Shown here in pieces: positions 1-64,000 of a stretch of DNA of 64,000 bases. A program made the translations under genes and the position numbers. Below the pieces are notes generated by a model. The model did not search any database and was not told the DNA's origin. It was given only the letters and a program-made list of their open reading frames with translations. Origin of the DNA: Octopus vulgaris (lineage: Eukaryota); contig OX597830.1 in NCBI GenBank assembly GCA_951406725.2, forward strand, positions 63,426,001 to 63,490,000, in the 5' to 3' direction. Positions within the stretch are counted from its first letter, which is position 1; each line of letters begins with the position of its first letter.

Positions 1-1276
1 ACATTATCTTGAGTTGAAAGAGGGGAGGAGAGCATCACAGGAAGGGAGATAATAGTAAGAGAGTTGTGGGGCTTTGGAGCCAATCTGGTTTTTATTAATT
101 CCAAGGACACAGAATTTAATAGTAGGGGAAGGCATTTGTCCCTAAATTTCAACAGATTATATAACTCCCTAATCATTTCAGAACCTCATTAATTAGTTAT
201 ATTTTCTTTGTTCCCAGTTATAATTTATGTAGGTTCCTTTTGTTGAAAGGATATTTTAAACTCTGATGTTGTTTTGTCTATACCTAAGATTTCTGTGTAT
301 TGTTTTAATAATTATTTTAACTACCCTGTAGGCACAGGCATGGGTGTGTGGTTAAGAAGTCCACTTTGCCTCCACTTGGTTTCAGGTTCAGTCCCACTGC
401 ATGGCACAGCAGGCAAGTGTCTTCTACCATAGCCCTGGGTCAGCCAATGCCTTGTGGATGAATGTGGCAGATGGAAATTGTTTGGAAGGCCATTATGTGT
501 GTGTGTGTGCACATTTGTCCTCCACTCCCTTACCGCTTGATAACTGGTGTTGGTTTGTTTACATCCTCGTAACTTAGTTGATTTCATCAAAGGAGACTGA
601 TAGACTAAGTACCAGATTAAAAAAAAGGGAACCATTGAGTACTACTGGGGTCAATTTGTTGAACTGAAACCCTTCAAGGCAGTGCCCCAGTATTGTCACC
701 GGACCCTAATTTCCCTTCACTCTGTGAGTCACTTTTACTTCCTTCTCCTTCATTCTTAATGCTTTCTTTACTCTCTGTTGTCTCTCTGGCTTTTATCCCC
801 CCCACCCCTTCTTTCTCTTTCTTTGTCTTCTTCTCATCCACAACATTAATTTCTCTTTATTTTATGTGTTTGTTGTTAATGCTTTCTCTTCTCTCTTCTT
901 TTATATCTTGCTTTCATCTCAGCTCTTCTAAGTCTGTCTTTGTTCATCTTCTTCACCCCCTCCCCACTCTTGCATGCACATTATTTCCAAGAGGTAGCAA
1001 ATTGGTAGAGTTGTTAGAGCATCATGCAGAATGATTGGTAGTATTTATTCCGGTGCCTTGCATTCTGAGTTCAAATCTCTGTTGAGGTAAACTTTTCTCT
1101 TTATTCTTCTGGAGATAACAAATTAAGCACCATTCTTGGATGGCTGATTGGCAGAAACATTGGAATGTCAGACACGATGTCTTGTGATATTTGTTCCAGT
1201 TCCTTATGTTCAGAATGTCCAAAGTTAAAATCTTATTGTGGCCTTCTTGAATGGTAGACATAATTTGTCACAGGGT

Positions 1277-1517
1277 TTAACTCCCTACCATTTAAACTGA
1301 TCATATCTGGTCCAAATATTCTACATGTTTCTTTAAGGTTCAAACTGGCCAGATCTGTCCTCTCACAGTGTTGACCTACCCTACAATGTCATTCTAAAAA
1401 AAATACGTAATTGCATTGTTGGAATCTCAAGGCTATGAGATAATCCATGATTAATTCAAAGCAATGTGAATAAATAAGCATTATAGTTGACAGAGTAATC
1501 TGAATACTAAAGGGTTA
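1277..1517 (+). mobile_element. Second piggyBac-type MITE family, diverged (relatives at 3105-3305, 14088-14172, 29030-29245, 61063-61172)
   Basis: TTAAC...TAAAGGGTTA ends and a shared internal CTCTCACA...CCTACCCTACAATGTCATTCT. Confidence 0.72.
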
Positions 1518-2364
1518 CCAAACATCATTTGGTCCTTACACCCAACGACCAGATAGTGTTTGGAAACCTTCAAGCCAGGTGACCAGTTTGACAATACCTT
1601 CCTCCCTCTTTCCTTTTCTCTCACTGGTCTTGGAGTCCGTTCTCTCTTAAATGAAAGACCTCTTGGGTTGTTAAAATATTTTAATATTTTCTTCAAAATT
1701 TCTTATCTTTTCCAGGAATGTAGCTTCTTCATTTTGCTGTTATCTTATTTGAATGTTTATTTGATTATTAATTAAGGTTTTAGCCTTTAATTATAGATTC
1801 ATCATCAGCACAATTTAATGTTCACTTTTCTATCTCGCATGAGTCAAACAGAATTTGTTAAGGCAGATTTTAAAAATATTTTTGGGGTGCTCTTCCTGCA
1901 CCAACCCATACCCATTTCCAAGTAGGGTAATCTTTCCGTTTGGTTAGATGGGGTTTTTCACAGAAGACTGCAAAGAGAAAGATGTTGCTTATATGGTGAT
2001 CTCATTCATTTACAGCTGTCACATGTCATGGCAAGGACATCAACACACGCACACAGAGGATGGACTTTTTTCAGTTTCTATTTACCAAATCCATTCACAA
2101 GGCCTTGATCACCCAGGGCTATACTCGAAGACACTTACCCAAGGTACCATGCTGTGGAACTGAACCTGGAACCACATGGTTGTTGCAAACTCATATTGTG
2201 CATGGAAAAGTTGATACAAAACTCATAATAGAAAATCTATATGGAAGATTCTTATCAGAAAGCGTTTTAAATTATGTAACATGTCTGTTGTTATTAGACA
2301 AATTAAATGAATGGTCAAGGAGAATATGTTTATTATCAAAATATATTTTGAACATGGTTATTGT

Positions 2365-2522
2365 AGTGGCTGTGTGGTAAGTAGCTTGCTAACCAACCAC
2401 ATGGTTCCGGGTTCAGTCCCACTGCGTGGCATCTTGGGCAAATGTCTTCTGCTATAGCCCCGGGCCGACAAAATGCCTTGTGAGTGGATTTGGTAGACGG
2501 AAACTGAAAGAAGCCTGTCGTA

Positions 2523-2577
<55 letters not shown>

Positions 2578-2752
2578 ATGTGTTTGTGTGTCTGTGTTTG
2601 TCCCCCTAGCATTGCTTGACAACCGATGCTGGTGTGTTTACGTCCCCGTCACTTAGCGGTTCGGCAAAAGAGACCGATAGAATAAGTACTGGGCTTACAA
2701 AGAATAAGTCCCGGGGTCGATTTGTTCGACTAAAGGTGGTGCTCCAGCATGG
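2365..2752 (+). mobile_element. tRNA-derived SINE family A with an internal (TA)n(TG)n tract
   Basis: A-box TGGCTGTGTGG, B-box GGTTCAGTCCC and a CORE-like CTTGGGCAA segment. More than 20 full or partial copies occur in the window. Confidence 0.88.
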
Positions 2753-3699
2753 TCTATTTTGCCGAACTGCTAAGTTACAGAAATATAAACACACCAGCAC
2801 TGATTGTCAAGTGGTGGTGGGTGTCAAACACCAACACAAAGACATACACATAGATATATACGTATATATACAACAGGCTTCTTTCAGTTTCCATCTACCA
2901 AATCCACTCACAAGTCTTTGGTTGGCTACAGTAGAAGACATTTGCCCAAGTTGTCACACAGAGGGACTGAACCTGGAACCATTGTGGTTGGGTAGCGAGT
3001 TTCTTGGCTGTTACAGACCCCACATTTGTTTATTCCTCTACACTGTTTACTTTGAATTTTGCTGGAAAGCTCTTCACCATCCAGTCAATTAACCATCTTT
3101 ATTTAATCCTTTAACATTTCAACTGGCTGTATCTGGCCCAAATATTCTACATATTTTGTGTTCAAACCAACCAGATCCAGCCTCTCACACCTACCCTAAA
3201 ATGTCATTCTCAAAATATGCAATCCCATCATAGAAATTTCAAAGTGACGAGATAATGCATGATTAATTCTAAACAATGTGAATAAATAAGCATTACATTT
3301 GGCAGGGTGAAGTGGTAGCCATCCAATCTCTTCCCATACATATCATAGCATTACACCTGACGTCTTCTCTGATATATTTTTAGAACTGACTGTTTCTTTC
3401 AAATTTTGACCCTCTTCTCACTGTTTTTGCCAATTATCTTCGTGTTGTAATATATTAGATACTGTATCAATCTCGCCTCTAAACTCTTCTCTAATATGCT
3501 TGCATTTAACAAGCTGAAGAGGACCAGCCTTGAGAATAATTTTCCCTGGTTTGGTTGTCGTACATTTAAACTATGATAATTTATTCATGATGGCTGCACC
3601 TGTGTAAAATATGCATTCACATGGTTTAGCATTTATAATAGCAGAGGGTTGTGATAACAAATGAAATTACCTGCACAAGGTTTCTTAGCCTTGTGTATA

Positions 3700-4645
3700 A
3701 GCTGCAAAAGTACTCTGACTCATTAAGGGTTGTTCTGCAACATCAGCAGCTATGGAGGCGTAATGGCCCAGTGGTTAGGGCAGCGGACTTGCGGTCGTAA
3801 GACCGCAGGTTCTATTCCCAGGCTGGGTATTGTGAGTGTTTATTGAACAAAAACACTTAAGCTCCACGAAGCTCCAGCGGGGATGGTGGTGAACCCCACT
3901 GTACTCTTTCACCACAACTTTCTCTCACTCTTTCTTCCTACTTCTGCCATGAAACAGAGGAACCATGGTGTAACCCACTATGGTGTGGTAAACTTTCAGA
4001 CCCTAGTCTAGATTGCGAATCCTCTGTACCACAGGATGGTTCAGCTCTCCACCCGTTAAAAGCCACTGTTTACAGAATGAGGATAACAACGTAGCTTTCG
4101 CGCCCGTGCAACCACCAGTCTATCGCGTGTAATGGGTGGATCTTCAAGTTGCCACACGCATTCTTAGTAGGTTAGAGTAGGCTCGAATTAGAGATTAATT
4201 CTTTGTGGCTAATGGCGTGAGTCCTGATTGGAGGAAGAAGAAGGAGGAAGACATCTGCTGCCTTACAACAAGGATTACTTTCAACAATCTGCTTAACAGC
4301 CTGAAGACACATGTTAGAAGAGGACTCAAGTCAACCTGAGCTGGATGCTGTTGGTTCCTTTCCTTTGCTGGTGAATTGTACAATCACTCGATTGACTGTA
4401 CCAAGGGGAATCCCATGCTTCTGTGTAATCTTACGCTGGATTTACCCTTAATGCATTCTCTTTGGAAACCAGAGAATACTTTTGCTTCTTGTGTCCACTG
4501 CATGGCCAGTTGCTAAAAACAGTTAAGAAACTATTATCTGCAATGAAAAATAAGAACACATTAACAAGTTTGAAACAACAGGTTATGTCTGCACAGATAA
4601 TACAGTATAACGAGAGGTGTCTATTTACTTTTGTGATGCTTATGT
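3700..4645 (-). mobile_element. Tc1-like 5' remnant split by the SINE D insertion
   Basis: Minus-strand [21 protein letters not shown]...SG*...AVKQIVESNP resembles a Tc1 HTH region and continues as AADVAEQ left of 3752. Confidence 0.6.
3753..4250 (+). mobile_element. tRNA-derived SINE family D, long-tail variant ending in (GAA/GGA)n
   Basis: Head TGGCCCAGTGGTTAGGGCAGCGGAC...GGTTCTATTCC is shared with 4866-5050. Diverged direct repeats ACATCAGCAGCT (3740) and ACATCTGCTGCC (4251) flank it. Confidence 0.75.
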
Positions 4646-4662
4646 ATATATGCACATAGACA

Positions 4663-4666
4663 TGTG

Positions 4667-4709
<43 letters not shown>

Positions 4710-4743
4710 TATATATGCACACACTTGTATATATGTGTATATA

Positions 4744-4781
<38 letters not shown>

Positions 4782-4862
4782 CACACACACACACACATGC
4801 ATATATATATATATATATATATATACATGCATATATATATATATATACATACATACATATAT
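4663..4862. repeat. Compound (TA)n/(CA)n microsatellite
   Basis: Seen directly. Confidence 0.95.
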
Positions 4863-4865
4863 GTG

Positions 4866-5118
4866 CAGGCGCAATGGCCCAGTGGTTAGGGCAGTGGACT
4901 CGCGGTTGTAGGATCGCGGTTTTGACTCCCAGACTGGGCGTTGTGAGTGTTTATTGTGCAAAAATACTTTAAAGCTCCACAAGACTCCAGCAGGGGGTGG
5001 TGACGATCCCTGCTGTACTCTTTCCACACAACTTTCTCTCACTCTTTTTTCTGTTGGCCTGCTTCCTTAGCCACCAGGGTGGCGTCATTTGAAGGCTAAA
5101 ACAATGTGTAGCAACATC
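4866..5118 (+). mobile_element. SINE family D, short-tail variant
   Basis: Same head. Its tail GGCCTGCT..TTAGCCA.CAGGGTGGCGTCATT.GAAGGCTAAAAC also occurs at 6421-6541 and 62977-63200 (-). Confidence 0.8.
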
Positions 5119-5275
5119 GATTCCTCTGTGGTGTTGTTTGGCATTTATAATAAAATATATACAAATTATAAAAACAATAAAAAATTATACAGTACACACG
5201 GATTTCTACCTATTGTGGGGAGTTTTGGATTGTAACACCTGCGTTAGTCATGGGATTACAGTATATATATTAAAT

Positions 5276-5427
5276 GTGGTTGGCATTAGGAAGGGCATCC
5301 AGCTGTAGAAACTCTGCCAGATCAAGATTGGAGCCTGGTGCAGCCATCTGGTTCGCCAGTCCTCAGTCAAATTGTCCAACCCATGCTAGCATGGAAAGCG
5401 GACGTTAAACGATGATGATGATGATGA
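5276..5427 (+). mobile_element. RTE LINE 3' tail
   Basis: GGTTGGCATTAGGAAGGGCATCCAGCTGTAGAAAC...CCATGCTAGCATGGAAAGCGGACGTTAAACGATGATG. Confidence 0.85.
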
Positions 5428-6154
5428 TATATATATATATATATAAATGTAGGATAATGGTACAATAATGCACCAATATTTACTAGAAATAACAGTTGAT
5501 AATATACAATGCTATAGTAAAGCTTTACTGTATATATTATGTATACTGGCAAAATGTTTGTGGGTGGCGAGCATAAAAAATTTTATCTTCTCTGTAAGAA
5601 GAAAGTTAAATAAATGTACAACCCAGATGTGGATAATGTAGGACCTAGGTTTCAAACTTTCCAAATTGCGTTTGTTAACATAAATTTGATTAGTTCTGTC
5701 TGGCTAGTTTCACCTAGACTAAATTTCAAATGTCGCTACATATATATATATATATATATACACATAAACACACATACGTGTATATGTTTGATTATTGAGA
5801 AATAAGACATTAAATGAAAACAGTTGAAGGTTGGCAACAGGTAGGGCATCCAGCTGTAGAAAATCTACCTCATGAAATTCCATCTGACCTAATGCAGGCA
5901 TGAAAATATAAGATGTTAAATATTGGTTTCACAGTTTGGCTCAAGGCCAGCAACTTTGTGGGAAGGGGTAAGTCAGTTGCATCTACCCCCAGTACTCAAC
6001 TGGTACTTATTTTATTGGCCTCAAAAGGATAGAAATGCAAAGTCGATCTCAGTGGAATTTGAACTCTGAACGCAAAGACGGATGAAATGCTACTAAGCTC
6101 TTTGCCTAGTGTGCCAACGATGCTGCCAGCTCACTGCCTTCATAGACATTAAAT

Positions 6155-6384
6155 ACTCTCTCTTTACTCTTTTACATGTTTCAGTCATTTGACTGTGGCC
6201 ATGCTGGAGCATCGCCTTTAATCGAGCAACTCAACCCCAGGACTTATTCTTTTGTAAGCCCAGTACTTATTCTATTGGTCTCCTTTGCCGAACTGCTAAG
6301 TAACGGGGACATAAACACACCAGCATCGGTTGTCAAGCAATGCTAGGGGGACAAACACAGACACACACACAAACACACAGAGGC

Positions 6385-6421
<37 letters not shown>

Positions 6422-6716
6422 TTGGCCTGCTCGCTTAGCCAGCAGGGTGGCGTCATTCGAAGGCTAAAACAATGCGAACGCATTGTGACCAGCGATGTGT
6501 AACAACATCTGATGGTCTGGTCGGTCACGTGATCACGTGATATACATATATACGACGAGCTTCTTTCAGTGTCCGTCTACCAAATCCACTCACAAGGCTT
6601 TGGTCGGCCTGAGGCTATAGTAGAAGACACTTGCCCAAGGTGCCGCGCAGTGGGACTGAACCCAGAACCATGTGGTTGGTAAACAAGCTACTTACCACAC
6701 AGGCACTCCTGCGCCT
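6155..6716 (-). mobile_element. SINE family A with a family D tail nested at 6421-6541
   Basis: Reverse complement of the family A consensus. Confidence 0.87.
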
Positions 6717-7188
6717 ATATAGATGATGATGATGATAATATATTTATTTGTATATATTCATACAGAAGCAATTTAGGTTTCCTGCTCTTCAGTCTACAGC
6801 TGTGACCACCACTTGTAGTTTGCTTCTAGAGATACAGAAGGCTTTGCTACTCCTTACAATGTCCTATCTCAGGTTCCGCCACTACAACGTGACAAGTGAT
6901 TATACTCAATGTAAGAGGCCTTTGTCCAAGGCTTATTCTTCAAATGGGTGTGCTGATGGTTAATTGTGGAATATTGTCTTAATTTCAGTTCATGTGTAAT
7001 TGATGTTTGCAATTTTTTACTGCATTAAAATAAATAGATGTATAAGACTTGCATACAACTCTTGCCTCCAATTCTATTTTCCTTGTGTGTGTGTGTGTGT
7101 GTGCATAAATCTGTCCTTGTTTCTTCGTGTCTGTCTTTCTATCATCTATCTGTCCGGATGTTGCATTCTTGTTCAATCCTTTGGATTT

Positions 7189-7448
7189 CATCGTTTAGCG
7201 TCCGCTTTCCATGCTAGCATGGGTTGGACGGGTCAACTGGGGTCTGTGAAGCTGGAAGGCTTCGTCAGGCCCAGTCAGATCTGGCAGTGTTTCTACGGCT
7301 GGATGCCCTTCCTAACGCCAACCACTCCGCGAGTGTAGTGGGTGTTTTTTACGTGCCACCTGCACAGGTGCCAGACAGAGCTGGCGAACGGCCACGAACG
7401 GATGGTGCTTTTACGTGTCACCGGCACGGGGCCAGGCGATGCTGGCAA
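7189..7448 (-). mobile_element. RTE LINE 3' tail
   Basis: Reverse complement of the RTE tail consensus. Confidence 0.85.
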
Positions 7449-7883
7449 CATATATTCATAATACATACAGCAGCTCATGTACACTTTTGCTCTCCTTATA
7501 TCATCATCATCATCATCATTGTTGATGTTTAACGTCCGCTTTCCATGCTGGCATGGGGTAGATTGTTTGACTTTCCTTCTCTTTTTCTTTAACACTTTTT
7601 TCAGATACAAACACACACACACACTCTCTCTCTCTCACTTTCTCCCTATTCCTCACCCTCTTGTACTATCTTATATCTCTCCCCACCCCTACACACTCAA
7701 TAATACTATAAAAAGAGTCAAAATTCCTGCAAAAGTTCAATTTGAAAACTCCACTAGAGTGGACGAAAGCGCTAATATATGATATATGATGTATAAAAAC
7801 ATGTAACATACTAATAAATATCTGTAAATATAAAACCATCCAGATTTCTGAATACCTCATTTCTTCTAATATATATATATTCT

Positions 7884-7937
7884 AACAAAAACTGTCTGAT
7901 GAACGGCAACGAGAAACTCAGAGTAACAGATTTTGTT
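7884..7937 (+). ncRNA. Minimal type I hammerhead ribozyme motif (Penelope-like)
   Basis: Stem I AACAAAAACTGT/ACAGATTTTGTT (11/12 bp), CTGATGA 7896-7902, stem II CG-GCAA-CG, GAAA 7913-7916, quasi-palindromic stem III ACTC-A-GAGT and GTA cleavage triplet 7923-7925. Confidence 0.72.
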
Positions 7938-8171
7938 GAGTTTTCTGCTGCTTTAAATAAAGTATACATATATATATACACTCTCTTTTACTTGTTTCAG
8001 TCATTTGATTGTGGCCATGCTGGAGCACTGCCTTTAGTCGAGCAAATTGACTCCAGGACTTATTCTTTGTATGCCTAGCAAAAGACACTTGTGCAAAGTG
8101 TCACGCAGTGGGACTTAACCCAGAACCATGTGGTCATGAAGCAAACTTCTTCCCACACATCCATATCTGTG

Positions 8172-8212
<41 letters not shown>

Positions 8213-8265
8213 ATGTTTGTATGTATGTATGTGTGTGTATATATATGTATGTATATATGTATATC

Positions 8266-8312
<47 letters not shown>

Positions 8313-8894
8313 TATGTGGTTAGGAAGTTGACTTCTGAATACCTGCTGCTCTTTGTTCTTTTACTAGCTTCAGCTCAAGGGCTGTGGCCATGCTGGGGCA
8401 TTGCCAACTTGAAATATATTTCTGGTTTCAAGCATCCTGAGATTCGAACCTGGAATTGTCTGACCCATAGTCAGTTGTTTTGTCCGTTGTGTCACAAGCC
8501 ACGTATAACTCATTTCTGTGCATATCTCAGTTGTAACAGAATTACTGTGCGTCTCTCTCTCTCTCTCTCTCTCTGCTTGCTGTAAGAGAAAGGCCAAAAG
8601 GATTGGTGACAGAAGAGCGTCTTGCTGTAACACACCACACTCGCATGAGAAAACCACTCGTAAAGCAATGATGTGGTGGTGGTGGTGGTGGTGGTGAGGT
8701 CACATGTGTATTTGTTAGAAACCGATGCCCACTTTTGTAGCCACTTGGATCTTCTTATGTCTGAACATTAGTTCTGGCGGCGAGAGCGGAAATCGTCGTC
8801 GTCATCATCATCATCATCATCATTGGTAATAGGAATAACCTCTACTGTATGTACTGAGTACTTTTACTCCAGTTTGCACATTCACACCCATCCA

Positions 8895-8928
8895 TGCACA
8901 CATACACACGTATATATAGATGTATGTC

Positions 8929-8968
<40 letters not shown>

Positions 8969-9093
8969 CACTCATGTATACATCTATATATACAGATCTA
9001 CATCTACAATATATGTATATATACATACACACATATACACAACTATATATATATAGATATGTATACACACATATGCACATCATACACATGCAT

Positions 9094-9144
<51 letters not shown>

Positions 9145-9300
9145 TGTATACATACATGTATATAGATGCATACAAACTTAAACATACATGTAAATGTCCT
9201 ACATGTCTATAATATATATGACTGAACGTTGTTGAACCCTTGTGTGATTCTATGTAACACTATGTGTCTATGTATGTATATATGCATGTGTGTATATACA

Positions 9301-9344
<44 letters not shown>

Positions 9345-9395
9345 TATATGTGTGTATACACACACACACACATACACATGCTCTTGTATATGTAT
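8895..9395. repeat. Degenerate (TA)n/(CA)n/(TG)n tract
   Basis: Seen directly. Confidence 0.9.
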
Positions 9396-9881
9396 ATTGT
9401 CCTTTGAAATTAATGACACAGCTTAAGTTGCAGTGTTTTCTATTTTTATATTTCCTTCTGATATCTAATACTGTTTTCACCATTTATGAGCCATTGTTAT
9501 TTCTGTCTCTCTTATTTATTCAAATATTCGTCTGGAATATTGGCAGATAGGCCTCTTATATATCCCCATTCTCTTCTCCGTTGCCTAATTATGCTGCTTT
9601 TTAGCACTTTTATTTTTTAAACCATAATTCTCTCCTAAATCTCTCTTACTCATAACTTGTCAAACTACACTCACAAATCCACCAATTTTCATTTGAGATT
9701 TTCGTCACTCAAACTTGCCTCATAAAATGTGTGTGAGAGGTTATATTAACCTCATAAAGGGATGGTTTCATCGAAGGAAATACTGGTTCTATACCTAGTA
9801 TTTTAGGGGAATGAATTTCCTGAAAATAATAAGTATATATATATATATATACACACACACATATATATACATATATATATA

Positions 9882-10160
9882 TCATCATCATCATCGTTTA
9901 ACGTCCGTTCTCCATGCTAGCATGGGTTGGACAGTTCGACCGGGGATCTGGGAAGCCAGAAGGCTGCACCAGGCTCCGGTCTTATCTGGCAATGTTTCTA
10001 CAGCTGGATGCCCTTCCTAACGCCAACCACTCCGCGAGTGTAGTGGGTGCTTTTTACGTGCCACCCACACAGGTGCCAGGTGAGGCTGGCAACGGCCACA
10101 GTCGGATTGGTGCAACTTACGTGCCACTGGCACGGAAGCCAGTCGAGGCGGCGCTGACAT
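9882..10160 (-). mobile_element. RTE LINE 3' tail
   Basis: Near-identical to 11016-11258 and 30223-30505. Confidence 0.87.
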
Positions 10161-10324
10161 ATATATATATATATATACACACATATATGTAAAAACATAT
10201 AGTTTATATTCATATAAAAGAAGGAAAAGAAAATGGAGATTGGGAAGATGATAATTGTTTATTGTTAACAGCAAATTAATCCTCTTCATTTACAGCTGTT
10301 TCAGTTAATACTTAGGAAATATTA

Positions 10325-10702
10325 GGAGTGGCTGTGTGGTAAGTAGCTTGCTAACCAACCACATGGTTCTGGGTTCAGTCCCACTGCGTGGCATCTTGGG
10401 CAAGTGTCTTCCACTATAGCCTCGGGCCGACCAATGCCTTGTGAGTGGATTTGGTAGACAGAAACTGAAAGAAGCCTGTCGTATATATGTATATATATAT
10501 ATGTATGTGTGTGTATATGTGTGTGTGTGTCTGTGTTTGTCCCCCTAGCATTGCTTGACAACCGATGCTAGTGTGTTTACGTCCCTGTCACTTAGCGGTT
10601 CGGCAAAAGAGACCGATAGAATAAGTCCTGGGGTCGATTTGCTCGACTAAAGGTGGTGCTCCAGCATGGCCGCAGTCAAATGACTGAAACAAGTATAAAA
10701 GA
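10325..10702 (+). mobile_element. SINE family A inserted in one arm of an inverted-repeat element
   Basis: Family A consensus from GGAGTGGCTGTGTGG to GACTGAAACAAGTA. Confidence 0.9.
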
Positions 10703-10806
10703 TAAAAAAAAAAAAAGATTAAATTTATATTTATATGACCTGAGCATAATATCTTCTGTCTATATAATGAATGCATAAATACATATAAAACATCCAAGGT
10801 TATATT

Positions 10807-10902
10807 TTCCCCCCCCTCTGAAGATATACTCACGTCATATAAATATAAATCTAATTTTTACTTAATATTTACTGAGTATTAATTGAAACAGCTGTAAGGG
10901 AA
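10807..10902 (+). ncRNA. Type I hammerhead ribozyme motif with a long stem II loop (Penelope-like)
   Basis: CCCT/AGGG stem I, CTGAAGA 10818-10824, ATACTCA/TGAGTAT stem II, GAAA 10885-10888, palindromic ACAGCTGT stem III and GTA 10894-10896. Confidence 0.65.
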
Positions 10903-10962
10903 GATGATAAATTTGCTGTTAATAATAGACAATTATTAACTTCTCAATCTTTTTCTTCTTTT

Positions 10963-11015
<53 letters not shown>

Positions 11016-11018
<3 letters not shown>

Positions 11019-11258
11019 TCATCATCATCATCATCGTTTAACGTCCGTTCTCCATGCTAGCATGGGTTGGACGGTTCGACCGGGGATCTGGGAAGCCAGA
11101 AGGCTGCACTAGGCTCCAGTCTTATCTGGCAATGTTTCTACAGCTGGATGCCCTTCCTAACGCCAACCACTCCGTGAGTGTACTGGGTGCTTTTTACGTG
11201 CCACCTGCACAGGTGCCAGGCGACGCTGGCAACGGCCACGGTTGGATTGGTGTATTTT
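11016..11258 (-). mobile_element. RTE LINE 3' tail
   Basis: Near-identical to 9882-10120. Confidence 0.87.
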
Positions 11259-11546
11259 ATACACCAATCCGACCGTGTATATATATATATATACACACAC
11301 AGACACACAGACACACATATACGTATATATTGCTTGTTTCAGTCATTTCACTGTGACCCTGTTGGGGCACCACTTTGACTTGTTTGTTTTTTAAGCCTGT
11401 GACTTATTCTATCTGCCTCTTTTTGCCGAATTGCATAGTTATGGGGATATAAACATACCAACACTGGTTGTCAAGCAAAGGCGGGGGAACAAACACAAAC
11501 ATACACATAAACATATACATATACAATGGGCTTACATATACAGATG

Positions 11547-11793
11547 TGGAGGTGCGTGGCTTGGTGATTAGGGTGTTGAACTCATGATCGTAAGGTTGTG
11601 GTTTCAATTCCTGGACCGGGTAATGCGTTGTGTTCTTGAGCAAAACACTTCATTTTCACATTACTCCAGTCCACTCAGCTGGCAAAAATGAGTAATCCTC
11701 CGATGGATTGGCGTCCCATCCAGATGGGGAATTTCTACGCCACTGAAACCGGGAAACCGGTCCCTATGAGCCTGACATGGCTCAAGAAGGAAC
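11547..11793 (+). mobile_element. tRNA-derived SINE with CORE-like and V-like segments
   Basis: tRNA-like head, TGTGTTCTTGAGCAAAACACTT and CCGATGGATTGGCGTCCCATCCAG (resembles the V-SINE domain, from recall). Confidence 0.7.
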
Positions 11794-12821
11794 ATATACA
11801 GACAATGATACACACACACACACACACACGATGGGCCTCTATCAGTTTCTGTCTACCAAATCCACTCAGAGGGCTTCAGTTGGCCTAAGGCTATAATAGA
11901 AGACACTTACTCAAGGTGCCACTGAACCCAGGTGAGACTGAACCCAGACCCATGTGGTTAGGATGCAACCTCCTGACTACACAGATGTGGCCGGTTTAAA
12001 TGTTAAAAGATTAAGTGACAGCCGAGATTCAAGAACCATGTAGAAAAGTTGTCAATGACTTTTGCTCTATAAGGAGTGAAGGACTTAAGTATTATGAATC
12101 GTTAGAACTTCAGACAAAATGCCTTGTAGTATTCTAGCACTTTATGTTCTGCATTCAAATACCATCAAGACTAATTTTGCCTTTTATCCTTCCAGGGTTG
12201 ATAAAATAGTACCAGTTCAAATACTGGGGGGTTGATGATCTCAACTATAACTAACACTCTCCTTTCAAAATTGCTGGGATTTTGCTTACATTAGAAACGG
12301 TTATTAAGTTAAAGTATTTCATTGTTGGTCAAAACTCTTGCTGACCAAACATGGACATTGCTATGTTGGTATGCCACTAAGTAGATATCCTGTTGACATA
12401 AAGGTCCACTTATATATATGGTGACAAAAGCACATATACGTGTATGGATGTGTGTATGCATTGTAGTAATATTCTTCATAATATTAAAAAAATTGTTTTA
12501 CTTCACGTCCAATGGCAGTTGCCATCTTTACTGAGTAAGACATATTTTTATTAATACCTTCTAACTGTATTCAGTTAGTTTACCAACTTCATTTTGATAC
12601 AAAATACAATAAGTTGTGGTTCATTTTGTTTTTGCAGGCAGATGAGGAAGAACAGTTAAGCTAAGATTTTATATATATATATGGCTGTATGTGTGTGTAT
12701 GAATACCTTGAAACAGCTGTAAGGGACTATGTTTGATTTTTGCTGATAATAAATCTTTATTAAATGCTTTATCTCCATTTTCTTATTTTTAATATATTTA
12801 TATATATGTGTGTGTGTGTAT

Positions 12822-13025
12822 CACATAAAAAGTGTCAGATGTGCTGTGCAAGAGAGACGACTGCGCTAGTATGGTCATATGTTGTGTATGGATGAGGATA
12901 GCTGTGTGAAGAAGTGTCACACCCCAACAGTGGAGGGAACCTGTGGAAGGCATGGTATGGGGTGGTGAAGCACGACTTTCAAATGTTGGGCCTCACAGAG
13001 ACAATGACAAGCGACCAAGACCTTT
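12822..13025 (+). pseudogene. Decayed RTE LINE ORF fragment
   Basis: Translates VQERRLR*YGHMLCMDEDSCVKKC...VVKHDFQMLGLTETMTSDQDL, homologous to 31045-31450. Confidence 0.85.
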
Positions 13026-13026
13026 A

Positions 13027-13418
13027 CTCTTTACTCTTTTACTCTTTTCGGTCATTTGACTGCGGCCATGCTGGAGCACCGCCTTTAGTCGAGCAAATCG
13101 ACCCTGGGACTTATTCTATGTAAGCCCAGTACTTATTCTATCGGTCTCTTTTGCCGAGCCGCTAAGTTATGGGGACATAAACACACCAGCATCGGTTGTC
13201 AAGCGATGTTGGGGGGACAAACACACACACATACTTATATATATATACATATATTCGACAGGCTTCTTTCAGTTTCCGTCTACCAAATCCACTCACAAGG
13301 CATTGGTCGGCCTGGGGCTATAGCAGAAGACACTTGCCCAAGATGCCACGCTGTGGGACTGAACCCGGAACCATGTGGTTGGTTAGCAAGCTACCTACCA
13401 CACAGCCACTCCTGCGCC
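13027..13418 (-). mobile_element. SINE family A
   Basis: Reverse complement of consensus. Confidence 0.9.
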
Positions 13419-14296
13419 TTTGCAGATAACTTTCAAATAATATTTCAAAATATTGTCAAAGATCAGATATTTTTAGGTAAAGCTGGCTCAGATTACAGCC
13501 CATGGTGAGAAATGTGTAACTTGGAGTACTCAAGATTACGATCGTTTTAGTCACAATATAATTTTTATCGTTTGCTTTAGTCATTAGTCTACAGCCATAC
13601 TGGAGCACTGTCTTGAAGGATTCTAGTTGAATAAATTGGCAGCAGTACTTATTCTTAATAAACCTGGTACTTATCCTATTCATCTTTTTTCGGTTGAACT
13701 GCTAAGTTACAGGGATGTAAACAAACCAACATTGCCTGTCAAACAGTAGGAGGAGACAAATGTGCATGTGTGCACATATGCACACATATCTGATGAGCTC
13801 CTTTCAGTTTCTGTCTACCAAATCGACTGACAAAGTGCTGTGGTGTGGGACTGAACCCAGAACCATATGGTTGGGAAGCCAGCTTCTTACCACTATGATA
13901 CTTTGGCTTTTTGATTGACAAGGAAAACACTCAGTTGCGAATATTCCGTGTATCATGTCTTTGTCTATATTTCCTGTCTGTTAAATTTTTATCTAGTTTC
14001 CCATTTGCTCTGTTTTCATCTGATATTCTCTCCTTGTTGTGTTCTATAACTGTTCAACCCATGATACACACACACACACAACAGCATTAACCTTTTAGAA
14101 ACTGGCCATATCCGGCTGAAGTTTTCTACCTATTTTATGTTTAAACTGACCAGATCAGGTCTCTCACACCTAAGTATTGAGTTTTGTAAGTTATCACTTC
14201 TCATGAGATTTATATCAATATAATTTTTTTCTTCATCATCGTTTATTGTTCACTTTTCCATGCTGGTATGGATCAGACAGAATTTGTTGAGACACA

Positions 14297-14530
14297 AGGT
14301 AGCGAGCTGGCAGAATCATCAGCACACCAGGGGAAATGCTTAGCAGTAGTTCGTCTGTCTTTACGTTCTCAGTTCAAATTCCGCAGAGATCGACTTTGCC
14401 TTTCATCCTTTTGGGATTGATAAATTAAGTACCAGTTATGCACTGGGATTGATGTAATCGACTTAAACCCTTTGTCTGTCCTTGTTTGTCCCCTCTATGT
14501 TTAGCCCCTTGTGGGCAATAAAGAAATAAG
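14297..14530 (+). mobile_element. tRNA-derived SINE family B with a target-site duplication
   Basis: Head AAGGTAGCGAGCTGGCAGAA, B-box AGTTCAAATTCC, central GCCTTTCATCCTTT.GGG.TTGATAAATTAAGTACCAG (resembles the Meta/MESC SINE domain, from recall) and tail GCCCCTTGTGGGCAATAAAGAAATAAG. Flanked by AGAATTTGTTGAG on both sides. Confidence 0.85.
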
Positions 14531-17149
14531 AATTTGTTGAGGCGCATTTTCTATGGTTGGATGCCCTTCCTGTCAACAACCTTTACCTGTTTCCAAGCAA
14601 GCTAATATTCCCCCATGGCCAAGTATATATTTTGTTTTACATGGGAGACTGGAATTGAATAACATTACTTGTATGTCTTTGATGCTCATTTACAGCCATC
14701 ATGTGATGTAAAAACAAGAGTACACACATCATCATCATCATCATCATAATTTAACGTCCGTTTTTCCATGCTGGCATGGGTTGGACAAACACACACACAC
14801 ACATACAGTACATATATATGTATGTGTGTGTGTACACATACTGGCCATTTTTTTTTTTAGTTTCTGTCCACCAAATGTACAAAACACTTGCCCAAGGTGC
14901 TGCCCCATGGGAATGAACCTGAAATCATGTGGTTTGCAAAGTGAGCTTCTTAATCATGCAGCCATGCTTACATCTTCTACTTGATGATATTTCTAATCCA
15001 TAAACTTCTTTATCCAGGTATTCATTTTCTCTTACCTAATCCCTTCATTGTTAACATTGTGTAGCAGTGGTGTGCCCCTGGTGGTCATTTATCACAGGGG
15101 AGACAATCGCTTCTAGTTTAAGTTAGGTGAAATTGGAAGTTTGAATTTTAAGTCTGAGAAAGGTGCACAAATTATACACATTTAATATTTTTTTTTGATA
15201 CACTGTATAAAAGATCTTAGTATTTCCGGTGGCTGTGTGGTAAGAAGCTTGCTTCCCAACCACATGGTACTAGGTTCAGTCCCACTGTGTGGCTCCTTGG
15301 GTAAGTGTCTTTTACTATAGCCTCAGACTGACCAAAGCCTTGTGAGTGAATTTTGTAGATGGAAACTGAAAGAAGCCCATTGTGTATGCATGTGGCTAAA
15401 AATAGAAGAATAGCTGTCACGTCTTAAATCCACCCTACCTTCTTTGTTTAACCTTTTAGTCGTATTCTTGTTAAAATACACTGCATTTGTATCAATTATT
15501 TTTGTAAATAATGGAGAATTTAGTAAAACAACTTTGTTATTAATCTGGTGTTTAAGAAAATAGCAGGAAACTTTGATGGCAGGCTTTAATTTAAATCACT
15601 TAAAAACCCTTTTGTTACCATATTCCTGTTGAAATACATTGCCTTTGTTTCGGTTAATATTTGAAATAACAGAGAATTTACTAAAATAACTTTGTCATTA
15701 AGTTGGTTTGTTTATGTTCCTGTAACTTAGCAGTTCAGTAAAGAGACCAATAGAAAGAGTACCAAAATAAGGACTGGAGTCGATTCCTTTGACTAAAACC
15801 TTTTGAGGTGGTGCTCCAGCATGGCCACAGTCGGATGACTGAAATAGGTAAAGAGATAACGGCATCAAGGATCAACGAGATGGAGGAAGTTAAACCAGGT
15901 AGGCATGATCGACAAACCAGAACCATGCTTCCACTGCCACCACCACCACCACCACCACCAACAGCAGCAGCAGCTGCTACAGGGGCATAGGCACCTCTAG
16001 CCTGCCCACAGTTGAGTGGTCATCTGTGAAGGAGCATCCTTCCAACCATGGAAAAGTCTAGTTGCTCCGATTCATATGCAAATGATAGAAAAAAAGAGGG
16101 AAAAAATGGAATTATGGAAAAGGGGGAAGAAGTAAACTTTCTATTCTGTCCCCCTCACACCACCACCACCACCACCCCTCAGACCGAATGTAACATGAAA
16201 ATTCTTTTATTTATTTATTTTTTATTATTATTATTATTATTATTAATTTTTTTTTTTTTCTGCTTGTTCAGATGCTACATTCAGCATTACAGTTCAGTGG
16301 TTATCTTTTTAGAAGTAACATCACCTTGTAAATGAAAATGAAACAAAAAAAAAAAATCCCCCCCCCCCCAAAAACAAGACAAAAACATCAAACAAACAAA
16401 AAGCAAACAGTAATTGCTTTGTTCACATATGTAAATGTCTGTATTTACATATGCATCCAAGATAAAGCATTTATTAATCAAACCAGGAAGATATCAAGAA
16501 AAAAACGAAAAGAAAAAAATTTGGAAACAAGGGAATAAGGGAATTAGTTATATATTGGATAAAAAGTACCTTGTGGTATTTACCTCCATCCTTGTGTGTG
16601 TTCTCACTTCAAACCTTGCTGTGATTAACTTTGCCTTTCATCTTTTCAAGATTAACTCTTTTGTGGCTGTGTGGTTAAGAACCTTGCATTGCAACCATGT
16701 GGTTTGGTGTTCAGTCCCACTGTGTGGTACCTTGGGAAAGTGCCTATTACTAAAGCCATGGTCTAATCAATGCCTTTTGAGTGAGTTTGATAGATGGTAA
16801 CTGTGTAGAAGCCCCTGATACAATAACTAAAAATGTGTTGTTATAGAAATAGGTTAAAACGGCAATTCAAAAATGAGGTACTTATTTGAAAAGTCACCTG
16901 AGAAGATACATTTGAACCCATAGTGCATGATAATTGATTGTTCAACATCTCACCTGTTAGGTATGGGTGAATGATGAGTCGAAACGATTGTAGTGATTTT
17001 GAATAAAGTCTTGTGAATTCCATTTTCTATCTCTTGTATTTTTTACATAAACTCTATGGATACAAAGAAATTTCCAAAGTAAATCCAGCAGCATATGCAT
17101 CCATACTGTTGTTGACATCAGATAGTCAAATACTGTGGAAGGGCTTTAA

Positions 17150-17369
17150 CCCTTTCATTACTGTATTTATTTTGAGATGCTCTGTGTTTCTTTCAATTAC
17201 TTTAAATATAACAAAGAGTTGAGTAAAATAACTTAGTATTCATTCAGCTAGTGTTAGGAACATAAATTGTGACTAAGGTTTGGTGGGAAATTTTAATTCA
17301 AAACTTATGAAAACAAGACATTTGTACTCAGAGCCAGAGCTGGTTTCAACCGGTTTGGTACCAAAAGGG
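17150..17369 (+). mobile_element. piggyBac-type MITE
   Basis: TTAA|CCCTTT...AAAGGG|TTAA. Confidence 0.88.
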
Positions 17370-17400
17370 TTAAGGATTATTTTTCTATTATATATTTTAA

Positions 17401-17593
17401 CCCTTTTGTTATCATATTTCTGTTGAGATGCTCTGTGTTTCTTTCAATTAATTATAAATATAACAAAGAATTTAGTAAAATAACTTAGCTATCATTCAGT
17501 TAGTGTTAGGGAAATTTTAATTCAAAACTTATGAAAACAAGACATTTGTACTCAGAGCCAGAGCTGGTTTCAGCTGGGTTGGTAACGAAAGGG
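17401..17593 (+). mobile_element. piggyBac-type MITE, internally deleted sister copy
   Basis: TTAA|CCCTTT...AAAGGG|TTAA. Confidence 0.88.
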
Positions 17594-17912
17594 TTAACAG
17601 CATACTACAAGGTGTTTACGTGATTATAAAACTATTACTGTGTGTGTGTGTGTGTGTGTGCATATTTCTCAGTGTGTTTGTCCTCCCGCTGTTTGAAAAT
17701 TAGTGCTGGTTTGTGTCCACTTTGTAACTTTGCAGTTCAACAAAAAGGGACCAATAAAATTAGTGCAAGAGTTAAAATAAGTACTCAGGTCAGTTTGTTC
17801 AACTAAACCCTGCAAGGAAGTGACTCAACAGGGCTGTAATTCGATGACTTCGGGAATAAAATGGCTTCATTGGAAACTCACGTTGACAAAGTGAATGTGA
17901 GTGGCATGGAGT

Positions 17913-18063
17913 GGATAGATAGATAGATAGATAGACAGATAGGTAGATAGATAGATAGATAGATAGATAGACAGGTAGGTAGGTAGGTAGGTAGATAGAT
18001 AGATATAGATAGATAGATAGATAGATAGATAGAGAGAGAGATGGCTAGATGATTAGGTAGGTA
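17913..18063. repeat. (GATA)n/(GGTA)n microsatellite
   Basis: Seen directly. Confidence 0.95.
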
Positions 18064-18685
18064 GCAAGGGTGGTTGATTAGTTGGTTGGTTGTGGGTGCC
18101 AGAAGCTAGATGGATAGGTAGTTATAGATGAGAAACGAAATTCTACTTGGTAAATGTAGGTGCCAGTGGCTATATAGATAGACAGGGAGTTGTGAGAAGT
18201 TTCTTTTGATTATAGAAACAAAGAGAATATTGTTTGGTGCTGGGGGGAAAAACATAATAATTGACCCATAACTAAAAATTGTGCTTTTGTAGCCAGGCAG
18301 CCAGGCATTGTGGCAATATATATATATACACACACATAAATATAAACACATACAAAACTATGATTTAATCAAGCACACACATACTGACATACTAGTTTTT
18401 ATTAATGTATGTATGTTTAAGTATGTGTGTGAGTATCTTCATATATATATAGATATAATCCAGGCGATCAGCCCAGCAGCACTTTGTGTATGTGTGTGTG
18501 TGCGTGTGTGTATGTATCTATCTCTCTTTCTCTCTCTCTCTCTATATATATATGAAGGAAAATTCTTCATTTAAAATTCAAGGAAGCCAGATGTTCAAAG
18601 AGCTCTCAATACAAGTTCAAGATAACTGTAGAGCCAATAGTTATGGTTTTACATATTTAATGTTTACTCTGTGTGTGCGTGTATA

Positions 18686-18723
<38 letters not shown>

Positions 18724-19167
18724 GAGTTTAAACCTTCAAAAGTTATTGTGCTTTGTGTAAATCATATACCGATATATATGCATAAGTATATATGAATATG
18801 CATGGATAGATGTATGTGTTTATGTATCTGTATGTATGTGAGAGTGTATGCACTATATATATATATGTATATATATATGTGTTTGTGTGTGTGTGCATGT
18901 ATGGAGTATGTCTGTAGCTATTGTGCTTTGTAACTTGTGTAAGTAACATTACACTTTGACTAACAACTGGCTCCACCGCCCTCTCACCGTTATTTAATTA
19001 GAGGAAAGTAAGGTATTCAGCCATAAATTCCATGTATAATAAAAAAAAGAACAAAAACAAAAAAAATCCCGAAAGAAAAACAAAACTACTTGTTCTTAGA
19101 ATAATCAGGTTTCTAACAATGAACACTCCTACACATTCTGCTATGCCAAAATAAATGTAATAATGAT

Positions 19168-19204
<37 letters not shown>

Positions 19205-19452
19205 GCTACTGCTGCTGCTGCTAATAATAATAATAATAATAATGATAATAATAATAAACCTTTCTACTATAGACACAAGGCCTGAAATATTATACCAAAC
19301 CAGCATTTGACCAATACTTATTTTATTGACCCCCCCCCCCCCGAAGAATGGAAGGCAATGTCAACCTTGGCAGCATTTGAATTGGGAACATAAAGACAGA
19401 AAAAATGCTGCTAAACATTTTGTCTGCCATGCTAACAATTCTACCAGCTCAC

Positions 19453-19875
19453 CATCATCATCATCATCATCATCATCATCGTTTAATGTCCGTTCCCATG
19501 CTGGCATGGGCTGGATGGTTTGACTGGGAACTGGCAAGCCGAGAGGCTGCACCAGACTCCAATCTGGTCTGGCGAGGTTTATACAGCTGGATGCCCTTCC
19601 TAATGCCAACCACTCTGAGAGTGTAGTGAGTGCTTTTTACATGCACTGGCACAGGAGCAAGTCAGGTGGCACTGACATCGGCCATGTTCGGATGGTGCTT
19701 TTTACATGCCTCCGGCACAGGGAACCAGTCAGGTGGCCCTGGCTGCAACCAGTCAGGTGGCCCTGGCTGCAACAAGAGCCAGTTGGGGTAGGGGCACTGA
19801 CATCGACCACATTTGGATGGTGCTTTTTACATGCCACCTGCACAGGGAACCAGTCAGGTGGCCCTGGCTGCAACC
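19453..19875 (-). mobile_element. RTE LINE 3' UTR/tail, diverged
   Basis: (CAT)n plus tail consensus plus repeated GGTGCTTTTTACATGCC modules. Confidence 0.8.
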
Positions 19876-20516
19876 CATGCAATAAAAATCCTTTCTACAA
19901 TAGGCACAAGGCCTGACATTTAGGCCTGACATTCAGTTCAAATTCCGCGGTGATCGACTTTGCCTTTCATCCTTTTGGGATTGATAAATTAAGTACCAGT
20001 TATGCACTGGGATTGATGTAATCGACTTAAACCCTTTGTCTGTCCTTGTTTGTCCCGTCTATGTTTAGCCCCTTGTGGGCAATAAAGAAATAAGAATTTG
20101 TTGAGGCACATTTTCTATGGTTGGGTGCCCTTCCTGTCAACAACCTTTACCTGTTGACTGGAGTCAATTACATCGACTCCAGTGTTCCACTGATATGCGT
20201 TTCATCAACCCTGAAAGGATGAAAGGCAAAGTTGACCTTGGCAGAATTTGAACTCGGAGCGCAAAGAAGGATTTTGCCTGGTATGCTAACAATTCTGCTA
20301 GCTCACCACCTTAATGATAATAATCCTTTCTACTAAAGGCACAATGCCTAAAATTTTGGGGTAGGGGCCTAGTAAATTACATTGATCCCAGTGCATAACT
20401 GGTACTTAATTTATCAACCCTGTAAGGATGAAAGGCATTTTGCCCGATGTGCTAACGATTCTGCCAGCTCACTGCTTTGCTTAAGAATGATAATAATAAT
20501 AAGAATAAGAATAATA

Positions 20517-20696
20517 AAAGCACCCACTACACTCTCAAAGTGGTTGGCGTTAGGAAGGGCATCCAGCTGTAGAAACTCTGCCTGATCAAGATTGAAGCCT
20601 GGTGCAGCCATCTGGTTTGCCAGACCTCAGTCAAATCGTCCAACCCAAGCTAGCATGGAAAGCGGACATTAAATGATGATGATGATGATGATGATG
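20517..20696 (+). mobile_element. RTE LINE 3' tail
   Basis: Tail consensus ending in (GAT)n. Confidence 0.85.
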
Positions 20697-20707
20697 AATA
20701 ACAACAA

Positions 20708-20728
20708 GAGTTCAATTCCAGGCAGTGA

Positions 20729-20773
<45 letters not shown>

Positions 20774-20918
20774 CATCAAAAAATACCTTAGGAATGAGAA
20801 TCCAGGTTCAAAATTTCCTCAAGACATCTGATGAAGGCTGGAGGGTATATCAGCCAAAATGTCGTGTTAATAACAAACAAGATGAGGACAAATATCCATC
20901 AAATGTAAATAATGTATA
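20708..20918 (+). mobile_element. Second, 5'-truncated copy of the tRNA-headed hammerhead element
   Basis: B-box GAGTTCAATTCC, then GACAT-CTGATGA-A-GGCTG..CAGCC-AAAA-TGTC-GTGTT at 20823-20868. Confidence 0.75.
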
Positions 20919-21799
20919 AGAAGCACTGAGAGAGCGCAAACCTGCGCTAAGGCAACACCACCATCGTCTCAACGATCAGCCAAAGATGATTTTTAAAATG
21001 AGAATACTAAAAATGTACCTGACTGCTCTCAAAAATTATGTTAAAAAGCCGGAAAAATAATTTAGAATCTTTGCTGGTATCTGATCGATCCCAATGGTGG
21101 TCATCGAATTTGAGGGTGGCTGTGGAAAATTTAGTAACAGTAATAGATAGTTTATTCTTATCTAATACAAGCCAAAGTTAACAAATCTACCATTCAAAAT
21201 AGTTTCAAAGGTAGACGTAATAAAAAGAAGTTCTACTCAGGAATTTTTAAATGAATAACATGAGTCCTTTTGGTTTTTCTCTTCTCTTAAATTCCGGCCT
21301 TCCTTTAGTATTCCTGTTGTTTTAGATCGATGTATAGATGTATGTATGTCTGTAAGTATACTGTAAAGTGTTAATATGTATGTTTAATATATATATATTA
21401 TATAAATATGTTAGTGTTATTTAATTTCTTAAGGGTTTTGCTGCTGTTTGCTTATGTAGTTTGATTTCTTTATCCATCAGTTTCTACTAAGATAGAGACA
21501 TGAGTAAAATTAAAAACGAAAATAAAACTTTAGAAGCAGCCTAAAAGGAGATAATTGAGTAAGATTTGAACGTAAATATAAGATCATAATCATGTAAAGT
21601 AAATATAACAAATAATCCAGAATCCTTGTCCGGTACTGGATCGATCCCAAAATCTAATCAGTTTGTGCCAGTCACGAGGCCAAACATCCCTGAAAGTTTC
21701 ATCCAAATCCATCCAGCAGTTCTTGAGATATCTTGTCCATAGACAAACAAACAAACACAACTGAAAACAATACCTTCGCCTTAGCGAAGGCGGAGGTAA
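20917..21799 (-). mobile_element. Helentron-associated (HINE/DINE-like) non-autonomous element
   Basis: On minus: 5' subTIR ACCTCCGCC with an adjacent inverted copy, (GTTT)n, then a degenerate 3' subTIR plus hairpin. A partial 3' end also lies at 44898-45077. Confidence 0.7.
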
Positions 21800-22433
21800 T
21801 AATGATCTGAGTGGTAAGGAGTTTGCTTTCCAACCACATAGTTTTGGACTCAGTTCACTGTATGGTACCAAAGGGCAGGCATCTTCTACAGTGGATTTGG
21901 GCAGACCAAAACCTTGTGAGTGCATCTGATAGATGGAAACTGAAAAAAGAAGACCATCATATATATCTGTGTGTGTGTGTGTGTGTGCATGGTAATTGTA
22001 TGTGAGCATTGCTGTTATACAAGCAGTGTTGTTCATTTCCAATATTCTGTGAAATGTGTCTGGCCATGGGGAACTATTACCTTGCTTGGTAACAGGTGAG
22101 GGTTGGTGAGAGGAAGAGTGTCTGGTAGTTGAAAATCTGCCTCAAATATATTCTATTTGAACCATGGAAAAGCATGGAAAAGTGGATATTAAATGATTTA
22201 TGATGATGATAATATTTCTAATTTTGATACATGGCCAGCAATTTTAGGATTAGAAGCTTACTCAATTATATCAACCCCAATGCTTAACTGGTACTTATTT
22301 TATTAACATGAAGAGGATGAAAGCCAAAGTCCTCCTTGGTGGAGCTCAGAATGTAAACCTGGAAGAAATGCTGCAAAATATTTTACCTGGCATGCTAATG
22401 CTTGTGCTAATAATAATAATAATAATAATAATA

Positions 22434-22471
<38 letters not shown>

Positions 22472-22475
<4 letters not shown>

Positions 22476-23028
22476 GCCCTGATGCAGTATCAGGCAGTGG
22501 ATCTCATGGCTTCTGATCTTAACTGATTGGAAGTGTTATCATGGACATAGTTTTCTCTTGGTATAAAAGATGGGCTACAGCAAATATTCTGCTCAATGCC
22601 AGAGATTTGCTTGTCAGTTGTTTGACCTTAACCAGTTGACCATGTGCCTTGGTGGCTGACGATATATGTATCTCTGATCATGAGCAGGAGTCTTGGGGGC
22701 GCATCATAGCCATGTGTTGAGAGGAATTTTGGGGCGCTTGGATAATTCTCCTTTGGAAACATGGGCATTTTGTTCATCATCCTTAAACAACCCTTATTCA
22801 GGGATCTTTTGAGCAGGATGGGCTACTCGGCCTGAATAAAATTCTAACTGGGCCACACCTGCAAGATAATGCACTGTTTATCATGGTATGAGGTCACTAT
22901 GTCATGCATATATAGTTTTGATGCATGTGCCTGGTGTACCTTTATCAGACAGTAGTCATGATGGATGTACTGGACTTCGTATATTTTACTCCAGTGTCAC
23001 TTTGACGGCATGCACTGCTCTCTCACTC
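22472..23028 (+). mobile_element. ~557-bp non-coding interspersed element (family E) inserted in (TAA)n
   Basis: End-to-end homologous with 59135-59692, with a partial copy at 49322-49490. No TIRs and no ORF. Confidence 0.85.
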
Positions 23029-23393
23029 AATAATAATAATAATAATAATAACCCTTTCTACTAAAGACACAAGGCCTGAAATCTACGGGGAGGGGACTAG
23101 TCGATTACATCGACCCCAAAAGTATGAAAGGTAAAGTCGACCTTGGCGGAATTCGACTTTGCCTTTCATCCTTTCAGGGTCAATAAATTAAGTACCAGTG
23201 AAACACTGGGGTCGATGTAATTGACCTGTTCCCTCCCACCAGCCTTGTGCCTTTTGTAGGAATGATTATTATTATCATAAAGGCGGTGAGCCAGCAGAAT
23301 TGTTAACATGCTGGGCAAAATGCTTAATGGCATTTTGTCTGTCTTTACATTCTGAGTTCAAATTCCATTGAGGTTGACTTTGCATTTCATCCT

Positions 23394-23395
<2 letters not shown>

Positions 23396-23426
<31 letters not shown>

Positions 23427-23765
23427 GTTTAATGTCCGTTTTCCGCGCTAGCACGGGTTGGACAGTTCGACCGGGGTCTGGGAAGCCAGGGGCTGCACCA
23501 GGCTCCAGTCTGATCTGGCAGAGTTTCTACAGCTGGATGCACTTCCTAACGCCAACCACTCCGCGAGTGTAGTGGGTGCTTTTTACGTGCCACCTGCACA
23601 GGTGCCAGGGGGGTCTGGCATCGGCCACGATTGGTTGGAGCTTTTAACGTGCCACCGGCATGGAAGCCAGCCAAGGCGGCGCTGGCAACGGCCATGTTCG
23701 GATGGTGCTTTTTATGTGCCACCGGCACAGGTATCACAACTACTATTTCCATTGATATTTATTTC
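23396..23765 (-). mobile_element. RTE LINE 3' UTR/tail
   Basis: (CAT)n plus tail consensus. Confidence 0.85.
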
Positions 23766-23789
23766 AATAATAATAAGAAGAATAATGAT

Positions 23790-24262
23790 AATTGAAAATA
23801 ATGAGTATAAGATCTTGTGGGGTTTTACAATCCAGTGTGATTCAGTGATTGAGGTTCAGAGATTAGACATTGTTGTAGTTGATAAAATGGTGAAGGAAAC
23901 CAAGATCTTAGGTATTGCCGTACCTGGGGATGTACAAATACATGATAAAGAACTGGAAAAGATTGAGAAGTACAAACCACTAAAAGACGAGGTCGCACAA
24001 ATGTGGAAAATGAAAAAAGTAACTGTCATCTCAGTCGTTGTAGGGACATTAGGAACATAACAACCAGGTTTGAGAAATTTGTTGGAGAAATTGCGATTGG
24101 CATAAGGGTAGAACATGCTCAGAAAATTGCTTTATTGGGGACAACAAGGATTTTGAGATTGGTATTTGCATGTTAAGTATTGTGGAAAGAGACCTGTGAG
24201 ATCCTTGACAACAGGTTGTTGTCTGCTCTTACAGAATTAACCGGAACAAGTGAAATAATAAC
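23790..24262 (+). pseudogene. 3' fragment of a restriction-like-endonuclease LINE (R4/Dong-like)
   Basis: Translates ENNEYKILWGFTIQCDSVIEVQRLDIVVVDK...IAVPGD...KELEKIEKYKPLKDEVAQMW...VVVGTLG, then frameshifted QKIALLGTTRILR. A short 3' UTR ends in TAA-rich repeats. Confidence 0.85.
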
Positions 24263-24870
24263 AATAATAGTAATAATATTACTATGAATCATTTATGTTT
24301 TGCTTCCAGTTGTTTTTTATTTACTTACGTATTAACACACACACACACACACACACATATATATCATAGTTATTTGCTGTTTTCTTGTTTGATTTAGTAA
24401 CTTTAACTATTATTAGAGCAATTATTTTCATTTACGGTCCAATATCTACTTATTTTCTACAATTAAACACCAACAAGCTAACCTACATGTAATTGCTTGA
24501 CCTGCTAAAAATAGAAGAATAGCTGTCACGTCTTAAATCCACCCTACCTTCTTTGTTTAACCTTTTAGTTGTATTCTTGTTAAAATACACTGCATTTGTA
24601 TCAATTATTTTTGTAAATAATGGAGAATTTAGTAAAACAACTTTGTTATTAATCTGGTGTTTAAGAACATAACAGGAAACTTTGATGGCAGGCTTTAATT
24701 TAGATCACTTAAAAACCCTTTTTGTTACCATATTCGTGTTGAAATACATTGCCTTTGTTTCTGTTAATACTGAAAATAACAGAGAATTTACTAAAATAAC
24801 TTTGTCATTAAGCTGGTATTTGGAACATAAATTAACCTGAGATTTTAATGGAAGTTTAAATATCATTTGT

Positions 24871-25034
24871 GGTAAGTTCACCATCGTCAGTTCACTATTT
24901 CTTTTTCAATAAAATAGTTTCTAATTGTTAATGGTGAAATACTATGAAATATATTTTCTTGGTAAACTTTCCTTGCGCTGAACTTTCTTCACAGAGAATT
25001 GATGACACTGAACTTTCCCTGCGGTGAACTTACT
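24871..25034. mobile_element. Small MITE with GGTAAGTTCACC terminal inverted repeats
   Basis: GGTAAGTTCACC at 24871 and GGTGAACTTAC at 25023-25033. Confidence 0.6.
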
Positions 25035-25064
25035 TGTAATCTTTAAATATAGATTACTCTATAT

Positions 25065-25307
25065 CAGTGGTCCCCAACCAGGGTCTATAAAACACTTGTG
25101 GGGTCCATATAAGATTTTCTTGTTAAAGTTTATGAGCAATAAATTAGTCATACTTCTACTAAACACAAATTATTTTAGCAATTTTTTTACAATCCCCAAT
25201 AATATCTAATTATATAAATATAAAAGGTTTTTTTTAAACATGGAAGTTCATGAGAATAAAATAGGAATCAAAGGGGTTCATAGGCAAAAAATGACTGAGA
25301 AACACTG
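25065..25307. mobile_element. Degenerate hAT-like MITE
   Basis: CAGTGGTCCCCAACC...GACTGAGAAACACTG ends. An 8-bp TSD is not recognisable. Confidence 0.5.
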
Positions 25308-25493
25308 GTTTAACACTTTAGCCTTCATATTTATTTCTTTATTGCCCACAGGGGGCTAAACACAGAGGGGACAAACAAGGACAGACAAAGGGATTAAGTT
25401 GATTATATCAACCCCAGTGCATAACTTGTACTTATTTAATTGATCCCAAAAGGATGAAAAGCAAAGTCGGCCTCAGCGGAATTTGAACTCAGA

Positions 25494-25520
25494 ATATATA
25501 TGTATATATATGTATATATA

Positions 25521-25579
<59 letters not shown>

Positions 25580-25649
25580 GTATATATATATGTATATATA
25601 TATTTATATATATGTATATATATATATATATATATATAATATATGTATA

Positions 25650-25714
<65 letters not shown>

Positions 25715-25751
25715 GTATATATATATTTATATATATGTATATATATATATG

Positions 25752-25785
<34 letters not shown>

Positions 25786-25826
25786 CATATATATACATAT
25801 ATATAAATATATGTATGTATGTGTGT
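25494..25826. repeat. Long (TA)n-rich tract
   Basis: Seen directly. Confidence 0.97.
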
Positions 25827-25869
25827 AAACCTCATAAAAAAAAAAGAAACCTACTGATATAAAAGGCAA

Positions 25870-26473
25870 GATAGAAGACCTGTTGAGGCAAGTGAAAATC
25901 AAAACCAAATCAAAATAGATGTACATCAATGGAATTTGTATCCTATTTGTATCCTTTATGGTACCAGTGCCGGTGGCACATAAGAAAACCATCTGAACGT
26001 GACCGTAGCCAGTACTGCATCGACTGGCCTCCGTGCTGAGGGCACGTAACAAACACCATCCGAGCGTGGCCGTCTGCCAGCCTCGTCTGGCACCTGTGTC
26101 GGTGGCACATAAAAAACACCATCCGAGCGTGGCCGTCTGCCAGCCTCGTCTGGCACCTGTGTCGGTGGCACATAAAAAACACCATCCGAGCGTGGCCGTC
26201 GCCAGCCTCGTCTGGCACCTGTGTCGGTGGCACATAAAAAACACCATCCGAGCGTGGCCGTCTGCCAGCCTCGTCTGGCACCTGTGTCGGTGGCACATAA
26301 AATCACCCACTACACTCTCGGAGTGGTTGGCGTTAGGAAGGGCATCCAGCTGTAGAAACACTGCCAGATCTGACTGGCCTGGTGCAGCCTTCGGGCTTGC
26401 CAGACCCCAGTTGAACCGTCCAACCCATGCTAGCATGGAAAGCGGACGTTAAACGATGATGATGATGATGATG

Positions 26474-26475
<2 letters not shown>
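25870..26475 (+). mobile_element. RTE LINE 3' UTR copy with four 62-63-bp tandem units
   Basis: Collinear with 51545-52083. Units start at 26054, 26117, 26180 and 26242. Confidence 0.88.
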
Positions 26476-26525
<50 letters not shown>

Positions 26526-28457
26526 GGTGAACACTACCTTCAAGGAAAAAATCTTCAAGATTGTTATCGCATAAGTGCTTATTAATTTGTTGAAAACATG
26601 AGAACCAGGAGAAAGAGTGAGAGAGAACAGAACCATATACTTCAAGATAGAAATTATTTCATTTTTCTCCTAAGTGATCTAAAAAGCTAGCACCTGGTAA
26701 CAGGCTAAGAACTATATACAACGTCAGTAATTTAGACAAGAAATACATGTTTCAAAATATAAACCATTAAATATGTTACCACAAATATAATTGTCAACAA
26801 CCAATTAATTAGAAACCTATTTTTGTGGCCTCTTACCAAAATAAGAAATATCTCGTTTAGTTTCTTTAAAATTCTCTTTCGGTTTTCCTCTCTTATTTTC
26901 TTCCTCTGCTCGTGTTTTTTTAATGATTTTTTTTTCAAATTTTCATTTTATATCCGTTTGTTACTTTATGATTGCAAAGACTTCTGGTTTCTATAATTTT
27001 TTTGTATTTAAAAATTTTTTGTTTTGTTTTGTAATACTTGCATGTAAAATTGTTGTGCAATTTATTTCATAACCAAATATTCCTTTCTCAAAAAAAGAAA
27101 ATAAATAAAAATAAAAAATCAACCTTTTATGTTGACTTTCATGACAGAAAGCAAGTCAGAACATTTCCGAAAAGCCCTTTTAGTCATTAACAAAAAAAAA
27201 AATTCACTTTTCATTTTGATATTCTTGATCTCCAACTTAACATAGAACACAAAATATTGTGTTATCTACCTCAAAAGATCATGTGATGCATAAAAGCACT
27301 CATCATTGTATCGTTGACAGATAAGAACTATCTCATAATTTCATGGAACCAGATCCCATGATTTCGGCCTGCTATGTGTTCTTCAGTGACAGATATCCTG
27401 CAGTGGTATGACAGCTGAATCTCCCGTCAATGATTTATAGCATCTCAGTGTCTTTTCTACCACTGGTGTCACAAACAGCAAGTGTTGTAATTTTCATGAC
27501 ATGACTATAAGTGTTAGTGTAGCTAAGTGGTTAAGAAGATTGCTTCACAACCATGTGGTCTTGGGTTCAGTGGCACTGTATGTGAGGTATTTACTTTGGG
27601 TATGGTATTCACTTGTGAGTGAATTTGGTAGCATGAAACTGAAAGAAGCTCGTTTTGTGTGTGTGTGTGTGTCTGCATGTGTATGTATGTGTATATGCAT
27701 TTATGCGTGTGTCCTTGTCTTGACATTATGTTTTTATCGCAAATAAACATCGCATTCATGTAAACAGTGTTTTGGACTCAGGAAAAAGGTGAAAGTTGGT
27801 AATGGGAAGAGTATCCAGCCATAGAAATTTTGCCTGATCACACAAACATTGAAAAGTGGATATTAAAATGGTGATGGTGGCAGTGCTGGGGATTGAATTG
27901 CATCCGACACTGGACTTAGTTCCACTGGATTTTGATTCAAGGAATCTTTCGCCTTTTACATGTTTCAGTCATTAGACTGCAGCCTTGTTGGGGCACCACC
28001 TTGGAGACTTTTTAGTCGAATGAATCGACTCTAGGACTTATTTTAAAAGCTTGATACTTATTCTATAGTCCCATTTGCTGAACTGTTAAGTTACAGGGAT
28101 GTAAACACACCGACACCAGTTGTCAAGTAGTGGTGGGGGGCACATACATACCCACACACACATACACTTATATATGACAGTTTCTTTCAGCTTCTCTCTA
28201 CCAAATCCACTCACAAGGTTTTGGTCTAGCTGAGGCTATAGTAGAAAACACTCGGCCAAGATGCCATGTAGTGAGATTGAACTCAGAACCATGTGGTTGG
28301 AAAGCAAGCTTCTTTTATTCATTCAGTTGGCCACAAGGGCCTTACAAAGAAAGGAGGCTGCGGGCTGGACAAAGACATAATGAGATGAAATGATAGACGA
28401 TATGATAATAATGAGGGCAACAGCAATGCCTGCCGATTGCTGTTTATCGAGCACATT

Positions 28458-28509
28458 CATCATCATCATTTAGCGTCCGTTTTCCATGCTAGCATGGGTT
28501 GGACGGTTT
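28458..28509 (-). mobile_element. Extreme 3' tail of the RTE LINE, joined to the 7SL 3' end
   Basis: On minus it reads AAACCGTCCAACCCATGCTAGCATGGAAAACGGACGCTAAATGATGATGATG, the same tail as the RTE copies at 30223-31451 and 51406-52083. Confidence 0.9.
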
Positions 28510-28802
28510 TTGGTGTTCAGTTATATCGAACAGGCTGCCAGCCGACGACTATTCACAGGCGCGATCCCACTACTGCTCGACACGGAGTCTTTTGCCTGCT
28601 GCGTTTCCGCCCTGGGCCGAAGCGACCCTCCTTAGACAATCTGGTCCTGATGAGCTCCCTCTCCAGCACCATATTGATGCCGAGCTTAGCGCGGACACCC
28701 GATCGCCATTGAAGACCGACTACCAGGACTCCCATCCTCAAACCGGTCAACCAACCAAGCCTCCGAGTAGCTGGATTACAGGAGCACGCCACAACTCCCA
28801 GC
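28505..28802 (-). ncRNA. RN7SL: 7SL / signal recognition particle (SRP) RNA, full length (~298 nt); gene or retrocopy
   Basis: Reverse complement starts GCTGGGAGTTGTGGCGTGCTCCTGTAATCCAGCTACTCGGAGGCT (Alu domain). It contains GATCGGGTGTCCGCGCTAAGCTCGGCATCAATATGGTG, helix 6 GAG-GGAG-CTC, CTAAGGAGGG, helix 8 CCAGGGCGGAAACGCAGCAGG and CAGTAGTGGGATCGCGCCTGTGAATAG, all collinear with metazoan 7SL. There is no oligo-T terminator downstream. Confidence 0.93.
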
Positions 28803-29242
28803 TAACATTGTTCTTTATAAATACTTATTGAGGCAACAAACCTCTTACATCACAAAACATAAACGAGGCAATTAACCTCTTACAAGAAAGCCATTATGAG
28901 GCAGTAACCTCTTACATAAGTCAGAACACATAAATACAATAAATCAATACAAATGAAGCACCAAGCCTCTTACTTGAATTCATTATAAGTCTTTTTGCCA
29001 CACAGCCACCTAAATACATAGAAAGTGAATTAACCCTTTAACATTTAAACCGGCTAGCCATATCTGGCCAAAATGTTCTACTTCCTCTATGTTCAGATTG
29101 GCCAGATCCAACATCTCACACCCACCCTACAATGTCATTGTAAAAATAAACAAATCACAGCATCAAAATCTTGAAGCTACAAGATAATGGGATGATTAAT
29201 TTAGAACAATGGGAATAAATAAGCATTTTTTTTTACAGTGTA

Positions 29243-29730
29243 ATCATCATCATCATCATCATTTAACATCCGTTGTCCATGCTGGTGGGGTTTGGATGGT
29301 TTGACCGGAGCTGGTAAGCCAGAAGTCTGCACCAGACTCTAGCCTGATTTGGCATGGTTTTCTATGGCTGGGTGCCCTTCCTAATGCCAACCACTCCGAG
29401 AGTGTAATGGATGCTTTTACGTGTCATTTGTGTGACACCGGCATGGGTGCCATTTGCATGACATCAGTATCTGCCATGATTGCGATTTTGTTCAGCTTGA
29501 TGGGTCTTCTTCTCAAGCATGACATAATGCCAAAGGTCTCAGTCATTGCCTCTGTGAGGCCCAACACTTGAAAGGAACTCAGCCACTTTTCCTCCATAAG
29601 GCCCAATACTTGAAAGGTACTCAGCCACTTTGTCTCTGTGAATCCTAACGCTTGAAAGGAGCCCTTTATGTGCCACTGGCATGGGTGCCAGTTACATGAC
29701 ACCACCATCAGCCATGACTACAATTTCACT
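29243..29730 (-). mobile_element. Older RTE LINE 3' end including a rearranged ORF C-terminus
   Basis: Tail consensus, plus a minus-strand translation with triplicated FQVLGLTEAMT-like segments. Confidence 0.75.
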
Positions 29731-29913
29731 TGAAACGTGGAGTAGATAAAACAGGGGACAACTGATGAAGGGATCGTCCTTTATGTTGCCTGTCTCGTTT
29801 CTCTATTTGTTTCTTTCGTTGTTTGAAAAAAAGCTTGTTTTCTGTGTTTTTTTTTATGTTCTCATTTCTCTTTTTGTTCACGTTTTTTTTATGGAAACTG
29901 AAAGAAGCCCATC

Positions 29914-29985
<72 letters not shown>

Positions 29986-30222
29986 ATACATTTGTGTGTC
30001 TGTGTTTGTCCTCCCAACATCGCTTGACAACTGATGCTGGTGTGTTTACAACTTCGTAACTTAGCAGTTCGGCAAAAAAGAGACCTATAGAATAAGTACT
30101 AAGCTTACAAAGAATAAGTCCTGGGGTCGATTTGCTCGACTAAAGGTGGTGCTCCAGCATGGCCACAGTCAAATGACTGAAGCAAGTAAAAGAATAAAGA
30201 GTTTTATATATATATATATATA

Positions 30223-31448
30223 TCATCATCATCATCATCGTCGTTTAACGTCCGTTCTCCATGCTAGCATGGGTTGGACGGTTCGACCGGGGTTCTGGGA
30301 AGCCAGAAGGCTGCACCAGGCTCCAGTCTAATTTGGCAATGTTTCTACAGCTGGATGCCCTTCCTAACGCCAACCACTCCGTGAGTGTAGTGGGTGCTTT
30401 TTACGTGCCACCTGCACAGGTGCCAGGCGGGGCTGGCAACGGCCACGGTCAGATTGGTGTATTTTATGTGCCACCGGCACGGAAGCCAGTCGAGGCGGTG
30501 CTGGCATCGGCCACGAGTCGGATAGTGCTTTTTACGTACCACCAGACCAGGGATCCTGGCTGGTTCAATTCGATTTCGATTTCGCTTGCCCCAACATGTC
30601 TTCACAAGCAAAGGGGGTTGGCAAGGGTGCCTGTCGTACGGTCGCATTGGAGTATTTTACGTGCCACGGCCACGAGTCGGATAGTGCTTTTTACGTACCA
30701 TCAGACCAGGGATCCTGGCTGGTTCAATTCGATTTCGATTTCGCTTGCCCCAACATGTCTTCACAAGCAAAGGGGGTTGGCATGGGTGCCTGTCGTATGG
30801 TCGCATTGGAGTATTTTACGTGCCACGGCCACGAGTCGGATAGTGCTTTTTACGTACCACCAGGCCAGGGATCCTGGCTGGTTCAATTCGGTTTCGATTT
30901 CGATTTCGCTTGCCCCAACATGTCTTCGCAAGCATGGGGGGTTGGCATGGGTGTCTGTCGTCGGATGAGGTTCTATATCGACTTCGCTTGCCTCAACCGG
31001 TCTTTGTGTCCAAGGGAGGAAAGGCATTCATAAGTGGGCTGGGCTCACTTGTCCTGCCTGGTCTTCTCACGTACAGAATATTTCCAAAGGTCTCGGTCTC
31101 TGGTCATTTCCTCAGTGAGGCCTAAAGTTCGAAGGTCGTGCTTCACCACCTCGTCCCAGGTTTTCCTGGGTCTACCTCTTCCACGGGTTCCCTCAACTGC
31201 TAGGGATTGGCACTTTCTCACACACCTATCTTCATCCATTCTCGCCACATGACCATACCAGCACAATCGTCTCTCTTGCACACCATAACTGATGCTTCTT
31301 AGGTACAACATTTCTCTCAAGGTGCTAACGCTCTGTCGAGTATGTACACTGACATTACACATCCATCGGAGCATACTGGCTTCATTCCTCACGAGCTTAC
31401 GCATGTCCTCAGCAGTCACGGCCCATGTTTCGCTGCCATGTAGCATGG

Positions 31449-31451
<3 letters not shown>
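30223..31451 (-). mobile_element. 5'-truncated RTE-clade LINE: ORF C-terminus plus long 3' UTR ending in (GAT)n
   Basis: ORF part 31045-31450 reads TAMLHGSETWA...RRLCWYGHVARMDEDR...RGRGRPRKTWDEVVKHDL...RDRDLWK, typical of the RTE post-RT region. The 3' UTR holds three 159-bp tandem units and ends CCATGCTAGCATGG...GGACGTTAAACGACGATGATG. Confidence 0.9.
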
Positions 31452-31490
<39 letters not shown>

Positions 31491-31515
31491 CCTTGGATTG
31501 AATAATAATAATAAT

Positions 31516-31551
<36 letters not shown>

Positions 31552-31996
31552 TATAAATATATTATATATATATATTAAAGCTTGTTTCTCCAGTGTTGCC
31601 ATTTATTGTTCATTGAATTTACGCTATACAGACTCAAATGCATTCATGTATGTAAATATATGCACACTTGTGCATATATATACATACACATACTCACACA
31701 ATTATGCATGTGTACATGTATGTGTGTGTGTATGTATACAGTGAGAGAGAGAGAGTGAGAAATCTAAAAAGAGATTATTTATGATATCGGCTGACACACT
31801 TCTTAATGTTATCAATCCCCACCTTCAGATGGGTTGGGAAAGTAGGCAAACAAAAGTTCAAGTCACCAGTACCCTGCCAGGATTTGAACTCAAACTATAA
31901 AAGAATGTGAGGAGGTTTTAGTTCCGACACAAGCATGGAACCACACATTTGAAGAATGAGTATTGTTGGTTAAATTGACCACCTCTACTTACTCAA

Positions 31997-32249
31997 GTGT
32001 CGGTGGCACATAAAAAAAAACACCATCCGAGTGTGGCCGTTCGCCAGCCTCGTCTGGCACCTGTGTCGGTGGCACATAAAAAGCACCCACTACACTCATG
32101 GAGTGGTTGGCGTTAGGAAGGGCATCCAGCTGTAGAAACACTGCCAGATCTGACTGGCCTGGTGCAGCCTTCTGGCTTCACAGACCTCAGTTGAACCGTC
32201 CAACCCATGCTAGCATGGAAAGCGGACGTTAAACGATGATGATGATGAT
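31997..32249 (+). mobile_element. RTE LINE 3' tail with a single 63-bp module
   Basis: Collinear with 26220-26475. Confidence 0.85.
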
Positions 32250-32544
32250 ACTTTATTCAGGATGAAAGGCAAAGTTGTCCTTGGTAGGAACTGAACTCAG
32301 GTATGTGAAGGCCCAGATGTAACAAAATATTCGTTTGTTGCACATATTTCAATGCTTTTGTTTCTATGGCCAGAAGATTGCAAATATATGTATTTTGTTT
32401 TTTTATCAAATCCTATCATAATACTTGACTAGCGTACAAAGGGTCATCTCAGATTACAGTGGTTGTATATCTTGCGTTTATTCTTTATGTATATAAATCA
32501 TGCCAAAGTAGACAGTGTAACAGAATGTAATGGAACAGAAGTGA

Positions 32545-32882
32545 TAAACAACTTCATTATTAATAGTTGGAATGGGACCCTGATTCCACAAGATTGGATC
32601 AATGGTATTCTGTTATCATTACACAAGAGCAAAGGTGAAAAATCGATATATGATAACTATCATGATATCACTGTATTGCAAGCTGTTGGCAAGGTATTTG
32701 CAAGACTTGCTCAACAGATGAGAGGAAGATATCTGGCCTGTAGTTATGCCAGAATCACATTGTGGTTTTAGAGGGAGGAATGGGGAAAGTTGATATGATC
32801 TTCACCGCAAGACAGATACAAGAAAAATGCACTGAGTAGCATATCCCTCTATATCAACTCTTTGCCGACCTAACAAAAGCTT
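32545..32882 (+). pseudogene. Decayed LINE reverse transcriptase fragment (RTE/BovB-like)
   Basis: IPQDWINGILLSLHKSKGEKSIYDNYHDITVLQAVGKVFARL, then frameshifted PESHCGFRG...DMIFTARQIQEKC...FADLTKA. Confidence 0.85.
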
Positions 32883-34152
32883 AATTGAAGCTGCAGGTGG
32901 GTCAGAGAAAGATGTGCAAGGGCCAGAGGGCCTCTTAGAATCATCGAATGATTTGACCAGTAGTAATAATCCCACATGCAAAAGGTCATTTGCAGCCATA
33001 CATGTTGGCACACACACACACGTGCACATGTGTGTGTGTGTGCCCACATATTTATATAAAGACACTCTCTCTTTTGTAAATTGAATGCAAAGGCTTTTGC
33101 TGGGTTTATAAATTGTGATTTACATGTTTGAGGGCTTTTTAAAAATTATTTTTAGAAATTTGATTGAATTTCATAGTATTTGGAGGTGACACATTGTATG
33201 GAGGTCATTGCACTGAGGAGCCAAAGGAGAGGTAAGGGTTTGGGTCCCACTTTGTGCTCACATCTTTAGCGGGTGGTTTCCCAATATGGCCACACCCCAC
33301 TGTCTGCAAGTGGCGAAAGAGTGGAAGCTTTGAAGAATAAAAATATAGTTTTTGAAGTTTTGCTTGTGAGCTGTCAAGTGGCTCATTAGAACATACCATC
33401 CTATTTAGCTATTAAAAAGAGAAAAATAGAAAGAGAGGAAAAATAAGAGCAACTTATGCAGTGTACTTATGACAACCATCTCAAGATGTAGAAATCTCAA
33501 TTACAGTGTACTACCAACATCATGACACTAATTTCTGCCCTGTGCCCTTGTGGCTAGAAAGCCATTCCACTAACTGGTTGAGGTTGAGGGATAGATTCCA
33601 TGTAATATGACTGCGTAATGGAGGATAGAGGGTATACAAGTGTTACAAAAGTTAATCCTTTTGATACCGCTCCTGGTTTTATGGTTAAAGCTTCCTGTTT
33701 TAAAATGATCTAAATTAAAGCTGTCCTCCAGTATTTTTTGTGAATTTATGTTTCAAACATCGGCTGAATAATAACAAAGTTATTTTACTAATTTCTTCAT
33801 TATTTTCAGTTTTAATTGAAACACAGGCAGTGTATTTCAACAAGAATATGGTAACAAAGGGGTTAAAGTGATCTAAATTAGAATCTTCCATCAATATTAA
33901 TTTATATTCCTAACACCATGTTAATAATGGCAAAGTTATTTTCCTAAATTCTTCGCTATTTTCAGTATTAATTGAAACATCGACAAAACTGAATTACAAG
34001 AGGTTCCTCTTTTTCGAATCTTCCATTAGTATTTTGTATTAATTTATGTTCTCAACACCAGATTAATAAAGATAAAGCTATTTTATTTAAATTTTTCATT
34101 ATTTTCAAAATTAAATGAAACAAAAACTGAAATATAGTCACACAGGGGTTAA

Positions 34153-34372
34153 CCCTTTCGTTACCAACCCGGCTGAAACCGGCCCTGGCTCTGAGTACAA
34201 ATGTTTTGTTTTCATAAGTTTTGAATTAAAATCTTCCACCAAACTTTAGTCACAATTTATGTTCCTAACACTAGCTGAATGATGACTAAGTTATTTTACT
34301 AAATTCTTTGTTATATTTAAAGTAATTGAAAGAAATACAGAGCATCTCAAAATAAATACAGTAACGAAAGGG
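34153..34372 (-). mobile_element. piggyBac-type MITE abutting older related copies at 33654-34152
   Basis: TTAA-flanked; reverse complement of 17150-17369. Confidence 0.88.
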
Positions 34373-36232
34373 TTAAAGGCTGTTTTGAACCCTCAGGCCC
34401 TTTCGGCTGGAACTTATCTCAGATTCTGTTGTGTTTAGGACATTAGGATTGCAAGGCTTCCCCCATGAATTGGATGTTATTCAGTGGCAGGATTAACTCC
34501 CAGTGGTACTCTGCTGGTACTCTTTTTCAGCTATGACAAACTCAAGTAACACGAAATGAAGTGCCTTGCTCAAGGACACGAACACACTATTCAGTTTGAG
34601 AACTGAAGCCATCGTGCAATAATTGTGAGCCCAATACCTAAACCACTAGGTCACACAACCTTTACACTTCTGGCATAGATTAGTTGTTAATGAATTAAAA
34701 AGCAAGTGTGGCTTACTAATATGAACTATGCCAAAGGTGGTGAGCTGGCAGAATCATTAGCATGCTGGGCAAAATACTTAGTGGCATTTTGTCCATCTTT
34801 GTATTCTGAATTCAAATTCCGCTGGGGCTGGCTTTGCCTTTCATCTTTTCAGGCTTGATGAAATAGGTGGTAGTTGAGCACTAGGATTGATGAAATTAAC
34901 CCTAGACCCTCCTCCAAACCTGTTGGCCTTGTGCTAAAATTTGAAACGAATACTAACAATGCTAGTATCCATTTTACTATTAATTTTTTGTGCAGCACAC
35001 ATCCATGGGTCATTTTCCTAAGGTTTGTTCTTCAGAGTAAAAATAACCAGGAAGATGTAGAAGATGAAATCTACCTCAATTAGAGTCAAGTTTCCTCAAC
35101 AGACAAACTTTATATAATGTGCATGGACAGTTGATCATTTGTAATCAGACCATATCTGTAGTTTAAGTAAAAGTTTATCTTGGAAGTTAACAGCTTAGAG
35201 GTTTAAATATCACAACTGCCCATCAGTTATTTAGAGGCAAATAACAGATTTGGAATACTTATAAAGAGATTGCAGGGAAATATATTTAGAACTGTCCAAG
35301 TTACTGTTGTTTAAGCTCAGGTCAGCAGAATCCCAACTATGAATTGTATGGCTGTGTGGTAAGAAGTTTTATTCCCAACTACATGGTTCTGGGTTCAGTC
35401 CCACTGCATGGAACTTTGGACAAGTGTCTTCTACTATCGTTCTAGGCTGACTAAAGCCTGGTGAGTGGATGTGTTTGATGGAAATTGAAAGAAGCCCATC
35501 ATGTGTGTGCGTGTGTGTGTGTGTGGTTGTCCCCCCCCCCACATCAACACTTGACAACCGGTTTTGGTGTGTTTACATCCTCATACTTTGTGGTTTGAGA
35601 AAAAAACATTTGGTAGGATAGTACCGAGCTTTAAAAAAAAAATTACTGTCGTCAATTAGTTTGAGTAAAATTCTACAAGGCAGTGCTCCAGCATGACCAC
35701 AGTCTAATGACTGAAAATAGTCAAAGATAAAAATGAAAAGATCCTGTTGCGTTTATTTTTTTTAAAGCATATTACATCACTTTTGAGCTCTGTTAATTGA
35801 GTTAATGCAGGTGAGGCCTGAAGTGCCTGGCTTGCATACAGATGAGGCTTCCATATGGAAAGCCAGGTAAGAATGATGTGTAGTAACACCTGTATCGGAA
35901 CTGGTATTGTTAGAGGTGGTGTAGCACATGAGTTGATGTTGAGGGGGAAGAGCATGAGGAAGTGGAGGAGGACAAAAAGAAAGAAAAAAAAGCAACAAAA
36001 AAACAAAGCCAAGCCTCATTAGTGTTAACTGATAGGAGAATACTGATTCAAGAGACAGAGGGAGCTTACTGATGAATAGTGTTGCCAGGAGAGTAACAAG
36101 TGTGACATAGTCAAATGCTCTTGTGTCAGTGCGGTGACACTAGTTTACTTGTACTTGCAGTGGTGTTCATCTAGAGTAAGCTGATCCATCTCCGAACAGC
36201 AAGTTCCCCACATCCCTCATGAATGATGACTA

Positions 36233-37884
36233 TGAGGTGATATCAAAAAGTTCATGGACAAGTTAAATTTAATAAAAAATAACTTATTTACCCAAGTTTT
36301 TCCAGCATCTGCTTCGAAATACACTGGCCCCAGCATCTGCACAGCAATACACTGGCCCCAGCATCTGCACAGCAATACACTGGTCCCAGCATTCCTGCAC
36401 AGCAATACACTGGCCCCAGCATCTGCACAGCAATACACTGGCCCCAGCATCTGCACAGCAATACACTGGCCCCAGCATCTGCACAGCAATACACTGGCCC
36501 CAGCATCTGCACAGCAATACACTGGCCCCAGCATCTGCACAGCAATACACTGGCCCCAGCATCTGCACAGCAATACACTGGCCCCAGCATCTGCACAGCA
36601 ATACACTGGCCCCAGCATCTGCACAGCAATACACTGGCCCCAGCATCTGCACAGCAATACACTGGCCCCAGCATCTGCACAGCAATACACTGGTCCCAGC
36701 ATCTGCACAGCAATACACTGGCCCCAGCATCTGCACAGCAATACACTGGCCCCAGCATCTGCACAGCAATACACTGGCCCCAGCATCTGCACAGCAATAC
36801 ACTGGCCCCAGCATCTGCACAGCAATACACTGGCCCCAGCATCTGCACAGCAATACACTGGCCCCAGCATCTGCACAGCAATACACTGGCCCCAGCATCT
36901 GCACAGCAATACACTGGCCCCAGCATCTGCACAGCAATACACTGGCCCCAGCATCTGCACAGCAATACACTGGCCCCAGCATCTGCACAGCAATACACTG
37001 GTCCCAGCATCTGCACAGCAATACACTGGCCCCAGCATCTGCACAGCAATACACTGGCCCCAGCATCTGCACAGCAATACACTGGCCCCAGCATCTGCAC
37101 AGCAATACACTGGTCCCAGCATTCCTGCCACATTTGGAATCCAGCCTGGAAGTTGTTTTCTGTAAGCAAGTTGAGGACCTTCTGAAATTGGCTCTGAATC
37201 TCAGCAACGGTGTTAAAACAGTGACTTTTGAGCTGTATTTTCACCTTGGTGAATAGATGGAAGTCTGCAGGTGCTAAATCTGGTGAATAGGGCAGGTGTG
37301 GAAATGTTACCATGTTGTTCTCAGCAAGAAACTCATGTGTGGAGAGAGCTCGATGACAGAATGCATTGATTTTGTGTAGAATCCAGACGTTAGGATTGCC
37401 TGCATGGACCTATATGACAGACCAAGCCATCAGCATTGTTGTTCATTGTTCTCTGACGATCTTCATGCACAAACTGATGAATTGTCTCCACATTTCTTGG
37501 TGTGATGCTTGTGGTAGGTTTTCCAGGTTGCTCCATTGTCTCCCAGTGACATTCTTGTGCTTTTGAAGTGCTTGAGACATTGCATATTACCCTTGTTGCA
37601 GTTAGCTTGCTGAAGCCTGCTTAATGTCTCTGCAGTAGACTTCCAAAGTTCGATACAAAATTTCAATTTGGCTCTTCGTTCCTGTCCATGATGAGAATCA
37701 CAGACTACAGCATACACGTGATCACAAAAACACAAATTTCACAGCTTACAAAGTAAACACAACAATGTCACTTAGCACACTGCCTCATGAAGGTCACTGC
37801 TAGCTCTCACTAAGCATGGGGCAGTGTGCTGCCATCTGTTGGCTCACTACAGAACTAGTCCAGGAACTTTTTGATACCACCTTG
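36233..37884 (-). mobile_element. Defective mariner transposon with both TIRs, TA target sites and an internal minisatellite
   Basis: TIRs are TGAGGTGATATCAAAAAGTTCATGGACAAGT (36233) and the reverse complement of the right end, CAAGGTGGTATCAAAAAGTTCCTGGACTAGT (26/31 match). Both are flanked by TA. Transposase remnants: LKFCIELWKSTAETLSRLQQA (N-terminal HTH) and HLPYSPDLAPADFHLF (mariner YSPDLAP motif). Confidence 0.92.
36302..37123. repeat. 28-bp minisatellite, ~29 copies (TGGCCCCAGCATCTGCACAGCAATACAC)
   Basis: Near-perfect tandem units with no spacers. Variant TGGTCCC units start at 36381, 36691, 36999 and 37111. Confidence 0.97.
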
Positions 37885-39525
37885 TACACCTGATGGTCAG
37901 CTGTAGTCAAGGCTGTCAGTAGACATAGTAATGTTTCTGCCTGTGGCCCAGAAGTCCAGCTTGCAAATTTGATAAGTGATCCCCGGGAGAGCAAGCATGT
38001 CGGATAGCTTGGATTCTGTAGCTGTAGTCGTCCTTTGCTGTTGCAGGGTAGGAATTCATGTTCAGAGTTTCAGTGAGAATACATGTTCACATGTGGTTTC
38101 CGGTCGCATGCATACACTCTTTGGTACAGTGTGATCTGTAGCAGCTCACCTTGTCATCAGTTGTTGACTGCTGACCAAGTCACTAGTTTGCACTGCATTT
38201 GTCAAGGACAAGGGTCTAATTGGTAAGTGATGGAATTGTGGTGCCAGTCTTACGTCATTTCCTGTTTTCTCAATGCCAGTTGCTCTCAGAACTTTGAACT
38301 GAGTTTCTTTGTATCTATAAGTGCAGGCATGGCTGTGTAGTTAAGAAACTCACTTTGCAACCATATGGTTTTTGGTGGTCAGTTCCACTGTGTGACACCT
38401 TGGGCAAGTGTCTTCTCTGACAGCCCCTGGGACGACTAATGTCTTGCCAATGAATTTGGTAGAAGGAAACTGTGGAATTCTATTGTGTGTGTGTGTGTCT
38501 GTGCACATGGGCATTTGTTCCAATTACCACTACTTGACAAATGTCGGCTTGTTTATGTCCCTGTAACTTAGTGGTTCAGCAAAAGCGACTGATAGAAGAA
38601 ATACTAGACTTACAAATTATGTAATGGTGGTGGTGGTGGTTCAATCTTTTTAACTAAAAAGACTCTTTCAAAGTGGTGCCCCAGTATGACCGTAGTCCAA
38701 TGACTGAAACAAGATAGAATATAAAAAAAAAATCTCTCCACAAACATGGATGTTTCTGTACTTTAAAACCACAAAACACTACCTTTATTTTAACTGAAGT
38801 CATCAAAAAAAAAAAAACCCATTTTATCCATATCTACTTTAGAAGTTTCAGATTTCTTTTAAGCAGCACTTCACTCACACTCAGGTTGGGAAATAGGAGG
38901 AAACAGATCACAGAATCATAATGAGAAGCCACTTGTGCTTCATTTCATGCATTGGCTGTCCTCACCTAATTTGCGTATAGTCGTCTTGCACATGTCATCA
39001 ACTTCTCTCACAAGCCTTTCTTCCACGCCTAGCTTTCTCATAGTCCAAATCTTCAGAATGCAGGACTATCTCAGGTACCTTCTTTACATCAACAAAGCTA
39101 CAAGTTAGTTGATCTTTGTCAAAATTTTACTGCTGTCTTATCATATCATTGCCATCACTTTAATGTCCACTTTTTTATGTGTCTGTGGGTCAGACAGAAT
39201 TCATTTTGGCAGGTTTTCTGCAAACAGATGTCTTCCAACATGCAAATGTCTCCAAGAAAAGTAAGATTTTTTTCATGGCAGATTAAAATTAAGGTTACCT
39301 CATGGTGATGAAACATTAATCCCTACACATTTTCTCTCTCTCCGTTCTTAGAACTTATATAGAACTATATTTACATGATGACATGGTACTGAAATAGACC
39401 GAATAATGGAAAGGAACTAATAAGGGGCTTATGATCTGCGCAGAAATAGAGGAGTAGATGACGGGGTTGAAAAGACAAAACTTCTTATCTGAGTATCTTC
39501 TGGGATTCGTATTTTCAGCCAAGAC

Positions 39526-39538
39526 ATATGTATGTATG

Positions 39539-39599
<61 letters not shown>

Positions 39600-39624
39600 A
39601 TATATATGTATATATATATGTATG

Positions 39625-39657
<33 letters not shown>

Positions 39658-39738
39658 GTATGTATATATATATATATATGTATGTATGTATGTATATATA
39701 TATATGTATATATATGTATATATATGTATGTATGTGTG

Positions 39739-39769
<31 letters not shown>

Positions 39770-39840
39770 ATGTAGGTATGTATATGTATGTATATATATA
39801 TATGTATTTATGTATATATGTATGTATGTATATGTATGTG

Positions 39841-39871
<31 letters not shown>

Positions 39872-40058
39872 TGTATGTATATATATGTGTGTGTATGCAT
39901 ATATATGTATGTATATATATGTGTGTGTATGCATATATATGTATGTATATATATGTGTGTGTATGCATATATATATATGTATGTATATATATGTGTATAT
40001 ATATATGTATATATGTGTGTGTATATATATATATATATGAATTTGTGTGTGTATGTAT
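39526..40058. repeat. Long compound (TA)n/(TATG)n/(TG)n tract
   Basis: Seen directly. Confidence 0.97.
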
Positions 40059-40452
40059 AATGTCTAAATGTAATACATGCTTGTTTGTACTTGTATGGAT
40101 AAACAAACACACATGCATGTATGTATATAGTTGATTGTATGCCAGTTACTTTTAAGAAGTGCTTTAAGTAGAAATATATTTGTTCTCTATAATTCCATCT
40201 TCTCTCCATATCCCTTTCTTTTGCTCACACCCATATACACTCATTCATAAGCATGCATACATACAGATTTATTCATATTTAATGATATTTTTTAATCTTA
40301 TTTATTCGGTTTTACATTTTCTTTTGACATTAGAAAGGAAACTGGTAGACTTATGAAGTGGCTAGTTATTATTACAGCCAATCAGATAAAAGCTCAATCA
40401 AAATGAACCAATCAGCAAGGAGTTAATAAAAACCTTGTCATTTGAATCTTAC

Positions 40453-40595
40453 TTCCTAAATTGTGTTGACAGCTAGCATGGGCCGAGGGAGCTCTTTGCA
40501 ACAAACAGGATAGTCTGGCCTCATTAGCAACTAAAACAGTCACCAGAACTACAAAGTATAATAATGCAAAAATAACATATGACGATGAAGTAAAA
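40453..40595 (-). CDS. Candidate 143-nt internal exon of an unidentified host gene (hydrophobic segment)
   Basis: T-rich tract, TACTAAT branch-like motif, CTGCAG acceptor and GAA|GTAAGA donor. Only one frame is open: FTSSSYVIFALLYFVVLVTVLVANEARLSCLLQRAPSAHASCQHNLG. Confidence 0.35.
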
Positions 40596-40943
40596 CTGCA
40601 GTGAAGTAAATTAGTATTAGTAAAAACAAAACAAAAAATAAAATTAAAATTAATGAACAAATTTAAAAAAAAAAGATGGAAGGGGAAAAACACCAGAATG
40701 CTTTTGAAAATTCAAATTACTGCTATATAAATATCTTGGTATAATTAAGGATGGTGCTCCAGCATGATCGCAATCAAATGACTGAAACATGTAAAAGAAT
40801 AAAAGAATATATAGCCTCACACAAATATATATATAAAAATATATGTACACATATATATATACTAGCAGTAATACCCAATGTTGATCGGGTAATTACTTTT
40901 ACTCTTTCTCGGGAGCCACATTCAAAGTGTTATAATATATATA

Positions 40944-41342
40944 CTAGCAGTATCGCCCGGTGTTGCTCGGGTTTGTAAGAAATAACTATATAAGCATTTT
41001 TAGAGAGTTATAGCCAAAAAATAGCAAAAAAATGCATTAAAAATGGGGAAAAATTATGGTAATTTTTTTTTTAAATCGTTGACTCATCGTAGACATTTTT
41101 AGAGAGTTACTTCCCTTATATAATAGCGAAAAAATGCATTCAAATGGAAAAAAATGATAGTAAATTTTTTTTTAAATCGTAGACTCATCGTAGACGTGCG
41201 CTAATACCCAGAAGGGCTCGATATGAATCACGACTATAAGATACCCGGTTTTGGTTAAACTGCACCACAAAATGTGGGAGTAGTTAGGAATCTAAATCGT
41301 AGGAGACAGACACTCACACAACTTCACTTTTATATATAAAGA
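40944..41342 (-). mobile_element. Non-autonomous Helitron, same family
   Basis: Reverse-complement homolog of 43576-43959 with the same termini. Another 3'-end remnant lies at 40862-40890. Confidence 0.9.
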
Positions 41343-41763
41343 TATGTAAATTTACTCCTCCTATATGTGTGTATTTATAAGAAAAAAATATGTAATAATT
41401 GAAGTAGAAAAAAGATTAATTTCATGCATGAACTTCTGTTTGTTTATTATATGACAATAATAAGTGAGTTGTATGTATCAATACAGTCATGGCAATTATA
41501 TAATACACAAAGCTTTGGTTGGCATGAAACTGTAATGAAAGAGAATTGCCCAATGTGTCACACAGTGGGACTGAACCCAAGACGACATGGCTGGAAAGCC
41601 AGCTTCTCGATCACACAGTCATGCCTATAAAGGAGAGATACATTTTGGATAATATACTCCTTGATATAATATGCTTTACAAAAAAATGAGATGTTTACGG
41701 TGAGAAGACCTTTGATTTTAATATTTACTCAAGCAACACAACAACTAAAAATGCTACATCATA

Positions 41764-42251
41764 CAGGGTGTTCCAGAATTAAACTCTCTGCTTCAATGAA
41801 ATTGAGCAATTTTTTTAAAAGACTGACAGAATTTTATGTTTATTACCAAAACAAATAGATTTATGAATCTTATGTCAAACTTTTATTGAAAATGTTCAAC
41901 ATGTTTGTATCCCTGCATACTTCAAATCTCTCCTTAGCATTGTGAAACACATTTTGAAGCATTTAAGGAGTTCGCTCCTTCACTGCTGACTGAATGTGTT
42001 CTTTAAGCTCAGCTAAATGATTGCTCCATCTTGGGAATGGAGGTTAAGAAAATGGTTGCTGCCAAATTGAAAAAAAAGTTGTCATTGGATAAATAATGTT
42101 AGAGGGGTCTAACAGGAATGAAAATATAATTATAACAAAATTCAAAATTTATACACTTTTAATTCATATTAAACACGATAAAGAAATAAAAGTGAATTTT
42201 TAAAAATGCCTTTGATTTCACTCAAGTCATCATTAATTCTGGGCCACCCTG
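41764..42251 (-). mobile_element. Internally deleted Tc1/mariner element
   Basis: TA|CAGGGTGTTCCAGAATTAA...TTAATTCTGGGCCACCCTG|TA, with minus-strand remnant LAELKEHIQSAV...MLQNVFHNAKERFEVC. Confidence 0.82.
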
Positions 42252-43299
42252 TATTTGCTCGTCTGACTAAATGGGGGAGGAAACGAGGGGAGGACTAATT
42301 GCAGGTGATGAGTGTAGCTTCAGGAAGGGGTCATGTGGTGAAACTCAAATGTCTGTGAGTCACAACAGTGGTTTGTTTTTTGTATGAACATTTTGCATTA
42401 TATAGTTCAGACATGGATGACATAGAAAGCAGACATGCTGCCAGGCCATGCTGTGTTGCGCAGGATTGGAAACAAGGAACATCAACAGGGCACTTCTGGA
42501 GAATAGACTAATGGGTTTGTTATGCCTTTACCCAGGTGCACACACACACGGCCCTGTGGTGCACGAGATGGTAACATGAAGCATCAACAGGGCGCCAACA
42601 AAGATTTTAATGTTCTTCTCATTTCCTCTGCCAAACTGGACCAAAAGGTTTTCATGAAATATTATATGCTACTTATAATGCTTAAGTAGTGTCAATATTT
42701 TATCATCAGAAAATGGCCTAAAACAAAGATAAAACCCAGTCAGTGTACTCAAATCTGATTAATCTGCATTTTGGGGTCCCATAGTCGGCGTCAGAAATTT
42801 TTTTAGTCAACAGCAATTCGAGGAGCCTGATTAAAGTTTGTTGCAGATTAGGAGGAAAGCGACTGGATACTCTTCATGTTACAGGCCTCAATACTCCAAA
42901 AATGCTTAAAAAATGCAGTTTATCTGCCCCTGGGTCCGCATTAGGCAAAAAATTGAAAATTTTTTGGCCCATGACACTCCATGGATCCTATGTAATACAT
43001 GTGTAAAATTTCATTAAAATCGGTTGGATGGATCTTGAGTTTTAACAAGATAACAAACACACAGTCAGACACACATCCTGTGTTTTATATATATGGATAC
43101 ATATATATATATATTGGGTCATCCCATAAACAATGCAGTTTTTCAGTTGCATGAACCAAAAGTCAGAAGGGGATGAAATAAATTACCTGCATCAACTTGC
43201 TATAAAACGAGGTAGTAGTTTTACCTTGTCCTTATTCTTAGTGCAAGTTTGCCTCTCAAACCCTCTTTCATGAGGCCGAAGAGATGACAGCCTGAAGAT

Positions 43300-43559
43300 G
43301 CTAAATTATTTCAGTGACGAGGAAGTGAAAACTGTAGTGAAGAAGTGGCTCAAAGAACAGTCAACAGAATTTTAAAGGGCAGGGATACATGCTCTCATTC
43401 GAAGGTGGAACATTGCTATTGAGAGAAACAGTGACTATGTTGAGAAGTAGGGATGTGATCCTCAGAGGACCAGCTTCATTTTTATGTATGATGCATGTTC
43501 CTTTGTTGGTAATTATACTTGTCCTAAACAAAATGGCATTACTTTTTGACTCACCCTCG
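43300..43559 (+). mobile_element. mariner 3' fragment with right TIR
   Basis: SDEEVKTVVKKWLKEQSTEF*RAGIHALIRRWNIAIERNSDYVEK*, ending TTTTTGACTCACCCTCG|TA. Confidence 0.85.
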
Positions 43560-43575
43560 TATGTATATATATATA

Positions 43576-43959
43576 TCTTTATATATAAAAGAGAGGTTGT
43601 GTGCTGTCTGTCCCCTACGATTTAGATTCCTAACTACTCCCACATTTTGCGGTGCAGTTTAACCAAAACCGGGTATCTTATAGTCGTGATTCATATCGAG
43701 CCCTTCTGGGTATTAGCGTGAGTCTACGATTTTAAAAAAATTTACCATCAATTTTCCCATTTTTTAATGCATTTTTGGCATATATAAGGGAAGTAACTCT
43801 CTAAAAAATTATTATTAAATCTCAGAACGTAAAAAGTTACAGTAACCCCCCCCCTTGTGGTTAGCCATATTGAGATGGCTATTATACTTTACATCTCTAA
43901 AAAATGCTTATATAGTTATTTCCCTTACAAACCCGAGCAACGCCGGGCGATACTGCTAG
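43576..43959 (+). mobile_element. Non-autonomous Helitron
   Basis: A|TC 5' end, subterminal hairpin CCCGAGCAACGCCGGG and CTAG|T 3' end. Confidence 0.9.
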
Positions 43960-45077
43960 TATATATATAAACTTTCGTATTGTTATAAATGTGTTTATAA
44001 ATGTAGAGAGAAACAGATATTTATTTCACCCCCCATTTTCTGATTAACAGGATCCAGTAAAATTCAGTTTAATTTATTTATAAGATTCAATAAATTCTCA
44101 AAATTTTCTCAGTAACTATCCTATCAAGTTTCAATGTATTTCACTCTGTGCATGTTATGGCTTTGAGGAAGTCTCCATAAAGACGTTTTCATCATAATTA
44201 TTATTTATTTTACTAGAGTGCTATCCGTTGTATGATGGGCAACTTTGGAAGTATACTTTTGGTGTCATGGGTAATATCAGGAAATATGGTTTACATGCAA
44301 TAATTATAATTTACTAATAAAATTTCTTGATGCTTATGCAAAATGACGAAATGAGTATTAATTTTTGAAATAGGCACAGGCATGGCTGTATGGTAAGAAA
44401 CTTGCTTCCTGGCCACATGGTTCCGGGTTCAGCCCCATCATGTGGCACCTTAGGCAAATGACCTCTACTATAGCCTCAGGCCAACCAAAGCCTTGTGGGT
44501 GGATTCGATAGATAGAAACTGAAAGAAACCCATTGTGTGTGTGTGTGTGTGTCTTTGCATCTATGTTTGTTCCCCATTACCACTTGACAACCGGTGTTAT
44601 GTTCATGTCCCTGTAACTTAGTGGTTTGGCATGACTACATTGTCATTTACTCCCTCTTCTAGGAATCTTTCTTTCTCACTGAGTATGTTTATGTGTAGCA
44701 TTCTTTTACCCATTGCCTGCCACCAAGCCTAGTATGTACACTCATTCTGCACGTCTTGTGTTAACTTTCACTGTAATTCTCTTTTATTTTCTCCCTTTCT
44801 ATATATGATATAAAGTATGACTGAAGAAATCAACCAGCCAATCAAGGAACCAACGTTTACATCAGCTGTTCTATAGAGATAATAATAGTACTTATAATAA
44901 CAAGAGCACTCAGAGAGCACAAACCTCTGCCAAGGCAACACCAACATCCTCTCAAAGATTAGCCAGATGATTTTTAAAATGAGAATATCTGAAATAAACT
45001 CAAATGCTCTCACAAACGAGAATGCTAAAAATGAACCCGACCATTCTCAAAAATTGAGTAAAAAACCCAGAAAAATA

Positions 45078-45661
45078 ACATTAGCATGCCAGGTGAAATG
45101 CTTAGCGGTACTTCATCTGCTGCTACGTTCTGAGTTCAAATTCCGCCAAGGTCGACTTTGCCTTTCATCCTTTCGGGGTTGATAAATTAAGTACCAGTTA
45201 CGCACTGGGGTTGATGTAATGGACTTAATCTGTTTGTCCTTGTTTAGCCCCTTGTGGATAGTAAAGAAATAGGTATTTCATCTGCCACTATGTTCTGAGT
45301 TCAAATTCCGCCGAGGTTGACTTTGCCTTTCATCCATTTGGGGTCGATTAAATAAGTACCAGTTACGCACTGGGGTTGATATAATCGACTTAATCTGTTT
45401 GTCTGTCCTTGTTTGTCCCTTCTATGTTTAGCCCCCAGTGGGCAATAAAGAAATAAGAAACATTAGCATGCCAGGCGAAATGCTTCACAGTATTTTGTCT
45501 GCTGCTATGTTCTGAGTTCAAATTCCGCCGAGGTCTACTTTTCCTTTCATCCTTTCAGGGTCAATTAAATAAGTACCCATTACGCACTGGGGTCGATATA
45601 ATCGACTTAATCTGCTTGTCCCTTTTATGTTTAGCCCCCTGTGGGCAATAAATAAATAAGA
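45078..45661 (+). mobile_element. Tandem array of three SINE family B units
   Basis: Three consecutive B-box, central-domain and tail blocks. Confidence 0.85.
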
Positions 45662-46426
45662 AGGTGAGCACAAGCAGGCGGTGTTCAGTCTGTATCGTGA
45701 ATAGTAGACAAAGAGCTAAAGGTTTGATGTCACTACCATACCAAGTTTTAGAAAATTAACTTTGTGCTTACAAAAACGATCAGAATAGTTCCTGGTCAAG
45801 AAAAATTTTCAATTGTGGTTATTGGGTTGAATTTCATAAAATGAGATCTAAATGTAAATGGTTGCTGGTTCAGACGGATGTAACAAGCAAGACTCGGGTT
45901 TCAGTAATTAGGTCAAACTAAGAAAAGTTTGAGTTGGTTGTTATATCAATCGCTGCTGGAAGAGAGGATTGCCCAAAGAAAATTTTGAATAAGATGGTTA
46001 GAGAAGGCAGTCAATAGAAAGGCAGACACTCATAGAAAATTAAAACAAGGTTTTTGACCGGAAGGGCATTTAGTAGTTGTAAAGTGTTCACATCAAGAAT
46101 TCAAAGTGGATAGCAATTTGTACTGTTAGCTAAACAACTGTTAAAAAGTCATATTCAAAAAATTTCAGAAGATAAGTTGGATTAAAATATAATGTTTTAA
46201 AGTATATTTAGTTGTTGTTGCTTCAGTGACTGGAACAAATTTTTGCAATTACTCAGTTATTTATTTATTTATTTTTGTGGAAGAATTTATCACTTGAGGC
46301 AGAGAATATTTCATTAAAAAAAAAGTAATTATTTTGTTACACACTTTCAAATAGATAAAAATTTATTTTTTACCCTTTGTAAAGTGTACCGCCCTAGTGA
46401 AGTTTCATATTAAAGGAATGACAGAA

Positions 46427-46459
<33 letters not shown>

Positions 46460-46831
46460 GGGTGGAGTGGGAGATGAAGGGTTGGAAGAAAGAGTAGTAG
46501 TAGTAGTAGCTGTAACTTCTGTTTTATATTCATTACAGATTTTTTCCCTCTGTGTGTTATTTCAGATATTCCTATGTGGCTTACATACCTATAAGATGGT
46601 GCTTCATACTTACAACAGACACAAACTAATGTTTCTACATAACAGGACTCAGTTGTTACCAGCTTTGGCAGTGTGAACCTTGGCAAATCAGTTCTTCCCG
46701 GGATCAACATTACTCCATTCGTTTTTTAGCCCAGGTAAAGATATTTACTATTGTTTCTGTATTTATGTAATTTTTCAGGAGAGGTGTTTTTTTTCTTCTT
46801 TTTATTTGGTCAGGAGAAAAAGGGCTGTGCT

Positions 46832-47045
46832 CATGACTTTTTCAGGGTCTCTGATGTGGTTGGAGAGGAGGCAGCACCTATGATCCTTGCAGGATCTCTG
46901 ATGTGGGGATAGTAGGCAGCACCTGTGACTTTTGTTGGGTAGAGGAATCAGTATCCAATGATCTTTGTAGGGTTGCTGAAGTGGGGAAGAAGAGATAGTA
47001 CCTATGACTTTTGCAGGGTCTCTGATGTGTGGGAGAGAAGGCAGG
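46832..47045. repeat. Degenerate ~45-bp tandem repeat (ATGACTTTTGCAGGGTCTCTGATGTGG...GGCAGCACCT)
   Basis: About five diverged units. Confidence 0.7.
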
Positions 47046-47596
47046 ATCACTGAGGTCAGGGACAGGAGAGTAGCACTCGTGATTCTTTTAAGGGCTTCCG
47101 AGACGAGTGGAAATTTAAAAGTTATCCCCAGACCAAGGATCTGGTTCCACTGCTTGCAACATTGTGTACCTGCTAAAGGCACATAAAACTCAGTTGGTGG
47201 CCTTTAACATGACAATCAGTTAAGTTTATAACATGTTCTACTCTCTATACATTTCTGTATACATGGGGTTTATCTAATTGCTTTTGCGGTCTGTGTTGTA
47301 TGAGTAAATAAATATATGAAGTTTTATTTCTCTCTCTGTAATTAGTCTCATTGTGAAATTAGGACTGGTGAGGATGGGGTAAGGCTGCTGTTTGACAGCT
47401 TGGGATTAGAACCGAACTGATAAAGTTTTTGCTATCTTTATAGCTTGTTAGGGTTCACTCATCTTTCCCTACCAAGATGTTGCAAGAATTGGTCATGCTC
47501 CAAGTGATTAGTCTTGCTGTTAAATTAAGACCAGTGTGTGTGTGTGTGTTGTTTGGCAGAGTAGAATCAGACTGACACACTTTGGTATCTTTACAG

Positions 47597-47639
<43 letters not shown>

Positions 47640-47733
47640 GGGGAAGAATTCACAAAAAAACCCAACAAAAGACGAGGATAGGTGGTATAGACAACAAACG
47701 GATGTATTAGTATAACTCTTGGGAAGTGAAAAA

Positions 47734-47772
47734 GTCTTTAACGTTTCGAGCCTACGCTCTTCCACAGAAAGG
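47734..47772 (-). ncRNA. Variant hammerhead-like motif in a Penelope-like terminal repeat fragment (~47640-47810)
   Basis: CTTT-CTGTGGA-A-GAGC-GTAG-GCTC-GAAA-CGTT-AAAG, with one core mismatch relative to CTGANGA. Confidence 0.5.
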
Positions 47773-48189
47773 AACACAGAAAGAAACAAGGAGAGAAAAT
47801 AAAGAATGTAATATATATATACATATTTGTTATTATTAGTATTAATTCAGAATAGTATTTTACATATGTGTGTTTGTATTTGTGTGTTGAGAGCATATGG
47901 TTGCACTCACAAGTACAAGATCGTGGTTTCAATTCCTAGACCAGGTGGGTGGATTGTATTCTTTAGCAAAATACTTCACCTCACATTGCTCTGTGATCAC
48001 TTCAACACCTGACACATGGTACATTGTGCACCTGTTTTGGCGAGGTGCACAATTCGATAGAGGGACCAAGCTGATGTACAGCACAAACATTTGATCACTA
48101 TAAGCAAATCATTTGTGCAGGTTGCTTTGTAAGAGATTGTAGAACTGTCTTTCTCAGACTACAAAAGACTACCATATTCAGGTAGGTAG

Positions 48190-48222
<33 letters not shown>

Positions 48223-49779
48223 GGTGGGTGGGTGGGTGGGGTAGTGTTGTCTGTTTCTCCTGTCAAGAAATCATCCAATCACTTTGTGCCATTGAAGCTG
48301 CATGGAATATGTGATTTCTTACATGAAAAATCGGTAAGGGTTAGCATTAGGCAAATCATCCAGTTGTAAAACAACACTTGAAATGATATCCAAAACATGG
48401 AAAAAACGGATGTTAAAAGAATTAATGACCAAATAAAGTAGTTTAGTCATTATTTTATCTATTACATGATTTGTCTATTACATATAAAGACAGAAAGTAT
48501 TTTAAAATTGTTTTTCTTCCTCGTTCATTTGTGTTAATTTTCTCTGAAAAGTATCATAGCTAAATGACTCAACACGTATCGTTTCCACATTTGGTATTTA
48601 TAATTTTCTAATAGTTCCTTTCTCAGGAATAAGTTTGTTGTTTCTGATAATTGTATATCTTCTGCATGGCATAATGAAACGGCAAATAACAAATTCAATT
48701 AATCGTATCCAAGTAATTAGTCTTCTTTTTAAATCAAATGATTAGAGAGAGAGAGCGAGAGAGAGCAACAAACAAGGAAAGTTTAAAAAATGAGATGGAA
48801 TCACTCATAGTTTTAGAAATTGATACAGTCTTGAGTGCACCCAACTCATTTTCTTTATTGACCAAAGTGACAGGAGTTCAAATCAGAATTCAAGTGTGTT
48901 ATGGACATCTTCCATTACAGTTTAGCAAAATTCTAATTTTTTTTGCCATTGGTCAATAAGTGTTATTTCCTATTTGCTTCTATTATAGAAATGAGAGGAA
49001 ATCAATACTATTCCCTTCAAACTTTGCTTTTGAGATCTGAACACCATTGTTCTGAAACTGACCTGTTTTCCATTAGATTTCAGACAGATCCAGCATTGAG
49101 TTGCTGAAGCAGAAATATCCTTTTCTTTTCCACACTAGGCACAAGGCCCAAAATTTTTGGGGAGGAGGGGTTGGCCAGTCAATTAGATTGACCTCAGTAT
49201 GCAACTGGTACTTAGTTTATCAACCCTGAAAGAATGAAAGGCAAAGTTGACCTCGGAATTTGAACTCAGAACATAAAGACAGCGCGCTAATGATTCTGCC
49301 AGCTGAAGCAGAACTATCATTATAGCAAATATTCTGTTCAATTCCACAGACTTGCTTGTCAGTTGCTTGGCCTTAACCAGTTGAGCATGTCCCTTAGTGG
49401 CTGACAATATGTGCATCTCAGATCATGAGCAAGAGTCGTGGGAAAGTATCATAAGCCATGTGTTGGGAGGGATTCTTTGGGATTTGAATAAATATAGCAA
49501 AGTTTGAAGGAAATATTAGTCATGTTTCATACTTTCTAGGGGTCAGCAAATAGGAAAAATAGTTGTTACCCAAGGACAAAAGCCACGTTAGACAGTGTTA
49601 TTAACCTTGTGTTTCTAGGGTCAGCTAGATTTTTGTGTTGGAATGTGATGGTTTGGGCACATCTCTTTGGATGCTGATAAGTTTTGCATGGCTGAGTAGA
49701 CATTCAACCTATTTTGGTAACAGTGGTGTTTGGCACTGGAGGCAAATACACACACACATGCACACATATGTGATAAGAA

Positions 49780-50162
49780 TCTTGCTTAGCAACTACATGG
49801 CTCAGGTTCAGTCCCACTGCGTGGCACCTTGGGCAAGTATCTTCTACCACAGCCTCGGGCCGATCAAAACCTTATGAGTGGATTTGGTAGATGGAAACTG
49901 AAAGAAGCCCTTCATATATATATATGTATATATTTATGTGTGTGTACCTTTGTATCTGTGTTTGTTCCACCCCCACCATCGCTTGACATCCAATAGTAGT
50001 GTGTTCACATCCCCGAAACTTAGCAGTTTGGTGAAAGAGTTCAATAGAATAAGTACTAGGCTTACAAAGAATGAGTCCTGGGGGTCGGTTTCTTTGATTA
50101 AAACCCTTTAAGGTGGTGCTCCAGCATAGCCACAAACGATTGAAATGTGTATAAGAATAAAA
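49780..50162 (+). mobile_element. SINE family A
   Basis: Consensus match. Confidence 0.83.
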
Positions 50163-50288
50163 GACAACATATAGAAGGAGAGAAAGAGAAGGCAAGAGGG
50201 AGATATTACGATTTATTAATTGAATAATGATTGACATAAACATTTTTACTCTCCTCATATACATAAAGAGAAACATGCATACACACAA

Positions 50289-50340
<52 letters not shown>

Positions 50341-50619
50341 TAGCTGAATAGTCGTCGTTGCCAGGCAGTTTTTCCAGTGGAATGTATTATATAAATCTTT
50401 ATTTATTCCATGTCAGAACATGCCTTCTCTGAGGGATAGGCCTCTTAACAGGATAGATTTGTGTATTTTTTCTTTTGCCAAAAAACTTTGTTGAAAATGT
50501 TTTTCCTGTTTAATCCTTTTGTAACTGTATTAATTTTGAGAGACAAACATAAATATACATACACATTAATATATACATATACACATATACAAATATATAC
50601 ATATACATACATATCATTA

Positions 50620-50935
50620 TCATCATCGTCGTTTAACATCCGCTTTCCATGCTAGCATGGGTAGGATGATTTGAGTGAGGTCTGGCGAACCAGATGGCTG
50701 CACCAGACTCCAATCTGATCTGGCAGAGTTTCTACAGCTAGATGCCCGTCTTAACGCCAACCACTCCGAGAGTGTAGTGGGTGCTTTTATGTGCCACCAG
50801 CACGAGGGCCAGTCAGGCGGTACTGCCAACGGCCATGCTCAAATGGTGCTTTTTATGTGCCACCTGCACAGTTGCCAGTCCAGCGGCACTGGCAACGACC
50901 TTGCTTGAATGTTTTTCACGTGCCACCAGCACAAG
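50620..50935 (-). mobile_element. RTE LINE 3' UTR/tail
   Basis: Tail consensus. Confidence 0.82.
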
Positions 50936-50953
50936 TATACATATATATATATA

Positions 50954-51326
50954 CACTTGCGTCAGAAATTAATTAGCACTTCTCAAATTTCTACATTAAA
51001 TAGGTTAAATCAATTAACCTATGAGCTGTTCAAAACGTCTTACGCGATGAGAAAACTTAGTATGGTGTGATTTCGGTCCTTGCGAGGCGCTACCTATATC
51101 TATTAAACAAAGGAAGATTTGTCTACATCTGCACTCCAAGTTGTTGTTGCACTGCTATGTCAACATCATAAGGCTGTAGACTCTCAAACTGCTCTGCAAA
51201 CAAAGTTACGTCATCGTTCTGCGCAACAGTGAACTCGCAACAAAGCAATAGTTTGAGATATGGCCACTAGGTGACAGCACATACCTTGAAGAGCAAATCA
51301 AGGGTGCTAATTAATTTCTGACGGTA

Positions 51327-51329
<3 letters not shown>
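50954..51329. mobile_element. Tc1/mariner-type MITE
   Basis: TA|CACTTGCGTCAGAAATTAATTAGCAC...GTGCTAATTAATTTCTGACGGTAGTG|TA. Confidence 0.85.
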
Positions 51330-51376
<47 letters not shown>

Positions 51377-51405
51377 GTATATATATATAATAATATATAT
51401 GACTA

Positions 51406-52083
51406 GAGATGACTAGAGACCGAGACCTATGGAAGTATGCTGTGCGTGAGAAGACCCGGCAAGACTAGTGAAGCCATAATCCGTGGCCCCTACCTGGGAC
51501 GTAGTCAGTCCACCTGTGCATACCTTCCTTCTTGTGACACTTGTGAAGACCTGTTGAGGCAAGTGAGAATCGAATCGTATCAAATCAAATCGAACCAAAT
51601 CAAAATAGATGAACATCAATGGAATTTGTATCCTTGTGTAGTGCCGGTGGCTAAGAAAACCATCCGAACGTGACCGTAGCCAGTACCGCAATGACTGGCC
51701 TCCGTGCTGAGGGCACGTAACAAACACCATCCGAGCGTGGCCGTCCGCCAGCCTCGTCTGGCACCTGTGTCGGTGACACATAAGAAAACACCATCCGAGC
51801 GTGGCCGTCTGCCAGCCTCGTCTGGCACCTGTGTCGGTGGCACATAAAAAACACCATCCGAGCGTGGCCGTCTGCCAGCCTCGTCTGGCACCTGTGTCGG
51901 TGGCACATAAAATCACCCACTACACTCTCGGAGTGGTTGGCGTTAGGAAGGGCATCCAGCTGTAGAAACACTGCCACATCTGACTGGCCTGGTGCAGCCT
52001 TCGGCTTCCCAGACCCCAGTTGAACCGTCCAACCCATGCTAGCATGGAAAGCGGACGTTAAACGATGATGATGATGATGATGA
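51406..52083 (+). mobile_element. 5'-truncated RTE LINE (last codons EMTRDRDLWKYAVREKTRQD* plus 3' UTR with three ~63-bp tandem units)
   Basis: Same ORF end as the 30-31 kb copy and the same palindrome plus (GAT)n tail. Confidence 0.88.
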
Positions 52084-52750
52084 ATATCTCGAGAATTTGT
52101 CTCTTTGTTTAGTTTTCCTGTTTTCTACTAAATACAACATACTTTATCAGATTTAAATCCAGGGACACTTAAGTAACAATTAGTTACCTTGTAATTATTC
52201 CCTTGGATTTTTCCTTTAAATGTCTGATGTCAAATAAGAGGTGGATCAGCAATGTGAAATAGGTGGCACCAAGACAGCTGTGCCACTCATATCCACTTTG
52301 TGTGTGTGTGTGTGTGTGTGTGTGTATTTGTACTTTCGAAAGAGCTGAACGTGTCCTGTACATGTGGTTGTTTCATGTTTCTGGGCAGATGTCAAGGAAT
52401 ACACCAACGCATGACCAGGTTCAGGCTTGGTAAGGAGTTTGCTTCCCAACCACATGGTTCTGGGTTCAGACCCACTGTGTGGCACGATGGGCAAGTCTTC
52501 TACTATAGCCTTGTTAGTGGATTTGGCAGAAAGAAACTGAAAGAAGCCGATTGTTTTCTATATATTCATCATCATCATCGTCATTTAACATCCATTTTCC
52601 ATGCATGCATGGATAGGACAGTTCACAGGAGCCAGCCATGTAGAAAAACTACCCTATGCTACTGTGTGTGCTTTGACAAGGTTTCTTTTATGGCTGGATG
52701 GCCTTTCTAACACCAGCCATGGTGCAGAGTGGTCTCTCTGCAAAGTAGAC

Positions 52751-52791
<41 letters not shown>

Positions 52792-53184
52792 CTGTATGCA
52801 TATATACATACATATATGTACATACCTACATATATATGTATATTATCATCATCATCATCATCGTTGTTTAGCGTCCGTTTTCCATGCTAGCATGGGTTGG
52901 ACGGTGCATACATGCATATATGGATATGGGACATCAAAAAGATGTCAACAAAATGAGAAACCGGACAGGTAACATAAAGAACATTCCCTTCATCAGTTGT
53001 CCCCTGTTTTATCCAATCTGCATTTTGAAGGTAAGGGACAAGATGTGACTTCGTTAAAACAGTCCTTCCCGCAAGGCAAATTAAATAAAATTTGGGATTT
53101 TTTGCGGAGGGTTAAAGTGGTAACAAAAACAGGACAGTGAGAACAAAACAGTAAAAACAAACGGTGAGGGCTGTTAAACCAAGA

Positions 53185-53239
<55 letters not shown>

Positions 53240-55374
53240 TGTGTGTGCCTGTGTTTGTTCCCACCACCACCACCACCACCACTTGAAAACTGGTGTTGGT
53301 GTGTTTTTATCCCTGTAGCTGTAGCTTAGCAGTTTAGCAAAAGAGACCAATAGAAGAATTCCCAGGCTTTGAAAATCCTAAGTACTGGGGTTGATTCATT
53401 AGACTAAAATTCTTCAGGGCATTGCCCCAGCATGGCCGCAGTCTTAATGACTGAAACAAGTTAAAGATAAAGATCACCGATGTCATGTGGCCCACCATTT
53501 TGTGTTTCACTCAGTAAATAGTTTAATTATTGATTCAAACATTTTTCATATCAGGGTATGAATTTGAATTAGAAGCTTGAGTCATAATGAATCTTTCATT
53601 AGCTAATTAATTATGCAATCATGGACGCTGCTCCTACAGATGTGTTGCTGTTACTCTCCTGATAGAGCTTGGTGACCCTGGCCTTTGACCTTGTAGGAGT
53701 CTGCTGATCAGCATCAGTGTAAGAAGTGTCGTTGGTTCAGTTGAGCTCTTCTGCTGCCTCTTTGCAATCTGCCATGCTGCAGCCCCGTGACTTTGCTGTG
53801 TGTCTGGCAGGGTGGCTAAATGCGTATGCAAGTATTTTGAAAATACTGCAAGGAGTGACAACCATGCTTTGCATAGTTATGGACTGCCCTTTAGCAAAGC
53901 ATAGCACCCATTTTGCAACCCTGCCAGGGATATGACAAAGTCAAAATTATTATTACATTGTCATATAATGTCTATGAAACAAATATGAATGAATATCATA
54001 ATACTTCTACAAAAGACAATGCCCGCTTCCTACACACCATGTGGGAGAGAAAGAGCAACAAATTTAAGCAGCAATCTAGAAAAAGTATTATCAAAGTAAT
54101 TCATTTGATTTCCAAGAAATACTGTAGATACACCCTTACATGTGCATTTCTTTGAAAAAAATGTCAAAAATTTAACTGCAGTTTACATTGTTGTTGAAGG
54201 TTAAGATCGAATCATGATACTCATATAACACACACAAAACACACATATACACACACACCCATGTGTTTTTTTAGTAATATAGATCAAAAATAAACCACAG
54301 CTGTTATGCACAAGTGAATATGACCTAATAACATGCTTTTCCTCATTCTTTTACATGCGCTAATTTTATTCTCCTAACCCTTTTAGATTATGTAGACAGG
54401 AGCAGATATAGACATTTTTTGGGTGGGGGCACTCCTTCCCCACAACTCAACATTGAAAATGTTACAATTGGGTGGAAAAAGGGCTACCCCAGCACTAGTC
54501 TGGAGCTCATTTTCAGTTATGTAGACTGGAGCATTGTGAAATGAAGCACCTTGCTCAATGTCACAGTACATCACCCATTCCAAGAATTGAATTTGCATCC
54601 TTGTGAATGTGAATCTAACATCCCTGAATACTAGGTCATGTGCTTTTACAGTCGGTATCAATAAATATGAATAAACATCAAGTTATGTAATTAGTCTGGC
54701 TTTAGACACAGGCCTGGCTATGTTGTGAAGAAGCTTGCTTCCCACCCACATAGTTGTGGTTTCAAGTTCAGTTCTACTGTGTGGCACCTTGGGCAAGTGT
54801 CTTTTACTATAAGTCTGGACTGGCCAAAGCCTTGTGAGCTGGTTTGGTAAAACAGAAACTGAAAGAAGCTCATTGCAAACATGTGTGTGTGTGTGTGTGC
54901 CATTGTCTAGACATCACAAGATGGTTGTGAATAAGCATCATCATCATCATCATACAAGCAATGTTATTCCTTTTCCAGTTTCCTATAGGAAACATGTCCA
55001 GTTATAGTAATAACTTTATTACTTTGCTACTTGGAAACAGGTGAGGGCTAGTGACAAGAAGGACATCCAATCGTAGAAGAGCTGCTTCAACGAATTCCAT
55101 CTGGCTCATACAAGCATGGAAAAGTGGACATTAGATGAAGATGATGATGATGGTGGTGGTGGTGGTGGCGGCGGCGGCGGCATGGTTGTCATTGTTTAGA
55201 CCCTAGATTTTTAAAACCACCTCAATAACAGACTGATATATATTTTGTCAATCTTAGAAGAATAAAACGTGAATGCCACTTGAGTGCAGATTTCAACACA
55301 AGACATAAAGCACAGTATAGCAGAATACAGCAGTGCATATTGTCGAAGCTCTACCAATTCTGCAGCAGTAGTCA

Positions 55375-55405
<31 letters not shown>

Positions 55406-55755
55406 GGTGGTTATGGTAATGATGGTTGAGGTGGTTGTAATTATTGCTATTAAGGACAGTTGATTGGCATAATTGATAGATTGCCAGGCAGCATACCCTG
55501 CAACGTTTAATTACGTATCTTTTATGAGTTAAAATTATTCCCTGGTTGACTTGGCCTTTGATCCTTTTGATGTGTGAGAATGTGTAAGAATGGTGGTCAA
55601 TAAGTACCAGTAATTAAATGGAGTCAATCGGATCAACTATACTCCTTCTCTGTCGATTTTTGGCCTTATGCTAGTAAGCAGTTATATCTTGTAATAAATG
55701 TTTTATCATTATTTTTCTGTAAGAAACATTTCTTCTCAAAATCTAAATTATGATG

Positions 55756-55798
<43 letters not shown>

Positions 55799-55922
55799 GG
55801 GTTAGCAGCATCAAGTATTTCTTCTAGTTCTTCACATTCAAAGTTCATTTCCTGCCAGGCCAACTTTACTTTTCCTCACTCTGGTGATGATAAACTAATG
55901 TAACCAGTTGAACCACTATCTT

Positions 55923-55963
<41 letters not shown>

Positions 55964-56214
55964 TAATTTTTTCTGCTAAAGGCACAAGGCCTGAAATTTT
56001 GGAGGAGGGGACTAGTCCATTACATTGACCCCAGTGTCTCACTGGTACTTAATTTATTGACCTTGAAAGGATGGATGGCAAAGTCAAACTCAGCGGAATT
56101 TGAACTCAGAGCATAAAAATGGATGAAATGCTGCTAAGCACTTTGCTTGGAATGCTAACGATTCCGCCAACCTGCTGCCTTAATAATAACAACAACAATA
56201 ATAATAATTCTTTT

Positions 56215-56570
56215 ATTCTTTTACTTGTTTCAGTCATTTGACTGCGGCCATGCCGGAGCACTGCATTTAGTCAAGCAAATTGACCCCAGGACTTATTCTT
56301 TGTAAGCCTAGTACTTATTCTATTGGTCTCTTTTGTCAAACTGCTAAATTACGGGGATGTAAACACACCAGCATCGGTTGTCAAGCGATGTTGGGGACAA
56401 ACACAGACACATATACATACGATGGTCTTCTTTCAGTTTCCGTCTACCAAATGGACTCACAAGGCTTTGGTCGGCCCAAGGTTATAGTAGAGGACATTTG
56501 CCCAAGGTGCCACGCAGTGGGACTGAACCCGGAACCATGCGGCTGGTAAGCAAGCTACTTGCCACACAAT
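56215..56570 (-). mobile_element. SINE family A
   Basis: Reverse complement of consensus. Confidence 0.87.
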
Positions 56571-57877
56571 GATTTCAAATTTTTGCACTAGGCCAGCACT
56601 TTTATGGGGTGCAGGGGTTACATTGATTACATCAATCCCAGTACTCAACTGGTACTTATTGACCCTGAAAGGATGAAAGGCAAAGTCAATCCTGGTGGTG
56701 TTTGAACTTAGGATTTGTAAAGCTGAAATATATGCAGCTAAGCAACTTGTCTGAGACACTAACAATTCTGCCAGTTCTCCACCTTTTCTAATGGTTTCAA
56801 ATTTTGGCACAGAGCCAGCCGTTTTAGAGAGAGGTGATTGCATCACCTCCAGTGCTTGATTGGTTCTTATTTTACTGACACCAAAAAGAAGAAAGGCAGA
56901 GTTGACCTCAACAGAATTTTAACTCAAAATGTAAAGAACCAAAAGAAATGTTGCTAAGCATTTTGTCCAATATACTAATGTTTCTGTCAGCAATAATCAT
57001 TTCTGATTTTGGGACAAAGCCAGCAATTTTGAGTGAGGAAGGGGTTAAGTTGATGCCATTTGCCCCAGTACTTGAATGATACTTTAGTTTATTGACCCTA
57101 AATGGAAAAGCAAAGCATAGTTGAAAGGCAAAGCATAATTGAAAGGCAAAGCATAATTGAAAGGCAAAACATAGCTGACCTTAGCAAGATTTGAATTCAG
57201 AATGTTGAGAACCTGAAAAAAAATATCTCTGGTATTTTTTTTTTGTGATGCTTGAAAGATTTTGCCAGCTCATCACCCTAACAATAATTGTTATCATTAC
57301 TGATATTTTTAATCCTTTCAAAATCTGGGGCTTGGATGCCCATCAAAGAAATCATTATAATCACCCTTAATTATAATGTGTGACTTGGTTGAGTGAACAA
57401 GGAAGACTCTGCATCAGTGATTCTCAACCATCTGGACTTTGTGGTATACTGAACATGTAACAAGAATGGCTGGTGCCTTTCACAGAGAATGGTAAAATAA
57501 AATATGTTTTAATGTTTAAAATGTGGCAGGGAAAAAAAGTATAAAACTATTCTTTAACCTGTGTTTTTGTCATAGTTGTGCATAACAACATTATGAATAA
57601 CACATTTTTTTCTAGAGAGTCAAGTGTTTATTCAAATTTTCCAGTGTCTTAAACATAGGCATAGCTGTGTGGATAAGAAGCCTGCTTTCACAGCTACATT
57701 GTTTCAGGTTCAGTCCCACTGTGTGGCACCTTGGGCAAGTGTCTTCTGCTATAGCTTTCAGTTGATCAAAGCCTTGTGAGTGGATTAAATTTGGTGGACA
57801 AAAACTAAAAAGAGCACTTCATATATATGTTTTTACTTCAAATTTTTCAAATTTTTATAAATTTTTACTAATAGGCA

Positions 57878-58059
57878 TAGGAGTGGCTGTGTGGTAAGTA
57901 GCTTGCTTACGAACCACATGGTTCCGGGTTCGGTCCCACTGCATGGCACCTTGGGCAAGTGTCTTCTACTATAGCCTCAGGCCGACCAGAGCCTTGTGAG
58001 TGGATTTGGTAGACGGAAACTGAAAGAAGCCTGTCGTTTCTGTTTTCTCGTTTGGATTA

Positions 58060-58120
<61 letters not shown>

Positions 58121-58342
58121 GTGTGTGTATATGTTTGTTTGTCTGTGTTTATCACCCCCAACATCGCTTGACAACCGATGCTGGTGTGTTTACGTCCCCG
58201 TAACTTAGCGGTTTGGCAAAAGAGACTGATAGAATAAGTACTAGGCTTACAAAGAATAAGTCCTGGGGTCGATTTGCTTGACTAAAAGACGGTTCTCCAG
58301 CATGGCCACAGTCAAATGACTGAAACAAGTAAAAGAGTAAAA
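57878..58342 (+). mobile_element. SINE family A
   Basis: Consensus match with a short foreign piece at 58036-58064. Confidence 0.9.
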
Positions 58343-58555
58343 GAATATTTGTTAAGATGAAATACATCAAAACCGGTAATATTAATATTTTTATTTATAT
58401 AATCTTTAATTAAATTTCCTCTTAAACTGAAATGTCTTAGACTTAATTCTGTGCTATTTCCACCTTCATCATTTTGATATATAAAAATTTTGATTTGTAT
58501 ACATCTCTCATCTTTTTTCAACTATAGGCCCCACCCCCATGCACACACATATATA

Positions 58556-58814
58556 CAGGGTGCAGTGAATAAATTGTCTAAACTATGCAAAAATGAAAAT
58601 AACACCGACATCTCATTTTAACAGATATATTTATCAAAATTACATTAAAATATCTTGAAATACTAAAGAGTAAATTTATTCAATAAAATCGCCATTGGCT
58701 TCAACCATGACCTCCAGAAGAGTTTGGAATCTCCTGCAACTCTTCTGGACAGTTAGTGAATGTTGTTATGATCCTTGCCTTCAGTTCATCTTTGGTGTTA
58801 CAAGAAGTTTTATA
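58556..58814 (-). mobile_element. Tc1/mariner (maT-like) 3' fragment
   Basis: TA|CAGGGTG terminus, with minus-strand NTKDELKARI...CRRFQTLLEVMVEANGDFIE*. Confidence 0.78.
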
Positions 58815-59079
58815 CAGTTCTATATTTAAGAGATGAGGAATTATGTAAATTATTTACATTTGACAGATATTTGTCCTCATCTTGTTTGTTGTTAACACAA
58901 CGTTTTGGCTGATATACCCTACAGCCTTCATCAGGTGTCTTGGGGAAATTTCGAACCTAGGTTCTCATTCCTAAGGTATTTTTTTGATGTTATTATTATT
59001 AATCAGGTCACTGCCTGGAATCAAACTCAGAATCTTGGGGTTAATAGCCCGCTCTCTTAACCACTACGCCATATGCCCC
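58815..59079 (-). mobile_element. tRNA-headed element carrying a Penelope-type minimal hammerhead motif
   Basis: A-box TGGCGTAGTGG (59061-59071) and B-box GAGTTTGATTCC (59017-59028), then GACAC-CTGATGA-A-GGCTG..CAGCC-AAAA-CGTT-GTGTT at 58894-58939. Confidence 0.75.
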
Positions 59080-59134
59080 AGGCAGTGACCTGAATAATAA
59101 TAATAATAATGATAATGATGATAATGATGATGAT

Positions 59135-59692
59135 AAATGCCCTGATGCAGTACCAGGCAGTGGCTCTCATGGCTTCTGATCTTAACTGTTTGGAAGTGCT
59201 ATGATGTACATTGTTTTGTCTTGGTATAAAAGATGGGCTACAGCAAATATTCTGCTCAATACCACAGATTTGCTTGTGAGTTGTTTGACCTTAGCCAGTT
59301 GAGCATGTCCCTTAGTGGCTGATGATATGTGCATCTCTGATCACGAGCAGAAGTAGTGGGGGAGCATCATAGCCATGTGTTGAGAGGGATTCTTTGGGGT
59401 TTGAATAATTCACCTTTGGAAACAGGGGTGTTTTGTTCAACATCCTTAAACAACCCTTAATCAGGGACCTTTTGAGTGGGATGGGTTACTCGACCAGAAG
59501 AAAATTCTAACTGGGCTCCACCTGCAAGGTCATGTGCTGTTCATCTTGATATGAAATCACCATGTCGCGCACATATGGTTGTGATGCATGTGCCTAGTGT
59601 ACCTTTATCAGACGGGTAGTCATGATGGGTATACTGGGCTTCGTATATTTTACCCCAGTGTCACTTTGATGGCATGCACTGCTCTCTCACTC
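59135..59692 (+). mobile_element. Family E, second full copy, in (TAA/TGA)n
   Basis: Same termini AAATGCCCTGATGCAGTA...GCTCTCTCACTC. Confidence 0.85.
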
Positions 59693-61716
59693 AATAATAA
59701 TAATAATGATAACAGAGTGAATTGTGTCTTGGTGCTGTTTTTCTCACAGGCGATGCCCAACTGACCCTACTGTACTGTGTAGTCAAGAAAAGGAAAAACA
59801 AAAAATGTGCATGTGTGAAATAAAAAAATATAAAATGGTGACAATTTACCCATCGTTGGTTGTAGGAGATTCCAAAGTTGTCTGGGGGCCTTGGTTGAAG
59901 CCAATGGTGAAGTTATTGAATATATTTTCTCTTTACTATTTCAAGATATTTTAATGTAATTTTGGTAAATATATCTGTTAAAATGAGATGCCAATGTTAT
60001 TTTCATTTTTGCATAATTTAGATGACACATACGCACACACAAACACACATACAAAAAGTATACACATACTTGCATACATACATACATGCATAATACATAT
60101 ATGCATGTGTATGCGCATACACACACTGGCCCACACACATGCGCACACACAATCAAAAAGTACACAGCTTGGATAACAGACAGGTTGCAAGATGCAACAA
60201 AAATTTTGGAAAAATAAATAAGTAAATGAGGGGAAATTTTTCTGGTGTGTGTGTTAAATTGTAAGGCACCAAAAGAGAATGTCTCTCCCCAGATACAACA
60301 GAGTATTTACCGCACCCTGTCTATATATATATATTCTGTAAATAATAATTATAAGCTTGAGGCTTATAAGCATTCACTGTGTATTAACTACAGAAAATTT
60401 TATTTTCCTATAGGCAGTATATGGTGAATGCTTATAATAATTTTTTTACCGAATTTTTACTCTTCACCATTTCTTCACTTAATGCAATATATATAGGGTA
60501 TGAGAGGTACTGGTGTCAAGAAGACCCAAAGGTGTTAGGTAATGCTGAGTAAATGCTATGGACAGACTATAGTTAAGCTCCAGGTTCGATAATGATATGA
60601 ATGAGGTGTCCAACGTGGGTCATATATAAGCAGGCAAATATATAAAAATTAACAGAATGAGATTAAAAAAAGTCCAAGGCTGTATCTGAAAACTATTCAC
60701 AGCCTTGGATTTTTTTATCTCATTCTCTTCATCATCAGCACCATCATCGTTTAACGTCCACTTTCCATGCTGGCATGGGTTGGACGGTTTGACTGAGGAC
60801 TGGCGAGTCAGATGGCTGCACACAAATACATACATACATACATACATACATGATAATATTTGTTCTACGTCCTCGCGTTGTGTTTTTTTGTGCTTTCTTG
60901 TTTGGATTAACTATATATATATATATATATGATGGGCATCTTTCAGTTTCCACTTACAAGGGCTTTGGTTGGCACAAGGCTATAGTAGAAGACACTTGCC
61001 CAAGGTGCCATGCAGTGGGACTGAACCCCAAACCATGTGGTTGGGAAGCAAGCTTCTTATTTTTAGAATGACATTGTGGAGTAGGTGTGAGAAGTCAGAT
61101 CTGGCTGGTTTGAAGATAATATATGGGTAGAATATTTGGGCTGGATATACCCCAGATATGCTGAAGGGTTAAAGTAGGAAGGATATATTGACATGTTGCT
61201 TAAGATATATTATGGCGGAAAAAAACATATGAAGCGGTCATGCTTGAATGTCTTTGATCATTGGACTGATCTGAGGCGAAACAGCAACAGCAACAACAAC
61301 AACATCTGTGACTTGGTTGTGTCTGCATCTCATTCAAGAAATAATTTCATCTCGACCATTTTTTTCCTTCCTCCCACGCTCCCGATTTTTATTAATATTA
61401 TTATTATTATTATTTTTTTTTTTGCACTCTTAGCTTGTGTATGTCATCTTTTTCTTTGTGTATTCCTCTTTTGATCAAGCCGTCACTAATCACCACCACC
61501 ACCACCACCACCGCTGCTGCTCCTGCTGCTGCCACCACCATCATGCCTAATGAGAATGGTGATGACGACTATAAACGATGTTCTTTGTTGCTAAATATTG
61601 AAATATCAGGCATTAACGGTTTCATCAAGTTGACGTATATTGCCATAGTTTCTGACAAGATGGCTAACCTAGCCTACTGACTAGAAATTAAATAGCTGAC
61701 TGGAAATTAATAGGCG

Positions 61717-62160
61717 TAGGAGTGGGTGTGTGGTGAGTAGCTTGCTTACCAACCACATGGTTCCGGGTTCAGTCCCACTGCGTGGCATCTTGGCCAAGTG
61801 TCTTCTACTATAGCCTCGGGCCAACCAAAGCCTTGTGAGTGGATTTGGTAGCTGGAAACTGGAAGAAGCCTGTATTATATATGTATATATGTGTGTGTGT
61901 GTGTGTATGTGCGTGTGTGTGTGTGCGTGCGTGTGTGTGTGTGTGTGTGTGTGTGTTTGTGTGTCTGTGTTTGTCTCCCCAACATCACTTGACAACCGAT
62001 GCTGGTGTGTTTACGTCCCCATAATTTAGTAGTTCAGCAAAAGAGACCGATAGAATAAGTACTAGGCTTACAAAGAATAAGTTCTGGGGTTGATTTGCTC
62101 GACTAAAGGCAGTGCTCCAGCATGGCCACAGTCAAATGACTGAAACAAATAAAAGAGTAG
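61717..62160 (+). mobile_element. SINE family A
   Basis: Consensus match. Confidence 0.9.
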
Positions 62161-64000
62161 AAGAGCTGTTGTTGATGATGATTGTGATGGTAGTGATGGT
62201 AACAATGATAATGGCAATGGTGACAATGATGATGATGATGGTGCTGATGGTGGTGGTGTTAATGATAGTGATTGTGTTAACTAGGCCTATGAGAATGTGG
62301 TGTGATTTGAGGGAGATTTGACTGCTCTTTCTAATATGGTCAGAGCAAATATACTTTTGACCATAAATCTTTTGTAATCATGGATGACATAGGGCTAAGC
62401 CACCACCACTACCACAACAACAATAACAATAATTTCTTACAGGCTTTACTTGGTGATTAAGAAGTTCACTTCCCAGCCATGTGGTTTCAGGTTCAGTCCC
62501 ACTGCATGGCATCATGGGCAAGTATTTTCTACTCTAGCTCCAGAGTAACCAAAACCTTGTGAATGGATTTAGCTGATGGATACTGAAAGAAGCTCACAAT
62601 ATGTACACACACACACACACATGCGCACACACCTTTTATCTTTTACTTGTTTCAGTTAGTAGAATGTGACCACGCTGGGGCACTGCCTTGAAGAATTTTT
62701 AGTCGTTTTAGCCTGGTAGTTATTCTGTTGACCTCTCTTGTCAAGTGGTGCTGGGTATCAAACAGACACAAAGGCGCACTCACTCATATATAAGTAGTTA
62801 CTATGTATTGACTAAAGAAAATAGTCTAATATTGGAGCAGCTGAGCCTTTGACAGAAAAAAGTGGGTTTTCCGTATCTGTTAAGGACTAAAGGCGGTGCT
62901 CCAGCATGGCCACAGTCAAATGACTAAAACAAGTAAAAGAATGAAAGAATAAATGAATATATATATATATATATATCATGTGATCATGTGACTGACCAGG
63001 CTATCAGATGTTGCTACATATCACTGGTCACAATGCGCTTCGCATTGTTTTAGCCTTCAAATGATGCCACCCCACTGGCTAAGTGAGCAGGCCAACAGAA
63101 GAAAGAGTGAGAGAAAGTTGTAGCGAAAGAGTACAGCAGGGATTGCCACCATCCCCTGCTGGAGCCTCGTGGAGCTTTAGGTGTTTTTGCTCAATAAACA
63201 CAACCGATGCTGGTGTGTTTATAACCCCATAACTTAGCAGTTCGGCAAAAGGGACTGATAGAATAAGTACTAGGCTTACAAAGAATAAGTTCTGGGGTTG
63301 ATTTGCTCGACTAAAAGGCGGTGCTCCAGCATGGCCGCAGTCAAATGACTGAAACAAGTAAAGAGAGTTATTATTAAGCTAATGCTTGGAACATAAATTA
63401 ACAAGAATTTTGATGGAAGGTTTTAATTCAGATCACTTTGGTCCTTTTGTTACCATATTTCTCTTGAAATACACAGACTGTGTTTCAATTAATTTTGAAA
63501 AAATTGAAGTATTTAGTAAAATAATCTTGTCATGATTGGACAGATTTTTTAAGAACATAAACACGAAATTTTGATGGAAGCTTTTAATCTAAATCACTTT
63601 CATCCTATTGTTACCGTATTTCTATTGAACTAAACTACTTTTGTTTCAATTAATTTTGAAAATAATAAAGAATTTAATTTAAAAAATCATAAATTAGCTG
63701 GCATTTGGAACATAAATTAACCTGAAATTTTGATAGAAGTTTTTAATTTAGATAGCTTTAAAACAAAGAATTTGTATCAGAGAACCAAATGTGGTCTCAG
63801 GTAGGTTGATATCAAAAGAGTTAAAAGACACCATTGTGGTAAACCAACACGGAACCAAGCTCCAATTATTAATTCCACAGGATGCTTTTTCAAAACCTGG
63901 AGAAACGCATGAACATCCATACCTTACCAAATTTGCGTCTGATTCATAAAACTGAAATTGGAGTTTTATAGCCTCATTAATGACCTTCTTCATAATGAAC

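What the first reader, a model, noticed from the sequence alone, without database searches (positions are those of the whole stretch)
28458..28802. Full-length 7SL RNA fused to the RTE LINE tail: retro-chimera or nascent 7SL-derived SINE in an invertebrate
Seen: a complete ~298-nt SRP RNA with intact helix 6 (GGAG loop), helix 8 (GAAA loop) and many unmutated CpGs. Where a Pol III oligo-T terminator should be, it runs through a shared AAACC microhomology into the last ~50 nt of the local RTE LINE (palindrome CCATGCTAGCATGG plus (GAT)n). Known: U6/7SL-L1 template-switch chimeras exist in mammals, and 7SL-derived SINEs are best known from primates, rodents and relatives. Inference: a Pol III head plus a LINE recognition tail is SINE architecture. 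This is either a one-off RTE template switch or a member of an independently evolved 7SL SINE family.
Basis: partly seen in the sequence, partly recalled or inferred. Interest (0 to 1): 0.88.

Follow-up and report, generated by a model that had tools for sequence, protein, structure and literature searches.

The report
7SL retrocopy carrying a LINE tail
A near-complete copy of the 7SL (signal recognition particle) RNA sits joined to the last 50 bases of a jumping gene and was inserted as one unit, likely because the jumping gene's reverse transcriptase hopped onto a 7SL RNA; it is a single copy, not a new SINE family, and almost every scattered 7SL and U6 copy examined in this genome has the same build.

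Summary
Rfam SRP scores 234.9 bits; 7SL bases 1-293 join a 49-nt tail identical to 2,493 copies of a young RTE-type LINE. Paralogs of the host repeat give the empty site, so a 5-bp duplication (AATGT) flanks head plus tail as one insertion. The SINE-family reading fails: the junction pattern has 1 match in the genome, the 7SL 5' motif only 37, and tail types do not follow 7SL lineages. The claimed AAACC microhomology is absent from the source 7SL. The wider result: 36 of 38 dispersed 7SL copies and 36 of 40 dispersed U6 copies examined run straight into a same-strand LINE or SINE end, from two LINE lineages and several SINEs, mostly entering at the foot of the 3' stem-loop; none of the 38 has a plain poly(A) tail (background 68 of 4,037). 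This is the known template-switch chimera class of vertebrates, here in an octopus-type genome. The scan noted the same class twice before in this genome (U6, tRNA heads). Expression was not tested.

The parts
28510..28802 (-). 7SL/SRP RNA retrocopy, bases 1-293, of a minor gene lineage (T3,T17,A215,T217,C283,A289) with 2 private substitutions (T93A, G163A)
   Evidence: Rfam; alignment of 7SL copies
28507..28509 (-). Junction AAA: two or three A match the LINE context (GAA/AAA before CCGTCC); 0-1 nt overlap with 7SL, no AAACC microhomology
28458..28506 (-). 3' end of an RTE-type LINE: predicted stem-loop CCGUC...GACGG enclosing the CCAUG-CUAG-CAUGG hairpin, then (GAT)n
   Evidence: 43-nt stretch has 2,493 exact copies; upstream ORF with endonuclease and RT in long copies; fold z -3.31
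28453..28457 (-). Target-site duplication, 3' copy (AATGT)
   Evidence: 10 of 11 host-repeat paralogs are contiguous across this site
28805..28809 (-). Target-site duplication, 5' copy (AATGT)
28803..28804 (-). Two extra bases (TA) at the 5' junction, in neither host nor 7SL; likely untemplated
   Evidence: also in contigs of runs X1 and X2
27953..28999 (.). Unclassified interspersed repeat (about 0.7 kb without the insert) that was interrupted; at least 40 places in the genome
30238..31452 (-). 5'-truncated copy of the same RTE-type LINE family in the window (ORF C-terminus, 3' UTR, same tail), used for comparison

Best explanation
This is a single processed 7SL pseudogene joined to the last 49 bases of an RTE-type LINE and inserted as one unit, likely by a template switch of the LINE's reverse transcriptase. 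Shown: head, tail, one target-site duplication around both, no gene upstream region, no terminator, no daughter copy. Inferred order: the LINE protein bound its own RNA at the 3' stem-loop, nicked the host repeat at AATGT and primed on the (GAU)n end; after copying the stem-loop it stalled in the short linker before the next hairpin, jumped to the 3' end of a 7SL RNA trimmed by a few bases, copied it to base 1, added two bases and integrated. LINEs that need their own 3' stem-loop would copy small RNAs only by this route, which explains why nearly all dispersed 7SL and U6 copies here carry a LINE or SINE end. The copy is likely silent because it lacks the upstream sequence of true genes (inferred, not tested).
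For: One duplication flanks head plus tail, empty site in 10 of 11 paralogs. The head starts at 7SL base 1 with no blastn match to the 300 nt upstream of five genes. Junction pattern 1 match; tail 2,493 copies. 36 of 38 dispersed 7SL loci and 36 of 40 dispersed U6 loci run into a sense-strand element end; 0 of 97 loci antisense; control 68 of 4,037 random 60-mers. One 7SL lineage carries three tail types and one tail type sits on several heads. The entry point lies at the foot of the predicted terminal stem-loop in both LINE lineages, where 9 of 30 and 20 of 30 copies of two CR1-type subfamilies also begin. Whole SINEs directly follow 7SL or U6 in 7 and 10 motif-called loci, and one donor carries an intron-containing tRNA with trailer and T6: such ends are not the 2',3'-cyclic phosphate and 5'-OH that RtcB ligation needs (PMC6789731; end chemistry of these RNAs is recalled). 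Exact contigs cover the 5' junction in two samples of two studies.
Against: Switch and ligation leave the same DNA; this copy's 7SL is 3'-trimmed, which PMC6789731 notes can create a ligatable end. For this RTE subfamily 0 of 30 sampled copies are as short as this tail, so the stall site is not a common truncation point there (2 of 14 other window copies are). The motif set was built after seeing the loci, so the census is partly circular; 5 loci were called by eye; 2 of 38 7SL and 3 of 40 U6 loci have no recognised tail and one more (L138) is unclassified. The junction contigs have 29-30 letters on the 7SL side, just under the tool's 31-letter rule, and one run may be the source animal. Clade names rest on architecture and recalled motifs, not on a tree.
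Confidence: 0.8

Rival explanations
1. RNA ligation first: a trimmed 7SL RNA was ligated to a cleaved LINE RNA fragment (RtcB-type), and the chimeric RNA was then retrotransposed in one pass.
For: Shown for U6/L1 in human cells (PMC6789731). The junction lies in a predicted single-stranded linker between two hairpins, a plausible cleavage site, and this 7SL is 3'-trimmed.
Against: Most 7SL chimeras here keep the U-run, often with extra purine-rich bases (mean 4.6 nt in 20 7SL against 1.7 in 22 U6, p 0.045, crude), which suggests 3'-OH, adenylated ends as reported for human 7SL (PMC12811392). Whole SINE RNAs (5'-triphosphate, recalled) and an unspliced tRNA take part in the same class.
Confidence: 0.12
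2. A nascent or low-copy 7SL-derived SINE mobilised by the RTE-type LINE, as in hagfish.
For: Pol III head plus LINE stem-loop and microsatellite tail is SINE build; the copy is young (2 private changes); the tail donor is abundant and young; no T4 run for 260 nt, so a transcript would include the tail.
Against: 1 junction match; 37 exact 7SL 5' motifs genome-wide; S domain intact, unlike Alu/B1 and SINE1-1_EBu (PMC7245038); tail classes need 7 of 9, 6 of 6, 5 of 5 and 3 of 3 changes on the 7SL tree; the one copy with an S-domain deletion (L208) has no sister across its deletion among 40 scored of 119 candidates.
Confidence: 0.04
3. Two separate insertions: a short LINE end landed at the 3' end of an existing 7SL copy, or the reverse.
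For: LINE ends are dense here (15 in 64 kb) and minimal 50-nt ends occur alone.
Against: One duplication encloses both parts and none lies at the inner junction; element motifs follow small RNAs only on the sense strand and only at the 3' side; true 7SL genes with T-runs have no such insertions (0 of 16).
Confidence: 0.03
4. Assembly artefact joining two repeats.
For: Both parts are multicopy.
Against: Clean duplication and empty site; exact contigs over the 5' junction in X1 and X2 and over the 3' junction in X1; dozens of like structures genome-wide.
Confidence: 0.01

Closest known systems
U6-L2, U6-RTEX, U6-Mon-1 and U6-AnolisSINE2 template-switch chimeras in platypus and Anolis (Doucet et al. 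2015, PMC4476161; passages and section 10 read)
   Same: Small Pol III RNA in sense ahead of a short 3' piece of a stem-loop-dependent LINE or its SINE; short duplications (1-9 bp there, 5 bp here); no poly(A) retrocopies.
   Different: That study covers vertebrates and U6 ('invertebrate' 0 occurrences); here the head is 7SL, the host an octopus-type genome, heads are mostly near full length, and the entry point is fixed at the stem-loop foot.
7SL/LINE-1 chimeras in human (Law et al., PMC11838501; passages read)
   Same: 7SL head on a LINE 3' end within one duplication.
   Different: L1 donor with poly(A); reported as much rarer than U6 chimeras; here chimeras are 36 of 38 dispersed 7SL copies examined.
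SINE1-1_EBu of hagfish (Kojima 2020, PMC7245038; parts 1-3 of 4 read)
   Same: 7SL-derived head, RTE-derived tail with trinucleotide microsatellite.
   Different: 2,363 uniform copies, S domain deleted, bipartite RTE body. The paper uses that deletion to exclude a chimeric 7SL-RTE retrocopy; this locus is that excluded case, and resembles the precursor step of its model.
U6/L1 chimeras made by RtcB ligation (Moldovan et al. 2019, PMC6789731; abstract and section 18 read)
   Same: Same final DNA structure.
   Different: Needs a 2',3'-cyclic phosphate and a 5'-OH; not expected for intact 7SL, precursor tRNA or whole SINE RNA (recalled).
P7SL_MD and P7SL_Cpo, full-length 7SL plus poly(A) (as described in PMC7245038)
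   Same: Full-length 7SL head whose SINE status is unproven.
   Different: Poly(A) tail and, for P7SL_MD, over 12,000 copies; here a LINE stem-loop tail and one copy.

Membership tests
SINE1 (7SL-derived SINE family) | 7SL-derived head | tested here: met
   Rfam 234.9 bits
SINE1 (7SL-derived SINE family) | 3' end recognised by a partner LINE | tested here: met
   Tail identical to 2,493 LINE ends; recognition itself is inferred
SINE1 (7SL-derived SINE family) | Many copies with one uniform head-tail junction | tested here: not met
   1 junction match; 37 exact 5' motifs, 16 in genes; second RTE-tailed copy has another junction
SINE1 (7SL-derived SINE family) | Shared diagnostic changes or S-domain deletion inherited with the tail | tested here: not met
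   S domain intact; T93A and G163A private against the six copies compared; tail classes scattered on the tree
SINE1 (7SL-derived SINE family) | Transcription of a master copy | not tested
   Both read-laying runs went to DNA runs; no RNA run laid
Small RNA/LINE chimeric retropseudogene | Small RNA in sense, directly 5' of a 5'-truncated LINE 3' end | tested here: met
Small RNA/LINE chimeric retropseudogene | One target-site duplication around both parts | tested here: met
   AATGT; empty site in 10 of 11 paralogs
Small RNA/LINE chimeric retropseudogene | RNA-length boundaries, no gene flanks | tested here: met
   Starts at base 1; upstream is host repeat
Small RNA/LINE chimeric retropseudogene | Formed by template switching rather than ligation | not testable with these tools
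   Indirect support only
Functional 7SL gene | Oligo-T terminator after the RNA | tested here: not met
   First T4 260 nt away; 16 gene loci have one
Functional 7SL gene | Upstream sequence shared with other genes | tested here: not met
   No blastn match to five gene upstream regions; two minor genes also match only weakly, so the test is soft
RTE-clade LINE (tail donor) | Endonuclease and RT in one long ORF, microsatellite 3' end | tested here: met
   L141/L144; RVT_1 E 4e-32; Exo_endo_phos_2 E 5.7e-05, below cut-off
RTE-clade LINE (tail donor) | Placement in the RTE clade on an RT tree | not tested
   No reference clade sequences at hand; label rests on architecture and recalled C-terminal motifs; identity with RTE-2_OV not established

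The most novel reading that the evidence does not exclude
This locus, or one of its sister chimeras, is transcribed through its tail and is a transposition-competent master: an invertebrate 7SL-derived SINE caught before its first amplification, in a genome that has made dozens of such starts.
Probability: 0.04. Interest if true: 0.75.

Novelty: new member of a known kind. Interest (0 to 1): 0.35.

Why it matters
The single locus is an ordinary fossil of a known process. The set it belongs to is more useful. Head-plus-tail fusion is the proposed birth step of SINEs, and this genome holds at least 36 independent 7SL fusions and over 40 U6 fusions with young, still abundant donors, yet no 7SL SINE. 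That suggests (inference) that gaining a tail is easy and that transcription or loss of the S domain is the limiting step, which can be tested by comparing these loci. The fixed entry at the stem-loop foot and the use of 7SL, precursor tRNA and whole SINE RNAs give a natural data set for the switch-versus-ligation question outside L1. No report of such chimeras in a cephalopod was found in searches of an open-access library.

Tried and rejected
SINE family: rejected by counts and tree. A hagfish-like S-domain-deleted family: one old copy found (L208), no sister. AAACC microhomology: rejected. Joints that skip the insert carry paralog-type letters and do not show an empty orthologous allele. 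Run X7 (another organism label) holds the flank but showed no listed junction contig: not interpretable. Free-energy folding of the whole chimera did not recover the SRP fold (z -0.44); the covariance model was used instead. Pfam on the window's LINE fragment gave only a weak AT-hook; NCBIfam, PDB and Atlas searches confirmed a non-LTR-type RT but not its clade. ARAGORN missed the intron-containing tRNA that Rfam found. Supplement searches of two octopus repeat papers found no matching sequence or 7SL entry (files 5-8 of the second paper were not searched and any external repeat library was not seen, so the class may be annotated there). Four older 7SL fragments listed were not fetched. The 7SL tree's bootstrap had not settled and left out copies under 265 nt, among them L046.

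Full report
Observation. cmscan finds one Rfam match in the window: Metazoa_SRP at 28508-28802 (-), 234.9 bits, helices 6 and 8 with GGAG and GAAA loops. The genome (2.8 Gb, 227 contigs; octopus-type, inferred from repeats and size) holds true 7SL genes: 13 in a cluster on C5 near 143.1 Mb and three more on C5, all ending in oligo-T; the cluster genes share upstream sequence. Against them the window copy is 7SL bases 1-293 of a minor lineage, with two private substitutions, and lacks the last few bases and the U-run. It continues AAA-CCGTCC into a 49-nt tail. A 43-nt stretch of that tail has 2,493 exact copies; in 30 of 30 loci read it is the end of a longer element, and long copies carry an endonuclease plus RT reading frame. 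I call it RTE-type from architecture and recalled motifs; no tree was made.

One insertion. Both flanks belong to one interspersed repeat. Ten of 11 paralogs fetched are contiguous across the site, and the two flank alignments overlap by five bases: AATGT is duplicated around head plus tail, with two extra bases at the 5' end. Exact contigs cover the 5' junction in runs X1 and X2 (two studies) and the 3' junction in X1, though with 26-30 letters on the shorter side, under the tool's 31-letter rule; one run may be the source animal.

Not a family. The junction pattern has 1 match genome-wide. The 7SL 5' motif has 37 exact matches, 16 in genes. Of 54 7SL loci fetched, 38 are dispersed; two carry this tail type, the window copy and an older one with another junction. 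On a tree of 40 copies the tail classes are scattered, and the one starred retrocopy clade holds three tail types and a gene (bootstrap unsettled). One old copy lacks the S domain but has no sister.

The wider class. 36 of the 38 dispersed 7SL loci run into a same-strand LINE or SINE end: 28 by motif, 3 by blastn, 5 by eye; none has a plain poly(A) tail. Of 48 U6 loci scored, 8 look like genes or their duplicates and 36 of the other 40 behave the same, 4 with the RTE-type end. No locus has a motif in antisense after the RNA; random 60-mers carry one in 68 of 4,037 draws. The motifs were chosen after seeing the loci. The commonest donors are two subfamilies of a second LINE, CR1-type by recalled motifs and 27% identical to the first over the RT, and SINEs sharing their tail motif. 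A strict pattern finds 46 U6 ends followed within 16 nt by that motif, against 196 exact U6 ends by a slightly different pattern. Among the first 30 copies of one subfamily on C1, two are U6 chimeras and one follows an intron-containing tRNA with trailer and T6. Entry points cluster at the foot of the predicted terminal stem-loop, where plain truncated copies of the CR1-type subfamilies also begin (9 of 30 and 20 of 30, the latter including the three chimeras); for the RTE-type subfamily 0 of 30 are that short.

Mechanism. Shown: structure, duplication, single copy, class. Inferred: priming on the LINE's own RNA, a stall after the stem-loop, a jump to the 3' end of 7SL. Ligation before copying gives the same DNA and is proven for U6/L1 (PMC6789731), but needs end chemistry that whole SINE RNAs, precursor tRNA and U-tailed 7SL are not known to have (recalled); 7SL junctions also carry more extra purine-rich bases than U6 junctions (20 of 21 7SL loci scored, 22 U6; p 0.045), weakly in line with 7SL adenylation in human cells (PMC12811392, abstract and section 9). 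End-to-end jumping by R2 RT is recalled; I saw only its citation. The locus has no gene-like upstream match and no T4 for 260 nt; that 7SL needs upstream sequence for strong transcription is recalled. Expression was not tested.

Comparison. Doucet et al. (PMC4476161) report that L2 and RTE-like LINEs and their SINEs make U6 copies only as chimeras in platypus and lizard; Law et al. (PMC11838501) list rare 7SL/L1 chimeras; Kojima (PMC7245038) describes an RTE-mobilised 7SL SINE in hagfish, and (PMC4494074, passages) gives the criteria separating a SINE family from summed chimeras, which this case fails. Two octopus repeat papers (PMC13282606, passages; PMC9115989, passages and section 6) have 0 occurrences of 7SL in the main text. 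Searches listed no report of such chimeras in a cephalopod; the library lacks most subscription papers. Two earlier notes of this scan describe the same class in this genome with U6 and tRNA heads.

Verdict. Real, a one-off chimeric retrocopy, new member of a known kind; the genome-wide pattern lifts it somewhat. Interest 0.35.

Noticed in passing
L198:1490-1667 (-), G000:C1 near 10.21 Mb: Intron-containing tRNA (Rfam 50 bits) with 3' trailer and T6 fused to a 55-nt CR1-type tail: an unspliced precursor was captured.
   Followed up: partly
L138:527-790 (+), G000:C2 near 23.37 Mb: Two U6 copies head to tail followed by an unclassified element end: possible double template jump.
   Followed up: no
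L208:389-760 (+), G000:C3 near 101.67 Mb: Old 7SL copy lacking bases 124-205 (S domain) followed by a whole SINE, the build of the hagfish SINE1; no sister copy found.
   Followed up: yes
L148-L207: Two young CR1-type subfamilies (1,143 and 5,019 exact tail matches) leave many ~50-nt insertions made of the terminal stem-loop alone (9 of 30 and 20 of 30).
   Followed up: partly
G000:C5:143.06-143.12 Mb; L026; L028: Cluster of 13 7SL genes about 3-6 kb apart, plus diverged single genes; the lineage that made the window copy has no intact-looking source among the loci fetched (L028 differs at 14 sites).
   Followed up: partly
L209:660-800 (+): 7SL followed by six tandem repeats of a SINE's first ~20 bases before the whole SINE; L081 shows the same behind U6. 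May record repeated re-priming at the SINE 5' end.
   Followed up: no
L032, L079, L183/L184, L201: Inverted duplications at or next to retro-insertions (fold-back or twin-priming-like).
   Followed up: no
window 36302-37122: Tandem array of a 28-bp unit, 29 copies, 98% alike.
   Followed up: no
L144:2579-5218: The RTE-type ORF carries a Cys/His finger after the RT (weak PHD match); Atlas clusters share RVT_1 plus PHD.
   Followed up: partly
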